Of a DNA stretch of 64,000 bases, positions 1 through 64,000 are shown piece after piece. Made by a program: the position numbers and the translations under genes. The notes below the pieces were generated by a model. That model was not told where the DNA came from. It saw only the letters and a list, made by a program, of their open reading frames with translations, and did no database searches. The DNA comes from an uncultured Holophagales bacterium. GTDB lineage: Bacteria; Acidobacteriota; Thermoanaerobaculia; Multivoradales; UBA5704. How positions within the stretch are numbered: position 1 is the first letter of the stretch; every line of letters starts with the position of its first letter. Location: positions 32,001 through 96,000 of the forward strand of contig CAWJGT010000034.1 in the NCBI GenBank assembly GCA_963842525.1, given 5' to 3'.

Positions 1-820
1 TGCGGCCCGACGACGACCCTGCCGGGACACGCACACGGACAGGTCCGGTTGGGGTTTCGACTTCAGCCTCGCCGCCGAGCGCGGCCTCCCAGGGGGTGAC
101 CGGGACGGTGGTGTGGAGGTCGGAGCCCTCGATCCGGAAGCGCGAGTCCGGCTGGATGTCGACCTTCAGGAAGAGGTCCCCTCCCTGCGAGCCGTTCGGC
201 CCCGGTTGCCCCTGACCGGCGAGCCGGATCTTCTGCCCGGGCCGGATGCCCTCGGGGATGCGCACCGAAAGGGTCCGGCGCTGCCCGCTCGCGGGATCGA
301 CCAGCGTGATTTCACGGTTGCCGCCGCGGGTCGCCTCTTCGAGGCTGAGCGAAATCTGTGCCTCGGTGTCCCCTCCGCTTCCCCCACCCCCTGGAGCACC
401 GCGGCCTCCGAAGCCGCGCGCCGAGCGCCGGCCTGCACCACCGGGACCACCGCCGCCGAAGAGCATCTCGAAGAACGAGCTGAACCCTTCGGGGCCGCCG
501 CTGCCGCTGAACCCACCGAAATCGAAGCCCTCGAAACCCTGTCCGAAGGGCATCCCTCCTTCCCAGCCGGGCGGAGGTGAGCCGCCACCCTGCTGTGCGC
601 GCTTCCAGGCGGACCCATACTGGTCGTACTTTTTGCGCTTGTCCGGGTCCTTGAGAACCTCATAGGCCTCGCCGATCTCCTTGAACTTCATCTCGGCGGC
701 CGGATCCTTGTTGACGTCCGGATGGAGCTTGCGCGCCAGCTTGCGATAGGCCTTCTGGATGTCGTCCTGAGACGCATCCTTTTTGACGCCCAGGTTGGCG
801 TAATAGTCCTTGTATTCCAA
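1..820 (-). CDS. DnaJ-class chaperone (CbpA/DnaJ2-like); C-terminus runs off the window
   Basis: Manual translation from TTG at 820 ([11 protein letters not shown]): [39 protein letters not shown]...[25 protein letters not shown]-domain with HPD motif, followed by a G/F-rich region. Confidence 0.92.
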
Positions 821-868
821 CGGGTCTCCTCCTCCTGGATGACAGCATATGCCCCGACAACCCAGAAG

Positions 869-889
869 GTTGAGTGGTCGGCACTCATA
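869..889. promoter_or_regulatory. HAIR-like operator (HspR-associated inverted repeat)
   Basis: GTTGAGT-GGTCGGC-ACTCATA versus consensus CTTGAGT-N7-ACTCAAG. It lies about 50 bp upstream of the DnaJ-class start, next to a minus-strand TACAAT (889-894). Confidence 0.7.
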
Positions 890-1019
890 TTGTAGAACGG
901 AGGCTCAAATTCTTCCATTCCCGGGTCTCACTCCCTCCCGCCCCGTTCTGCCTTGCGCGTCTCTTCGGCGTGGGAGAGAATCATCTCCACCCGGTCGCAC
1001 ACCGGCATTTTCACCCCGC

Positions 1020-3668
1020 ATGATCGATACGCTTCCCCAACCGACGAAGGCCCTGCCGTACAGCGAGGAGTCCGAGCGGGCTGTCCTCGGCGGCATCCTG
1101 CTCGACCCGGCCGTGCTGCCCCTGATCTCGGGCCGGCTGCGGTCCGAGGACTTCTACCAGGAGCGCCATCAGGCCCTTTACCGGGCCATGCTCGACCTCC
1201 AGGAGGAGCAAGTCGAGGTCGACCTGCGGACCCTCCAGGCCAAGCTGGAGCAGCAAGGCCAGTTCGACACCATCGGGGGCATCGCCTACCTGGCCACGCT
1301 GGACCTCGACCTGCCCGACATCGGACGGATCGACCAGTACGCCGAGATCGTCAAGGAGCGCTCGGTCCGCCGCCGGCTGATCCAGGCCTCCAGCCAGATC
1401 ATCCGCGACTGCATGGACGGCGGGCTGGCCGCCCAGGAGGCCCTCGGCCGCGCCGAGCAGGCCATCCTCGGTCTTGGCGAGGAGGCGATCCAGCGCGGCT
1501 TCGTCCTCCTGTCCAACGTCTTCCATTCGACGCTGGAGGACCTGGAGGAACGCTCCGGGAGCCTCCTGACCGGCATCCCCACCGGCTTCACGGACCTCGA
1601 CCGGCTCAGCCACGGTTTAAACCGCGGCAACCTCATCATCGTCGCGGGCCGCCCGGGCATGGGCAAGACCAGCTTCGCTTTGAACGTCGCCTCCAACGTG
1701 GCTGTCCGCGAGGGCAAGACGGTCGGCGTCTTCTCGCTGGAGATGAGCCAGCAGGAGCTCGCCCTGCGCATCCTCTGCTCGGAGGCCGACATCTCCTTCA
1801 GCAAGCTGCGCGGCGCCCACCTGTCGTCCAAGGAGTGGACCAAGGTGTTCCAGACCGTGCGGACGATCGGCGACGCGCCGCTCTTCATCGACGATTCGCC
1901 GAACCCGTCGCTGCTGGAGGTGGGCTCCAAGGCCCGCCGCCTCAAGGCGGAGAAGGGGCTGGCCGTCCTGGTCCTCGACTATCTCCAGCTCATGCAGGCA
2001 GGCGGCAAGTACGAGAACCGCAACCTGGAGATCGCGGCCATCAGCCGGGGCCTGAAGCAGCTCGCCAAGGAGCTCGAGATCCCCATCATCGCCCTCTCCC
2101 AACTCTCCCGGCAGCCCGAGCGGCGGGGGAGCGATCATCGGCCGCAGCTTGCGGATTTGAGGGAAAGCGGGTGTCTCGCGGGGGATACATTGGTGACCCT
2201 GGCCGATTCCGGGCGCCGGGTTGCCATCCGGGATCTCGCCGGACAGGCGGGATTTGCGGTATGGGCCCTGAATTCACAGACCCTACAGATCGAGCGCAGC
2301 CTGGTCTCCAAAGCTTTCTGCACGGGGACGAAGAAGCTCTACCGGCTGAGTACACGCCTGGGAAGGGCGATCCGCGCCACGGGGAACCATAAGTTCCTGA
2401 CAATCCAGGGTTGGACGAGGCTGGACGCACTTGTGGAAAAGCAGTTCGTGGCGCTCCCTCGCCGGGTCCCCGCAGCGGGCCGGCAAACGATGACAGACGC
2501 GGAGCTGGCTCTCTTGGGACATCTCATCGGCGATGGATGCACTCTGCCTCGCCACGCCATCCAGTACACCACGCGTGAGGAAGATCTGGCCGCGACCGTG
2601 GCCGGACTTGCCTCCGAAGCCTTCGGATCGGAGGTCCGGCCCCGCATCCAGCGGGAGCGTCAATGGTTCCAGGTCTATCTCTCCTCGACGCGGCACCACA
2701 CCCACGGTCGCCGGAGCGCGATTGCCGAGTGGCTCCAGGCTCTAGATGCCTGGGGCCTGCGGTCCTACGAGAAGCGGATCCCAGCCAAGGTGTTCGAACA
2801 GCCGGAGACGGCGATCGGTCGTTTTCTGCGCCATCTCTGGTCGACGGACGGCTGCATCCACTTGCGGCGCGGCCGGAAGCCCTACCCGGCGATCTACTAC
2901 GCCACGAGCAGCCCGGCCCTCGCGCAAGACCTGCAAGCGCTCCTCCTGAGACTGGGCATCCAGTCCCATCTAGGGATCTACTCCCAAAAGGGGAAGGGAC
3001 GCGATCAGCTCCACGTCAAAATCAGTGGAAAACCCCAAATCCTGCGCTTTGCTGAGAAGGTCGGTGCCGTCGGAGCCTACAAACAGGCGTCTCTACAAGA
3101 GGCAGTTGCCTTCTTGTTAGAGCGGGGGGAGAACACCAACCGCGATGTGATTCCCAAGGATGTGTGGGATCTGCACGTCAGACCAGCCATGAGGGCAAAC
3201 GGAGTGACCCACCGCCAGCTCCATGTGGGCATTGAAACTGCCTATGCGGGCTTGACGATTTTCAAGCAGAACCTGAGCCGGGAAAGGGCTCTGCGAGTCG
3301 CTCTCGTGGCGGGCTCGGAAGCCCTTCGGACTCTAGCTGAGAGCGAAATCTATTGGGACCAGATCGCCACGATCGAAGAAGATGGGAGCGAAGAGGTCTT
3401 CGACCTGACGGTACCCGGGCCTCACAACTTCGTCGCAAATGATCTCTTCGTGCACAATTCCATCGAGCAAGACGCAGACATGGTTGCCTTCGTCTACCGT
3501 GACGAGATGTACAACCCGACCGACGAGAACAAGGGACTGGCCGAGCTGATCATCGCCAAGCACAGGAACGGCGAGACCGGCACCGTGGAGCTGGTCTTCA
3601 TCGGCGAGACCACCAGCTTCAAGACCCGCTCGCATCATGACTACGGGGCCGCCGCCGCTCCCTTCTGA
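1020..3668 (+). CDS. dnaB: Replicative DNA helicase DnaB containing an intein
   Basis: P-Y-SEESERAVLGGIL N-terminus, Walker A GRPGMGKT, SLEMS, DYLQL, LSQLSR, DLRESG|SIEQDAD split by an insert, and IIAKHRNGETG. Confidence 0.97.
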   Translation: MIDTLPQPTKALPYSEESERAVLGGILLDPAVLPLISGRLRSEDFYQERHQALYRAMLDLQEEQVEVDLRTLQAKLEQQGQFDTIGGIAYLATLDLDLPDIGRIDQYAEIVKERSVRRRLIQASSQIIRDCMDGGLAAQEALGRAEQAILGLGEEAIQRGFVLLSNVFHSTLEDLEERSGSLLTGIPTGFTDLDRLSHGLNRGNLIIVAGRPGMGKTSFALNVASNVAVREGKTVGVFSLEMSQQELALRILCSEADISFSKLRGAHLSSKEWTKVFQTVRTIGDAPLFIDDSPNPSLLEVGSKARRLKAEKGLAVLVLDYLQLMQAGGKYENRNLEIAAISRGLKQLAKELEIPIIALSQLSRQPERRGSDHRPQLADLRESGCLAGDTLVTLADSGRRVAIRDLAGQAGFAVWALNSQTLQIERSLVSKAFCTGTKKLYRLSTRLGRAIRATGNHKFLTIQGWTRLDALVEKQFVALPRRVPAAGRQTMTDAELALLGHLIGDGCTLPRHAIQYTTREEDLAATVAGLASEAFGSEVRPRIQRERQWFQVYLSSTRHHTHGRRSAIAEWLQALDAWGLRSYEKRIPAKVFEQPETAIGRFLRHLWSTDGCIHLRRGRKPYPAIYYATSSPALAQDLQALLLRLGIQSHLGIYSQKGKGRDQLHVKISGKPQILRFAEKVGAVGAYKQASLQEAVAFLLERGENTNRDVIPKDVWDLHVRPAMRANGVTHRQLHVGIETAYAGLTIFKQNLSRERALRVALVAGSEALRTLAESEIYWDQIATIEEDGSEEVFDLTVPGPHNFVANDLFVHNSIEQDADMVAFVYRDEMYNPTDENKGLAELIIAKHRNGETGTVELVFIGETTSFKTRSHHDYGAAAAPF
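2172..3458 (+). mobile_element. DnaB intein with LAGLIDADG homing endonuclease, 429 aa
   Basis: Begins CLAGDTLVTLAD after RESG and ends VFDLTVPGPHNFVANDLFVHN before Ser. Block B ATGNHKFLT, endonuclease blocks LLGHLIGDG and FLRHLWSTDG. Codon usage is less GC-rich than the exteins. Resembles the Ssp/Rma DnaB inteins. Confidence 0.96.
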
Positions 3669-3678
3669 TCCTCTCCCG

Positions 3679-4911
3679 GTGACGGAGCTCGCCCCGGAGG
3701 TCGAGGACCTCGCGGCGGCGCTGCGCCCCGCCTGGGTGGACGTGGACCTCGGGGCCCTGGAGCACAACCTGCGGGTGATCCGGGAACGGATCGGTGGCCC
3801 CGGGGTGCAGACGATGGCCGTGGTCAAGGCCGACGCCTACGGCCATGGCGCCGTGGGGGTGAGCCGGGCCCTCGAAGCCTCCGGAGTCGAGTGGCTCGGC
3901 GTGGCGCTCCTCGAAGAAGGGGCCGAGGTCCGCCGCGCCGGCGTCGAGCTGCCGATCCTGGTGCTCGGCACGGCGCGGCCGACCAAGGTGTCGCTCTACC
4001 GCCGCTACCGTCTCGTCCCGACCGTGTCGAGCCTCGCCGAGCTGGCCATGTGGCGCGAGTGGACCGCCGGCGGGGACGATCCGCAGCCGATCCACCTCAA
4101 GGTGGACACCGGCATGGGCCGGCTCGGCGTGTCGCTCGACGAGGTGGCTGGTGCTCTGGAGATGTTGCGCCGCCATCCGCGGCTGCGCCTTTCCGGCCTC
4201 CTCTCGCACCTCGCCGAGGCGGACGACCTGGAGAGCCCGCGCAACGATGTGCAGGAGTCTCGCTTCTCCGAGGTCCTGGGCCTGTTGACCGCCAGGGAGC
4301 GCGAGGGTCTCCTCATTCACCTGGCGAACAGCGCCGCCGCTCTCCACCGGCCGGGCAGCCGGTACGATCTCGTGCGCCTGGGGCTCGCGGTCTACGGCCT
4401 CGACCCCGCGGACAAGGGGGATCGCGAGGAGGCGGAGGAGCGGACCCCGGTCCTGCCTCCGGACCTGCGGCCGGTGATGTCGGTGCGGGCGCGCATCGTG
4501 CAGCTCCGGGAGGTCCCGGCGGGCACTCCGGTCTCCTACGGCGGCCGGACCGTGACGCGGCGGCGCAGCCGCATCGCGGTCGTCCCGGTGGGCTATGCTG
4601 ACGGCTACGCGTGGCGCCTGACCGGCAAGGCCGAGGCGCTGGCGCGGGGGAGGAGGGTCCCGGTGGCCGGCTCGGTGACGATGGACATGACGCTGCTCGA
4701 CGTGACGGAGGTTGGGGCCGAGCTGGGGGACGAGGTGGTCCTGCTCGGCCGCCAGGGAGACGAGGAGATCTCGGCCCTGGAGCTCGCCCGGCACGCCGGG
4801 ACGATCTCGTGGGAGATCCTCTGCCATCTCGGCCTGCGCCTGCCGCGGCGCTACGTCCGCAACGGCCGGGCGGAGGAGCTGATCTCGCGCTTCTCGCGGG
4901 AGGAGGGGTGA
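3679..4911 (+). CDS. alr: Alanine racemase
   Basis: AVVKADAYGHGA PLP-lysine motif, HLKVDTGMGRLG, SYG, GYADG, GSVTMD. Start codon uncertain (GTG 3679). Confidence 0.95.
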   Translation: MTELAPEVEDLAAALRPAWVDVDLGALEHNLRVIRERIGGPGVQTMAVVKADAYGHGAVGVSRALEASGVEWLGVALLEEGAEVRRAGVELPILVLGTARPTKVSLYRRYRLVPTVSSLAELAMWREWTAGGDDPQPIHLKVDTGMGRLGVSLDEVAGALEMLRRHPRLRLSGLLSHLAEADDLESPRNDVQESRFSEVLGLLTAREREGLLIHLANSAAALHRPGSRYDLVRLGLAVYGLDPADKGDREEAEERTPVLPPDLRPVMSVRARIVQLREVPAGTPVSYGGRTVTRRRSRIAVVPVGYADGYAWRLTGKAEALARGRRVPVAGSVTMDMTLLDVTEVGAELGDEVVLLGRQGDEEISALELARHAGTISWEILCHLGLRLPRRYVRNGRAEELISRFSREEG

Positions 4912-5666
4912 TGAAGATGCCCTCCTGGCTCGAGCGGTTCTTCACCGATTTCGGACGTTTCCTCCAGATGGCCGGCCGCGTGTTCGCCTGGACGCCGCGT
5001 CCGCCGTACGACTGGCGCGAGCTCTTCCGCCAGATGGTCAAGGTGGGGGTGGGCTCGGTTCCGGTGGTCCTCCTGACCACCCTGTTCACCGGCGGGGTCA
5101 TGGCCCTCCAGACGTTCACGGTGCTGCGCCGCATCAACGCCGAGAGCTTCGTCGGCTCGGGCGTCGCCCTCTCCATGGTCCGCGAGCTGGCGGCGGTCCT
5201 CTCGGGCCTGATCGTGGCCGGCCGCGCCGGCTCGGCCATGGCGGCCGAGCTGGGCACGATGCGGGTGACCGAGCAGATCGACGCCCTGGAGGTGATGGCC
5301 ACCGACCCGGTGCACTACCTGGTCGTGCCGCGCGTCTGGGCGACCACGATCACGCTCCCGCTGCTGGTCATCATGGGCTGCGGCGTCGGCATCGCCGGGG
5401 GGTACCTGGTGGCCGTGGTCCTGATGGGGGCGAACCCGGTGTCCTATATCGATCGCTCGTTCCAGTTCATGGACGTCAAGGACCTGTTCTCCGGGGTCAT
5501 CAAGGCGGCGATCTTCGGGTTCCTGCTCGCGGCCATCGGCTGCCAGCAGGGTTTCTACACGAGCGGGGGAGCCGAGGGGGTGGGGCGGGCCACCACGTCC
5601 GCGGTCGTGGTGGCGAGCATCGCCATCCTGGTCTCGGACTTCTTCCTCACCAGGCTGCTCTTCTGA
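4911..5666 (+). CDS. mlaE: MlaE-family ABC permease
   Basis: VRELAAVLSGLIVAGRAGSAMAAELGTMRVTEQIDALEVM and GGAEGVGRATTSAVV. Confidence 0.93.
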   Translation: MKMPSWLERFFTDFGRFLQMAGRVFAWTPRPPYDWRELFRQMVKVGVGSVPVVLLTTLFTGGVMALQTFTVLRRINAESFVGSGVALSMVRELAAVLSGLIVAGRAGSAMAAELGTMRVTEQIDALEVMATDPVHYLVVPRVWATTITLPLLVIMGCGVGIAGGYLVAVVLMGANPVSYIDRSFQFMDVKDLFSGVIKAAIFGFLLAAIGCQQGFYTSGGAEGVGRATTSAVVVASIAILVSDFFLTRLLF

Positions 5667-6463
5667 TGAGCGAGCCCCAGGCAGAGGGACGGCCCGCGGT
5701 CAAGATCCGCATCCGCGGCCTCTTCAAATCGTTCGGTCCCAAGAAGGTGCTCGACGGCATCGACCTCGACGTCGCGGCGGGGGAGTCGCTGGTCATCATC
5801 GGCGGCTCGGGCACCGGCAAGAGCGTGCTCCTGAAGCACGTCACCGGCCTGCTGCGGCCGGACACCGGCACTGTGGAGGTCGACGGCACCGCGGTCGAGA
5901 CGCTGGGAAACCGGGCGATCACGGAGTTCCGCCGCAAGTTCGGGATGGCGTTCCAGGAGGGGGCGCTCTTCGATTCGATGACTGTCTGGCAGAACGTCGC
6001 CTTCCCCTTGCAGCGCATGACCCGTATGTCACATAGCGAGATCGACGAGCGGGTGCGCGAGTGCCTGGCCATGGTCCGTCTCCAGGCCGTGGAGGACAAG
6101 CCGCCCTCCCAGCTCTCGGGCGGCATGCGGCGCCGCGTGGGGTTCGCCCGCGCCATCGCCCACAAGCCGGAGATCCTCCTCTTCGACGAGCCGACGACCG
6201 GGCTCGATCCGGTGATCACAGCGTTGATCGACGAGGTGATCGTCGATCTGAACGACCGCATGAAGACCACGACGGTCACCATCACGCACGACATGGAGAG
6301 CGCCTTCCGCATCGGCGACCGGATCGCCATGCTGCACAAGGGCAGGATCATCGCCTCAGCACCGCCAGAGGAGTTCCGGCGCCTGGAGGACCCGCGGGTG
6401 CAGCAGTTCATCCACGGCCGGGCTGAGGGCCCTCTTTCGGAGGAGCCCGCCGCAGCACGGTGA
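5666..6463 (+). CDS. mlaF: MlaF-family ABC ATPase
   Basis: GGSGTGKS, FQEGALFDSMTV, LSGGMRRRV, DEPTTGLDP. Translationally coupled to mlaE. Confidence 0.93.
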   Translation: MSEPQAEGRPAVKIRIRGLFKSFGPKKVLDGIDLDVAAGESLVIIGGSGTGKSVLLKHVTGLLRPDTGTVEVDGTAVETLGNRAITEFRRKFGMAFQEGALFDSMTVWQNVAFPLQRMTRMSHSEIDERVRECLAMVRLQAVEDKPPSQLSGGMRRRVGFARAIAHKPEILLFDEPTTGLDPVITALIDEVIVDLNDRMKTTTVTITHDMESAFRIGDRIAMLHKGRIIASAPPEEFRRLEDPRVQQFIHGRAEGPLSEEPAAAR

Positions 6464-8556
6464 GGCTTCCCAGGAAGATCAACGCCGTGGCGGAGAGGAT
6501 CCAGCCCGCCAGGCGGTCCCAGCGCATTTCCTGGAACCGGAAGCTCACTCTGCGCTGGCCCGCGGACACCTCGGCCTGGAGGACCCCGTCGGCCGTCGGC
6601 CGGACCTCCTGCCAGCCGGCGGGCGTACGTACCTGCCAGCCCGGAAAATACTGCTCCAGCACGATCACCCGGCCCGGGCGCCCCTCAAGGTCGACCCGGA
6701 TCGTACCGGCGCTGCGCTCGAAAGGCAGGGCTCGAGGTGGGAGGTCTTTCCGCGCGGACCGCCAGGTGGCATAGGGCCGCGCCGTAAGGCGTACGAGCGG
6801 TCGATGGTAAGAAGCGATCAGGCCAACTCCGGCGCGGGCGAGCTTGTGCGGCTCGACCCCCTCGAAGAAAGCATGGTGGGCGAGGGGTGTCGCGTACTCC
6901 GGATAGACCCAGTGGAACAGGGAGACGTCGGGCGCGAGGTCCGGCGGCGGCAGGAAGACGCCTGCGACCCGCAGAGGATAGGGACGACTCCACCTTCACA
7001 TGCTCCAAGCATCCCCATCGCTCCGATTCCGGACGGCACCCCGGATGATGCCGGAGATAGCCAAAGCCTTCGTAGGGAGGCAGCCAGTCCGGCGCGCCGG
7101 TGTAGGGAGCGGCGTCAACCACGAGCAGGGTCGCGAGGGCACCCGGGACCGCCCAGACCCAGCGGCGGGTCTGCCAGGCCGCGAGCAGGCGGGCCACCGC
7201 AAACCCTGCCGCCGCCGCCGCTCCACACGAGGCGATCGAAAGGAACCGCCAGGGGAAGTAGAGGGAGGTGAGCGGCGGGAACAGGAACTCGGCCGCGGCG
7301 GCCAGCGGGTGGATGGACAGCAGCAGGGTGCCGAACGTGGCCGCGAGCAGGCCCCGCGGCAGGCGGTGTGCTTCGCCGAGACGGTTGCAGGTTCCGCGAC
7401 TGGTCTGCCGGAATGCGGCCGGCGCCCGCTGCGAGCGGCATCAGGCCGAGGAGGACCAGGCCGAAGTAGAAGGGCATCTCCTCGCCCGCGGCCTCGTGCA
7501 GGCTGCCTCTCGGCTCGCTCAGATGGATCCGGCTCCACTCCTGCCGGCGGAGGAGGTCGTCTGGCGCGAGCCCGTGCAGCGCGAAACGGGTGCTCGCCTG
7601 GCCCGAGGCATAGCCGGAGAGCCGGGTGTAGCGTAGCTCGGCGGCGAACGGCAGGGTGTAGAAGCCAGCCAGCGCTCCCCCCAGTGCCCAGACCGCGCCG
7701 ATCCGGAGCGCGCGGGTCCGGAGGAGCCTTCCACCCGGAGGACCGCCATGGGAAGGTCTCGGCGGCAAGCCAGAGCCCGAGAGCGCAGACGGCCATCATG
7801 GCTGTCAGGGGGTGGGCGGCGATCAGCAGAGGCCGTGGCGAACGCGGCGAGCACGAGCCGGCGGCGACCGCTTCCGGGGCTTCCGCGGGCGACCTCGACG
7901 GCGCCGAAGAGGACGAGCGGCAGGAGAGCCATGGCGGTGCTCTCTCCCAGGGCCACCCGGTAGTTGCTGTCCAGCAGGCGGTAGGGAGCGAACGCGTAGG
8001 CCGCCGCCGCGACCAGGCCGGCCCGCCGGTCGCCGGTCCAGCGGGCGACCACAGCGTACATGGCCATGGCCGCGATGGCTCCGAGGGCCAGGAACCCTGC
8101 CGAGAGGGCCCGGGCCGAGCTCAGGCCGGCCAGCGAGAAGGGGAGCATGGCGAAGAAGCCCGCGGGTCCGTAGAACTGGAGCAGGGGCTCGCCCATCCCC
8201 ACGTGGTGCAGCCAGCGTGGGAAGAGGTCGCCCGCCTGGACCTCGCGGAAGGCCGCCCAGCTCCCCCAGAGATGGGAGATCGTGTCGTGCCCGTACGGCA
8301 GGCCCGGCGCGAAGAGCAGATGGCCCGCCGCGAGGCCCAGCACGGCGGCCAGAGGAAAGTCGATCCAGCGGCGCGGCCGGCCACCTCCCGGCCCGGCGAG
8401 GAGGGCGAAGAGCAGGGCGGCACCGGCGAGGACCGGCAGCCGAGGATGGATGGCGACCTCGTCCTCTGTCAGGGCGAAGGCCAGGCCCAGGGCGAGAAGC
8501 GGCAGGACCACCGGCAGGGCGGAGATCCAGTGCAGGCCGGGGATCCTCAGCGGCAT
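6408..8556 (-). CDS. Polytopic membrane protein, GT-C / PTPS-related / YfhO-like glycosyltransferase (frameshifted)
   Basis: Pieced from ORFs 7519-8592, 7115-7768, 6685-7197 and 6408-6668: GHDTISH...FPRW...GEPLLQFYGP, AYAFAPYRL, and a C-terminal EQYFPGWQV + TM YfhO-type end. Confidence 0.65.
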
Positions 8557-8624
8557 CGTGAAGGCAAGTCTACTGTTAGACTGCGGCTGCATGGAGTCCG
8601 GGCGATTCCCGGGCGGAGGCGGTG

Positions 8625-10086
8625 ATGAGTCAAGTGGTGAAAGTAGGGATCTTCGGGGCGGTCTGTCTGGTCGTCCTCGCCGTTCTGATCTGGAAGATCG
8701 AAGACATCAACCCCTTTGCGGAAGACGTGCAGCAGGTGGACGCCGTCTTCGATTCGGTGGCCGGGCTCGACGACAAGGCATCGGTCCGGGTGGCGGGCGT
8801 GCGCATCGGCCAGCGTCGACGGCGTCGAGCTCGACGGCCGCCGGGCCCGCGTCACGCTGCGCCTCGAAAAGCCGATCCCACTCACGAAGGGCACCTTCGC
8901 CCGCATCGCGAGCCTCGGACTGCTCGGGGAGAAGTACATCGAGATCGTCCCCGGCCCGCCCGGCGCGCCGCCGCTGACCGGCGAGATCGTGCTGGCGGGC
9001 GAGACCCCGGCCGGTTTCGACGAGGCGATGGCCAAGCTCAACCAGATCGGCGATTCGATCCAGCAGGTCACCGGCTCGCTCTCCGGCCAGGACATCGGCG
9101 GCTCCATCAACCGCCTGATGACCGACCTCGAGCTGACCAGCCGCGAGATCCGGCTGCTCGTGGCCGAGAACCGGGCGAACCTGAATTCGACGATCCGCAA
9201 CTTCGACGTGGCGAGCGCCGCTCTGGCCCGCGAGCTGCCCCGCCTGGCCGAGCAGATGAACCGCACCCTGGCGCAGATCGAAGGGGTGCTCGCCGAGAAC
9301 CGCTCCAACGTCGCCGGCAGCACCGAGAACGTCCGCGAGATCACCACCAAGCTCCAGACCTCGGTCGACAACCTCAACCGCATCTCGGACAAGATCGCGA
9401 GCGGCGAAGGGACGATCGGCAAGCTGATCAACAGCGACCAGGCCCACGACGAGCTGGTGTCGACCCTCGACAGCATCCAGGGAGGCGTCGAGAGCCTGAG
9501 CGGCACCCTGGGAGCGATCAACCGCTTCAAGATGGACCTCGACATGCAGGGCTTCTACCTGCCCGACCAGGAGGAATCGCAGACCGGCTTCCACCTCGAC
9601 ATCGACCCGCAGGACGGCCAGCGGCTCTATCGGGCCGGCATCGCCAGCACGCCGAGCGGCAAGCGCAAGGAGAAGACGCAGACGGTGACCGTCACGGCCC
9701 CCGACGGGACCAGCCAGACGACCACGATCACCAACGTGAGCGAGGAGAAGTCCTACGTGGCCTCGGCGCTCTTCGGCTACCAGGCGCCGCGCGACCTGCG
9801 GCTGTGGGCGGGCCTCATCGAGAACAGCGGCGGCGCACAGATCGACTACCCCCTCTTGGACCGCCGCTTCTGGCTCTCCTTCCAGGCCTTCGACTTCAAC
9901 CGGCCGGAAGACCTCGCGCCGCACCTGCGGCTGACCGGCCGCTGGCAGTTCCACCCCAACCTCTATCTGGTCGGCGGCTACGACGACTTCCTGGAGGAGA
10001 GCGAGGATTCGCTCTTCCTGGGCGGCGGCATCCGCTGGAACGACGAGAACATCAAGTACCTGCTGGGGGCGATTCCGAAATTCTAG
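8625..10086 (+). CDS. mlaD: MlaD/MCE protein with long helical region and C-terminal beta-rich domain (frameshift near 8812)
   Basis: N-terminal TM, FDSVAGL...VRVAGVRIG(Q/V)V..., LGLLGEKYIEIVPG. Joins ORFs 8622 and 8716. Confidence 0.88.
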
Positions 10087-10553
10087 TGGCCATGCCCCTG
10101 GCCCTCTTCGGCCCAGGTCTTGCCGTATTTGAGGACGTCGTGCTTGAGCAGGTCGAAGTCGCCCTGCCTCGGGCCGGGCCGCGCGTCGCGGTACACCGTA
10201 TCGCAGCGGTAGCAGACGACCGCGTCCTTCAGGCGGCGCCAGAGCCAGAGGTCGACGAGACCGAAGGCCGGCAGGGACAGGCCGAACGTCCAGGGCACCA
10301 GCGCAGCCCCCACGGCCACCAGGGCACAGCCCAGGGCGCGATTGAAGTCGCGCTGACGATACAGATGACGGCAGCCGCAGAGGGGGCAGACCTCGACGTG
10401 CGCCGCGGGGCCGTCCTTCCACCCCTCGGCCGCCACGGCGCGGGCGGCGCCGCACTGGGGACAGGAGAGCTTCCCCGGAGCGTCCGCGGAAGGGGGCTCG
10501 ATGACGGCGCCGAACGGGAGACCGCAGGCGCGGCACTGCGTCCGGATGCGCAT
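10083..10553 (-). CDS. Small multi-CxxC (Zn-ribbon) membrane protein
   Basis: CRAC, CPQC, CPLC, two hydrophobic helices, then CYRC. Confidence 0.75.
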   Translation of the reverse strand: MRIRTQCRACGLPFGAVIEPPSADAPGKLSCPQCGAARAVAAEGWKDGPAAHVEVCPLCGCRHLYRQRDFNRALGCALVAVGAALVPWTFGLSLPAFGLVDLWLWRRLKDAVVCYRCDTVYRDARPGPRQGDFDLLKHDVLKYGKTWAEEGQGHGH

Positions 10554-10558
10554 GCTGC

Positions 10559-11374
10559 TTACACCGGCACGCCGGTCGTCATGCTCAGGTAATAGCCGGT
10601 GATCTCGCCGATGAACGTGCCGACGACCACGACGTAGAGGATGCCCGTGGCAGACTGGTTCGAGCGTTGCCGCGCGCAGTGGAGCGACATGGCGGCGAGC
10701 GGCAGGACGATGGCCAGCCCCCAGAGCAGCCGGAACCAGAAGAAGATCCCCTGCCCCCCGAAGCCGGCGAGGAGGCGCAGGGGATGGGGCTCGACCAGCT
10801 CGTCCACCCCCGCGGCCACGGCCAGGCTGGCTCCCACCGCGGCGAGCCGCAGGAGCGCGGTGCCCAGCAGCACCCAGCAGAAGACCGTGAGATGCCGGAA
10901 GTTGAGCTTCGGAGCCACCAGGTACCAGTGGCCGAGAAGCATGGTAATCAGCGACCACCCGAGCAGGAGGGCCGAGGTCAGCAGGCTTGTGACCGCCAGC
11001 GCCCGCTGGTGGGGGAGCGGGGCGAGCGGCGCGATGAGGTGCGGACCCGCGGTGAGGAGAGTCCCCAGACAGCCGGCCAGCGCGAGCGTCAACGGCCAGC
11101 GGCACAGCCGCCAGCGCTCCCGCCAGATCGCGGCGTAGTAGAGGAGGCTTCCCACCAGCGCGACAGCGAGCGAAGCGGTCCCGAACGCCCGGAGGTCGCC
11201 GAACGGCCGGAATGGGTGGAGCCAGACGACTGCGACGGCGAGCGCGAGCAGGCCCAGAACCACCAGCGCGTTCATCTGGAAGTAGCCGCGCCCGAGGTCG
11301 TCTTCGGGGATCCAGTACAGGGTCGACAGCGAGCCCACGCAGAGGGCCAGGAGGAACAGCAGGAAGATACCCAT
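10559..11374 (-). CDS. Conserved polytopic membrane protein (MLLGHWYL motif)
   Basis: About 8 TM helices, ITMLLGHWYLVAPKL, and QSATGILYV...GE. Confidence 0.75.
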   Translation of the reverse strand: MGIFLLFLLALCVGSLSTLYWIPEDDLGRGYFQMNALVVLGLLALAVAVVWLHPFRPFGDLRAFGTASLAVALVGSLLYYAAIWRERWRLCRWPLTLALAGCLGTLLTAGPHLIAPLAPLPHQRALAVTSLLTSALLLGWSLITMLLGHWYLVAPKLNFRHLTVFCWVLLGTALLRLAAVGASLAVAAGVDELVEPHPLRLLAGFGGQGIFFWFRLLWGLAIVLPLAAMSLHCARQRSNQSATGILYVVVVGTFIGEITGYYLSMTTGVPV

Positions 11375-11546
11375 GGGGGGTGCAATCTTAGCAGCTCGAC
11401 CGGCGTTACGCGGGATGAGGGAAAACAAGCCTCCGCTTCGTGTTTTCCACATCATGCGAGCCCTGGAACGCAACGCGTCTTTGATCTGGACAGGGGGCGA
11501 GCAGGGTGCTAGCCTACCCGGAGTCAGCGGACGACATCTCGGCGAT

Positions 11547-12095
11547 ATGGCAACTTTGGATCATCCTGAACTGCGGGAATCGCTCAACAATCTACTGAAG
11601 ACTTCCCGTCCCAGGCTGGAACGGGTTCTCAGGAACTTCGAGGTGCCTCCGGAAGATGCAGAAGACATCCTCCAGGATGCGCAGTTGACCCTGCTGTACA
11701 AGTGGGACAAGGTGCGCAGCCCCGAGAGCTGGCTGGTCGGGACGGTCAAGAAGAAGTGCATCATGTACTGGCGCAAGCGCCGGGGCAGCCTCTGCGAGGC
11801 TGTGGACACGGCCATCCTCGACCTGCTCGCCATGCCCCAGGCGCCCGACCAGGAGAAGACCGAGCTGACCTGCGACCTGAACCGGGTGCTGTCGAAGCTG
11901 TCGTCGCGGTGCCGTTCCCTCCTGAAGCTCCGGTATGGGCTGGGATACGGCCCGACCGAAGTGGCGGAGCAGATGGGATACCAGACCTCCAGCATCCGCA
12001 AGGTCACCAACCGCTGCCTGGCAGCCCTGACCCGCCAGCTCCTGGCCGTCGGATTCCGGGGTGAGCCAGAGGAAAAGCCCGAAAAAGATGCGTGA
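11547..12095 (+). CDS. ECF-type sigma-70 factor (copy 1)
   Basis: Region 2 (PEDAEDILQD...ESWLVGTVKKKC) and region 4 HTH (LSSRCRSLLKLRYGLGYGPTEVAEQMGY). Confidence 0.9.
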   Translation: MATLDHPELRESLNNLLKTSRPRLERVLRNFEVPPEDAEDILQDAQLTLLYKWDKVRSPESWLVGTVKKKCIMYWRKRRGSLCEAVDTAILDLLAMPQAPDQEKTELTCDLNRVLSKLSSRCRSLLKLRYGLGYGPTEVAEQMGYQTSSIRKVTNRCLAALTRQLLAVGFRGEPEEKPEKDA

Positions 12096-13434
12096 GCCGC
12101 ACCCGATGCACCCGATGCACCCGAAGACCGCCAAGCTGCTCGAGCTCGGCCAGGGGCGTGTATCGCGCCGCCAGGCCCGCAGGATCGTGCGCCACCTCCT
12201 CGCCGGCTGCGAAGCCTGCAGCGAATTCCTCGCCCGCATCCTGCCGGTCTCCAATCCTGCCGGAACCGATTATGCCCAGGCTTTCGAAGCCGCGCAGCGC
12301 AACGTTTCGGCGCGGGCCGCAGCGATGGCCGCGGAGCGCGCCGAAGCCCGCGAGCTGCTGCGCGAGCTCGCCGTCCAGCCGCTCTACCGCCAGCGGATCC
12401 TGGTGACCGATCAGCCACGGTTCCAGACCTGGGGGCTGTGCGAGCTGCTCCTGGAGGCCTCCCGCGAGTGGGGATTCCAGGACCCCGGCCGCGCCCTGGA
12501 GACGGCCCGTCTCGGGACCAAGCTGGCCGACCGGCTCGACCACGAGACCTATGGCGAGGCCCGGGTGAACGACATGCGCGCTCGCGCCGGGGCCATCCTG
12601 GCCAATGGCGAGCGGATCCTCTGCGACTTCCGGGCGGCGGAGAAGAGCTTCGCGAAGGCCGAGGGCCTGCTGAAGAGTGGCACGGGCGACCCCTTGGAGC
12701 GCGCCGGCCTGCTCCTCCTCAAGGCCTCCCTGTACGGCCATCGGCATCGCTTCAAGGAGGCCTTCCGCCTGCTGGACCGCGTGGTCCTCACCGCCCGCCG
12801 CTGCAACGATCTCCACCTGTGCGGCAAGGCCCTGATCACCAAGGGCTTCCTCGCCGGGATGGATCACGAGCCCGAGCTGTCCATCCGGCTCCTGCAGGAG
12901 GGCGCTCCGCTCGTTGATCCGGCGCTGGAGCCGCGGCTCCTGGTCGCCGCCTACCACAACCTCATCCTGGGGCTCAACGAAGCGGGCCGGCCGCAGGATG
13001 CGGGCGGCCTGCTGGAGCAGACGCGCGCTCTGTACGTCCACGTCGGGGACCGCATGAACCTGATCCGGCTCGGCTGGCTGGAGGGCAAGATCGCCCTGGC
13101 GCTCGGCCGCCTCGAAGAGGCGGAGACGCTGTTCCTGGCAACCCGCCGCGAGCTGATCGACCGCGAGCTCGCCTACGACACGGCGCTGCTCTCGCTCGAC
13201 CAGGCGCAGGTCTACGCCCGGCAGCAACGCTGGCCCGAGATGCGGCGCCTCGCCGAAGAGATGCTCCCGATCTTCCAGTCGCGCCAGATCCAGCGCGAGG
13301 TCGTCTCGACCCTCATCGTCTTTCAGCGGGCGGTGGCCCTGGAGAGGGTCACCGTGGGGATGCTCCAGGAGCTGGCCGAGTACCTCGAAGAGAGCCGTAC
13401 CACCCCCGGGCTGCAGCCCCGGGATCCGTTCTGA
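12088..13434 (+). CDS. TPR-rich protein with N-terminal H-x4-C-x2-C (ZAS-like) motif, putative anti-sigma/sensor (copy 1)
   Basis: Start overlaps the sigma stop (ATGCGTGA). RHLLAGCEAC, then helical TPR-like repeats (AAYHNLILGL, LGWLEGKIALALGRLEEAE). No TM segment. Confidence 0.8.
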   Translation: MREPHPMHPMHPKTAKLLELGQGRVSRRQARRIVRHLLAGCEACSEFLARILPVSNPAGTDYAQAFEAAQRNVSARAAAMAAERAEARELLRELAVQPLYRQRILVTDQPRFQTWGLCELLLEASREWGFQDPGRALETARLGTKLADRLDHETYGEARVNDMRARAGAILANGERILCDFRAAEKSFAKAEGLLKSGTGDPLERAGLLLLKASLYGHRHRFKEAFRLLDRVVLTARRCNDLHLCGKALITKGFLAGMDHEPELSIRLLQEGAPLVDPALEPRLLVAAYHNLILGLNEAGRPQDAGGLLEQTRALYVHVGDRMNLIRLGWLEGKIALALGRLEEAETLFLATRRELIDRELAYDTALLSLDQAQVYARQQRWPEMRRLAEEMLPIFQSRQIQREVVSTLIVFQRAVALERVTVGMLQELAEYLEESRTTPGLQPRDPF

Positions 13435-13640
13435 CGGGCGATCCCCGCCGCCCTCCGCAGTCCGCAGTCTTCCACGGGCGAGGGTGATCCCCCGCCCTTC
13501 CCTTGATCTCACGGCGCGAGCGTCCGCGCAAAAATCCTTGTCTCTGGCTCTTCAGCAGCGGCAACCTTACCTTGGAGCCAGTGTGCTCAACCGCCCCGCG
13601 GTCCGCCACCGCGGAAGGCAGCTTGAAAAGGAGAAGCTTC

Positions 13641-13853
13641 ATGTCCCAGCCCTCAGCTCGCCGGTTTGCCGCGGTGCTCTCCCTCGCCGCCGCCCTCTTC
13701 TTCCTTCCGGTGTCGGATTCGCAGGCCGCGCAACGCCGGCCGCGTGGAGAGTCCGACGTTCTGGACCGCGTCGAGATCCGGGTCCACTCGCTCTGGCGCT
13801 CGATCGTCAGCGTCTGGCAGATGGTCGGTGTCCGGATCGACGACAACGGGTAG
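13641..13853 (+). CDS. Small secreted peptide precursor (70 aa) ending in GVRIDDNG
   Basis: RBS AAGGAG. Sec-type signal (RRFAAVLSLAAALFFLPVSDSQA|A), Trp-containing amphipathic helix, and a polar C-terminal motif. Confidence 0.75.
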   Translation: MSQPSARRFAAVLSLAAALFFLPVSDSQAAQRRPRGESDVLDRVEIRVHSLWRSIVSVWQMVGVRIDDNG

Positions 13854-13963
13854 GGCAGGGTCCAGGGCGTAAGGCTCTCTGAAATCCCCGAGGAGGGGCA
13901 GGTGCTGGACTTGGGTCCAGAAGGGTGGTAGTGTGTCAGCCGCTGAAGATCCTCCCTCGGAAG

Positions 13964-14503
13964 ATGAGCGCACTGGATCACTCTCAGGTCGAAGCCTCGC
14001 TCGAAGGTTTTCTGAGGAACGTTCGCCCCCGCTTGAAATCGCTGTTCCAGCGCTACAGCATCCCGCCCCAGGACACGGAGGACATCCTCCAGCAGGCCCT
14101 GCTGGCCTTCCTCTACCAGCGCCGGAGCATCCGGGATCCCGAGGCCTGGCTCCTCGGAACCGTGAGGAACAAGTGCCTTCTGTTCTGGAGGAGCCACCGG
14201 CGGCAGCTCTACCAGACCGTGGATGCGGCCGTGCTCGAGTGCATGGCCGCCCCTCTGCCGCCGGAGCAGGAGACCTCGGACCTGCGCCGCGATCTGGCGA
14301 GCGCCCTCGAGGCATTGCCGGAGCGTTGCCGTTCCCTCCTCTGGCTGCGCTACAACTATGGCTACGAGCCGCCCGAAGTTGCCGATCGCCTCGGTTATAG
14401 TCCAAGCAGCATCAGCAAGGTCACCCAGAGATGTCTCGCCGCCCTGACACGACGTCTGGTGCTCAGGGGTGTTCTACGACGCGGGAAGATGGACCCCACA
14501 TGA
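13964..14503 (+). CDS. ECF-type sigma-70 factor (copy 2)
   Basis: Paralog of copy 1: PPQDTEDILQQ...EAWLLGTVRNKC and LPERCRSLLWLRYNYGYEPPEVADRLGY...VTQRCLAALTR. Confidence 0.9.
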   Translation: MSALDHSQVEASLEGFLRNVRPRLKSLFQRYSIPPQDTEDILQQALLAFLYQRRSIRDPEAWLLGTVRNKCLLFWRSHRRQLYQTVDAAVLECMAAPLPPEQETSDLRRDLASALEALPERCRSLLWLRYNYGYEPPEVADRLGYSPSSISKVTQRCLAALTRRLVLRGVLRRGKMDPT

Positions 14504-15870
14504 CACAAGACCATCCGACACAGGAAGTCTTGGAAAGCTTCGTCCACGGCCGGCTTTCGCCTGTCGAGATGAAGCGGGTGTCTTGTCACCTCCTGTCCGG
14601 TTGCACCTACTGCCGGTCGAACGCGTCTCGGTTCTGGGAAGCTGAAGAAGGGGGACGCCGGATACGCGGGAGACCTTCCCGAAGCGAGGGAAGAGCGCGA
14701 CGGCTATGACGAGGTCTTCGATCGCGTCTTCCAGAAGGTGTCCCTCCGGGAGAGCGATCTGAGCCGGGAGCGAGCAGCGGCGCGGCATCTCTACGACGAG
14801 CTCATGCAGCATCCCGTCCCTCGCCAGCATCTCCTCGTCGCCAACAGCACCCGTTTCCGCAACCCGTCGCTCTGCGAGCTCCTGATCGAGGAGAGCCATG
14901 ATGCCGGGTTTCAGGACCCGTCCCGGGCTTTCGAGCTGGCCCGTCTCGGCACTGCGGTCGCCGAGCTGCTGACCAGAGAGACCTGCGGCGGGCTCGGAGT
15001 CTTGAACAGTCTCCGGTGCCGGGTCTGGGCCCAACTGGGTAATGCGCTCCGGATCCAGGGCAAACTCGCCGCGGCGGAAAACGCCTTCGCGACAGTCCAG
15101 GAGTGGATCGAAGAGGAGGAGGTCGACACTCTCGGCACCGCGCGCGTGCTCGACCTCAAGGCCTCCTTGCGCAGAGATCAGAGACGCTTCGCCGAGGCGG
15201 GTGCAGCCTGGATCGGGTCATCTCCATCTATCAGGGTCTCGGGCAATGGAGCCTGCTCGGGCGTACCCTGAAGCAAAAGTCGATGGTCTGTGGTGAGACC
15301 GGGGACCTGGAAGAGGAGATGACGCTCTTGCGGCGAGCTCTCGAGATGCTCGATCCGGAGGAGGAGCCACGGACCTTCCTGGCAGCCCGCCACAACCTCA
15401 TCGTCTCGCTGAACGAGGCCGGCCGCTCCCGCGAAGCCTATGCGCTCCTCTTTCACACCCGCCCCCTCTATCTGAAGATGGGGGACAAGATGACCCTGCT
15501 CCGCCTGCGCTGGCTCGAAGGCGATGTTGCGAGCGGCCTCGGCCGGGTCGAGCAGGCCGAGGTGGCGTTCCGCGAGGTTCGCAAAGCTTTCCTTGACCTC
15601 GGTCTCGATTACGATGCCGCCGTCGCCTCGCTCGACCTCGCAGAGGCTTACGTCCTGCAGGGCAAGACGGCCGAGGTCCGATGTCTGGCGGAGGAGATGC
15701 TCGACGTCTTCCAGGCCCGCGACATCCATCGCGAAGCCTTGGGGGCCCTCGCTGTCTTCTGTGCCGCGGCCCAGATGGAAAACGCAGGGGTCGGCCTGAT
15801 CCAGGAGGTCTCCAGCTTCCTGAAGCGGGTGCGGAACAATCCGGACCTTCACTTCACACCGCCCTCATGA
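14500..15870 (+). CDS. ZAS-like/TPR protein (copy 2), two apparent frameshifts (~14655, ~15205)
   Basis: ATGA overlap with the sigma. HLLSGCTYC, then LCELLIEES, AARHNLIVSL and LRWLEGDVASGLGR, collinear with copy 1 across ORFs 14431, 14738 and 15103. Confidence 0.78.
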
Positions 15871-15903
15871 ACCGGTGGTCGCCGGATTGCATGACAAGGC
15901 GGC

Positions 15904-17149
15904 ATGGCGGATGCTCCCAAGCTCCTGGTCCTCGGATGCGGTTTCGGCGGTTACTCCCTGCTGGCGAACCTGAAGCGCAGGCACTGGAGCATCACCCTCC
16001 TCAGCCCGCGGAACTACTTCCTCTTCACCCCTCTGCTCCCTTCAGCCGTCAGCGGCAGCGTCGAGTTTCGCAGCATCCTGGAACCGGTCCGTCGCCGGCT
16101 CCGCGACGTCCGCCTGATCGAGGGGTACGCCGAGTCGGTGGACTGGGAGACCCGGACCGTCTCCTGCTCGGCCGCCGTCGGAGAAGAACGGTTCAGCCTG
16201 CCGTATGACGTCCTGGTCCTCGCCGTCGGCGCGGCGGTGGGGGACTACGGAGTGCCGGGCGTCGCCGAGCACGCCCTGAAGCTCGCCAGCGTGGAAGACG
16301 CCCAGGCGATCCGGCGGAGGATCCTGGAGCAGATCGCCAGAGCGGAGGTCCCGGCCCTCACCCCGGAGCAGATCCGCGAGCGTCTCACCTTCGTCGTCTG
16401 CGGCGGGGGGCCCACCGGCGTCGAGGCGGCGGCGGAGATCCACGACCTGCTGGACGAGGAGCTGCACCTCCAGCTTCCCCGAGCTCGCCCCGCAGGCCCG
16501 GGTGGTCCTCGTCGAAGCGCTCGAGCGCCTCCTCACCAGCTTCGACGAGGCGCTGGCGCAGTACACCCTGCGTCATTTCGCCCGCGAAGGGATCGAGGTG
16601 CGCACGCGGACCAAGGTGACGGCGATCGAGCCCGGCGCCGTCGTCCTGGAGGATGGAGAGCGCATCCGCTGTGGCCTGGTCCTCTGGGCGGGGGGCAACG
16701 CGCCCGTGCCGTTCCTCCGCGCCCTTGATGGCGTGGAGCTCGACCGCCGCGGCCGGCTGCGGATCGACGACCATCTCCGCATCCCGGGCCGGCTCGACGT
16801 CTATGCTCTCGGCGACTGTGCGGCGGTGGGGGAGCCGCCGCTGCCGGCCACGGCCCAGGTGGCGCAGCAGCAGGGGAAGTACCTCGCCCGCGCCCTCGGT
16901 CATCGGCGCGAGGGACGCGAGGGGCGGCCTGTCGCGCCGTTCCGATTCAAGGCCTCCGGCATGCTGGCCTACATCGGCGGCGGCCAGGCGCTGGCGGATC
17001 TGCCACAGGTCAAATGGAGCGGCCGGGCCGCCTGGCTCTTCTGGCGCTCCGTCTACCTCACCAAGCTGGTCAGCCCGGCCAACAAGATCAAGGTCCTCTT
17101 CGACTGGATGAAGGCGAGGCTCTTCGGCCGCGACATCAGCAGGTTCTGA
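15904..17149 (+). CDS. ndh: Type II NADH:quinone oxidoreductase (frameshift near 16470)
   Basis: GCGFGG, FLFTPLLP, GGGPTGVE, YALGDCA, PATAQVAQQQG, and C-terminal LFGRDISRF. Confidence 0.9.
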
Positions 17150-17155
17150 GATCGC

Positions 17156-19570
17156 TCACGTCTTGACGCCGAGGAAGAGATAGCCGGCGAGGATCGCGAA
17201 GACCGTGCCGGGGCTCCACACCGCGACGGCGGGGGGCAGAGCCCCGGTCTCGCCGAGGGTCGTGAAGAAGGCGTAGACGCCCAGGAACACCATCCCCAAA
17301 ACAACCGAGACGCCGATCCCGTAGAGCGCTCCCTGCCGGCCGAGGCGGAAGGCGAAGGGGAGGCCCACCAGGGCCATGATCAGCGAGACGACGGGAAAGG
17401 CGATCTTGTTGTAGAGCTGCACCTTGAGCTCGGGCACCGGCTGGCCGCTTCCTTCGAGCTCCTGGATGTACTCCCTGAGCTCGCCATAGCGCATCTGCTC
17501 CGGTGGCCGGATCTCGGAGTCGAAGTAGTCCGGCGTCTCCGGATAGCGGACGATCTTCGGCGTCTCGAAGCGCTGGTAGTCCGTCATTTCGACGCCGTCG
17601 ACCGTGCGGGCCCAGCCGTTGGAGAACACCCAGGCATCCCCGATGTACTGCGCTGTCTCGGCAAAGAGCCGGCGGGTCAGACGGTGGCTCGCGTCGAAGT
17701 CGAACACCTGCAGGCGCTGCAGCGTTTGCTGCTTGCGGGTCGTAGTGGATGTAGTTGTAGATGTAGCGCCCCTGCCCGAACAGCCATTGCCGGTCCGCCC
17801 GCCGGTACGTCCGCACCGTCTCCTTGCCGCGGATGCGGTCCTTGAGCTGCGCCACCTTCTCATTGGACGCGGGGAGCACCTTGGTCTCCAGATAGGTGCA
17901 GAAAAGCGACACCAGGAGCGCCGCGGCAAGAGCGGGGACCGCCAGCCGGTAGAGGCTCACTCCCAGCGCCTTGGCGGCGGTGATCTCGTTGGTGCGGGAA
18001 AGGAGGCTGAAGGTCATCAGAGTTGTCACCAGCACCACGACCGGCGCGATCTCGTAGAACATCTGGAGCGAGCCGTACTTGTAGTAGTTGAGGACCAGGA
18101 GCTTGGGCACCTTGTTCTTGAAGATCTCGTCGATCGTCTCGCCCAGGTCGAAGATGATGAAGAGCGAGACGCCCGAAAGCACCACCAGCAGGAAGACCAG
18201 CGAGAACAGGCGCACGACATAGCGGTCCAGCAGGTTGGGGAAGGCGAGGCGCACGCGGGCGATCGGCCGCGGGATGCGGAAGACGAGCTCCTCCGGCGCG
18301 AAGCCCGGGCCTCCCGGGATCGCTGCCGCTCCTCCCGCCGCGCCACGCGCTCGCGGATCCGCTCGCGCCGCTTCTCCCGGCGCATCCCCCGGAGCACCAG
18401 GAGGCCGCCCCAGACGTCCTCCCGCACCCAGCGGTCCAGCCGGCTCATCAGGAGGCTCTTGTCACGATTGCGGCGGATCAGCAGGAAGACGCCGGCGACG
18501 GCAGAGGACAGGTTGGGCGAGCCACATGCCCAGCCAGCCCGGAACGCGGCCGAAGCGCGCCGCCTCCTCGCCGTTGTTGAGCAGCAGGTAGTAGACGATG
18601 AGCACGCCGATCGAAAGGGCGAACCCCGAGGTCTTGCCACCGCGCTTGTTGTTGATCCCGAGGGGCAGGGCGAACAGGCCGAAGACCATGCAGGCGACCG
18701 GGATCGAGAACTTCTTGTGGATCTCGACCTCGGCCAGGTTGCGCTGCTCGTCCGAGGCGGTCGGGTCGTGCTGGAGCTCGCGCAGCTCCTTGAGCGTCAG
18801 CTCCCGGACGCCTTTCGAGACCGAGATCTTGGCCTTCTGCTCGCTGGTGAACTGGTCCTCCAGGACAAGGTCGAGCTCGCGGTGCCGGCTGATCTCGTAG
18901 CGGTCCGGGGCGTTCAGGTCCACCTTGTGGCGGGCGGCGTTGAACAGCCGGAGGACAACCTTCTCGCCGGTCGGGTCGACGAGCACCTCACCCCAGTCGG
19001 CGATGGTGACCTGGCTGGTCGGCTCGCGGACTCGGCGAGGAAGACCCCCTTCCAGCGCTTCTCGCCCGGCGGCACCTCGAAGACGTAGACCACCTTGCCC
19101 TCCCATTCCTCGTAGAAGACCCGCGGCTGCGACCTGCTGCGAGACTGCTCTGGGTGAGGATCTCGAGCCGGAGCTGCTGGAGGGACTGGTTGCCCCACGG
19201 CAGCGCGTAGACCATCAGCACGATGTTGAGCAGCCGTGAAGAGGGCCGAAAGCAGCAGGATGGGGCGGTAGAGGGTGAGGAGGCTGATGCCGCTGGCCCG
19301 CATGGCAATCAGCTCGCTGTCGGACGACAGCCGGCCCACGGCGATCAGGATGCCGAACAGGAGCGACATCGGCAGCGTGAGGACGACGATGTTCGGCAGG
19401 GTCAGCACCAGCAGCTCGCCGACGATCGAGGCCGGCAGCCCGCGGCGGATGATCATCTCCGCGGACTGGAACAGGAACCGGAGGAGCAGGAGGAAGGTAT
19501 AGACTAGGAACCCGAGCCCGAGCGGGCCCAGGATCTCCGTGAGGATGTAGCGATCGAGACGCTTCAGCAC
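17156..19570 (-). CDS. lptFG: Fused LptF-LptG LPS export permease (multiple frameshifts)
   Basis: LDRYILTE...GRLSSDSELIAMRASGISL (LptF) and EIHKKFSIP, then a second LLDRYVVR...LSRTNEITAAKALGVSL (LptG), with no clear separate start. Confidence 0.82.
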
Positions 19571-19581
19571 GGCGCCATTCT

Positions 19582-20032
19582 ATGGACCCGCACGGCTCGT
19601 CACAACCTCGCCGCCTCCGCCTTCAGCGCCGCTATCGTTTCAGCGCCAGCCATCTCTACCGGCGTCCCGAGTGGTCGGAGGAGGAGAACCGCCGGCGGTT
19701 CGGCAAGTGCGCCAACCTGCCGGGGCACGGCCACAACTACCGTCTGTGGGTCACCGTCGAGGGGACCGTCGATCCCGCGACCGGTTTCGTCGTGGACCTG
19801 GGAGCCCTGGACGCCCTCGTCCCGGAGCGCGTGATCGAGCGCCTCGACCACCAGCATCTGAATTCCGCGCTGCCCGAGATTCGGAGAAGGGCAGTCGATC
19901 CCCTCCAGCGAGAACCTCGTCCGCTGGATCCACGGTCAGCTCGACGGCCATCTGCCGAACGGCGCCGACCTCGCCGGCCTCCGTCTGGAAGAGGACGAGG
20001 ATCTGGGCGCCGAGTGGCAGAGATCCTTCTGA
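19582..20032 (+). CDS. queD: 6-carboxytetrahydropterin synthase (QueD/PTPS), frameshifted
   Basis: FSASHLY...FGKCANLPGHGHNY...LDHQHLN, then PSSENL in the shifted frame. Confidence 0.85.
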
Positions 20033-20075
20033 CGGACGAACCGATGTACGCCGCGGGAACGCGCACACGGAGGCG

Positions 20076-20103
20076 CGTTAACATAATGTGTCTTATGAGA
20101 CTG
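20076..20103 (-). other. dif: dif-like XerC/XerD recombination site
   Basis: The minus strand reads CAGTCTCATAA-GACACA-TTATGTTAACG versus E. coli dif GGTGCGCATAA-TGTATA-TTATGTTAAAT (XerD arm 9/11, CATAA-N6-TTATG core intact). It is an AT-rich island between convergent queD and parB. Confidence 0.8.
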
Positions 20104-20160
20104 GACGCACGGACGCTGATCTCGCGGGGAAGATCGCCCGAGGACAGCCAGGATGGCTAC

Positions 20161-21044
20161 CTACGTGTGCGCGGTGCGCAGGTCGGCCAGGATCTGCTCC
20201 AGGGCGCGGATCAGATCGTCGCTTGTCGACCTCGCTCTGGCGGAACGCCAGGGACAGACTGTAGCTCCGGTCCGGCGACTTGAACCGGAACACATAGGGC
20301 TTGCGGCGGCCGGGCTTGCCTCCTTGTCGACCCGCCGCAGGCGCTGGCGCAGGTCGTCGCGGTTGAGGCCGCGGCGGGCCACCTCTTCGAGCAGCTCGAT
20401 CATCTCCGGCTCGTTGCCGGCCTTGAGCACCTCCAGCAGCAGCGACTTCGAGGTGATCCCCAGGGCCTGCACCGTGTCGCGGACCCGGGGCGGCATCTGC
20501 AACAGCGAAAGGCTCTCGGTGATCACCGTCCGGGACTTGCCGACCGCCGACGCGATCTCCTCGTGGGTGTAGCTGTGGTTCTCGGCCAGCATCCGGTAGC
20601 CTTCTGCCTCTTCGAAGGGCGTCAGATCCTTCCGCTGCAGGTTCTCGATCAGGGCGATCTCGAGAGCTTCCTGCTCTGAGACGTCCATCTCGATGACCGG
20701 CACCTCGTAGAGCCCGGCCTCCTGCGCGGCCCGGTAGCGGCGCTCGCCGGAGATGATCCGGTACAGGACGCCGGCCGGCCCGGCCGGCCCGTCCTCGATC
20801 GGCCTCCGGACGGGGCCGGACCAGGATCGGCTCCAGCACCCCCTTGTCCCGGATCGAGGCCACCAGCTCGTCGAGGTCTCCCATGGTCGAGCGCGGCTGG
20901 TTCGGGTCGGGCTCGATGGTCGACAGCGGGATCATCTTCCCCACCGGCGTTTCGTGGCGGGCGGTGAGCTCCTCGACGAAGTGGGTGTCGTGGCGCATCT
21001 TCACGCGCATGGGGCAGACCGCGCTTGCGGGCAGGCTCAGACAC
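20161..21044 (-). CDS. parB: ParB/Spo0J-family protein (divergent paralog, frameshifted)
   Basis: PNQPR, GVLEPILVRP, GERRYRAA (in the shifted frame), ALIENLQRKDLTPFEEA, and HTH THEEIASAVGKSRTVITESL. Confidence 0.88.
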
Positions 21045-21799
21045 GGCTCAACACCTCCTCGGAAAGCCGGTAGTACTCGTAGGCTCCCGTCGACCGCGGC
21101 GCGAAGGTGAAGATCGACTCCCGGTAGGCAGGGCTCTCCTCCAGGCGGACGCTCTTCGTGATCACCGTCTCGAAGACCTTGTTCCCGAAGACCTGTCTGG
21201 ATCTGCTCGTAGATGTCCTTGGCCAGCAGCGTCCGCTTGTCGTACATGGTGATCAGCGCGCCCAGGATCTGCAGCTGCGGGTTGGCCCGGACCTTGATCT
21301 TGTCGATCGTCTCCAGCAGGTCGTCCGTCCCTTCCAGGGCGAAGTAGCTGGCCTGGATGGGGATCAGCACGTGGCTGGCTGCCACCAGCGCGTTCACCGT
21401 GATGATCCCCAGGGTCGGCGGCGTGTCGATGATGATGTAGTCGTAGTCGTCCTGGACGCTGCTGCAGCTCGTCCTTCAGCCGGTAGTGGCTGTCGAGCTC
21501 GCCGATCAGCTTGGCCTCGATCTTGGCGAGGGCGATCGTGGACGGGGCGATGAAGAGGTTCGCGACCTTCTCCGCCGGCCGGATGATGTCGGACAGATGG
21601 AGGTCGTCCTCGCGTGAGGGCGTCGTACATCGAGAGCTGGAAGCTCGTGGATGTCGAGGAAGGACATCGAGCTGTTGGCCTGGGGATCGAGGTCGACGAT
21701 CAGGGTCCGGATGCCCTTGCTGGCCAGGGCCGCGGCGAGATTGATAGCGGTGGTGGTCTTGCCGACTCCACCCTTCTGGTTGGCGATCGCGATGATCAT
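21037..21799 (-). CDS. parA: ParA/Soj ATPase (frameshifted)
   Basis: [48 protein letters not shown]. Confidence 0.9.
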
Positions 21800-21862
21800 G
21801 AGAGATCGGCAGTCTAAGGGATGCACTCCGGCGGGGTCAAGGATGCCGCTCGCGGGCCGCGA

Positions 21863-21886
21863 CGAATGTCGGCGCGCCGACATTCG
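21863..21886. promoter_or_regulatory. Perfect 24-bp palindrome CGAATGTCGGCGCGCCGACATTCG upstream of parA (parS-like candidate)
   Basis: Read directly. The 20-bp core recurs at 36933-36952. Confidence 0.6.
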
Positions 21887-21932
21887 CCGCTAAGTCTCGG
21901 AAATTGCGCCACTTAGAGGGCAGAACCGCAGC

Positions 21933-22437
21933 TCACATCGTGTACTTGCCCAGCTCTTCCGGGCTGATCTCTTCGAGCCAGCTTCTTGAGCTTCTCCTCG
22001 TCGCTCACCTGGGTCGCCAGGTCGGCCGCCTGCGCCTTGTCGAGGACCGCGCGCAGGACGAAGATCGGAGCATCGGTGCGCAGGGCCAGGGCGATGGCGT
22101 CGCTCGGCCGGGCGTCGACGGTCGACCGGGTCGCTCCTGGTGTTGGACATGGATGCAGGGCGAAGAAGGTGCTCTCCCGCAGGTCGGAGATGACGATCTT
22201 CTCGACCGTGGCGCCGAGCTGCTCGACCACGGGCGCAGGAGGTCGTGGGTCATCGGGCGTGGCGGCTCCACCCCCTCGATCCGCAGGGCGATGGCGTTGG
22301 CTTCGAAGACGCCGATCCAGATCGGCAGGAACAACTGGCTCTCGGGTGTCGCGGAGGATGACGATCGGGACGTTGGAGGCAGGGTCGAGCATCAGGCCCT
22401 TGATTTCTACCTGGAGCTCGTCGTTGGGGTCGCTCAT
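21933..22437 (-). CDS. Bifunctional nuclease (DUF151) family protein (frameshifted)
   Basis: [36 protein letters not shown]. Confidence 0.88.
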
Positions 22438-22442
22438 GAAGC

Positions 22443-23844
22443 CTATTCTGAGCGCCGCCGGGACAGGTCAAGGCGATCTCGGAGACGAGCGCGTCCGGAG
22501 CGGATGAGGCTGATGCGCCGAGCAGGCTGTGAGCTGAGAGCCGCTGCACCTGGACCGGGTGACGCTGCCCAGCGGCGCCGGCTCGGGGCCGGCCTGGAAG
22601 TGGACGATCCGGTGGCAGGGGGTGCGGCCGGTCTGCAGTCCCCGGCTGCTTGCCCCCAGCCGGTCACCACGACGTCGAAGTCCTCCCCCACCAGGCTCCT
22701 CGTTGATCTCGCGCTGGATCCCCTCCTGGACGGCGAAGAGGCGCTGCAGGCGCTCGGAGGCGACTGCCGGAATCGACCTGCGCCGTCGAGCCGCGGCGCC
22801 GCGGTCCCCGGCCGCGGCGAGTACTTGAAGGCGAAGACGGCGCCGAAAGCGGACCTCGCGGACCAGGTCGAGCGTCTGCTGGAAGTCCTCTTCGGTCTCG
22901 CCCGGGAAGCCGACGATGATGTCGGTCGAGAGCGCCAGGCCCGGCCGCGCACGACGGAGCTGCGCCGACGAGGTCGAGGTACTCGGCGCGCGTGTAGCCG
23001 CGCCCCATGCGCCGCAGCACGCGGTCGGACCCCGACTGCACCGGCAGGTGGAGGTAGGGGCAGATGTTGGCGTGGCGTCCCCACCTGCTCCACCATGCGC
23101 GGCGTGAAGTCGCGCGGGTAGGAGGTGACGAAGCGCAGGCGCTGGAGACCCGGCAGCGGTCGCCACGGCTTCCAGCAGGTCGGCGAAGTCGAGGTCGCCT
23201 CCCGGCTCGCGCCAGTGGTTGACCGTCTGCCCGAGCAGCTCGATCTCCTGGAAGCCATAGTCGAGGAGGTGCCGGACCTCGCGCAGGACCTCTGCCAGGG
23301 GACGGCTCCGCTCCGGCCCGCGGGTCTGCGGCACGATGCAGAAGGTGCAGTTCTTGTCGCACCCCTCGATGATGGTCACCATCCCCTTGTATTCGCCCTG
23401 CCGGGAGATCGCGTCGATGTCGTACGTGCCGGTCCTCCGGAAAGCCGGTGGCCACGACCCGCTCGCCCGCCCGGCGCCGCGCGAGGACCTCCTGCAGCTC
23501 CCCGACCCGCGCGGGTCCGAGGACGAAGTCGAGGTCGGGCACCCGGCGCGAGAGCCTGCTCCCCTTCCTGCTGGGCCACGCAGCCGCAGAGGCCGATCAG
23601 GAGGTCCTCGTCGCGTCCGCTTGAGCAGGCGGTATTCGCCCAGGCGCGAGTAGACCTTCTGCTCGGCCTTCTCCCGCACGCTGCAGGAGTTGAGCAGGAT
23701 GATGTCCGCCTCTTCCGGCTCCCGGGTCGGCAGGATGCCCTGCTGCATGAGCTGGCCGGCCATGCGCTGGCTGTCCAGCTCGTTCATCTGGCAGCCCCAG
23801 GTCTCGATGAAGACCCGGCGCGGTTTTTTGGAAGGCGGGGTCAT
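22443..23844 (-). CDS. miaB: tRNA-2-methylthio-N6-dimethylallyladenosine synthase (frameshifted; 3' end approximate)
   Basis: [24 protein letters not shown], radical-SAM [36 protein letters not shown]. Confidence 0.92.
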
Positions 23845-23855
23845 TCATGTCGTCC

Positions 23856-24689
23856 TCACCTCATCGGGGGCGGCTCTGACGGGACGTAGACCGGAGGCTC
23901 GATGGGCTGGTGCTGGCGCCGGGCCCCATCTTCTTCCTCTCGGCCTTCGGGCTCCAGCTCCGCTCCTTCGCGGAGCCAGCCGGGCAGGGCTCCCGTCCCG
24001 GCGGCCTGTCTCCTCCAGAAGTCGGCGAGCTCCTTCTTCGCGGCTTCGACCTCGTCCCGCGCCTCGTCCAACCGGTCGAGCACCCGGTCCCATTCCGGCT
24101 TGACTCTGGTGTCCCGGACGTAGGGGTCGTCCTCGGCGTAGAAGCGGCGACGCAGCCCGGCGGCGCTCTGCCTCCAGCTTCTTGACCTCTTCGGCCGTAC
24201 GCTGCCAGCGCGCGCGGATCTCCCGGCTGCGGCTGCGCCAGTATTGCTCGTCGTGGACCGGCTCGGCCTCGTCCGGTATCGCCGGCGTCGCCGGCGCGGC
24301 CGCCTGCGGCTTCTTTCTTCGGGTCGGCGACGGTGATCTGCCCCTTGGCGTATCTTCGCGAGGGTCTTGTCCGTGATGACGGCCACGGGATGGCCCGAGC
24401 GGGCCCGGCGCTCCGTCTCGGCGCGGCCGGCCTCGGCGAGGCTCACCGGAGCCTTCTCGCCACCCGGATCGACGACGACCTCGACGCCCTCCGGTTTTTC
24501 GTTGGGTGCGGCGGCCTCGGGCGCGGGGGTGGGCGCCGGCTCAGCTTCCGGCGTGGTGTCCGGCTGGGCGGCGGGCGGCGGGGGCTCCTGGGCCTTCGCC
24601 TTGGGGGCCGGCGGCGCGCCGGCGCAGCCCGCGGCGGCCAACAGGGCCCAGAGCAGAGCGCCGCATGCCAGGGGCCTAGGCCCGGCCAT
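23856..24689 (-). CDS. Hypothetical lipoprotein with Pro/Ala-rich linker and coiled coil (frameshifted)
   Basis: Lipobox-like LLAAAGC, VITDKTL, and C-terminal ALPGWLR. Confidence 0.6.
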   Translation of the reverse strand: MAGPRPLACGALLWALLAAAGCAGAPPAPKAKAQEPPPPAAQPDTTPEAEPAPTPAPEAAAPNEKPEGVEVVVDPGGEKAPVSLAEAGRAETERRARSGHPVAVITDKTLAKIRQGADHRRRPEERSRRRPRRRRRRYRTRPSRSTTSNTGAAAAGRSARAGSVRPKRSRSWRQSAAGLRRRFYAEDDPYVRDTRVKPEWDRVLDRLDEARDEVEAAKKELADFWRRQAAGTGALPGWLREGAELEPEGREEEDGARRQHQPIEPPVYVPSEPPPMR

Positions 24690-25031
24690 AGCGATCTTCC
24701 AGCCGGACCACGTCGTGCGAGCTCCGGGGTGGAGACCTCGATGATGTCGCAGCCGTTCTCTCCCGCGACCATCCGATGCTTCGTGTACGGCATGATGCGG
24801 TACGAATCGCCGCCGCGCAGGACCCGTGGTGACCATGTCTCCGTCCTCCTCCACCACCAGCTCGACCTCTCCTTCGGAGAGGTAGAGGGTCTCGTCCTTG
24901 ATCTCGTGGTACTGCAGCGAGAGGGCCTGGCCGGCGTTGACGTGCAGGATCTTCCCCACGTAGCGGTCGGTATGGGCGAAGATCAGCTCGTAGCCCCAGG
25001 GCTTCTCGACTCGGCGAATCGGAGACTGCAT
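24676..25031 (-). CDS. Cupin (mannose-6-phosphate isomerase C-terminal-like), frameshifted
   Basis: VEKPWGYELIFAHTDRYVGKILHV...LSLQYHEIKDET...EVSTPEL.DVVRLEDRYGR. Confidence 0.82.
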
Positions 25032-25051
25032 CGGCACTCCTTCCTTCAACC

Positions 25052-26837
25052 TTATTCTCAAGGACGACGGCTCGCGCACCGCAGCAGTCGAAGAAGCTGT
25101 CCAGGTGCTGCTGGACTTCCGCGGCGGTGGAGAGCTCGAGGCAACGGTTCGGCCAGCTCGGCGAGCTCGGCCGCGGACTGCTCGCGGATCCAGCGTCTTG
25201 ACCTCGGGGATCTGGCGCGGGCTCATCGAGAGCCGCCGCAGGCCCAGGCCCACCAGCAGCAAGGCGTAGCGCGGATCCGCGGCCATCTCGCCGCAGAGGC
25301 TGACCTCGATGCCCTGCCGCCTGGGCGCTGTCGATGACGAAGCGTAGCATGCGCAGAATCGCGGGATGAAGGGGCTGGTAGAGGTCGCCACGTGCTCGTT
25401 GTTGCGGTCGACGGCCATGCGAGTACTGGATCAGGTCGTTGGTGCCGATCGAGAAGAAGTCGACCTCGCGGGCCAGCACGTCGGAGATCATCGCCGCCGC
25501 CGGCACCTCGATCATGACCCCCAGCCGCACGTCGCGGCGGAACGGCACGCCCCTCCCGCTCCAGCTCCCCCATCGACCTCGTCCGCGAAGGCGCGGAACT
25601 GCCGCACCTCCTCGAGCGTGCTCACCAGCGGCAGCATGACCCAGAGGTCGCCGTAGAGGCCGGCGCGGTAGAGCGCCCGGATCTGGGTGCGGAAGACCTC
25701 GGGCCGCGCCAGGGTCAGGCGGATGCCGCGCAGCCCCAGGACCGGGTTCTCCTCCTCGCGTCGCCATCATCTCGCGCGCCAGCTTGCGGCCGCCCAGGTC
25801 GTAGGTGCGGATGATCGCCGGGTGGGGCGCCGCCGCCTCGATGAGCCGGCGGTAGATCTCGAGGTGCTCCTCCTCGGTGGGCAGGCTCGGGCTCTTCTCG
25901 ATGTAGAGGAACTCGCTGCGGTAGAGGCCGACCCCGGCGGCGCCGAAGCACGGCGACCTCGTCGATCTCCTCGGGAAGGTCGATGTTGGCCATCAGCTTG
26001 ATCTCGACGCCGTCGCGGGTCACCGGCCGCGAGCTCGCGCGTGGCCAGCAGGTCGCGGTCGCGCCGCTCGAGTCGGCCTTGCGGGCGCGGTACGGCTCCA
26101 GGACCTCGGCGTCGGGGTGGACGATGACCGTCCCGGTCTCGCCGTCCACGATGATCGGGGCTTCGTCGTCGCACCAGCTCGGTGACGCCCGATCAGGCCG
26201 GCCACGGCCGGGATGTTGAGCGAGCGGGCGATGATCGTGGTGTGCGAGGTGCGGCCGCCCGATCTCGATGGCGAAGCCGATCACCTTCTCGCCGGCCGAG
26301 GCGGATGGCGTCCGACGGGGTCAGGTCGTCGGCCACGATGACGACGTCGTCGCGGCATCTCGGAGAGCTCGTGGTGCGGCAGATCCCCTGGAGGCTGCGC
26401 AGCAGATGGCGGCTGACGTCGGTCAGGTCCTCGCTGCGCTCGCGCAGGTAGGCGTCGTCCATGTGGGCGAAGCGGTCGTCGAGCTCCTCGGCCGTCTTGT
26501 GGACCGCCCACTCGGCATTGACCTGCTGGGTGCGGATGCGCTCCTCGACCCGGCCCAGGAACTTGGCGGTCGGAGAGCAGCAGCACGTGGGCGTCGAAGA
26601 TCGCGGCCAGGTCGTCGCCCAGGTCCTCCCCGCCTGGCGCGGGTGCGCTGCAGCTCGACGCGCGGCATGCCGGCCGCCTTCGTGCAGGCGGGCGACCTCC
26701 GCTTCGACCTGGTCTTCGGGGAGGTGGAGCCGGAAGATGTCGGGACCGCGGGTCTCGATGCACGACCGCGCGGCCGATGGCGATGCCGCTCGGAGACCCC
26801 CAAGCCCTGCAACGACCTGCATTTCGGCTCCAGGCAT
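25052..26837 (-). CDS. ptsI: PTS enzyme I (many frameshifts; 3' end approximate)
   Basis: YLRERSEDLTDV, VADDLTPSD, KLMANIDLPEE, GVMIEVPAAA, DFFSIGTNDLIQY, SLCGEMAADP. Confidence 0.9.
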
Positions 26838-27108
26838 CAGCTCTCCTCGTCGAAGCGGTTGGCGATCAGCGTCGCGTGACGGCCCGCAGGCCTCTTCCTC
26901 GTCCTGCCCGTCGCAGCGGATGACGACCTGGCTCCCCTGGGCCGCAGCCAGGAGGAGGATGCCGAGGATGCTCTTGGCGTCGACCTCTTCTCCGTCCTTG
27001 ACCACCGTGACCCGGCTTTGGAAGCCGCCGGCGGTGTGCACGAGCTTCGCCGCCGCCCGCGCATGCAGACCGAGCCGGTTGACGATCGTCCGCCTCCCGC
27101 TCGATCAT
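26837..27108 (-). CDS. ptsH: HPr phosphocarrier
   Basis: IVNRLGLHARAAAKLV and VDAKSILGILLLAAAQG. Confidence 0.9.
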
Positions 27109-27551
27109 CGGCTCTTGGGCTACCGGTCGCAGGACCGCGCACTTCGGCGGGCTGACCATGTCGCCGCGCCAGGCAGAGGCTCCGCTGCCCCTTGCCCTGG
27201 AGCCAGCGCGCCAGCTCTTCGACGATCGCTGCGGCTCCTCGGCCTGGCAGGCCAGGCGCAGCACCATGGGCAGGTTGACCCCGGTCAGGACCTCGACCTT
27301 CCCCGGCTGAAGGAAGGTCATCGGCCATGTTCAGGGGGTGCCGCCGTACATGTCGGTGAGGATGAGCACGCCCTGCCCTTCGTCGAGCCGCTCGATGGCG
27401 GCACGGCACCTTGGCCCGGGCTTCGTCGAAGCTGTCGCTCCAGTCGAGGGCCAGATGCCTCGAAGCCGGCCAGGCGGCCGGAGATGATCTGCGCGGCCGC
27501 CAGCAGCTCGCGCGCAAGGCCGCCGTGGGTCAGAATGAGTTTGCCGATCAT
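27105..27551 (-). CDS. PTS EIIA, mannose/fructose type (frameshifted)
   Basis: [35 protein letters not shown]. Confidence 0.85.
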
Positions 27552-27599
27552 GGGGGTATGGTAAACGACGAAAAGGACGAAGGGACGTCCTTTCAGGCG

Positions 27600-28470
27600 C
27601 TACCGGGCAATATCCCGGTGGATCACCCGAGCCGGCCAGCCCCTGCTCTTCCAGCCGGGCCTTGAGCCGCTCGGCGACGGCCACCGAGCGGTGCCGGCCT
27701 CCGGTGCAGCCGATCGCCACCGACAGGTAGCTCCGGTTCTCGCGGCGGTAACGCGGCAGCAGATAGAGCAGCAGGTCGGTGATCCGCTCCACCAGCTCGC
27801 CGAAGTCCGGCTGCCGCTCGAGGTAGTCGAGCACCGCGGCGTCCTGCCCCGTCTGCTCGCGCAAGCCCGGGGACGAAGTGCGGGTTCGGAAGGAAACGCA
27901 CGTCGAACAGTAGGTCGGTGCCGTAGGGGATGCCGTGCTTGAAGCCGAAGCTGACCAGGGAGACGACCATCCCCGGCTCTTCGCCCGGGGTGGTCGGCGA
28001 ACTCCCGGTAGACCTGGGTGCGGATCTCGTGGATCGACCACTCGCTGGTGTCGAGCACCATGTCGGCCCGGCCGCGCAGGTCGGCCAGGATCTCGCGCTC
28101 GCGCCGGATCCCCTCGATCACCGGCAGGTCGGGCGCCAGGGGATGGGGGCGCCGGGTCTCGGAGAACCGCCGCACCAGCACCTCGTCCGAGGCCTCGAGG
28201 AAGAGGAGCGTCAGCTCTTCGATCCGCTCGCGGTCGATCTCGGCGATCAGCCGCGGCAACTCCTCGGCGAACCCCGGCGCGCGCACGTCGGTCACCACGG
28301 CGATCCGGTCGTTGCCCGCGCACCAGCTCGAACGGGTTGTCGAGGAACTGGCGCAGCAGCGGCAGCGGGAGGTTGTCGACCGTGTAGTAGCCGAGGTCCT
28401 CGAAGCACTTGGCGACCACGCTCTTGCCGGAGCCCGAGAGGCCCGTGATGAGGACCAGCCTGGTGGTCAT
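27600..28470 (-). CDS. rapZ: RNase adapter RapZ (frameshifted)
   Basis: [57 protein letters not shown]. Confidence 0.92.
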
Positions 28471-29457
28471 GTCTCCGCCGGCTCCTTGGGCGGTGTTCCG
28501 GTTTCGCTCAAGCTGCGCCTCGAGCTTGCGGGCGAACTCCCGGGCGGAATGGTGCCCCTGGAGCTTCAGGACGTGATTGCGGGCGGCGATCTCGACCAGG
28601 ATGCTCGACGTTGCGCCCGAGGGCGACGGGCATCCGGATGTAGGGGCACGGGGTCTCCAGGATGTTGAAGATCGTCTCGTCGAGGCCCAGGCGGTCGTAC
28701 GGCGGCCGCTCTGCCAGTGCTCCAGCTCGATGACGAGGTCGATCGTTCGTCCGCTCGCGCACCGAGGCCAGGCCGAAGAGGTCCTGGACGTTGATGATGC
28801 CGATGCCGCGCAGCTCCATGTGGTGGCGCAGCGGCCCCTCGCTGAAGCCGACCAGCTCGCCGTTCGGGTAGCGCTTGACCGTGACCCGGTCGTCCGCCAC
28901 CAGGCTGTGGCCGCGGGTGATCAGGTCGAGCGCCGACTCGCTCTTCCCCACTCCGCTCTCGCCGATCAGGAGCACGCCGAGGCCGTAGATCTCGAGCAGC
29001 ACGCCGTGCAGCGAGGTCGACGGGACCAGGTGGTCCTCCAGGAAGTAGCTGATCCCCTTGATGACGGTCGACGACAGGCTCGGACGAGGAGAGGACCGGC
29101 ACCTCCCGGCTCTGGCACAGCGTGAGGAACCCCGGCAGCGGAGCGATCCCCTTGGTGATGACGAACACCGGCACGGGCAGGCCGGTGATCGTCTCCAGCC
29201 GCTCGCTGGCGCTCCTCCTCCTCCAGGGTCTTCAGGTACTCGGTCTCGCTCTCGCCGATGATCTGGACGCGGCCCGGCTTGATGTAGGCGTAGTAGCCGG
29301 CGAAGGCGAGGCCGGGCTTCTGCACCCGCGGATGGGTGATGCAGTTGTCGAGGTGCGACTCGCCGGAGAGGACCCGCAGGTGCAGGTAGCCAAGCTCCTC
29401 GCTCAACAGCTCGGCCACCCGCACGCAAGGGCCCGTGTCCGGTTCCATGCTCGTCAT
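28467..29457 (-). CDS. hprK: HPr(Ser) kinase/phosphorylase (frameshifted)
   Basis: [51 protein letters not shown]. Confidence 0.92.
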
Positions 29458-29912
29458 CCCCCTTCCTTCTGCAGGAAGTCGTAGATCGCCTGCGGGTCGC
29501 GCAGCTCGCGGAGGACGCTCGGCATGCCGGTCGGCCTTGATCCAGCGCGAGATGCGCGGCGAGGATCTGCAGGTGCTCGGCCGGCGACTCGCTCGGGGAG
29601 ACGACCAGGAAGAAGAGATCCGACCGGCAGGCCGTCGGCCGCGCCGAAGCTCACCCCCTCCCGGGTGAGCCCGACCGCCACGACACCCCGGGCCAGCCCC
29701 TTGAGCTTGCAGTGCGGGATGGCGATGCCGCCGCCGATCCCGGTCGAGCCGAGCTGCTCGCGCTCCCAGAGCTTGTTGAACAGGTCCTCGGCAGTCGGCG
29801 CCAGCCCGCTCCCGGCGATCCGTTCGGCAAGCGCGCGCAACGCCCCCTGCCGGTCCGTGGCCGGCAGGTCCGTGAAGATCAGGTCCGGCCGAGTCAACGA
29901 AGCGAGACGCAC
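29454..29912 (-). CDS. ptsN: PTS EIIA-Ntr
   Basis: LWEREQLGSTGIGGGIAIPHCK and FGAADGLPV. Confidence 0.88.
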   Translation of the reverse strand: MRLASLTRPDLIFTDLPATDRQGALRALAERIAGSGLAPTAEDLFNKLWEREQLGSTGIGGGIAIPHCKLKGLARGVVAVGLTREGVSFGAADGLPVGSLLPGRLPERVAGRAPADPRRASRAGSRPTGMPSVLRELRDPQAIYDFLQKEGG

Positions 29913-29938
29913 AGCCGGGCTTCCCCTCCCTGCCGACC

Positions 29939-31394
29939 TCAGAAGATCTGCTTGCGGTCCGTCGAAGAGGGGATGCTCAGCTCGTCGCGGTACTTGGCCA
30001 CCGTGCGGCGGGCGATCTGGATCCCCTCGCGGTTCAGGATCCGCATCAGCTCGCTGTCGGACAGCGGGCGTTTCGGGTCTTCGGCCTGGATGAGCTGCTC
30101 GATCTTCCGCTTCACCGTCAGCGAGGAGATGTTGTCGCCGTACTCCCGGTCGATGCCGCTGTGGAAGAAGAACTTCATCGGGAAGAGGCCGCGGTGGGTG
30201 TGCATGTACTTGTTGGACACCACGCGGCTGACCGTCGACTCGTGCATGCCGATGTCCTCGGCGACGTCGCGCAGCACCATGGGCCGCAGGTGCTCGATCC
30301 CCTTGTCGAGGAACTCCCGCTGCTGGCGGACGATCGAGGCCGCGACCTTGTAGATGGTGCGCTGGCGCTGGTCGAGGCTCTTGATCAGCCAGACCGCCGA
30401 GCGGATCTTGTCCTTGATGAATTGCTGCGCCTCGGACTGCCGCCCTTCGCTGCGCATGCTCTGCAGCATGCGGCGGTAGGCGCGGCTGACCCGCAGCCGC
30501 GGCAGGCCGTCGTCGTTGAGCTGGATGACGTACTCGTCGCCGACGCGGCGGACGAACACGTCGGGCTCGATGTAGTGCGGCCGGTCGGTGCTGAACTTGC
30601 GGCCGGGTTGGGTCTCGAGGCTCTTGATCAGCTCGAGCGCCTCTTCGAGCTCGGCGAGCTCGACGCCCAGCTTCTTGGCCACCGCCGGGAACTGCCGCCG
30701 CAGGAAGAGGTCCCAGGCCTCGAAGATCATGCGGCGGGCCAGGGCGTCCGGGCGCAACGTCGAGCTGGTCCATCTGCCGCAGCAGGCTCTCCTGCAGGTT
30801 GCAGCAGGCGATGCCCGGCGGGTCGAAGCTGCGCACGAGGGCGAGGGCGTCCTCGACCTCCTCCAGGGTGTACTGCCGCTCCTCGGCCTCGCCCATGGTC
30901 GAGGATCTCTTCGGGCGTCGCCACCAGGAAGCCGTCGGGGTTCAGGTTGCCGATGATCAGCTCGGCGATCTCGCGCTGGCGAGCTTCGATGTCCGCCATG
31001 TGGAGCTGCCAGAGGAGGTGGTCGTAGAGGTCGGGCTCGCGGGTGAGGCTGTTCTCGATCGGCGGCTCGTCCCGCTCCTCCATCATCGAGGAGTGGCCGG
31101 AGCCCTCCCAGTAGTCGCCGAAGTAGGCGTCGAGGTCGATGTTCTCCATCGACTCCGTGTGATCGAGCTCCTCGCCGTTGGTCGGCTTCGGGACGCTCTT
31201 CCTCCGCGCGGCGGCACCTCGTCCTCGATGACCTCGCTGCTCTCTTCGAGCACCGGGTTCTCCACCAGCTCCTGGGTGAGGAGCGTATCGAGCTCCATGC
31301 GGGTCATCTGCAGAAGCTTGATCGCCTGCTGGAGAGAAGGCGTCATCACCAGCTTCTGGGCCAGCCTCAGGGAAAGTTTCTGCTCTAACGCCAT
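29939..31394 (-). CDS. rpoN: RNA polymerase sigma-54 (frameshifted)
   Basis: MTPSLQQAIKLLQM, HESTVSR, and RpoN box ARRTVAKYR. Confidence 0.95.
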
Positions 31395-31406
31395 TCGGAA
31401 CCCGCT

Positions 31407-32165
<759 letters not shown>

Positions 32166-32169
<4 letters not shown>

Positions 32170-34233
32170 CCCCCGGTCGCTCCAGCCGCCGGCTTGGCCT
32201 CTTCCTTGCCCTTCACCTCGACCTTGCCATCGTCGATCCAATAGAGGACGCGCGGGCCCTGGAGCTGGTTCCCCTGGCGGTCGCGCATCGTCACCCGGTC
32301 GCCCGTGAACTCCACCCGGCGCTCCTCCATCCGGTAGACCGCCTTCTCCCCCTCGATGGTGCGCCCCTCCTTCGGGTCGTTCAAGCGGGCCTTGCCGGTG
32401 CACGTCATGATCCTGGGCTTCTTCTCCTTGTTCAGCTCCACTTCGAGCCGCTGGCAGTTGAGGGTCTTCCCTTCCTGCTCCACCCGGACTTCCCCCGTAT
32501 AGTTGAGGAACCCCTTCCCCTCCTCGTAGACCATCTCGTTCGCCAGCACCTCGATCGGGGCGCGCGAGCTCGCCGGGTCGTTCTTCCCCCCTTTCGCCGC
32601 CGCGCCGGTCGCCTTCGGAGCTGCGGCGCCCTCCTTCTCGTCGGATACCCATAGGGTCTTCACTCCCCCGCTCGCCGTCAGCCGATCCTGCTCCTGGTCT
32701 CCCCGGAGCTGCTCGGTGAGCATCAGGTTCTCGCCGCGCCAGGCGCGCACGTCGCCGCGGAACAGGAAGGAGGACGGCTTCTGGCGCCAGAAGGCCTCCC
32801 GCGACTCTACATGGACCGGCCCCTCTCCCCCGGCCAGCGGCGAGCCGGCGAGCTCGGCGTCCGAGGCCTGCTTGAGGAGCGCACGTACGCCGCCCTGGGC
32901 GTTCAGGATCTCGTTCGCCGTGTCGTAGAAGATGCGCGGCGCATCGAGGGTCCCCTTCTCGCTTTCCACCTGCACCGGATCGCCGAGGAGGTCGGCGCGG
33001 TTGGAGTCCATGTCGAGGGTCGCCCGGTTGCCCTGGGCGCGCACCTGGGGATCCTGGAAGGTGACCTCCTGGCCGAACAGGGTCGCCGTGTCGATCTGTC
33101 CGTCGGGCTTGAAGGCCGCCTCGGCCCGCTGGCCGCGGGCCACCCGGAGACCGGGCCGGCTGCCGGTCCGCGACATTCTCGCGCAGCTCGACGCCGCCGA
33201 AGGCATCGGCCTCGCTCAGCACCCCGTCCGCCAACACTCCTTCGACGCGCGGCGCAGTGAGGGTGCGCACCCCGCCGCCGCTCGCGCTCTCGACGGTGGC
33301 AGGGTCCAGCGCCTCGCCTTCGAGCTCGACCTTGCGGACCTGGTTGCCCTGCGGCGCCAGCATCACGGCCAGGTCCTTGCCGGAGAAGCGGACGACCGTC
33401 CCCGGCGTCCCCGGCTTGGCGCTCGCGGCCTGCTGCAGGTTCCCGGTCTGCCCCTTGACGTCCCACAGCGCCCGCAGGAAGACCAGGGAGCCCTCGTCCT
33501 CCGAGAGGTAGGCGCTGATCCGTTGGCCCTGGAGGGACTGCACGCCGCGCCGGATGCGGGCATCCCCTTCGATGCGCAGCAGGCGCCGCTTCCTCTCGTA
33601 GATGGCCCGCTGGGCCGAGGCCGTGACCGGGTTCTCCGTCCCGGGCACGCTGTCGATCCGCGCCTTGCCCTGGAGGACGAAGACCTCGTTCTCCACCTCG
33701 ACCCGCAGGCGCTCGCCGCGCACGATGTAGCGTCCGGCGTAGCGCAGCTCCACGGGGCGTGGGCCGAAGATCGTCTGCCCCTTGTCGCGGATCTGGAGCA
33801 CGGCCGTGCGCAGCTCCAGGCCCGAGGGCCCCTTGAGGACGACCTGGCCCTGGAGGCGGCCTTCGTTGCTCGTCCGGTTGAAGCTCGCCTGCCGGCTCTC
33901 GACGTGGAAGGGCTGGCCCTGCTCGTCATAGAAGGTGACCGCCACGCCGTCGAGGAAGATCGTCTCCTGCCGGTCGGCGCGGATGCTGTCGCCGCGGATG
34001 CGGAACACCGGCTTCTCCCGCTCGGTGAACGTGTAGTCGAAGTCCTCGCCGATGAGGAGCGTCCCCGCGCCCGCCTTGGTGTCTCCGTCCTCCGCGGCGC
34101 GCGGCCCGACCGGACCGCGCACCCGGCCGAACATGAACAGCCCCGCGACCGACGCGACCGCGACGACCAGCGCCAGGAGGAGCAGGTTGCGCAGGCGGGA
34201 GATCGTGGAGGGCTTGCGGCTCATCGGGCTCAT
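32166..34233 (-). CDS. Long LptC/LptA (OstA beta-jellyroll) protein, frameshift near 33170
   Basis: N-terminal TM followed by many beta-strand repeats ending in an LptA-like domain. Lies directly upstream of lptB. Confidence 0.78.
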
Positions 34234-35913
34234 TCTACGGTTTGCGCAACGGGACGGCTGTCGATCAAACGCAACACCGGGCCACCGACCCAGGCATCGG
34301 CTTCGAGGCAGCCGAGGACCTCGAAGCTGTCGCCGAGGCTCGCGGCGCGCTCCTGCCATCCCCAGCCGACCAGATCGAGGCGGGCGCCGTCGGAGCCGCG
34401 GGCTTTCAGGGACAGGTGGCCCTTGCCGAACGGCCGCGGCGGTCCATCGGAGCGGAGCGGCCCGGTCCGCACCACCGGCCGCGGGTTGCCCTGACCGAAC
34501 GGCTCGAGCCGGGCGATCTCGGCGAGCAGGCCGCCGGTGACCTCGCGCGGCGCGAGATGAAGCTCGTATTCGTAGCGGCGGGCGAGGAGCGCTTCCGGCC
34601 AGACGGCGGCCGCCTCCTCCCACTCCTGCCGCAATGCGTCCAACAGATCGGGACGCACCGTTCAGTCCCACGGCTTGGGAATGCCCGCCGAAACGCTCCA
34701 TCCGCTCCTGCCAGCGCGCCAGAAAGCCGTGCAGCTCGATGCCCGGCAGGCTGCGCCCCGAGCCCGTGGCGCGGTCGCCCTCGACCGCCAGGAGCACGGT
34801 CGGGCGGTGCAGCTCCTTGGCGATCCGCCCGGCCGCCACGCCCACCACCCCCTTGTGCCAGTGCGGGCTCCAGGCCACCAGGATCGGCGGCAGCGGCGAC
34901 CGCGCGCCAAGTTGCCGTCCCGCATCCTCCACCACCCGCATCTCCTCGACCTGCCGGTCGCGGTTCCAGCCGTCGAGCTCGGCGGCCAGCTCGCGGGCGC
35001 GCTGCGGATCGCGGCTCATCAGCAGCTCCAGCGCCCGCTCCGGGCTGTGCAGGCGTCCCGCCGCATTGATCCGCGGCCCGAGCCGGAAGCCCACGTCGGC
35101 GGCGGAAAACGGCGGCTTGATGCCCGACCTCTCGATGAGCGCCTTCAGGCCGTGGGAGCGCGCCTGCGCCAGCGCCTCCAGGCCGAGAGCGGCGATGACC
35201 CGGTTCTCCCCGCGCAACGGCACCAGGTCGGCGATAGTGCCGAGGCAGGCGATCCGCAGCAGGGGCGGCAGGTCCACGGGACGGCCGCAGCGCCCGGCGA
35301 CCGCGATGCACAGCTTGAGCGCCAGGCCGACCGCCGCCAGGTCGGGGAACGGATAGGAGCAGCACGCCTGGCGGGGGTTGATGTGCAGCGTCCCGGCCGG
35401 CAGCTCACAGCCGGGCAGATGATGGTCGGTCACCACCACGTCGATGCCCACCGCCTGGGCCCGTTCGATCGCCGACGCCGACGAGCTGCCGCAGTCCGCG
35501 GTGACGATCAGGGTACAGCCGAGGTCGCGGGCGCGGTCGGCGTGGACCGGCTGAAAGCCATAGCCTTCGCGCAGCCGGTGCGGCAGGACCGGCAACACGT
35601 CGCAGCCGCAGGCTCCGAGCACGGCGAGCAGCAGGGCCGTGGCGGTGATGCCGTCGACGTCGTAGTCGCCGACCACCGCGATCTTCTCGCCCCGGTCGCG
35701 TGCCTGAACGAGGCGCTCGACGACCGCCTCCATGCCGGCGAGCAGAAAGGGATCGTGAAGCTGGTCCAGGGACGGCTTGAGGAAGCGGTCGGCGCCGGGC
35801 CCGTCCACCACCCCGCGGCGGGCCAGCAGAGCCGCCATCCAGCCCGGGATTCCGGCCCGCTCGATCGAGGCGACGGCGTCCGGCACCGGAGCGGCTACCC
35901 ACTCCGCGGGCAC
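34230..35913 (-). CDS. recJ: ssDNA exonuclease RecJ (frameshift near 34660)
   Basis: GDYDVDG, TADCG, TDHH, GTIADLVPL, GPRINAAGR, GSGRS, FGGH, LEPFGQGN. Confidence 0.95.
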
Positions 35914-35920
35914 CGCGCCG

Positions 35921-36874
35921 TTACCCCTCGTCGTAGACCCCGAGGGCCCGGAACTTGTCGTAGCGGCGGGCGACGAGCTCTGCCGGAGACAGGCGGAGAA
36001 GCTCCCCGAGAGCCTTCTCCAGCACGTCCCCCACCCGGCGGCACGTCTCCTCGGGGTCGGTGTGCGCACCGCCGGGGGGCTCGGGAATGATCTCGTCGAC
36101 GACGCCGAGCTGCTTCAAGTCCGGCGCGGTCATCCGCATGGCCTCGGCGGCCTCGGCCTTCTTCTCCTGGTCCTTCCAGAGGATGGCCGCGCACCCCTCG
36201 GGCGAGATCACCGAGTAGGTCGCGTACTCCAGGATGTAGACCCGGTCGCCCACGCCGAGCGCCAGCGCGCCGCCGCTCCCTCCCTCGCCGGTGATGGTGA
36301 CGATGACGGGGACCTCGAGGCCGGCCATCTCGATCAGGTTGCGCGCGATGGCCTCGGCCTGGCCGCGCTCCTCGGCATCGATCCCGGGATAGGCCCCGGC
36401 CGTGTCGATGAAGGTCAGGATCGGGAGGCCGAACCGCTCGGCCGTCTTCATGATGCGCAGCGCCTTGCGGTAGCCCTCGGGCCGCGGCTGGCCGAAGTTG
36501 CGCCAGATCCGCTCCTTGGTGTCGCGCCCCTTCTCATGGCCGATGACCGCGACGCTGCGTCCGCGGAAAGTCGCCAGGCCCGCCACGATGGCGGCGTCGT
36601 CCGCGAAGGCGCGGTCGCCGTGGAGCTCCACCCAGTTTTCCATCAGGAATTGGACGTAGTCGAGGATATACGGCCGGTCCGCATGCCGGGCGACGAGCGT
36701 CTTCTGCCACCGGCTGAGATTGCCGTAGATGTCGGCCGTGGTCTTCCGCAGCGAGGTCCGGAGCCGCTCCATCTCCTTCTCCTGGCTGCTCCCCGCCGGA
36801 TAGCCCTCCAGCTCCTCGATCCGCTTCCGGATCTCGACGAGCTCGGCGTCGAAGTTGGTCTCGGTCCGTTGCAT
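35921..36874 (-). CDS. accA: Acetyl-CoA carboxylase carboxyltransferase alpha
   Basis: ELHGDRAFADD, PEGYRKALR, GQAEAIARNL, GEGGSGGAL, YSVISPEGCAAILW. Confidence 0.96.
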   Translation of the reverse strand: MQRTETNFDAELVEIRKRIEELEGYPAGSSQEKEMERLRTSLRKTTADIYGNLSRWQKTLVARHADRPYILDYVQFLMENWVELHGDRAFADDAAIVAGLATFRGRSVAVIGHEKGRDTKERIWRNFGQPRPEGYRKALRIMKTAERFGLPILTFIDTAGAYPGIDAEERGQAEAIARNLIEMAGLEVPVIVTITGEGGSGGALALGVGDRVYILEYATYSVISPEGCAAILWKDQEKKAEAAEAMRMTAPDLKQLGVVDEIIPEPPGGAHTDPEETCRRVGDVLEKALGELLRLSPAELVARRYDKFRALGVYDEG

Positions 36875-36932
36875 GCCGCCGGGCAAGGTAGCAAAGCGGG
36901 GGGCGGAGGTCAAACCCATGCCGCAGAGCGGC

Positions 36933-36952
36933 AATGTCGGCGCGCCGACATT
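36933..36952. promoter_or_regulatory. Second copy of palindrome AATGTCGGCGCGCCGACATT
   Basis: Identical 20-bp core to 21865-21884, intergenic between priA and accA. Confidence 0.6.
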
Positions 36953-36990
36953 TCTGCGGATGTTGCAATGGTCGTAGATTCGGCGATCGC

Positions 36991-37090
36991 AGAAAGGACG
37001 ACAGGACGATAAGGACACAAAGGACAGCAGAGGAAGGCGTGTTCCCCTGTTGTCCTTGATGTCCTTGTCGTCCTTGTGGTCCTTTGTTCT
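36991..37090. repeat. Inverted array of ~9-bp AAGGACnnn / nGTCCTT units
   Basis: Four (A)AGGAC units followed by four GTCCTT units, immediately downstream of the priA stop. Confidence 0.65.
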
Positions 37091-39538
37091 CTACAGCAAC
37101 TGCTGCGGATCCACATCCACCACCAGCCCCGCCGGCGGGTTGCCCTGCAGGACGTCCTCGAGCAGGCGGTGGAGGTCCTTGCCGCTGGCCGAGCGGGCGA
37201 GGAGCTGGAAGCGCCACTCCCCTCTCAGCCTTTCCAGAGGAGCCGGGGCGGGGCCGGTGATGCGGACCGAGCGAGCGAGCGGGTGGGCGGACAGGTCTGC
37301 CGAGAGATCCGAGATGACCGACCAGGCCTTGTCCCGGTTCTTGTCCCGCGCCAGGAGCTGGACCATCCGGGTATAGGGCGGATAGTGGAAGACGCGGCGG
37401 AAGCGCATCTCTTCCCGCATGAAGCCTTCGTCGTCCTGGTGCAGGGCTGCCTGGATCGCATAGTGGTCGGGATGGAAGGTCTGGATCACCACGCGGCCGG
37501 GCCTGTCTCCCCGACCGGCGCGGCCCGCGACCTGGGTCAAAAGGTTGTAGGTGCGCTCGACGGCGCGGAAGTCGGGAAAGCCCAGGTAGGCGTCGGCCGC
37601 CAGGACCGCGGTCAATGCCACGCGCGGGAAGTGGTGTCCCTTCGAGACCATCTGGGTGCCGATGAGGACCTGCACCTCGCCGCGGCCGAAGCGTTCGAGC
37701 ACGGCCGCCGGACCGCCGGGGCGGCGCGCGGTGTCGCGGTCGAGCACATCAACCGTGGCCTCGGGGAAGAGCTCGCGGAAGGTCTCCTCCACCCGCTCGG
37801 TGCCGGCGCCGATCGGCTCCAGGGCCTCCTCGGAGCAGGCCGGGCAGCGCGCCGGCACGGAGAGCGTCGAGCCGCAGTAGTGGCAGACGAGCCGCCGGTC
37901 CCGCCGGTGCAGGGTGCGCGGCAGGCCGCAGTCCGGACAGCGGAAGTCCTCGCCGCACGCGCGGCAGAGGAGCACAGGCGCATACCCGCGCCGGTTGCGC
38001 AGCAGGATGATCTGGTCGCCCGCCGCCAGCGCCTCCCGGATCTCGAGTTGCAACCGCTCGGAGAACGCCACGTCGCCGGGCCGCCGCGACACCCCCTCCT
38101 GCCGCAGGTCGACCAGGATGCCTTCGGGCAGCGTCCCCTGCCCCGCCCGCGCGGTCAGCACCAGCGGCTCCAGCTTGCCGCGCTCAACGTTGTACCGGCT
38201 CTCCAGGCTCGGCGTCGCCGAGACCAGCAGCACGGCCGCGCCCGCGTCCCGGCCACGGACCAGGGCGAGGTCGCGGGCGTGATAGCGCGGGGCGACCTCC
38301 TGCTTGTACGAGGTGTCCTGCTCCTCGTCGACCACGAGCAGGCCGAGGTCCGAGACCGGCGCGAACAGCGCCGAGCGGGGACCCAGGATGACCCGCGCCT
38401 CGCCGCGGCGGATCCGCTCCCACTCCTGGTGCCGTTCCCCCGTGCCCAGGCCCGAGTGCAGGATGGCGAGCCGCTCGCCGAACCGGCGCTCCACAGCCCG
38501 CGCCAGGGCGGGCACGAGCGCGATCTCCGGCACCAGCAGGATCGCCGACCGGCCGCGCTCCAGGGCCGCCTCGCCCGCGCGGAGGTAAACCTCGGTCTTG
38601 CCCGAGCCGGTCATCCCCTGAAGAAGGAACGGTGCGAACTCGCGCCGCTCCATCACATCCGTGAGCCGCCGCAGCGCCGTCGCCTGGTCCGGCCGGAGGA
38701 CGATCCCGCCGGGGGCCTCCTCCGGGATCGTCATCATGTGCCGGTCGAGCGACAGCCGCTCGACCTGGGTGAACTGGCGGAGCACGCCGAGCGAGATCAG
38801 CCGGCGCAACACCGCGGGAGTGCAACCCACCGCGGCCACCACCTCGGCCGTGGTGGCCGGGCGGCCGATCGCGGACAGGTATTCGATGACCGCCTTGCCC
38901 GGCGCCGACCGGCCGGCCGTGGCGAAATGGGTGGCGAGGCCGCCCGGAGCGAGCTCGACAGCCGTCACATAGCGTGGGGACCGGCTGGATCCGGACCGCT
39001 CCTCGGCCTCGCCGGCGATCCTCCCCCGCACGCCCAGGTCGGCGATCACCCGGCCGAGGTCATCGATCCCCGTGCACGCCTGGATCTCGGCGATCGACAT
39101 CCGGCCGCCCTCGCGCAGCGCTTCGAGCACCAGCCGCTCCTCCGGAGTCCGCGGCAGGGAGAGCGCCCCGGCATCGGTCAGCCACACCCGGCGGTCCCCC
39201 CAGGGCGGCAGGTCGGACGGCAGCATGGTGCGGAAGACCTCGCCCACGGGAGCGTAGTAGTAGTCGGCCATGAACCGTCCCAGCTCCAGCAGATCCTTGG
39301 GAAGGATCGGCTCGCGGTCGATCACCTCCTCGAGAGGACGCAGGTTGACCCCCTCGGGCCGCCGGTCATGGACCGCCACGATCACCCCCATCAGCCGGCG
39401 CTTCCCCACCCGCACCCGCGCCCGCGCTCCAGGTAATGCCAGGGACCGGAACGCCGGCGGGATCTCGTACGTCAGAGCATCCGGGAGGGGCACAGGCAGG
39501 GCGACCTCGGCGTAGAGGGGGGTGGAAGGCGAGGGCAT
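37091..39538 (-). CDS. priA: Primosomal protein N' (PriA)
   Basis: GMTGSGKTEVY, LVPEIAL, DEEQD, SATPSLES, the CxxC x4 Zn region, GTQMVSKG, QVAGRAGR. Confidence 0.96.
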   Translation of the reverse strand: MPSPSTPLYAEVALPVPLPDALTYEIPPAFRSLALPGARARVRVGKRRLMGVIVAVHDRRPEGVNLRPLEEVIDREPILPKDLLELGRFMADYYYAPVGEVFRTMLPSDLPPWGDRRVWLTDAGALSLPRTPEERLVLEALREGGRMSIAEIQACTGIDDLGRVIADLGVRGRIAGEAEERSGSSRSPRYVTAVELAPGGLATHFATAGRSAPGKAVIEYLSAIGRPATTAEVVAAVGCTPAVLRRLISLGVLRQFTQVERLSLDRHMMTIPEEAPGGIVLRPDQATALRRLTDVMERREFAPFLLQGMTGSGKTEVYLRAGEAALERGRSAILLVPEIALVPALARAVERRFGERLAILHSGLGTGERHQEWERIRRGEARVILGPRSALFAPVSDLGLLVVDEEQDTSYKQEVAPRYHARDLALVRGRDAGAAVLLVSATPSLESRYNVERGKLEPLVLTARAGQGTLPEGILVDLRQEGVSRRPGDVAFSERLQLEIREALAAGDQIILLRNRRGYAPVLLCRACGEDFRCPDCGLPRTLHRRDRRLVCHYCGSTLSVPARCPACSEEALEPIGAGTERVEETFRELFPEATVDVLDRDTARRPGGPAAVLERFGRGEVQVLIGTQMVSKGHHFPRVALTAVLAADAYLGFPDFRAVERTYNLLTQVAGRAGRGDRPGRVVIQTFHPDHYAIQAALHQDDEGFMREEMRFRRVFHYPPYTRMVQLLARDKNRDKAWSVISDLSADLSAHPLARSVRITGPAPAPLERLRGEWRFQLLARSASGKDLHRLLEDVLQGNPPAGLVVDVDPQQLL

Positions 39539-39594
39539 CACAGGGGGCTAATCGTGGCACAGAACCGGGGATGCCCGGTCAGGGGGACAAAAAA

Positions 39595-40040
39595 TCAGTG
39601 CCGGACGAACAGGGGGACGACCTGGGTACGGACTTCCTCCAGATAGTCGGCAAGGCCGGTGAGGCGTCCCCTGGTCCTCAATGTCTCCAGGTCGGTGTCC
39701 CTCCAACATGCCTCCTCGCGGTGCAGGAGACCCCTGAGGAGCCTTTCCAGAACCCGTTTCGCGCTGCGGGCGGCGCCTGGGCTCTTCGCCCGCAGCCTCT
39801 CAGCTTGAAGACGAGGATCGAAGCGAATCTCCGCCTGCACCTCTGCCAGGACGCGGCTTTCCGTCTCGCCCTGCGGCTCAAAGCCAGCCAGGAGCCAGCT
39901 CTCGCGCTCGGGATGGGCAACCCCGATTGCGACCGCAAACGGCCACTCCCGCTCTTTCCGTGCCTGGTGGAGACCGGTTCGGCGCTCCTCTTGACCGTCG
40001 CTGTCGCGACCGCGAGCAGATAGGCACCGGACAGGCTCAT
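39595..40040 (-). pseudogene. Disrupted partner gene of the AAA ATPase (hypothetical)
   Basis: ATGA-coupled to the ATPase stop. Split across ORFs 39678-40040 and 39595-39840, and looks shortened. Confidence 0.45.
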
Positions 40041-41090
40041 TCCGCCCTGGCCGGCTCTGGCTCTTTCTTGGTAATCCAGCTTTCTCCGACCGTGCTCCAG
40101 AACTCGCCGGGAGCCATCAAGCCCTTCCAGCGCTCGTATTCAGGATGGTCGGTCAGGGGCCGGACGGCGGCATAACCGTCCTCATCAAGGCTCGTCAGGA
40201 GAACCTCTTCCGCCTCGACGAAGTCGAGCAGGTACGGCGAGTGGCTGGTCGCGACGATCTGGAAGCTCGGGATTCTGTTCCTGGACTCGCCGGAGCTGCT
40301 GCACGAGATCACCGAGGGCACGAGGATGGAGGCCTCTCTCCAGATCGTCGATCAGAAGGAGCTGAGGGGGGTGCGGAACAGCCAGAACCGTTAGGAGTCC
40401 CAAAGTTAGAAGGGTCCCGTCGCTCACAGCACGAGCAGGAATACCTTCTGCCCCTTGCATGTCAAAAACGAGTTCGTAGCCGATCTGGCCTCCAGCAGGC
40501 GCTCGACGAACGTGGAGGTCCTTGACTCCCGCAACCACGCTCCTCAACCGCTCAACCAGAGATCGAAAGCGGGAGGCATCTTCAAGATAGAGCCCCGCGA
40601 TCACAGAGGATAGACCGTCTCCGTCCTTTGGTAGCACGAGACTCGTTGTCTTCGGGTAAGAAGGTGAGGCGAGTTTCACCACATCGAGCTTCAGAACAAC
40701 AGCAGGGCGGGCAAATAGCTCTATCGCTCCGGCTTTGACGTGACCGGTACGAGTCCTTCCGTCCCCTATGGGTGGAATGGTCGCAACCGGAATGTCCTGG
40801 TCCAACACGATCTCGGGAGAAAACTCTCGCCCATCGGACCTAGCGGAGAAACCGAGAGCCGTTGGCCCCTTGGAGGATCTGCTTCGAAAAAGCTCAATGG
40901 CGCTCTCCTCCCGGAAGATCTGGGCCAATGTCGATTCGCTCTTCGTGAAAGAGGCCGTGATCAAGAAGAGCGCTTGCAGGATGCTGCTCTTCCCCGAAGC
41001 GTTCGGCCCCACGATGACCGTGAGCGGACGCAGTCCCACCTCGACATCCCGCAAGACCTTGAAGTTCTGGAGTGTCAGCTTCTCGATCAC
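40037..41090 (-). CDS. AAA_21/AAA_15-type ABC-like ATPase (defence/TA-associated), frameshift near 40265
   Basis: IEKLTLQNFK, GPNASGKS, VSDGT, LLLIDDLERGLHP, ATSHSPYLLD. Lower GC than the flanks. Confidence 0.85.
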
Positions 41091-41301
41091 GGTTATCCGC
41101 TCGCTATCGTACTGGCACACCAGTACTTTACCACTAGGCATCGGCTGGCCTCTCATGCTCCAGCCAGATGCGGCCGGCCCGGCAACATGTGGTCGATGCT
41201 GCGGGGCAGGAACATGGGGGGTTTCGGCTCCAGGCAAATCATCAACACGGTCGTGTTTCGCAGCCATCTGCGCTGAAACACTAGGGTGTTTCGTAGGGCC
41301 A

Positions 41302-41574
41302 GCCCTCAGGGTCGAGCGCGGCGCCCTCAGGGTCCCGCGCGATGCTCCCAAGGGCGAGACCCCTGCCCTCAGGGGCGAGCGGCTTGCCCCTGGGGGCAAG
41401 ACCACTGCCTCCAGGGTCCAGTGTGCCGACCCTAGGCGCGAGAGCGATGCCCTCAAGGTCCAGCGTGACGCCCTCAGGGTCCACTGTCACGCCATCCAGG
41501 GCAACTGCAACACCCTCAGGGGCCTGTGTGTGGCCCCGCAGGTCCGGCCGAAAACCTTCCGGGGCCTCATTCAG
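41302..41574. repeat. Degenerate 21-bp tandem array, 13 units, core GCCCTCAGGG
   Basis: Units start at 41302, 41323, 41344, 41365 ... 41554. About 12 nt are conserved and about 9 nt vary. Confidence 0.8.
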
Positions 41575-41672
41575 ACAGCGAATCCCCGCAGAGCCGCCCT
41601 GGTCCACGACCACCACCCATCCGAAGGCGACCCAGACGTGACCTTGATAAAATGCCTCGGGCTCCTCCCACC

Positions 41673-42077
41673 ATGGCCGACTTCGACGTCTTCCTCAGCT
41701 ACAACAACAAGGACAAGCCCATCGTCCGCCAGACCGCGGCCGAGCTGCGCGCTCGTGGCATCACGCCTTGGCTGGACGAGGAGGTCCTCCTGCCGGGCGA
41801 CCGTTGGCAGGACGAAATCGAGACGATCGTCCGCACCTGCAGGACCGCCGCCGTCCTCTACGGCCCCAGCGGCATCGGCCCGTGGCAGGAGCCCGAGATG
41901 CGGGGTTGTCTCAAGGAATTCGTGCGACGAAGGTTGCACGTCATCCCTGTCCTGCTGCCCGGCGCGCCGACCCCCGGAGAGAAGGCTTGCAGCGAGGCCT
42001 TGAGGGACTCTTGGGGCACGGAGGCGAATCCTACGATCTGCTCTGAAGCCGTGCGCAAAACCACGCCTGCCGTGTGA
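41673..42077 (+). CDS. TIR (TIR_2) domain protein, probably truncated
   Basis: FDVFLSYNNKDK, PWLDEEVLLPGDRWQDEI, GPWQEPEM, VIPVLLPGA. Confidence 0.85.
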   Translation: MADFDVFLSYNNKDKPIVRQTAAELRARGITPWLDEEVLLPGDRWQDEIETIVRTCRTAAVLYGPSGIGPWQEPEMRGCLKEFVRRRLHVIPVLLPGAPTPGEKACSEALRDSWGTEANPTICSEAVRKTTPAV

Positions 42078-42129
42078 TGCGGGTTCGAGGAGGCAGGGAT
42101 CTTGATAAACTTCTTCGGGCTCCCCCACC

Positions 42130-42293
42130 ATGGCCAACTTCGACATCTTCCTCAGCCACAACAACAAGGACAAGCCCGTCGGCGCGCACTCGCCATCTTG
42201 GAGAACAGCCTGCCTCCGGGCCACCCGAATACGGAAACCGTGCGGCGGAATTGGGAGGCGCTCCTGGAGGAGAAAGGCACCGAAGGCACATAA
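42130..42293 (+). pseudogene. Internally deleted TIR...TPR gene remnant
   Basis: MANFDIFLSHNNKDKPV, then in another frame RRALAILENSLPPGHPNTETVRRN (kinesin-light-chain-type TPR end). Confidence 0.7.
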
Positions 42294-42310
42294 CCCGCCG
42301 AGCCGTTTTT

Positions 42311-42426
42311 CCCTGGGACCGCGGGCGTCTCGCCCGCCCTCCACGGCGGTTCGGGCCGGCGTAGAGATTCCGGCAACGCAACGGTCGCTGGGAGTCTGTG
42401 CGGGCGGGACGCCCGCGGTCCCAGGG
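42311..42426. repeat. REP doublet / REPIN-like inverted repeat
   Basis: CCCTGGGACCGCGGGCGTCTCGCCCGC ... GCGGGCGGGACGCCCGCGGTCCCAGGG. Confidence 0.75.
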
Positions 42427-42430
42427 GGGT

Positions 42431-42525
42431 GAAATCGATAACACGTGACGTGGAATCGATCCAGGGTGACGCTGGATCGATCCAGATGACTCTGAATCGA
42501 TTCCATGCGGCTCAGGATCGACCCT
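42431..42525. repeat. ~21-bp periodic array with ATCGAT core (5 units)
   Basis: ATCGA(T/C) at 42434, 42455, 42476, 42496 and 42517. Confidence 0.65.
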
Positions 42526-42751
42526 GGCCGCCCCCATTCCGGCAGCTCTCCGAACAGAACGGCTCCCCTCCCCCGCCGACCAGAGCGCGCGAGGGTAGGA
42601 TGTAGGTGCCGCAGCGGGCGCAGGCGACCAGCGGCTCGGCGGGCGGCTCGGGGGACCTCGGAGCGGCGGGGAGCCGGAGGCGATTCACCAGGCTCACCAG
42701 GCCAAGGTAGACCAGGTACGCCAGGACGGTGAAGAGGAGCAGCTTGGCCAT
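42512..42751 (-). CDS. Small membrane-anchored protein with CxxC...CxxxC (TRASH/PP0621-like)
   Basis: TM helix, LVACARCGTYI, FCSESCR. Confidence 0.75.
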   Translation of the reverse strand: MAKLLLFTVLAYLVYLGLVSLVNRLRLPAAPRSPEPPAEPLVACARCGTYILPSRALVGGGGEPFCSESCRNGGGQGRS

Positions 42752-42768
42752 CTCTGCTCCTCGGTCCG

Positions 42769-43440
42769 TCAGGCGGCGTTGCGCTGCTTGTCGACCTCGG
42801 CGGCGAGCTGGGTGACGCGGGGGTTGTCCGGTTGCCGCCGCTTGAGCTCTTCCAGGATCGGCTCGGCCTCGGCGAACTTCTTCTGGTTCAAGGCGAGGAC
42901 CACGACTTTGTTGAAGAGCGACTGCCAGTGGTCGGGGTTGGCCTGGAGCGCCTTGTCGAACTGCGCCAGCGCCTCGTCGTACCGCCTCAGGCCGCGGTAG
43001 GCGACGCCCAGGTCCGAGATGACGTCGGCATCGCCGGGCCGCAGCTCCAGATAGCGCGCGTAGTGCGCTCGCGACTCTTCCCAGAACCTGGACTCCCGTG
43101 GGTCACCGAAGAGGTTGGCGGCCATCTCGAAGTTGAGGTCAGCGAGCCGGCGGACCGCGTCCGCGTCGTCGGGGTTCCCCTTCAGGTAGTCCTGGATCTG
43201 CTGGATCTCCTGGATGGGCGGGACGGTGGAGGGATCAACCCCTGCGCCCGGAGCTCCGGCCTGGGGCGCACCGGTCATCCCCGTTCCGGCCTGCTGGCCC
43301 GTGGGTGCGGCGGCGGCGCCGGCCTGGAGCCGTGGCGGCTGTCTCGCCACCACGACCTCGTGCATCAGATAGCCCGCGATGAAGCCGAGCAGGACGCCGA
43401 AGACGGCGAAGATCAGGTTGTCCTTGTTGAGCGTGCTCAA
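42769..43440 (-). CDS. Membrane-anchored TPR protein
   Basis: TTG start, TM (LIFAVFGVLLGFIAGY), and TPRs (DLGVAYRGLRRYDEALAQFDKALQANPDH). Confidence 0.8.
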   Translation of the reverse strand: MSTLNKDNLIFAVFGVLLGFIAGYLMHEVVVARQPPRLQAGAAAAPTGQQAGTGMTGAPQAGAPGAGVDPSTVPPIQEIQQIQDYLKGNPDDADAVRRLADLNFEMAANLFGDPRESRFWEESRAHYARYLELRPGDADVISDLGVAYRGLRRYDEALAQFDKALQANPDHWQSLFNKVVVLALNQKKFAEAEPILEELKRRQPDNPRVTQLAAEVDKQRNAA

Positions 43441-43459
43441 GGTGGTCTCTCTCTCTCTC

Positions 43460-44197
43460 TCAGTTCCCGGCCCCGGCGCGCACGGCGGTCCATTCGCCGC
43501 GGTTCGGTTGACCGCTCGCAAGCTCGTTGGCAGTCCACGACCCGGTGATCCGCTGGGCCGCGGGATCGAAGGTCCCGAGCAAGACGCTGTCAAACCCGCC
43601 CTTGGCGTCGATCCTCTCCAGCCGCAGCCTGTCGTCTACGAAGGTGCCGCGCAGGGACCCCCGCGCGCCACCCGTCATCTCGTACGTCCCGGACACCACG
43701 GTCCCGTCCACCTGGAAGGCGAAGACCCCCGTCTGGTTGCCGGGCTGGATCTGCGCCTGCCAGCGGCCGGCGATCGACTCGTTGCGGATCCCCCGTCCTC
43801 CCAGCTCCCCTTCGAGGAAGCTGATGCGGCGCATCCGGTCGTGCAAGCTCTGGATCTGCCAGTCCAGCCGCTCCGAGGCGATCTGGGTCGCGGCCCGGGC
43901 GGCCGACAGGTTGTCGAACAGCTCCTCCAGGGTCCCCAGCGCGAGCGAGGCGCCCGAGAGGGCCTGGTCGAGCCGCTGCATGGCCTCGGCCACCGAGGCG
44001 CGCGCCCGTTGCTCACGGTCCCGCGCCTCCCGGTAGCCGACCAGGTCGAGGGCCAGGAGCTTGCGCTCGAGCTGCAGGTCGTTTTCGATCTGGGCGCGGT
44101 TCACGGACTGGGGAGCCTGTTGGGCCGTGCCCGGCCCGGCGGCCGGCGCGACGGTCATCAGGAGCGTGAGGATCATCAGGGGGGTGGCTCGCTTCAT
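43460..44197 (-). CDS. Secreted protein: coiled coil + C-terminal beta domain
   Basis: Signal peptide, heptad region, then IAGRWQ...ITGSW beta strands. Confidence 0.7.
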   Translation of the reverse strand: MKRATPLMILTLLMTVAPAAGPGTAQQAPQSVNRAQIENDLQLERKLLALDLVGYREARDREQRARASVAEAMQRLDQALSGASLALGTLEELFDNLSAARAATQIASERLDWQIQSLHDRMRRISFLEGELGGRGIRNESIAGRWQAQIQPGNQTGVFAFQVDGTVVSGTYEMTGGARGSLRGTFVDDRLRLERIDAKGGFDSVLLGTFDPAAQRITGSWTANELASGQPNRGEWTAVRAGAGN

Positions 44198-44220
44198 GCG
44201 GCGGATTGTACCAGGGGCCT

Positions 44221-44254
44221 GAAAAGAAAAAGGCCACCCCGGCAGGATGGCCTT
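44221..44254 (-). terminator. Putative intrinsic terminator of carD
   Basis: AAGGCCA-loop-TGGCCTT stem followed on the minus strand by TTTTCTTTTC. Confidence 0.55.
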
Positions 44255-44275
44255 ACAAGACATCTGAGCTGCGTT

Positions 44276-44334
44276 CCCCCCTCTCCCGGGGGCAGGGTGT
44301 GCGGATGGGAGAGGGGGGGCCAGGGGGGTGAGGG
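44276..44334. repeat. GC-rich REP-like element (CCCCTCTCCC...GGATGGGAGAGGGG...GGGGTGAGGG)
   Basis: Same family as the two copies at 51974-52126. Confidence 0.7.
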
Positions 44335-44335
44335 A

Positions 44336-44857
44336 TCAGCTTGCGACCTTGGCCGCGCGGTTGCGCTTTGCCAGACTTGAGCTCAGCGCCGCTTCGACCT
44401 GCTCTTCCGCCTCCCGCTCGTTGATCTGCCGCACATGGGCGATCTCGCTCACGATGAAGTACTTGGCGCGCTCGTACATCTTCTTCTCGCGGAAGGAGAG
44501 GCTCTTGCGCTGGCTGACGAGACGCAGGTTCTTGAGGACCTCCGCCACGTCGGTGAGCCGGCCCGTCTTCATCTTGTCGAGGTTCTGCTTGTAGCGCCCT
44601 TTCCAGTCCTTGTAGGTGTCGATGTTACCGTCCTCGAGGATTTCGAAAAGAGCGCGAACTTCCCGCTGGTGGCACAGCGGGCGAAGGCCTACGAGCTCCA
44701 GGTTGGCCTTGGGGACCATGACCTTGGAGTTGTTGCCCAGCAGCTTCAGGTGGTAGTAGAGATGCTCGGCCCCGTCCATTTCCGCAGGCCCGATCTTCTC
44801 GACCAGACCGACGCCGTGGTTAGGGTAAACCACTTTTTGACCGACCTTGAATGTCAC
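44336..44857 (-). CDS. carD: CarD family transcription factor
   Basis: FKVGQKVVYPNHGVG, KVMVP...VGLRPL, W(K)GRYK, LSFREKKM. Confidence 0.92.
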   Translation of the reverse strand: MTFKVGQKVVYPNHGVGLVEKIGPAEMDGAEHLYYHLKLLGNNSKVMVPKANLELVGLRPLCHQREVRALFEILEDGNIDTYKDWKGRYKQNLDKMKTGRLTDVAEVLKNLRLVSQRKSLSFREKKMYERAKYFIVSEIAHVRQINEREAEEQVEAALSSSLAKRNRAAKVAS

Positions 44858-45010
44858 GTCGACCCCCTTGAATGGATACCAGATTGTGGAGAGACGACAG
44901 TAAGTCGCTGAGGGACATTCGCTTACGCCGCAACTATTTGTACACCAGAACGGGCGATTCGTCAACCCGGAAAGTCTTCGGCGGGTCCCAAGGGTGAAGG
45001 GAGAGCAGAT

Positions 45011-45039
45011 TTGACAGCGGCCCGGGGGAGTCCTAGGAT
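45011..45039 (+). promoter_or_regulatory. Sigma-70 promoter for tRNA-Leu
   Basis: TTGACA-N17-TAGGAT ending 16 bp before the tRNA. Confidence 0.75.
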
Positions 45040-45055
45040 TCCGTTTCCTTCACTC

Positions 45056-45141
45056 GCCGGAGTGGCGGAATGGCAGACGCAGGGGACTCAAAATCCCCCG
45101 TCCGCAAGGGCGTGTGGGTTCGACTCCCACCTCCGGCACCA
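45056..45141 (+). tRNA. tRNA-Leu(CAA)
   Basis: GCCGGAG/CTCCGGC acceptor stem, anticodon arm GGGGA-CTCAAAA-TCCCC, long variable arm, GGTTCGACTCC, and encoded CCA. Confidence 0.97.
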
Positions 45142-45297
45142 CCCGTACCCCTACAGCCGGCCGCGGCCCCCGCACTCCTTGCAGGGCCGGTCGGACGTCC
45201 CGCCGGTGCCGCGGCAGCGGGGGCAGACGTGGCCGCGGCGGACCAGGGCGAGGACACGGCGGAGGAGGGTGCGGAGGTCCACCGGTCTACTCGCAGT

Positions 45298-46521
45298 CTA
45301 TTCGTAGCGGAGGGCTTCGATGGGGTCGAGGCGCGACGCCTTGCCGGCCGGGTAGATGCCGAAGAAGATCCCCACCAGGGCCGAGAAGCCGAAGGAGAGG
45401 GCCACCGCCCAGAACGGGACGTGCGCCGGCGGGAAGTTGCCCGGGATCATCTGGGAGATCACCGCGCCCATGCCCCAGCCGAGCGCCAGCCCGGTCGCGC
45501 CGCCGACCAGCGAAAGAGTCACGGCCTCGATCAGGAACTGCACCAGGATGTCCTGGCGGCGCGCTCCCACGGCCTTGCGGACGCCGATCTCCCGCGTCCG
45601 CTCGGTCACCGAGACCAGCATGATGTTCATGATGCCGATGCCGCCGACCAGCAGGGCGATCCCCACCACGCCGCCGACCACCGCGGTGACGTTGTTGAGG
45701 ATGGTCGAGGTGAACTTCAGGATCTCGTCCTGCTTGATCACCACGAAGTCGTCCGGTTGCCCCTTGGCGATACGGTGCCGCTGCCGCAGGACGCGGGCGA
45801 CGCCGTCCTTGACCTCGTCGACGACCTCCGGCGTCTCGGCCTGGAGCTGGAGCTGCACCTGGTCTCCGGCATTGCGGCCGAAGAGCGACACCGCGGCGTC
45901 GAAGGGGACGAAGACCAGGTCGTCCCGGTTCTGGCCGAGCGACTGGCCGCGCGCCTCCATGATCCCGATCACCGTCGCCGGCGTGTTGCCGACGTAGATC
46001 TCCTTGCCGACCGGGTCGTTCCCCAGCTTGAGCTCGTCGACCACGTCCTGCCCCACCACCGCCACCTTGCGCCGGTGCTCGAGGTCGATCCTGGAGATGA
46101 AGCGCCCGCGGTCGACGGTGTGGTTGGTGATGTCGGGGTAGTCGTCGGTGACGCCGAAGACGGCGTCCGGCCGGTGGGTGCGGTCCCGGTACTTGACCTC
46201 GCTCTGCCCCATGATCATCGGGGTGATCATCTTGACGCCGGGGACCTCGTCGCGGATGGCCTTGCCGTCGTCCCAGGTGAGCTTGACCTGGCGCGCGACC
46301 ACGCCGTGCCCGCGCTCCTGCTGGTCGGCCATGACCATGATGTAGGTGGCGCCGATCCCCTGGAACTGCTCGTTGATGGTGAACTGCAGCCCCTGGACGA
46401 TGGAGACCACCGCCACCACCGCGGCCACGCCGATGATGATCCCCAGGGTCGTCAGGATCGACCGCATCTTGTTGGCCCGCAGGGCCGTAAAAGCGATCCG
46501 GAAGTTCTCAAGAACGATCAT
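45298..46521 (-). CDS. MacB/FtsX-like ABC permease
   Basis: RSILTTLGIIIGV, GGIGIMNIMLVSVTERTREIGVRKAVGA, LDPIEALRYE. Confidence 0.93.
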   Translation of the reverse strand: MIVLENFRIAFTALRANKMRSILTTLGIIIGVAAVVAVVSIVQGLQFTINEQFQGIGATYIMVMADQQERGHGVVARQVKLTWDDGKAIRDEVPGVKMITPMIMGQSEVKYRDRTHRPDAVFGVTDDYPDITNHTVDRGRFISRIDLEHRRKVAVVGQDVVDELKLGNDPVGKEIYVGNTPATVIGIMEARGQSLGQNRDDLVFVPFDAAVSLFGRNAGDQVQLQLQAETPEVVDEVKDGVARVLRQRHRIAKGQPDDFVVIKQDEILKFTSTILNNVTAVVGGVVGIALLVGGIGIMNIMLVSVTERTREIGVRKAVGARRQDILVQFLIEAVTLSLVGGATGLALGWGMGAVISQMIPGNFPPAHVPFWAVALSFGFSALVGIFFGIYPAGKASRLDPIEALRYE

Positions 46522-46538
46522 GGCGCGCCTGTCATTCT

Positions 46539-47246
46539 TCAGCGGCCGGCGCCGACGGCGGCGCGCTCCGTCGGCTGGTCGGCGAGGATCTTGCCGTCGC
46601 GGAGCTGCACCTGGCGCCAGGAATGCTGGGCGATGTCGTGCTCGTGGGTGACCACGATGACGGTGTTGCCGGACTGGTGGAGGTCGTCGAAGAGGTCCAT
46701 GATCTCGGCCGAGGTCGCCGAGTCGAGGTTCCCGGTCGGCTCGTCGGCCAGCAGGATCGACGGGTTGTTGACCAGGGCGCGGGCGACCGCCACGCGCTGG
46801 CGCTGGCCGCCGGACAGCTCGTTCGGGTGGTGGTGCATGCGGTCGCCGAGGCCGACCCGCTCCAGGGCGCGGCGGGCGCGCTCGCGCCGCTCGGACCGCG
46901 AGACGCCGGCGTAGATCAGGGGCAGCTCGACGTTCTGGAGAGCGCTGGTGCGCGCCAGCAGGTTGAAGGTCTGGAAGACGAACCCGATCTCCTTGTTGCG
47001 CACGGCGGCGAGCTGGGTGTCGTCGAGCTCCTCGACCGCCACGCTGTTCAGGTGGTAGCTGCCGGAGGTCGGGGTGTCCAGGCAGCCGATCAGGTTCATC
47101 AGGGTCGACTTGCCGCTGCCGGAGGCCCCCATGATCGCCACGTACTCGCCCTTGTCGATGTCGAGGGTGAGGCCGTTCAAGGCCCGCACCTCTTCGGTCC
47201 CCATGATGTAGATCTTCTGGATGTCGCGCAGCTCGATGATGGGCAT
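46539..47246 (-). CDS. MacB/LolD-like ABC ATPase
   Basis: [37 protein letters not shown]. Confidence 0.93.
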
Positions 47247-48547
47247 CAGTTGTCGTCTCCACCGTCGCCCTGGTCGTCCTCTTCGTCCTGGTTCCCGTTG
47301 CCGCCGGAGCTGGCCTTCTTCTCGTCGTCGGGCTTCGTGACCTGGACCTCGTCGCCGTCCTTGAGGTCGCGCAGCGAGCGGTAGGGCCCGGTCACCACCT
47401 GCTCGTTCGGTTTCAGGCCGGCGAGGATCTCGACCCGAGTCTCGTCCGAGATGCCGGTGCGCACGGCGCGCTGGCGGGCCTTGCCGTCCTCGATCACGAA
47501 GACGACCTTGATCTCCTCGTCACTCCCAGGATTGCCGGAGCCGGCCTTTTTATTCCCGTCCGGCCCGTTCGCGAGCGGTGGACGCTCGACGACCGCCTGG
47601 ATCGGCACCGCCAGGGTCTCGCTCTGCTCGCGGGTCTCGATCTCGGAGCGCACCGACATCTTCGGCCGCAGGTCCTCGGTCGGGTTGTCGAGCAGGATCT
47701 CGACGTCGAAGAAGGTGACGTCGGGCTGCGCCGGACGGTTGAAGCCGGAGCTTCCCACCCGGACTACCCGTCCTTCATAGGTGCGGTCCGGCAAGGCGTC
47801 GACGCGCACGGTCGCCTTCTGCCCCGGCCTGACGTTGACGATCTCGGTCTCGTCCACGTCCACGTTGGCCAGGATCTCCGACAGGTCGGCGACCGTGGCA
47901 ATGACCGAGCCTGCGTTGTTCATGGTGCCGGAGACCACGATCTCGCCCTCCTCGGCGTTCAGGTCCACCACGCGGCCCGTGAGAGGGGAGAAGATGGTGG
48001 TCTTGGCCAGGTCGTCGAGCGCCTTTTCGAGGTTGGCCCGGGCCTGCTGGACCGACTCGCGGGCATCCTCCAGGCGCAGGCGCGCCTGCGCCTCGGCCAG
48101 CACCGCCCCCTCCAGGTCCTGGTCCGAGCTGATCCCTTCCTCCTTGAGCCGGTTGGCGCGCGCCAGCTTGTTGCGGCTGTCGGCGAGGGAGACCTCGGCC
48201 TGCCGCACGTCGGTCTGGGCGCGCCGGAGCTGTGCCGCCCACTGGTCGCGCTCGGCGATGTAGATCTCCTTCTCCAGCTCGAGGAAGGGACGTCCCTTCT
48301 CGACCCGGTCGCCCTCCTCGACGTACAGCTTCAGGATCTTGCCGATGACGTGCGCCGAGATGTTGACCTTGACGCGCGGATCGATCTCGCCGCTCGCCTT
48401 GACGACCTGGCCGAGCTTCTGCCGCTGCGCCGGGTCGGCGTAGACCTTGGCGCCCTTCGCGCCTCTACCCGCCCGCATACTGGCAAAGACGATCGCGGCC
48501 AGGGCGAGCACCACGAGCGTACCGATGACGAATTTCTTCACGCCCAC
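47246..48547 (-). CDS. Periplasmic adaptor / membrane fusion protein (MacA-like)
   Basis: N-terminal TM, lipoyl-hairpin-lipoyl pattern, VDETEI, and GLKPNEQVV. Confidence 0.9.
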
Positions 48548-48550
48548 TCC

Positions 48551-49252
48551 TTAACTGAACGCGGCCGCCATCCCCACCCTGGCTGCCACCAGAAGCAGCC
48601 AGAGGGTGACCATGACCGCCGCGGCGGCCGCGGTGGACACCTTCGCGACCACGCGATAGCCGATGATGAGGAGCACCAGGATCCAGATCGAAAACAGGTC
48701 TACGCTCGCCAGGAGCGCCGTCACAGCCGGCCCGGCGTCCTCGGGCGCCAGGGGGCCGAGGTTGGACAGCAGCAATCCCCCCTGTGTCTCCTCGACCGTG
48801 AACGAGTCGCGGCGCAGGATGAGCGGCAGGGTCAGCAGGCAGGACACGGCCAGAGGCATCAGCCCATACAGGAGAGTCGACAGGCTGGCCTTATAGTCGA
48901 TCTCGGAGCCGAACAGCCGGAAGACCACCAGGAAGATGGCCGCGATGATGAGGAAGCCCACGGGCCAGCCCAGGAGCCCCATGGCCAGCGCGGCGGAGGG
49001 CGCGAACTTCTCCGTCATCTCCTCCATCTGGACCATCTGCTCCTCGGAGACCTGCCGGTTCTGCTCCGCCATCTGCTTGCGGAACATGTCCCCGTAGTCG
49101 ACGCGCCCCGCGACCAGGAAGCCGGTCACCCCCAGCAGGACGGCCAGGACCAGGAGCGGCGCCAGCCAGGTGGGCCGCAGCGCGATCGACTTGAACGTCT
49201 TTTCGGGGGCGACGAGGACGCCGATCAACCGCCCCCAGGCCGAGTCGTTCAT
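48551..49252 (-). CDS. Yip1-family membrane protein
   Basis: LVAPEKTFKSI N-terminus, 5 TM helices, DLFSIW. Typical YknW-like position in the operon. Confidence 0.8.
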   Translation of the reverse strand: MNDSAWGRLIGVLVAPEKTFKSIALRPTWLAPLLVLAVLLGVTGFLVAGRVDYGDMFRKQMAEQNRQVSEEQMVQMEEMTEKFAPSAALAMGLLGWPVGFLIIAAIFLVVFRLFGSEIDYKASLSTLLYGLMPLAVSCLLTLPLILRRDSFTVEETQGGLLLSNLGPLAPEDAGPAVTALLASVDLFSIWILVLLIIGYRVVAKVSTAAAAAVMVTLWLLLVAARVGMAAAFS

Positions 49253-49261
49253 CTGCGTCTC

Positions 49262-50905
49262 CTACCGGCCGAAGAGCCGGAATTGAAAGCGGTCGATCGG
49301 ATGGTCGGGGTCATCCAGGGCGATGCCCTGGCTGTCCAGGAGCTGCCCGGTGGCGCGCTCGAAGTCGGTGATCGCCCGCCGGTAGGTCACGACGGCGCTC
49401 ACCTCGCGGCTGCGCGCCTGGGTCAGGTCGTCCTGGATGCGGGTGATCTCGAAGCTCGACGACATGCCGTTCTCGTAGCGCTTGCGCTCGGCTTCGAGGC
49501 TCCGCTCCTGGAAACGGACGGAGGCCCGCGCGGCATCGATCTGCTTCAACGCCGTATCGACCCGCCGGGCGGTCTGCCGCACCTCGGTGATGACGCCCTG
49601 CTGGATGTCCTCGAGCACCGCCTCGGTGCGCTCGTGCTCGAGCCGGTCGGTGGCGAGCTGCGCCCGCGCCGCCCGGTTCTGCAGCGGAAAGCCGAAGACC
49701 AGCGAGGCGGTCCACCCGTCGAAGTCGAGCCCCGTCACCTGGCTGAAGGCGTCGCCGTAGCCGCCGGGGAAGGTGCGGATGATCTCGTTGGTCGCCCGGT
49801 CGCGCTCGATCAGGGTGCCGCCGACGCCGCTCAGGCCGTAATCGAGGGTCAGGTCGAGGGATGGCTTGAGCTGGTTGCGGGAGTAGCTCCACTCAAGGCG
49901 GGCCTGCTCGATCAGCGACTGCTGCGCCCGGATCTCGGGCCGCTCGGCGAGGGCCGTCTGGATCGCCTGGTTGAGGTCGATGCTCACCTTCTCCGCCTCC
50001 GGCTCGGTCGCCGGCTTGATCTCGGCCTGCCAGAGCTCGCCCTGCGGCAGGTTGAGCAGGCGGCGTAGCGCGTCCTCGGCGTCGCCCACCGCGCCCTGGG
50101 AGCGGATGATCTCCTCTTCGCGGGTGGCGATGGCCGCCTCGCTCTGCACCAGCTCAAGGGGCGCCAGGGTGCCGACCTCGACCTGGATGCGGTTGCGGTC
50201 GTGGAGCTCCTTGGCGAGGTCGAGGCTCTGCTGGGCCACCAGGAGCTGCTCGCGCGCTTCGACGAGGTCCCAGTAGGCGTTGATCACCTGCTGTGTCGTC
50301 AAGGTGACCTGGCGCTCGAGCTCGTCGCGGCTGCCCTCGTTGCGGCTGCGGGCGAGCAGGATCTGGCGCTCGGTGGCCAGGCGTCCGAAGTCGCGCAGCA
50401 GCGGCTGCCTGAAGGTGAAGCCCAGGCCCGAGGTGTAGCGGGGACTGAAGAGGGTCGTCGGGGAGTTCTCCTCCTGCCGGCTGTTGTCCCATCCCACGGT
50501 GAACCGGCCGCCGGTCGGGACGATCTGGTCGAAGCCGACGTTGAGCACCTGCCGGTTCGTCTGCGAGCCCTCAAAGGTCGTCAGGGCCGGCGAGGCGACG
50601 TCCGAGGCGGTGGCCGTAGCATTCAACAGCGTGTCATAGATACCGAGGGTCTGGTCCACCGCCAGCCGCGCCTGGTTGCGGGTAAAGCGCTGGACGAGAA
50701 GCCCGATGTTCCGTTGCAGTGCGATCTCGACGGCATCCTGGAGCGAAAGCACGATGGCGCCTTCCTGCACCTCGACCGGCGCCGCGTCCGGCGGCGGGGT
50801 GACTGCGGTGTCGACCTTGACCTGCGCGCGCAGCGCGCCCGAAAGGGCCAGCAGCGCCAGCCCGCAAACTTGCAAGACTTTGGATCTCAAGAGCGTTGTC
50901 CTCAT
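49262..50905 (-). CDS. TolC-family outer membrane efflux protein
   Basis: Signal peptide, LSLQDAVEIALQRN, QPLLRDFG, AERKRYENG. Confidence 0.9.
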   Translation of the reverse strand: MRTTLLRSKVLQVCGLALLALSGALRAQVKVDTAVTPPPDAAPVEVQEGAIVLSLQDAVEIALQRNIGLLVQRFTRNQARLAVDQTLGIYDTLLNATATASDVASPALTTFEGSQTNRQVLNVGFDQIVPTGGRFTVGWDNSRQEENSPTTLFSPRYTSGLGFTFRQPLLRDFGRLATERQILLARSRNEGSRDELERQVTLTTQQVINAYWDLVEAREQLLVAQQSLDLAKELHDRNRIQVEVGTLAPLELVQSEAAIATREEEIIRSQGAVGDAEDALRRLLNLPQGELWQAEIKPATEPEAEKVSIDLNQAIQTALAERPEIRAQQSLIEQARLEWSYSRNQLKPSLDLTLDYGLSGVGGTLIERDRATNEIIRTFPGGYGDAFSQVTGLDFDGWTASLVFGFPLQNRAARAQLATDRLEHERTEAVLEDIQQGVITEVRQTARRVDTALKQIDAARASVRFQERSLEAERKRYENGMSSSFEITRIQDDLTQARSREVSAVVTYRRAITDFERATGQLLDSQGIALDDPDHPIDRFQFRLFGR

Positions 50906-50991
50906 GAATGGCCCTCACCTTGTAGCGGCGTCACGTCAATGCAACCAATGTATACGAAATCGCGCGGCGGCCTATGGGGGCCTCAGCAGAA

Positions 50992-52968
50992 TTACGCGCG
51001 AGGCCTTTGAATGTTTACAAGTTCCTCCAGCTCACCTGGATAGAAGCACGCCGCCGGATGCGACTCCGGCCCCGCGGCGGCCAGCTCCGGCACCTCGACG
51101 GCGCAATGCGGCCGGGCGATCGGGCAACGCGGATGGAACGGGCAGCCCGAAGGCGGCTCGAACGGGCTCGGCAGCTCCCCCCGTAGCACGATCCGGTCGC
51201 GGCGGCGGCGCGGCACCGGGGCCGGCACCGCCGACAGCAGACTGAACGTATACGGATGAAGCGGCCGGCGGAACAGCTCCGCGCTGGGCGCCAGCTCGAC
51301 CAGCCGGCCGAGGTAGAGCACGGCGACCCGGTCGGCGAGCTGTGCCACGGCCGCGAGGTCGTGGCTGATGAAGAGCATGGCCAACCCGAGCCTCCGGCGC
51401 AAGCCCGCCAGCAGATCGAGGACCTGGGCGCGCACGGAGACGTCCAGCGCCGAGACCGGCTCGTCGGCCACCAGCAGCTCGGGCTCCACCGCCAGCGCCC
51501 GGGCGATGCCCACGCGCTGCCGCTGTCCCCCCGAGAGCTGGTGCGGGTAGCGGCCGGCCAGGGCGGGATCGAGCCCCACGGTGGTGAGCAGCTCCTCGAC
51601 CCGCGCCGCGCGTCCGGCCCGCGGCACCCGGTCGTGGATCGCCAGCGGCTCGGCCACGATGGAGCCAACCCGCTGGCGCGGATCGAGCGAGCCGTAGGGA
51701 TCCTGGAACACCATCTGGAACCGGCGCCGCTGCGTCCGCAGCTCCTTGGTGCCGAGCGCGAGCAGGTCCTCGCCGTCGAAGAGGACGCGGCCGGAGTCCG
51801 GCTCGATCAGCCGCACCAGGCACCGTCCCAGGGTGGTCTTGCCGCTCCCCGACTCCCCCACCAGCGCCAGGCACTCGCCGCGGCGGATTTCCAGGTCCAC
51901 CGCTGCCACGGCGCTCACCCGGCCGCGGCGGGTGGGGAAGGTCTTGGTGAGCTCGCGGGCCGAGAGGAGGGGGCCCTCACCCCCCTGGCCTCCCTCTCCC
52001 ATCCGCATTCCCACCTCCCGGGAGAGGGGGGAAAAGGCGGGAGAGGCCCCAGGGCTGGAGAGAGCCACATCTCCCCTCTCCCGGTGGTCGGGGAGTGCGG
52101 ATGGGAGAGGGGCCGGGGGTGAGGGGACCCCCGGCACCGCCGCCAGCAGCGATCTCGTATAAGGGTGGGCCGGTGCCCGGAACAGCGTCTCCACGTCCGC
52201 CTCCTCGACGATTTCGCCCCTGTGCATGACCGCGGCGCGGTCGCAGGTCTCGGCCACGATCCCCAGGTCGTGGGTGATCAGCAGGACCGAGAGGCCGAGG
52301 TCGGCGCGCAGCCCCTCCAGCAATTCGAGGATCTGGGCCTGGATGGTCACGTCGAGCGCCGTGGTCGGCTCGTCGGCGAGCAGCAGGTCCGGACCGGCGG
52401 CCAGGGCCATGGCGATCCCTACCCTCTGCCGCTGCCCTCCCGAGAGCTGGTGCGGATAGTCGCCGAGCCGGCGGCGGGCGTCCGGCAGGGCCACGCGGTC
52501 GAGCAGGCGGGCCGCCTCGTCGAGGGCCTCGCGCCGCGACACCCGCCGGTGCGCGCGCACCGCCTCGGCGATCTGGAACCCCACGGTGTAGACCGGGTTC
52601 AACGCTGTCGCCGGCTCCTGGAAGACGAAGCCGATCCGCCCGCCGCGCACCTTGCGCATCTCCCGCTCGGGCAGAGTCAGGAGGTCTCCTCCGACACCGT
52701 CCAGCCGGATGCGGCCGGACACCCGGCCCGGCGGCGGCACCAGGCGGAGGACCGACAGGGCGGTCAGCGTCTTGCCCGAGCCCGACTCCCCCACCAGTCC
52801 GACGATCTCGCCGTGGCCGACGGCGAGCGAGACTCCGCGCAGGACGCTCTCCCAGCGCGGCACTCCCTGCGGTCCGCCCGGCCCGCGGCGGGGAAACGCG
52901 ACCTCGAGCCCCTGGATGTCCAGGAGGGGCAGGAGGGGCGGGCGGGCCGATGCCGGGAGCTCGGACAC
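50992..52968 (-). CDS. Fused OppD/OppF-type peptide ABC ATPase
   Basis: Two NBDs (GESGSGKT x2, LSGGQRQR x2, HPYT x2) and a C-terminal GCPFHPRCP...C...ACF cluster motif. Confidence 0.92.
51974..52126. repeat. Inverted REP-like doublet lying in frame inside the ABC ATPase linker
   Basis: CCCTCACCCCCCTGGCCTCCCTCTCCCATCCGCA ... TGCGGATGGGAGAGGGGCCGGGGGTGAGGG, matching the intergenic copy at 44276. Confidence 0.75.
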
Positions 52969-52981
52969 TATTCGGACGATA

Positions 52982-54460
52982 TCAGTCCCGGGCCGCAGTG
53001 CGCTGCCGCAGCCAGCTCACCACGCCGGCGACGCCGTAGCCGGTGGCCCCGGGGCGGGCTCCGTTTTTCTCGGGCTTGAGGTTGGCGACCCCGGCGATGT
53101 CGAGGTGGGCCCAGCTCCGGAGCGAGCCCACGAACTGGGACAGGAAGGCCGCCGCCGTGCTCGCACCGCCCCAGCGGCCCCCGGAGTTCCTCAGGTCGGC
53201 GTGGGTCCCCCGCATGTCCTCGAGGAACTCGGGATACAGGGGGAGCCGCCAGAGGCGCTCGCCGCTCTCGGCCGCCGCGGCGAGGAGCTCGGCGGCGATC
53301 CCGTCGTCCTTCGTGAAGAGGCCCGCCGCCTGGTGGCCGAGGGCGACGACGCAGCTCCCGGTGAGCGTCGACAGCTCGACCAGCGCCTCCGCCCCCTCTT
53401 CCACGGCCCAGGCCATGGCATCGGCCAGGATCAGCCGCCCCTCGGCGTCGGTGTTGGTGATCTCCACGGTCTTGCCGTTGTAGCAGCGGAGGATGTCGCC
53501 CGGGCGGTAGGCCTTGTCGCTCGGCATGTTCTCGGCGAGGGGGACGTAGACGCGCAGACGCACCGGCAGGCCGAGGTCGACCGCGGCGCGCGCGGCCCCC
53601 AGCACGGCGCAGGCGCCGCACTTGTCGTACTTCATCTCGTCCATGTCGGCGGCCGGCTTGATCGAGATGCCGCCGGTGTCGAAGGTGATTCCCTTGCCCA
53701 CCAGTGCGATCACCGGGCCGGTGTCTCCCCAGGAAAGACGGACCAGGCGCGGCGGCACCGCGGCGCCGGAGCCCACCGCCAGCAGGCCGCCCATGCCGCG
53801 GCGGCGCAGCTCGTCCTGGTCGAGCACCGTCACCTCCATGCCGCGGTCCGCCGCCAGCTCGCGGGCGCGCTCCTCCATCCAGGCCGGCGTCGCCTCGTTG
53901 GGCGGCGTATTGGCGAGGTCGCGGGCGAAGGCGACGGCTTCGGCCACGGGCCGGGCGAATGCGAGGGCCGTCCGCCAGGTCTCCACCTCCCCGTCCGGCG
54001 GGGCGACCGCCACCTGCTCCGGGCCTTCGGTCTTCTCGCCCTGGAAGCGGTCGAACGAGTAGCCGGCGAGAGCGATCGTGCGCAGGCACCGCTCCGCGGC
54101 GGGCCCGCCGGTGGTCTCGGCGTCCCGGGGCAGGAGGACGGTCATGCGGCGCACACCGCCCAACCGGGCGTCCTCGGCGACGCGGGCGGTCCACGCGGCG
54201 AGCGCCTGGAAGGTCCAGTCCGCACGCTTGCCGAGCCCGTAGAGCGCGACCAGGGGCCCGCCGGCGCCCGCATCGGTCTGGGCCACCTGCTCGTCCTTGC
54301 CCTTCCAGCCGTTGCGGCCGGCCAGGCGCTCCAGGGCCGAGCGCAGCTCGCCCTCCGTGCCCTCGAGGTCCGGAGCTTCTCCTTCGAAGCAGCCGGTGAC
54401 CACCAGATCCCCTTCCACACGTCCCCGAGGGACGACGACCAAAGATGCGAGCTCCGTCAT
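52982..54460 (-). CDS. pepA: Leucyl aminopeptidase (M17)
   Basis: [42 protein letters not shown]. Confidence 0.95.
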
Positions 54461-54561
54461 GACATCTCTCTCCTCAAACAGCCCGGCGGCAGTTTACCAG
54501 GGGCGTGGGTGTGGTATACGTAACCCCTCCGTCTGCTCATCTTCGAACCGGACGCCGCGCC

Positions 54562-56589
54562 ATGAAATCGACGTCGCTCCTGCAGCTCCTGCATGGTCCT
54601 TTCAACTTCCTGCGACCCGACCCCGAAGAGGTGCGCCGGCTCTTTCCCGACCACGCGCAGACCCTGCCCATGCCGCGTGCCATCTTCCTGGAGGACGAGG
54701 GCGCGACACCCCTGCAAGGCTTTCCCGTCCTCGTCTCGGAGGGGATGACCGCGTTGCGCGAGGCTTTGCGGCAGTACGTGCTGGCCGAAGAGGCGGTGCA
54801 GCTCGCCGCCCTGCGACGGGAGCCGCACGACGTCAAAGCTTATAGTGCGGCGTGGGAACGCTATCGCGCCCTGCTCGCCCGCGCGGTCGAGAACGCCACG
54901 ATCTCCAGCTATGGCCGGCAGTATCCGGCCCTCTTCTGGCTCCATCACTCCCTGGAGGTGGCGCGGCTGCTCAAGGAGACCCCGAAGCGGCTCCTGCGCG
55001 AGGACACCGAGCTCGGCCGGCGGCACGGCGACGGCATCCGCTACCGCATCTTCGACCGCTTCCTCGACCGGGTGCTCTCCACCACCTACGACCTGGTCCA
55101 GAAGGTGGCCGGCGACACCGAAGAGGTCGAGGCAGAGCTCTTCCCGCGCCTGCTCAACCGCATGCGCGACAACGTGCTCATCTTCACCGAGGACTACATC
55201 GGGCGCGACCTCGCCGAGCTCGGGAGCTACTTCAACGGCTCGCTGCGCATCGACGGCCGCGACCTGCGCAACCGGCTCGACGAGCTGGCGCGCTGGCACA
55301 CCGAATCCCTGGCCACCGACCCCAGCCTCCAGAGCGTCGTCTCCCACCTGTTGCGGGCCGACCCGAAGACCGACGCCCGGGACCTGCTCATCCGGCCCGG
55401 CTACGTCTCCTACCTGGCGACGTCCAGGGGATACAACCCGTCCCGCCTGCTGCCGCCGCCCCTGGTCCAGGTCTGGGAGAGCCTGCTGCTCAAGCTCAAG
55501 GAGTTCGAGCTTCTGCACGCTCTGCGGCGCGCCATCCTGCCGGCCGAGCCGCGCGACGGCGTGCTCGTCTGCCGCGACGTGCCGGGGCTGCGCGGCAAGG
55601 TCCACCTCTCCAGCGCGACGCGGCCCATGGACTTCCTGGAGCCCTGGGTGATCGACCCCCGGGTCGAGCGTTTCGGGCTGATCTACGACATCAGCGACTT
55701 CTCCCAGACCCTCTCCGTCCTCCACCGGGCAGGAGCCGAGAGCCAGGACGAGGCCTTCCGCACCATGTTCCGCTTCCAGCGGCGGGTCCTTCACCTGGCG
55801 CTCTCCCACCGCACCAAGATGGAGAAGTACCTGGGCGACGGCGCCTTCTTCTCCGCCCGCGAGGCCCTCCGGCTGCTGGTCTGCTCGATCCACATCCAGC
55901 GCTACTACGTGCAGGCCCTGCAGGAGGGGCTGCCCTTCGACCGCGGCATGCGCATCGCGCTCAACTACGGCTCCTACCGCCTGATCCCCATGGGCGGCCT
56001 GCCGGAGGAGGGGGAGCGCTACGAGTTTTTCGGTCCCGGGCTGGTCGAGCTGTCGCGCCTGACGACCGGCAAGGCGACCCAGGAAGTGGAAGAGGTCAAG
56101 ATGACGCTGATCAGCCAGGGGTATCCCGAAGCCGCGGTCCACCGCTTCTTCGCGCCGCTGGCCTCCAAGAACGTCGACGTGGTGGACAAGCGGGAAGAGG
56201 CGCGCCGCTTCTATGCCTACATCAACCAGAACGGCACCCTGCACAACAACGGCATCGTTGCCACACACCCCTTCATGGTGCGGCTCGAGACGGAGCTGGG
56301 TACGCGTCCCCTCGCCCGCGGCACCGACGAGGACCGGCGCTATGTCGTCCTCGGCGTGGACGACGCCGGCGAGACGCTCCAGCTCGGCATCCGCAAGCTC
56401 GGCATGGCCCACTTGAAGGGGCTCGAGAAGCTCGCCGTCTACGAGATCGTCGACGGCGCGATGCTGGACGACCTGACCGCCCTCAAGGACGATTGCCTCG
56501 TCGCCGCGATCGATCGCGAGTTCGCCAGCACCATGTCCACCCGCCGCCAGCCCCGGCCCTCCCCGGTGCCGCGGATCGAAACAGCATAG
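54562..56589 (+). CDS. Large cytoplasmic protein with class III nucleotide-cyclase-like domain
   Basis: GLIYDISDFS, EKYLGDGAFF, MRIALNYG, FFGPGLVELSRL, preceded by a helical N-terminal region of about 360 aa. Confidence 0.65.
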   Translation: MKSTSLLQLLHGPFNFLRPDPEEVRRLFPDHAQTLPMPRAIFLEDEGATPLQGFPVLVSEGMTALREALRQYVLAEEAVQLAALRREPHDVKAYSAAWERYRALLARAVENATISSYGRQYPALFWLHHSLEVARLLKETPKRLLREDTELGRRHGDGIRYRIFDRFLDRVLSTTYDLVQKVAGDTEEVEAELFPRLLNRMRDNVLIFTEDYIGRDLAELGSYFNGSLRIDGRDLRNRLDELARWHTESLATDPSLQSVVSHLLRADPKTDARDLLIRPGYVSYLATSRGYNPSRLLPPPLVQVWESLLLKLKEFELLHALRRAILPAEPRDGVLVCRDVPGLRGKVHLSSATRPMDFLEPWVIDPRVERFGLIYDISDFSQTLSVLHRAGAESQDEAFRTMFRFQRRVLHLALSHRTKMEKYLGDGAFFSAREALRLLVCSIHIQRYYVQALQEGLPFDRGMRIALNYGSYRLIPMGGLPEEGERYEFFGPGLVELSRLTTGKATQEVEEVKMTLISQGYPEAAVHRFFAPLASKNVDVVDKREEARRFYAYINQNGTLHNNGIVATHPFMVRLETELGTRPLARGTDEDRRYVVLGVDDAGETLQLGIRKLGMAHLKGLEKLAVYEIVDGAMLDDLTALKDDCLVAAIDREFASTMSTRRQPRPSPVPRIETA

Positions 56590-56601
56590 ACTCTCCCCCC
56601 G

Positions 56602-57481
56602 ATGGAGCCGATGGAGCCCGTCCTCTGGCAGAGCAACCTCCCAGGGCTGCCGCCGCCGCGGCGGGGCAAGGTGCGGGACGTCTACGACCTGGGCGACAGC
56701 CTGCTCATCGTGGCGACCGACCGGCTGTCGGCCTACGACCACGTGTTGCAGCCGGGCATTCCGGGCAAGGGGAAGATCCTCAACCAGATCTCCAACTTCT
56801 GGTTCGACAAGCTGGACGACGTGGTGCCCAACCACCTGCTGGCGACCGATCCGGAGGACTTCCCGTCCGGGCTCGCCCCGTTCCGGGAGATGCTGCGCGG
56901 CCGGACAGTCCTGGTGCGCAAGGCGCGGGTGGTGCCCTTCGAGTGTGTGGCGCGCGGCTACCTGGCGGGGAGCGGCTTCCGCGAATACAGCGCCGCCGGC
57001 CGGGTCTGCGGCATCGAGCTCCCTCCCGGCCTCGACCGTGCGAGCCGCCTCCCCCACCCCATCTTCACCCCGGCCACCAAGGCCGAGGCCGGCCACGACG
57101 AGAACATCGATTTCGCCACCGTCGAAGAGGCCATGGGTCCTGACCTCGCCGCCACCCTGCGCAGCCTCACCCTGGATCTCTACGAACGGGGAGCGGCCCA
57201 CGCGGCCGCAAAGGACCTGATCCTCGCCGACACCAAATTCGAATTCGGCTTCGCGGACGACGGCCGGCTCCTCCTGATCGACGAGGTCCTGACCCCCGAC
57301 TCCTCGCGCTACTGGGACGTCGTCCACTGGCAGCCCGGCCGCGAGCCCGCCTCCTTCGACAAGCAGTTCGTGCGCAACTGGCTCGACGAGAGCGGCTGGG
57401 ACAAGGAATCCCCCCCGCCGGTCCTTCCCGAGGACGTCGTCCAGGGCACCCGCGACCGCTACATTGAAGCCTTCCGCCGCC

Positions 57482-57508
<27 letters not shown>
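56602..57508 (+). CDS. purC: SAICAR synthetase (true stop probably TGA 57506-57508; the ORF reads on to 57771)
   Basis: RGKVRDVY, ATDRLSAYD, ECVARGYLAGSG, DTKFEFG, DEVLTPDSSRYW, SFDKQFVR. Confidence 0.94.
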
Positions 57509-58477
<969 letters not shown>

Positions 58478-58596
58478 CGGGTGGATGATAGCTCACCACC
58501 GGCTTTCAGAGCTGTGTCGTCGTAGACAATCCTTGATGAATCATCATATAATCAATATGTAGGTGTCCTGCCTCGCGGGTGTGAAAAGGAGAGCGC

Positions 58597-61500
58597 TTGC
58601 CTTCCCATCGTTCTCTTTGTCTGTATCTTGCTCTGCTGGCGACTGCTTCCATGGCGGCCGCTTCGTCCGGACCAAGCCGTCTGCGCATTGAGGTGGTGGC
58701 CGCGGGCGGCCGGGCGATCCCGGAGGAACGGTACCTTGCCGTCGTCCCGGAGGACCGTCCCTGGGAGGAACCTCTCCGGGAGGCGGTCGTCCCAGCGGAT
58801 GCGGCGGCGCCACCGGGCTGGGAAATCCCCCCCGGGCGCTACCGCGTGGTGTGCTCAGCTCGTGGTCATGAGGTGGCTTACCAGCCTGCCTTCGATCTCG
58901 TTTCCGGAGCAGAACGGACTGAGCATTGCGCTCTGCGACGACTGGTCGAGGTCTCCGGCCGGATCGTGTCGTCCCCCGTTGACCGCCCGTTTGCCGGCGG
59001 GAAAATTGGTCTTCCTCATGCATTTCTGACCGATTTTTCTCTGAAGCTCAGCCCTCTCGGGGAATCCTTTACGGGGCCTGACCGGCTCGGAGAATCCGAC
59101 GCCGAAGGGCGTTTCCGCCTCCTCGGCCTCCCTGGCCACAAGTCGGCGGTCTGGATCGAGGCAGAAGGGTTTGCACCGGAGTACCTGCCAAACGTGCTGT
59201 TCCCGGCGGGAGGAGGTGACCTGGGCACGGTCCGGCTCGCCCCCGGGGGTATCCTCGAGGTGACGGTCGACCTCCCCCCCGGATTTCCGGCCGCGCTGTA
59301 TTCGCTGGTCCTCCGCCCGCGGGCTAGGGCCAGTACAGACGAGGTGCGGGACGGCCTCGCGCAACGGATCTGGGAGCGGCCGGTTGCCCACGGGCTGCCG
59401 GCGCGCTGGATGTCGCTCCCGGTGGGAACCTACGACGTCTGGTTGAAGGGATCGGCCCAAGGAGATCATCAGATCCTGCCGATCGAGCTGGGTGCGGTGG
59501 ACCTCCGGCCGGAGAGGCGCTCCGTGAAGCTCGCTCTTCCCCCGGGAGCGCTGCCGGTGTCGGGATCTGCCCCGGCTCCTGCGCCGGCCGAGGGCGAGCT
59601 CCGGTTGATCTCGGAGTCCTCTCCCCGTCCGGAGGAACGCTTCGGGATCCGGCGGTGGCATGGGGACAAAGTGGAAGAAGGGTCCGTAACGTGGCGCAAG
59701 GCAAGTGCGGGCGGCCTGTTTCTGGTTGCCGGCTGCCGGCCGGGGCTCACCCTCGTCCTCCAGAGCGCCGAGCGGGTTTCGTCTCCTGTCGTGATCGGGC
59801 CCGAGGACTGTGCGAAAGGCCGGACCCTGCGGATCACCCTTCACGCGGCCGCCGAGCTGAAGGGGGTGATGCAGCCTCCCACCGGCAGCCCCAGGCCGCA
59901 GCGAGCCCGCCTCCGCGCGGCCCTCTGTGCGGAGCGCCCGCAGCTCCTGGGAAAGCCGGCCGGCGAGTATCCATTCCTCGTCGCCGCGGACGGCCGGTGG
60001 TCCGTGAAGGTGCCGGCGCCCTGCCTCGACGCTACCCTCCTGGCCGGTGATTTCGCTCCGCACACGTGGCCGGGCGTCAAAGTCGAGCGCGGGAAGAGCC
60101 TCGATCTCGGGACCCAGAGCCTGACCTGGGGGGCCGCGCTCCTGGCACGGCTCGTGTCCGATGCCGATAGCCTGCCCGTCGAAGGTGCGCGGGCTGAGGT
60201 CGTCCGCGAGGCGGAGCTTGGGAAGACGGTCGCGGCCACCTTCTCCGGCCAGGAAGCCCCGGTGGTGGCCGCCGGCCTCACGGGAAGGGGCGGCTGGGTC
60301 CGCCTGGCGGGGTTGCCCGCAGGCGAGTTCCACCTCCGCGTCACTCCGCGCGACGGGCTCCCGACCTTCAGCGAGCACTTCGAGCTGGCTCCACGCCTGG
60401 AGACGCTCCTCGGGGAAGTGAGGATTCCGCCGCCGGCGGAGCTGAGCGTGGCCCTGCAGCCGAGCCCTGACCTGGCGGCCGAATTCGGCGAGTACCAGGT
60501 CGGGTTGGAGGGAGTTGGCCCGCCGGAATGGCTCAAGGCGGTGAGGTCCAGCGCGAAAGCGGACGAGAGCGGAGTCGTACGCTTCCCACGGCTCGCACCA
60601 GGGCGGTGGCGGGTTGTGGCCTTCGGCCGAAGCTCGGGCCCGCCGCAGGTTCTGGGCAAGGAAGAAGTGCAGCTTGCCCCAGGGGCTGCGGAGACCCTGA
60701 CTCTGGAGTTGAGCCGGAGCCTTTATCGAGGCCGGGTCACCTGGCGCGGTGAGCCCATCGAGGCCTCGGTCGACCTGCGGCCGGCAGCGCTCGACGGGCG
60801 ACAGCCAGGCCGCACCTACTCGGACGCCGAGGGGGTCTTTTCCGTCGCGCTCGATCAGGGCGGGGAGTACTCCGTCATCGTCCACCATCTTCAGGGGAAG
60901 GCGCACGGCACGATCCCGTCCGTCGTCTTTGACGATCCCTCGGAGGTCGTGGAGGTCCGCCTGCCCGAAGGCCGGATCGCGGGGTCGGTTATCGACTCCG
61001 AGGGCCAGTCTGTCAGGGATGCTTCAGTCCGCGCGGAGCCCATAGCGAACCGCTTTGCAGCGCCCCCGCCTCAACAGCAGGCGCGGAGCCGCGAGCAGGG
61101 CATTTACGAGTTGGAGGGGCTGGCGGCCGGCGAGTGGCTGGTTTCGGCGCGGGCCGGCGAGCAGGAGGCCGACGCGGTGCTCGTCGAGCTCGCTGACGGG
61201 GAGTCCCGGAGCGGCGTCAAGCTCGTGGTCCCGGCAGTGGACCGGCTGACCGGCCGTGTGGTGACGGCCGGGGGCCAGCCGGTCTCTGGAGCCAGAGGGA
61301 GCATCGAGGTCCTGCGCGAGGAATCAGCCGGCTGGCCGCATTCGGTCTCGTTCACCACCCAGATGGACGGGCAGTTCGAAGCCACGGCTGCCGTTCCTCC
61401 CGGGGCTCTCGTCAATGTCGTGGTCGAGGCCCAAGGATATCCAGTCACCTCCGTCCGAAAACCGGCGGCGGATAGTCTGGAAATCGTCCTGCCGCAGGCA

Positions 61501-61824
61501 GGGGGAGCGGTCGAGCTGGCCCTGGAGGACACGACATGGCGCGAGGTGCGCCCCTTTGGCCTGTACTTGGTGGCGCGTGATGGGTCGTATCTCAGCCTGC
61601 GCAGCGCGGGCTGGCAGCGGCGGTCCGACACCGCAGGCAGCATCCCCCTTCTCGCTGCCGGGCATTGGGTGCTTGTGAAAGTCGATTCTCTGGCTGGCCA
61701 GCACATGCTTGCGGCGGGCGCCGGCAGGGGCCTTCCGGTTCTCACGGAATTCGAAGTCAGGGCGGGAGGGGCCGTACGAGTCGAGATCCCGGGTCCTCCG
61801 CGATCGCCGAGCGGCGGATCCTGA
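58597..61824 (+). CDS. Large secreted protein with multiple carboxypeptidase-regulatory-like (beta-sandwich) repeats
   Basis: Signal peptide and repeated GRV...G.PV.GA / SDAEGRF / LAPGRW motifs. Confidence 0.78.
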   Translation: MPSHRSLCLYLALLATASMAAASSGPSRLRIEVVAAGGRAIPEERYLAVVPEDRPWEEPLREAVVPADAAAPPGWEIPPGRYRVVCSARGHEVAYQPAFDLVSGAERTEHCALRRLVEVSGRIVSSPVDRPFAGGKIGLPHAFLTDFSLKLSPLGESFTGPDRLGESDAEGRFRLLGLPGHKSAVWIEAEGFAPEYLPNVLFPAGGGDLGTVRLAPGGILEVTVDLPPGFPAALYSLVLRPRARASTDEVRDGLAQRIWERPVAHGLPARWMSLPVGTYDVWLKGSAQGDHQILPIELGAVDLRPERRSVKLALPPGALPVSGSAPAPAPAEGELRLISESSPRPEERFGIRRWHGDKVEEGSVTWRKASAGGLFLVAGCRPGLTLVLQSAERVSSPVVIGPEDCAKGRTLRITLHAAAELKGVMQPPTGSPRPQRARLRAALCAERPQLLGKPAGEYPFLVAADGRWSVKVPAPCLDATLLAGDFAPHTWPGVKVERGKSLDLGTQSLTWGAALLARLVSDADSLPVEGARAEVVREAELGKTVAATFSGQEAPVVAAGLTGRGGWVRLAGLPAGEFHLRVTPRDGLPTFSEHFELAPRLETLLGEVRIPPPAELSVALQPSPDLAAEFGEYQVGLEGVGPPEWLKAVRSSAKADESGVVRFPRLAPGRWRVVAFGRSSGPPQVLGKEEVQLAPGAAETLTLELSRSLYRGRVTWRGEPIEASVDLRPAALDGRQPGRTYSDAEGVFSVALDQGGEYSVIVHHLQGKAHGTIPSVVFDDPSEVVEVRLPEGRIAGSVIDSEGQSVRDASVRAEPIANRFAAPPPQQQARSREQGIYELEGLAAGEWLVSARAGEQEADAVLVELADGESRSGVKLVVPAVDRLTGRVVTAGGQPVSGARGSIEVLREESAGWPHSVSFTTQMDGQFEATAAVPPGALVNVVVEAQGYPVTSVRKPAADSLEIVLPQAGGAVELALEDTTWREVRPFGLYLVARDGSYLSLRSAGWQRRSDTAGSIPLLAAGHWVLVKVDSLAGQHMLAAGAGRGLPVLTEFEVRAGGAVRVEIPGPPRSPSGGS

Positions 61825-61841
61825 CCAGAAAGGAGGAGTGG

Positions 61842-62246
61842 ATGAGATGCCATGCGAGAAGAGTGGTTGGGCTCCTTTTGTTGGCCTTTCTCGCCCAACC
61901 TGCCATGCTCAGGGCCTATTCCTGGTGCGAGTCCTGTTATCACTACCGAGGTGGACCGGGCGGTTGGGACCAGCAGGCGCAATGCTGTATTTCTGGGACC
62001 TATCATTGCGATCTGCTCGCAGACGAGGACGACGCATACTTGGTCTTTGAAGGTAGAGAGATCTGTACGATCGTGACCGTCGAGTTCGGCTACGCCTGTG
62101 CAGGCTGGGGCACCTGCAGTGACGGAGGTGGCGGCGGTGGAGGTGGTGGTGGCGGGGGTGGTGGCGGTGGCGGTGGGAGCTGTACGCAGGCTCCCGGAGG
62201 CTGGTGCCCCGCCGAGTGTTTCTCGTGCGAGCCTGCCGCCTTCTGA
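61842..62246 (+). CDS. Secreted Cys-rich small protein with poly-Gly linker
   Basis: RBS AAGGAGG, signal peptide, 8-Cys domain, long Gly run, then CTQAPGGWCPAECFSC. Confidence 0.78.
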   Translation: MRCHARRVVGLLLLAFLAQPAMLRAYSWCESCYHYRGGPGGWDQQAQCCISGTYHCDLLADEDDAYLVFEGREICTIVTVEFGYACAGWGTCSDGGGGGGGGGGGGGGGGGGSCTQAPGGWCPAECFSCEPAAF

Positions 62247-62251
62247 TCGTA

Positions 62252-64000
62252 GTGCGCCAGAGGGAGAGGCCCATTCCCCGGCTCTCCCGCCGGCCCTTGT
62301 GCGGCCTTGCGATTGGCCTCCTTGTGGCGGGAGCCGTCCTGGGAGAAGATCTCTTCTCGCCTCTATCGCCCCGCCCGCTTCTGAGACTCCCTGAGGGAAG
62401 CCGCGGCATGCCCTGGATGGCCACGGTCGCAGCGGCTCCCGACAACCGGTCCGCAGCGGTCTGGGTGGAGAAAGGTGAAGAGGCCGGAAAGGCGCGGATC
62501 CAGGGCAGGCTCTTCGACGCCCGGCTGCGCCCTGCCGGCAAGCTTTTCCCCATTTTCCAAGCCGGCTTCCGGTGCTGGGGTAAGCTCGCCGCGGCGTTCC
62601 TCGGTCCTGAACGTTTCGTCGTCCTCGAGACCTGCCATTCCGGCGAGGAGGATGGTGAGCACATCTTCGCCCGGCTCTTTGACGGCGACGGCGCTCCTCG
62701 GGGAGAACCATTCCGCATCCATGCCGAGGCTTTCGGGGCACAGCGGCGTCCCCGGGTCGCGGCCTGCGGCAGCGACCGGTTCGTGACCGTCTGGGAGAGC
62801 GAAGGCGAGGACGGCTCGGGCTGGGGGGTGTTCGGCCGCATCTTCTCGGCGGCGGGCCGGCCGCTCACCGAACCGTTCGCACTCCATGAGCCGACCCGCC
62901 TCGATCAGCTACAGCCGGAAGTTGCCTGCACGGACTCTGGCCGGTTCCTGACGGTCTGGAGTGGAGACGGAGGGCGAGGCGGCGCTGCGATCTTCGCCCG
63001 CTGGTTCGAGGCCGATGGCACCTCTGCCGGCCCGGAGCTGCGGGTGAGCTCCGGCCGCGGCGGCGACCCTGAGCTCCCCGACGTTGCGCTGCTGCCGGAC
63101 GGCGGCTTTGCCGCGGTGTGGCGCTCGGCTGACGGCGCCCTCATCCGCCGTTTCGACGCCGCCGGGAGAACGGCCGGCGAGGAACTGCGCTTCGACAGCC
63201 CGGGACCGGTACGCTCGCTCCTCGAATATGGTCCCAGGATCGCGGCCGGCCCCGGCGGCCAACTCCTCGTCGTCTGGCACGCATTTGGCCCGTCCCGCGT
63301 CTTCGGCCGTTTTGTCGACGGCGAGAGGAACCTGCCTCTGGAGGCGGCGTTTCCCTTGGATGGAGCTTCCGGATGGCAGGACCTCCCCGATGTCAGTCCG
63401 GCGCCAGATGGCGGCTTTCTTGTCTCCTGGGTGGCGGCAACGGAAGGGGGAGGCCCCCGGGAAGCTCCGGGCGCGACGCGTTCCGTCCCCGGACTCCAGG
63501 AGCCGTCCTCTGACCCCGGAAGAGGTCGCTTGCGAAGCACAACGTCTGGAGGCTACCCTGTCGAGGCTGGCTTTCTCGCCGGCCGGTGGGCTGTCGGGAG
63601 CGGTGCTCTTTCCGGGAGAGGACAGCGTCCTTGTGGGGCGGGTCCATGCCGGCGAGCCCCATGTGAACCGCGCTTTCATGCTTGACCTGAACGGGAAAGT
63701 CATTTTGGAGACCGTGCCGGAGGCGCAGGCCGTTCTGCAGGTGGAATGGATCCCGCCGGAGGGTAAAAAAACGGATCGGGGACCTGAGCCGGCTTGTCAC
63801 TCGTATTTGACCGCGCGTGACCGATCGCGCGCCGAGTGGCTCGCTCGCCGGCTCCGCCCACGCGGCTCTGCGGACTCCCTGGCCCTGGCGGTCTATCGTG
63901 GGGAGGGCGTCGATACCTTCCGGCTCGACCTCTATCCCCGTGATGTGAAGAGGAGGGCGCTGGGGCGGCTGGCCGCCGAGGCTCGGGTATTCTGTGATCA
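62252..64000 (+). CDS. Secreted beta-repeat (propeller-like) protein; likely frameshift near 63465, continues off the window
   Basis: Signal-like N-terminus and repeats of P.VA...G.F..VW......IFARxFDA.G. After about 63470 another frame stays open to the window end. Confidence 0.65.

Follow-up and report, generated by a model that had tools for sequence, protein, structure and literature searches.

Chromosomal partition systems of the ParABS type (Soj/Spo0J-parS) have so far been treated as devices of the replication origin. In B. subtilis one parS lies within spo0J. The Noc protein of Firmicutes is a ParB paralog that arose beside the canonical ParB, kept its CTPase motifs and changed its HTH specificity, and its NBS sites avoid the terminus. 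A second ParAB with its own centromere, insulated from the main system, is found on Vibrio chromosome 2 and on the Thermus megaplasmid (parABSm), where it serves a separate replicon near the origin of that replicon. In enterobacteria the terminus is organised by MatP together with its matS sites. For Caulobacter, ZapT has been described as a terminus organiser (PMC7188993, PMC7858052).

Here we analyse a window of 64,000 nucleotides on contig C34 of a 9.95-Mb genome from the phylum Acidobacteriota. The chromosome carries an origin system, consisting of parS-like sites, parA1 and parB1 near dnaA, and roughly opposite dnaA a paralogous operon, consisting of a palindrome, a promoter, parA2 and parB2, next to a unique dif-like site. 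It is rather probable that Acidobacteriota possess a second, terminus-dedicated ParABS-like system, ancient in the phylum, whose ParB2 would load at a private parS beside dif; that it binds there, clamps with CTP and positions the terminus is what we infer from sequence. In the openly accessible articles searched, no ParABS linked to dif or to the terminus was described and the 16-mer string of its palindrome was absent.

The parAB2 locus resembles chromosomal ParABS in its Soj-sized ParA with a deviant Walker A motif, in a ParB with CTPase motifs, an HTH and what may be a small C-terminal domain, in the gene order parA-parB, and in a palindrome of 16 bp that begins with TGT, ends with ACA and is located within parB or close to it. 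It differs from chromosomal ParABS in lying at dif and the terminus and in sharing its chromosome with a canonical system. The resemblance to MatP/matS and ZapT lies in a sequence-specific protein, whose binding is here predicted, with sites confined to the terminus round dif, and in the proposed outcome, a terminus kept in place for division and dimer resolution; however, the protein families are unrelated, and MatP and ZapT are without an ATPase motor or a CTP clamp. The parAB2 system has 1–5 sites within ~130 kb, whereas matS sites are more numerous and cover a far larger domain. ParB2 shares with Noc the presumably altered HTH specificity of a paralog that arose beside a canonical ParB with its CTPase motifs kept, but unlike Noc it has its own ParA, candidate sites concentrated at the terminus and a disordered basic N-terminus. 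When tried as a Noc, it reached 147 bits with TIGR04285 against a cut-off of 315. As in the secondary-replicon and plasmid systems there is a second ParAB with a presumed centromere of its own, yet parAB2 sits on the main chromosome opposite the origin, and the closest plasmid ParBs in PLSDB are less than 60% identical to ParB2.

The parA2-parB2 operon and its products

Both genes lie on the minus strand. The parB2 gene (20161..21044; GTG start at 21044-21042, stop at 20163-20161) encodes a ParB-family CTPase with an altered HTH, and parA2 (21037..21799; ATG at 21799-21797, stop at 21039-21037) a Soj-type ParA; the end of parA2 overlaps the start of parB2 by 8 nt. A sigma-70-like promoter of the pair (TTGACC, 18 nt, TAGACT; 21811..21840, minus strand) was found once against 0.0 expected, and the promoter block is kept in two congeners. 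Profile TIGR00180 matches parB2 in two frames, with 109.9 bits in one and 36.6 in the other. Its intact ortholog P0002 (291 aa) carries ParB_N (PF02195, E=6.5e-25) and HTH_ParB (PF17762, E=1.7e-17), and the intact ParA2 ortholog P0003 (252 aa) carries AAA_31 (E=7e-59)/CbiA.

The three CTPase motifs PNPxQPR (Box I), GERR (Box II) and ENLQR (Box III) are invariant in 24 aligned rows, and fragment P0001 from the window itself has them too. The preliminary description had read the protein as a ParB that keeps GERR, has a changed recognition helix and lacks GHARAL, and this holds: the recognition helix is GKSRTVITESLSLL, and ITSKSLL replaces the GHAR-type segment. In pattern form, the ParB2 helix is ..ITE.L.L against the canonical ..V.N.LRLL, and SKS.LL stands against GHAR.LL. 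The solved structures closest to ParB2 are Spo0J, ParB and Noc, with KorB also among the relatives, and an AF2 model (pLDDT 84.8) matches the Caulobacter ParB-parS structure 6t1f at a TM of 0.84 (Foldseek). Residues 248-290 of the model form a strand-strand-helix unit with high pLDDT; the solved matches are all C-terminally truncated.

The N-terminus of ParB2 is conserved, basic and disordered, with the pattern (K/R)RGLP..(K/R)MRHD, also read as RGLP...MRHD.HYVE.L, and this motif (RGLP..MRHD.HYVE.L) is unlike that of canonical ParB. In the aligned rows the canonical ParA-activating LG(R/K)GL is absent from it, and in the AF2 model it has no evident membrane helix. A predicted complex of two ParA2 with ATP and ParB2 residues 1-40 (score 0.17, mark 0.32) gave no answer either way. 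In ParA2 itself KGGVGKT is invariant in the alignment and identity across the phylum is 61–76%, while ParB2 is 48–68% identical to the reference. The gene parA2 stands immediately before parB2 in 26 of 29 phylum loci, the frames overlapping or abutting. One genus of three genomes (g18) has kept parB2 beside dif and lost parA2 together with the nearby palindrome; this state indicates that ParB2 can persist without the motor. A search there for an alternative palindrome gave only one candidate, inside the neighbouring coding sequence.

A gene for a BFN-domain (PF02577) nuclease (21913..22437, minus strand) comes next upstream, beyond parA2 and the palindrome; it is part of the conserved cluster and adjoins parA2/parB2 in 29 of 30 phylum loci. 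Housekeeping genes flank the locus, with miaB and BFN to one side and queD and lptFG to the other. The dif-side neighbours change (PTPS occurs only in the window's family) while dif stays adjacent. BFN also abuts dif in two of the four dif-bearing genomes that lack ParB2 (G123, G168), so that the linkage to dif may in part reflect an inherited gene order around BFN and not selection on parAB2.

In this assembly parA2 and parB2 differ from the intact genes of two same-genus genomes by ~7 single-base indels, which break parB2 at ~3 places and parA2 at ~4, and the genes neighbouring parAB2 are split likewise; the indels are probably assembly errors. Among sequencing runs none contained the stretch itself, the best share being 0.16. 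Contigs of relatives from four soil runs, with 88–99% likeness to the window, omit single letters at window positions 21009/10, 21194-6, 21460/4, 21610, 21638 and ~20785. The omitted letters are the window's extra bases, which fits assembly error without proving it. A few RNA-library contigs fall on parB2, which could at best faintly suggest that relatives express the gene.

The palindrome family and its distribution

Upstream of parA2 the preliminary description had seen a 16-bp palindrome, and its core TGTCGGCGCGCCGACA (21867-21882) indeed lies inside a perfect 24-bp palindrome at 21863..21886. Downstream of this candidate parS2 the promoter-like site follows after 27 bp and the parA2 ATG (21799) after 68 bp. 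The half-site is TGTCGGC compared with TGTTTCA in canonical parS, all of positions 4-7 being different, and canonical parS itself (TGTTNCACGTGNAACA) was not found near the parAB2 locus. The core occurs exactly twice in the 9.95-Mb genome, against ~0.02 copies expected from base composition. The second candidate site (36933..36952, core 36935-36950) is a 20-bp palindrome between accA and priA, 16.8 kb from dif, and the expectation that the copies would cluster round dif is borne out, as both lie within 17 kb of it. A second site is present 11.8–15.1 kb from the first in all five same-genus genomes.

The same exact 16-mer precedes parA2 in 12/12 loci of the family and in 38/38 named loci with enough upstream DNA, with flanks that vary in both sets. 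A census of TGTCGGC-NN-GCCGACA in 31 genomes that bear ParB2 counted 51 sites, 46 of them on the parB2 contig at most 77 kb away, four on other contigs and one 450 kb away; four ParB2-bearing genomes were free of sites. Twenty genomes that lack ParB2 gave none, and the reversed-pattern control gave two across all 50 relatives searched. In the single-contig genome G145 all five sites fall within 130 kb and are distributed to either side of dif. Other classes have the site inside parB2, spelled as the codons TGT CGG CNN GCC GAC A (nine loci); where two loci break the in-gene site synonymously, an exact copy precedes parA2. The palindrome family is almost confined to the surroundings of the parAB2 operon, and among the genomes searched it occurs only in ParB2-bearing ones. 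Most of these have only one or two sites. The main one sits a short way upstream of the promoter, a position equally typical of a simple autoregulatory operator.

Location at the likely terminus and ancestry

The dif-like XerC/XerD site reported past the parB stop was recovered at 20076..20103 on the minus strand (core 20077-20101, or C34 positions 52077-52101), ending 59 bp beyond the parB2 stop codon. The core reads GTCTCATAA / GACACA / TTATGTTAAC, the site as a whole fits two 11-bp arms and a 6-bp spacer with ..ATAA-N6-TTATG.. symmetry over ~28 bp, and the arm-spacer-arm layout is the same as that given for the dif of Frankia alni (PMC3025954). CATAA-N6-TTATG occurs once in the 9.95-Mb genome, and a dif consensus built from relatives has its sole match here at up to three mismatches, in an assembly that is 96% complete in 34 contigs and may hold a further dif copy in a gap. 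The genome encodes Xer recombinases, XerD with 365 bits (C23, over the cut-off) and an XerC-like gene with 304 bits (C1). The linkage of dif and parAB suggested earlier extends well beyond this genome: dif follows closely on the 3' side of parB2 in all 12 of the 12 loci from the family, 3' of parB2 in 36 of 40 named Thermoanaerobaculia loci (up to four mismatches), and by parAB2 in 23 of 29 phylum-wide loci (up to three mismatches) against 0/29 for the reversed control.

A strand switch at this position had also been proposed as a check on the terminus. GC skew (cumulative on C34, and a coarse estimate over eight contigs) is only ~0.01–0.02, too weak to place the terminus, and the cumulative curve on C34 peaks at 170–180 kb; polar oligomers were therefore used instead. 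G-rich oligomers of the GGGGGAG family, learned on other contigs (C3, C9), do switch strand around dif, with 39+/17- to the left of the change point and 84+/150- to the right. The maximum-likelihood interval, the likely replichore junction, is 17357..22682 (C34:49357-54682), which brackets dif with a log-likelihood gain of 10.5. Coding strands converge as the preliminary description had stated, being mostly plus in 1–16 kb of the window and almost only minus in 20–52 kb, as estimated from codon-position GC. In eight relatives with long contigs the locus lies at 42–58% of the chromosome from dnaA. These include six single-contig genomes (G011, G031, G219, G109, G128, G145); the distance is 49.8% in L069 (a record of 8,777,251 bp) and ~47% in G010.

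A separate canonical parAB/parS near dnaA, which had been proposed as a further check, is encoded on contig C25 of the same genome (G000), where dnaA occupies positions 151-1409 and two parS-like sites, rsmG, parA1 and parB1 occupy 15.1–17.4 kb, ~15 kb from dnaA. The two sites beside parA1/parB1 (C25:15082 and 15120) are the only parS-like sites of the genome, and canonical parS likewise adjoins ParB1/dnaA in G031, G145, G128 and G109. In phylogenetic analysis ParB1 and ParB2 split with 100/100 support, ParB2 forming its own clade and the ParBs of ParB2-lacking genomes grouping in the ParB1 clade. The ParB2 clade follows that of ParB1, the pattern that a long history of vertical descent would give. 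The genome searches covered the window's phylum, and by hand count ParB2 is present in ~113 of 200 Acidobacteriota genomes and missing in ~87.

A possible terminus partition machine and alternative readings

The computational checks suggested in the preliminary description all spoke for its reading. A second complete partition set whose own DNA target adjoins the dimer-resolution site suggests active positioning of the terminus by a partition machine. ParB2 dimers would read TGTCGGC-NN-GCCGACA as a private parS, close as CTP clamps and slide onto neighbouring DNA, including dif 1.8 kb off. ParA2, as a Soj-type nucleoid-binding ATPase, would handle the ParB2 complex like the cargo of a plasmid system. 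Before its replication the single terminus would be kept near mid-nucleoid, and afterwards the two sister termini would be moved apart, so that dif stays within the zone of FtsK and XerCD action. Since the main site precedes the -35 box by 27 bp, ParB2 bound there probably autoregulates the operon as well. We rate it slightly short of an even chance that an Acidobacteriota chromosome would in this way have two centromeres, one at the origin with ParB1 and one at the terminus beside dif with ParB2 and its own ParA2, the terminus being actively positioned and segregated by a CTP-clamp machine instead of passively or by a tether of the MatP/ZapT type, and that the BFN-parA2-parB2-dif cluster may be one module that finishes chromosome segregation.

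An unlikely alternative is that ParB2 is a terminus-bound CTP switch with no partition role, ParA2 being only a regulator or accessory; such a protein would mark the dif region for the loading, blocking or unloading of SMC-type complexes, for division control over the terminus, or for help to FtsK/XerCD. The genus that retains ParB2 by dif without ParA2 points this way, as do the lack of the canonical ParA-activating motif in ParB2 and the few sites per genome, and non-partition relatives of ParB are well documented (Noc, KorB, and more in the orphan-ParB survey PMC12704722). Against this stand the position of parA2 directly before parB2 in 26 of 29 phylum loci and the greater conservation of ParA2 (61–76% against 48–68% for ParB2, with the same reference), which would be hard to explain were ParA2 dispensable. 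The promoter-proximal main site, the BFN gene that adjoins dif even where parAB2 is absent, and the loss of ParB2 from many lineages could also be read as traces of an anciently captured plasmid or secondary-replicon module, kept only as a self-regulating operon with the palindrome as its operator, an inherited position at dif and no function specific to the terminus. We consider this quite improbable, since some sites are tens of kb away from the promoter, flank dif on either side, or fall within parB2 or behind it (G145, G189, G024 and the same-genus second site), dif stays adjacent though its neighbours change, the ParB2 clade tracks the ParB1 clade, and no plasmid ParB in PLSDB is more than 60% identical. 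Among 3935 matching PLSDB records only two cover at least 80% of ParB2, at 32–34% identity.

Two further readings concern the palindrome and the mobility of the locus. Instead of being a ParB2 site, the palindrome could be a terminator or REP-like hairpin that follows the BFN gene, or an operator bound by some unrelated transcription factor; it begins 31 bp past the stop of BFN, on that gene's strand, and can form a 14-bp stem. This reading is very improbable, given that there is no T-tract or terminator-like site, that the fold is no better than those of shuffled sequences (z -1.25), and that the sequence is invariant between variable flanks and shows no compensatory changes; two copies in 9.95 Mb are not the scatter of a REP, and the palindrome is present only in ParB2-bearing genomes and also inside the parB2 reading frame. 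Placement directly beside dif recalls mobile elements integrated there by Xer recombination (IMEX), and the gonococcal genetic island is described as dif-associated and encoding ParA and ParB (PMC4207684). That parAB2 belongs to such an element is hardly credible, with one dif-like site in the genome and no flanking pair, with miaB, BFN, queD and lptFG as flanks, and with the same cluster vertically inherited throughout the phylum.

If the partition reading is correct, parAB2, a conserved ParABS paralog found across the phylum with its private 16-bp site and its fixed place next to dif, would represent the first partition machine devoted to a terminus. It would also provide a natural orthogonal ParB/parS pair within one chromosome, of use in studies of specificity switching and as a labelling tool. 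The phyletic pattern offers natural experiments, as the system is present in ~113 of 200 genomes and cleanly lost elsewhere with BFN left beside dif, and one genus lacks only ParA2 and the nearby palindrome. The supplementary trees of the orphan-ParB survey (PMC12704722) may include the ParB2 clade. The genome analysed here is that of a soil acidobacterium, and many of its relatives share both partition sets.

Organization of the second par locus

The window carries a compact cluster on the minus strand that begins with a BFN-domain gene (PF02577, "bifunctional nuclease") at 22437–21913. This is followed by a palindrome, perfect over 24 bp, whose core TGTCGGCGCGCCGACA spans 21882–21867, a sigma-70-like promoter TTGACC-18-TAGACT (21840–21811), parA2 (21799–21037) and parB2 (21044–20161), the two genes overlapping by 8 nt, and finally a dif-like site, GTCTCATAA/GACACA/TTATGTTAAC, at 20101–20077, 59 bp beyond parB2. 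The preliminary description had listed a dif-like site, gene convergence, a palindrome and several ParB features, and all four are present at the locus. In structural terms we firmly regard the cluster as an ancient ParABS-like cassette, the second of its chromosome, which has a palindromic site of its own and keeps a fixed place next to dif in the terminus; a dif-linked second cassette of this kind was not found described in the searchable literature. In the best-supported proposal for its mechanism, ParB2 would be loaded onto DNA at the palindrome and form a CTP clamp there, and ParA2 would position or segregate the ter/dif region.

The source genome G000 (9.95 Mb, 68% GC, 34 contigs) has parA2 and parB2 each spread over several frames. 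When aligned with two same-genus genomes whose copies are intact, the 1.8 kb of parAB2, which is otherwise codon-conserved, shows approximately seven single-base indels, and the extra letters at the breaks are absent from short-read contigs of relatives. The breaks are probably assembly errors, and thus the protein analyses relied on the unbroken orthologous operon at locus L004 (P0003 as ParA2, P0002 as ParB2). Most genes of the window are frame-split by single-base indels, for example lptF/G (17136–19570), miaB (22468–23844) and parAB2 (20161–21799), and this has the look of an unpolished long-read assembly, unlike decay.

Terminus placement and the origin par locus

Plain GC skew gave a signal too weak to locate the terminus. 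Strand-polar octamers were therefore learned on contigs C3 and C9 and then mapped onto C34, the contig on which the window occupies 32001–96000. G-rich octamers of the GGGGGAG/GGGGAGG/GTGGGGG family lie to 65–67% on one strand of C3 and C9, which are two 2-Mb contigs, and the maximum-likelihood strand switch on C34 falls between 49357 and 54682 (left 39+/17−, right 84+/150−), an interval that encloses the dif-like site at C34:52077–52101. Genes converge where the octamers switch, as estimated from the coding strand by codon-position GC. GGGGGAG-family words flip at dif and are candidate FtsK-orienting (KOPS-like) words for the lineage. CATAA-N6-TTATG occurs once in the whole genome, at the dif-like site, which is also the sole genome match to a relatives-derived dif consensus with up to 3 mismatches. 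Its arm-spacer-arm layout equals that of the Frankia alni dif given in PMC3025954, and both XerD and a XerC-like protein are encoded in G000. Among the relatives, those with long contigs place parB2 and dnaA roughly opposite each other, their distance as a fraction of the chromosome (genome sizes rounded except those given in bp) being 0.49 in G011, 0.58/0.42 of 4,889,901 bp in G031, 0.53 in G219, 0.53 of 3,949,503 bp in G109, 0.48 in G128, 0.47 in G145, about 0.47 in G010, and 0.498 of 8,777,251 bp in the record of locus L069.

parAB2 is a second system besides the origin par locus. The top ParB match of G000 (178.9 bits) is on contig C25; a dnaA lies where that contig begins, approximately 15 kb away, and the order around the match is jag, two parS-like sites, rsmG, parA1, parB1 and bactofilin; the parS-like sites GTTCCACGTGGAAC and TTTCACGTGGAA are the only ones in the genome. 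Canonical parS accompanies ParB1/dnaA in G031, G145, G128 and G109. The bactofilin-like gene lies directly 3′ of parB1 (G000:C25:17421–17837, locus L083), an arrangement shared with Myxococcus. There are two dnaA loci in G000, one intact (C5:7443–8687, on a 48-kb contig) and one frame-broken at the very start of C25 (151–1409), which might reflect duplication of a contig end, the presence of a second haplotype, or contamination (3.4% estimated for the assembly). Four identical weak DnaA-model matches (C9:1072906, C9:822343, C3:1637626, C24:1247) are probably an IS-type ATPase. Together with three tyrosine-recombinase matches of identical score (C3:356832, C9:1900178, C25:538809), they suggest repeated mobile elements behind both sets.

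In a maximum-likelihood tree of 44 rows, ParB1 (21) and ParB2 (23) form separate clades at 100/100 support, and the ParBs from ParB2-lacking genomes group inside ParB1. Internal groupings are alike in the two clades, as would be expected of old paralogs under vertical inheritance. Among the plasmid ParBs of PLSDB none is >60% identical to ParB2; H1 and H2, both from Planctomycetes, are the sole two aligning through the ParB2 C-terminal domain, at 32–34% identity.

Conservation of the cassette, its palindrome and its neighbours

ParB2 orthologs are found in 38 of the 41 genomes of the order (63–94% identity to the window fragment), each of which also has a ParB1, 40–47% identical. By a hand count over another 200 phylum members with ≥90% genome completeness, including the unpublished G062, G182 and G087, approximately 113 have a full-length ParB2-type match (E ≤ 1e-53) and 2 a partial one, the others having ParB1-type matches only or none.

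The dif–parAB synteny across Acidobacteriota that the preliminary description had proposed to test is borne out: a dif-like site stands 3′ of parB2 in 12/12 family loci, in 36/40 named loci (≤4 mismatches; three are without one and one is too short) and in 23/29 phylum-wide loci (≤3 mismatches, 1.5-kb flanks only), versus 0/29 reversed sequences. The dif orientation relative to parB2 is inverted in 6/40 named loci, and the gene past dif is variable, PTPS occupying this place solely in the family to which the window belongs. The opposite flank of the cassette is formed by a BFN-domain gene, 5′ of parA2 (or parB2), in 29/30 phylum loci (L013–L042). The dif consensus was also sought in five ParB2-lacking genomes, of which G123, G168 and G222 have a single dif-like site each, G208 has three matches plus one control match, and G074 has no match. 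The BFN gene directly adjoins the dif-like site in G123 and G168 (L086, L087), two of the four dif-bearing genomes that lack parAB2; no BFN gene was found within 1.5 kb of the sites in G222 and G208. The BFN–dif frame thus exists without parAB2, and BFN itself may be a terminus/dif-linked gene.

The exact 16-mer is present 5′ of parA2 in 12/12 family loci, with differing flanks, and in all 38 named loci with sufficient upstream DNA; the phylum-wide family reads TGTCGGC-NN-GCCGACA. Its copies cluster at dif in G000, with 2/2 sites within 17 kb, an outcome that the preliminary description had named as support. The family has 1/1 site in G011, 1/1 within parB2 in G128, 5/5 in G145 that flank dif on either side and lie within 130 kb, one site 450 kb distant in G219 and none in G109. 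Twenty further ParB2-bearing genomes hold 28 sites, 26 of which share a contig with parB2 and are no more than 51 kb from it, the other 2 being on different contigs, and three of the twenty have none. Five same-genus genomes hold 13 sites (11 within 18 kb), and in each a second site is 11.8–15.1 kb from the first, matching the second site of the window (36935). No family site occurs in twenty ParB2-lacking genomes, and the reversed-pattern control gave 2 sites in total over the 50 relatives searched; the census genomes are kin, so that independence is overstated by these counts. Other classes have the site within parB2, where C-R-x-A-D is written TGT CGG CNN GCC GAC A (9 loci). At two loci the peptide CRLAD is kept while synonymous codons break the site, and an exact copy lies 5′ of parA2 instead; selection thus seems to act on the DNA as well as on the peptide. 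The palindrome is not terminator-like, and its folding is no better than that of shuffles. A separate stem of approximately 46 bp with repeated AAGGAC units follows priA (36980–37095, minus strand), some 30 bp from the second palindrome; it folds at −61.5 kcal/mol (z = −7.9 versus shuffles) and matches no Rfam family.

ParB2, ParA2 and genus g18

ParB2 has ParB_N and HTH_ParB domains, scores under the Noc model cut-off and keeps PNPxQPR, GERR and ENLQR unvarying in the alignment. It departs from ParB1 and solved ParBs at three places: the recognition helix (GKSRT.ITE.L.L versus GKARTTVTNSLRLL), the next segment (SKS.LL versus GHAR/GQARPLL) and an N-terminal peptide, RGLP..MRHD.HYVE.L. The earlier claim of a ParB that keeps GERR, differs in its recognition helix and lacks the usual GHARAL segment is upheld. 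In the AF2 model (pLDDT 84.8), 32 disordered N-terminal residues precede the NTD and the HTH domain, and a strand-strand-helix unit forms the C-terminal part; the model matches ParB, Noc and KorB structures. ParA2 is a Soj-type ATPase of 252 aa with 61–76% identity phylum-wide.

In the three genomes of genus g18 (L026, L038, L039) parA2 is absent, no palindrome lies nearby, and the BFN gene stands directly against parB2 with dif still adjoining; the recognition helix has drifted to GRSRVSVTESL. The genus represents a natural "motor-less" variant with an orphan ParB2.
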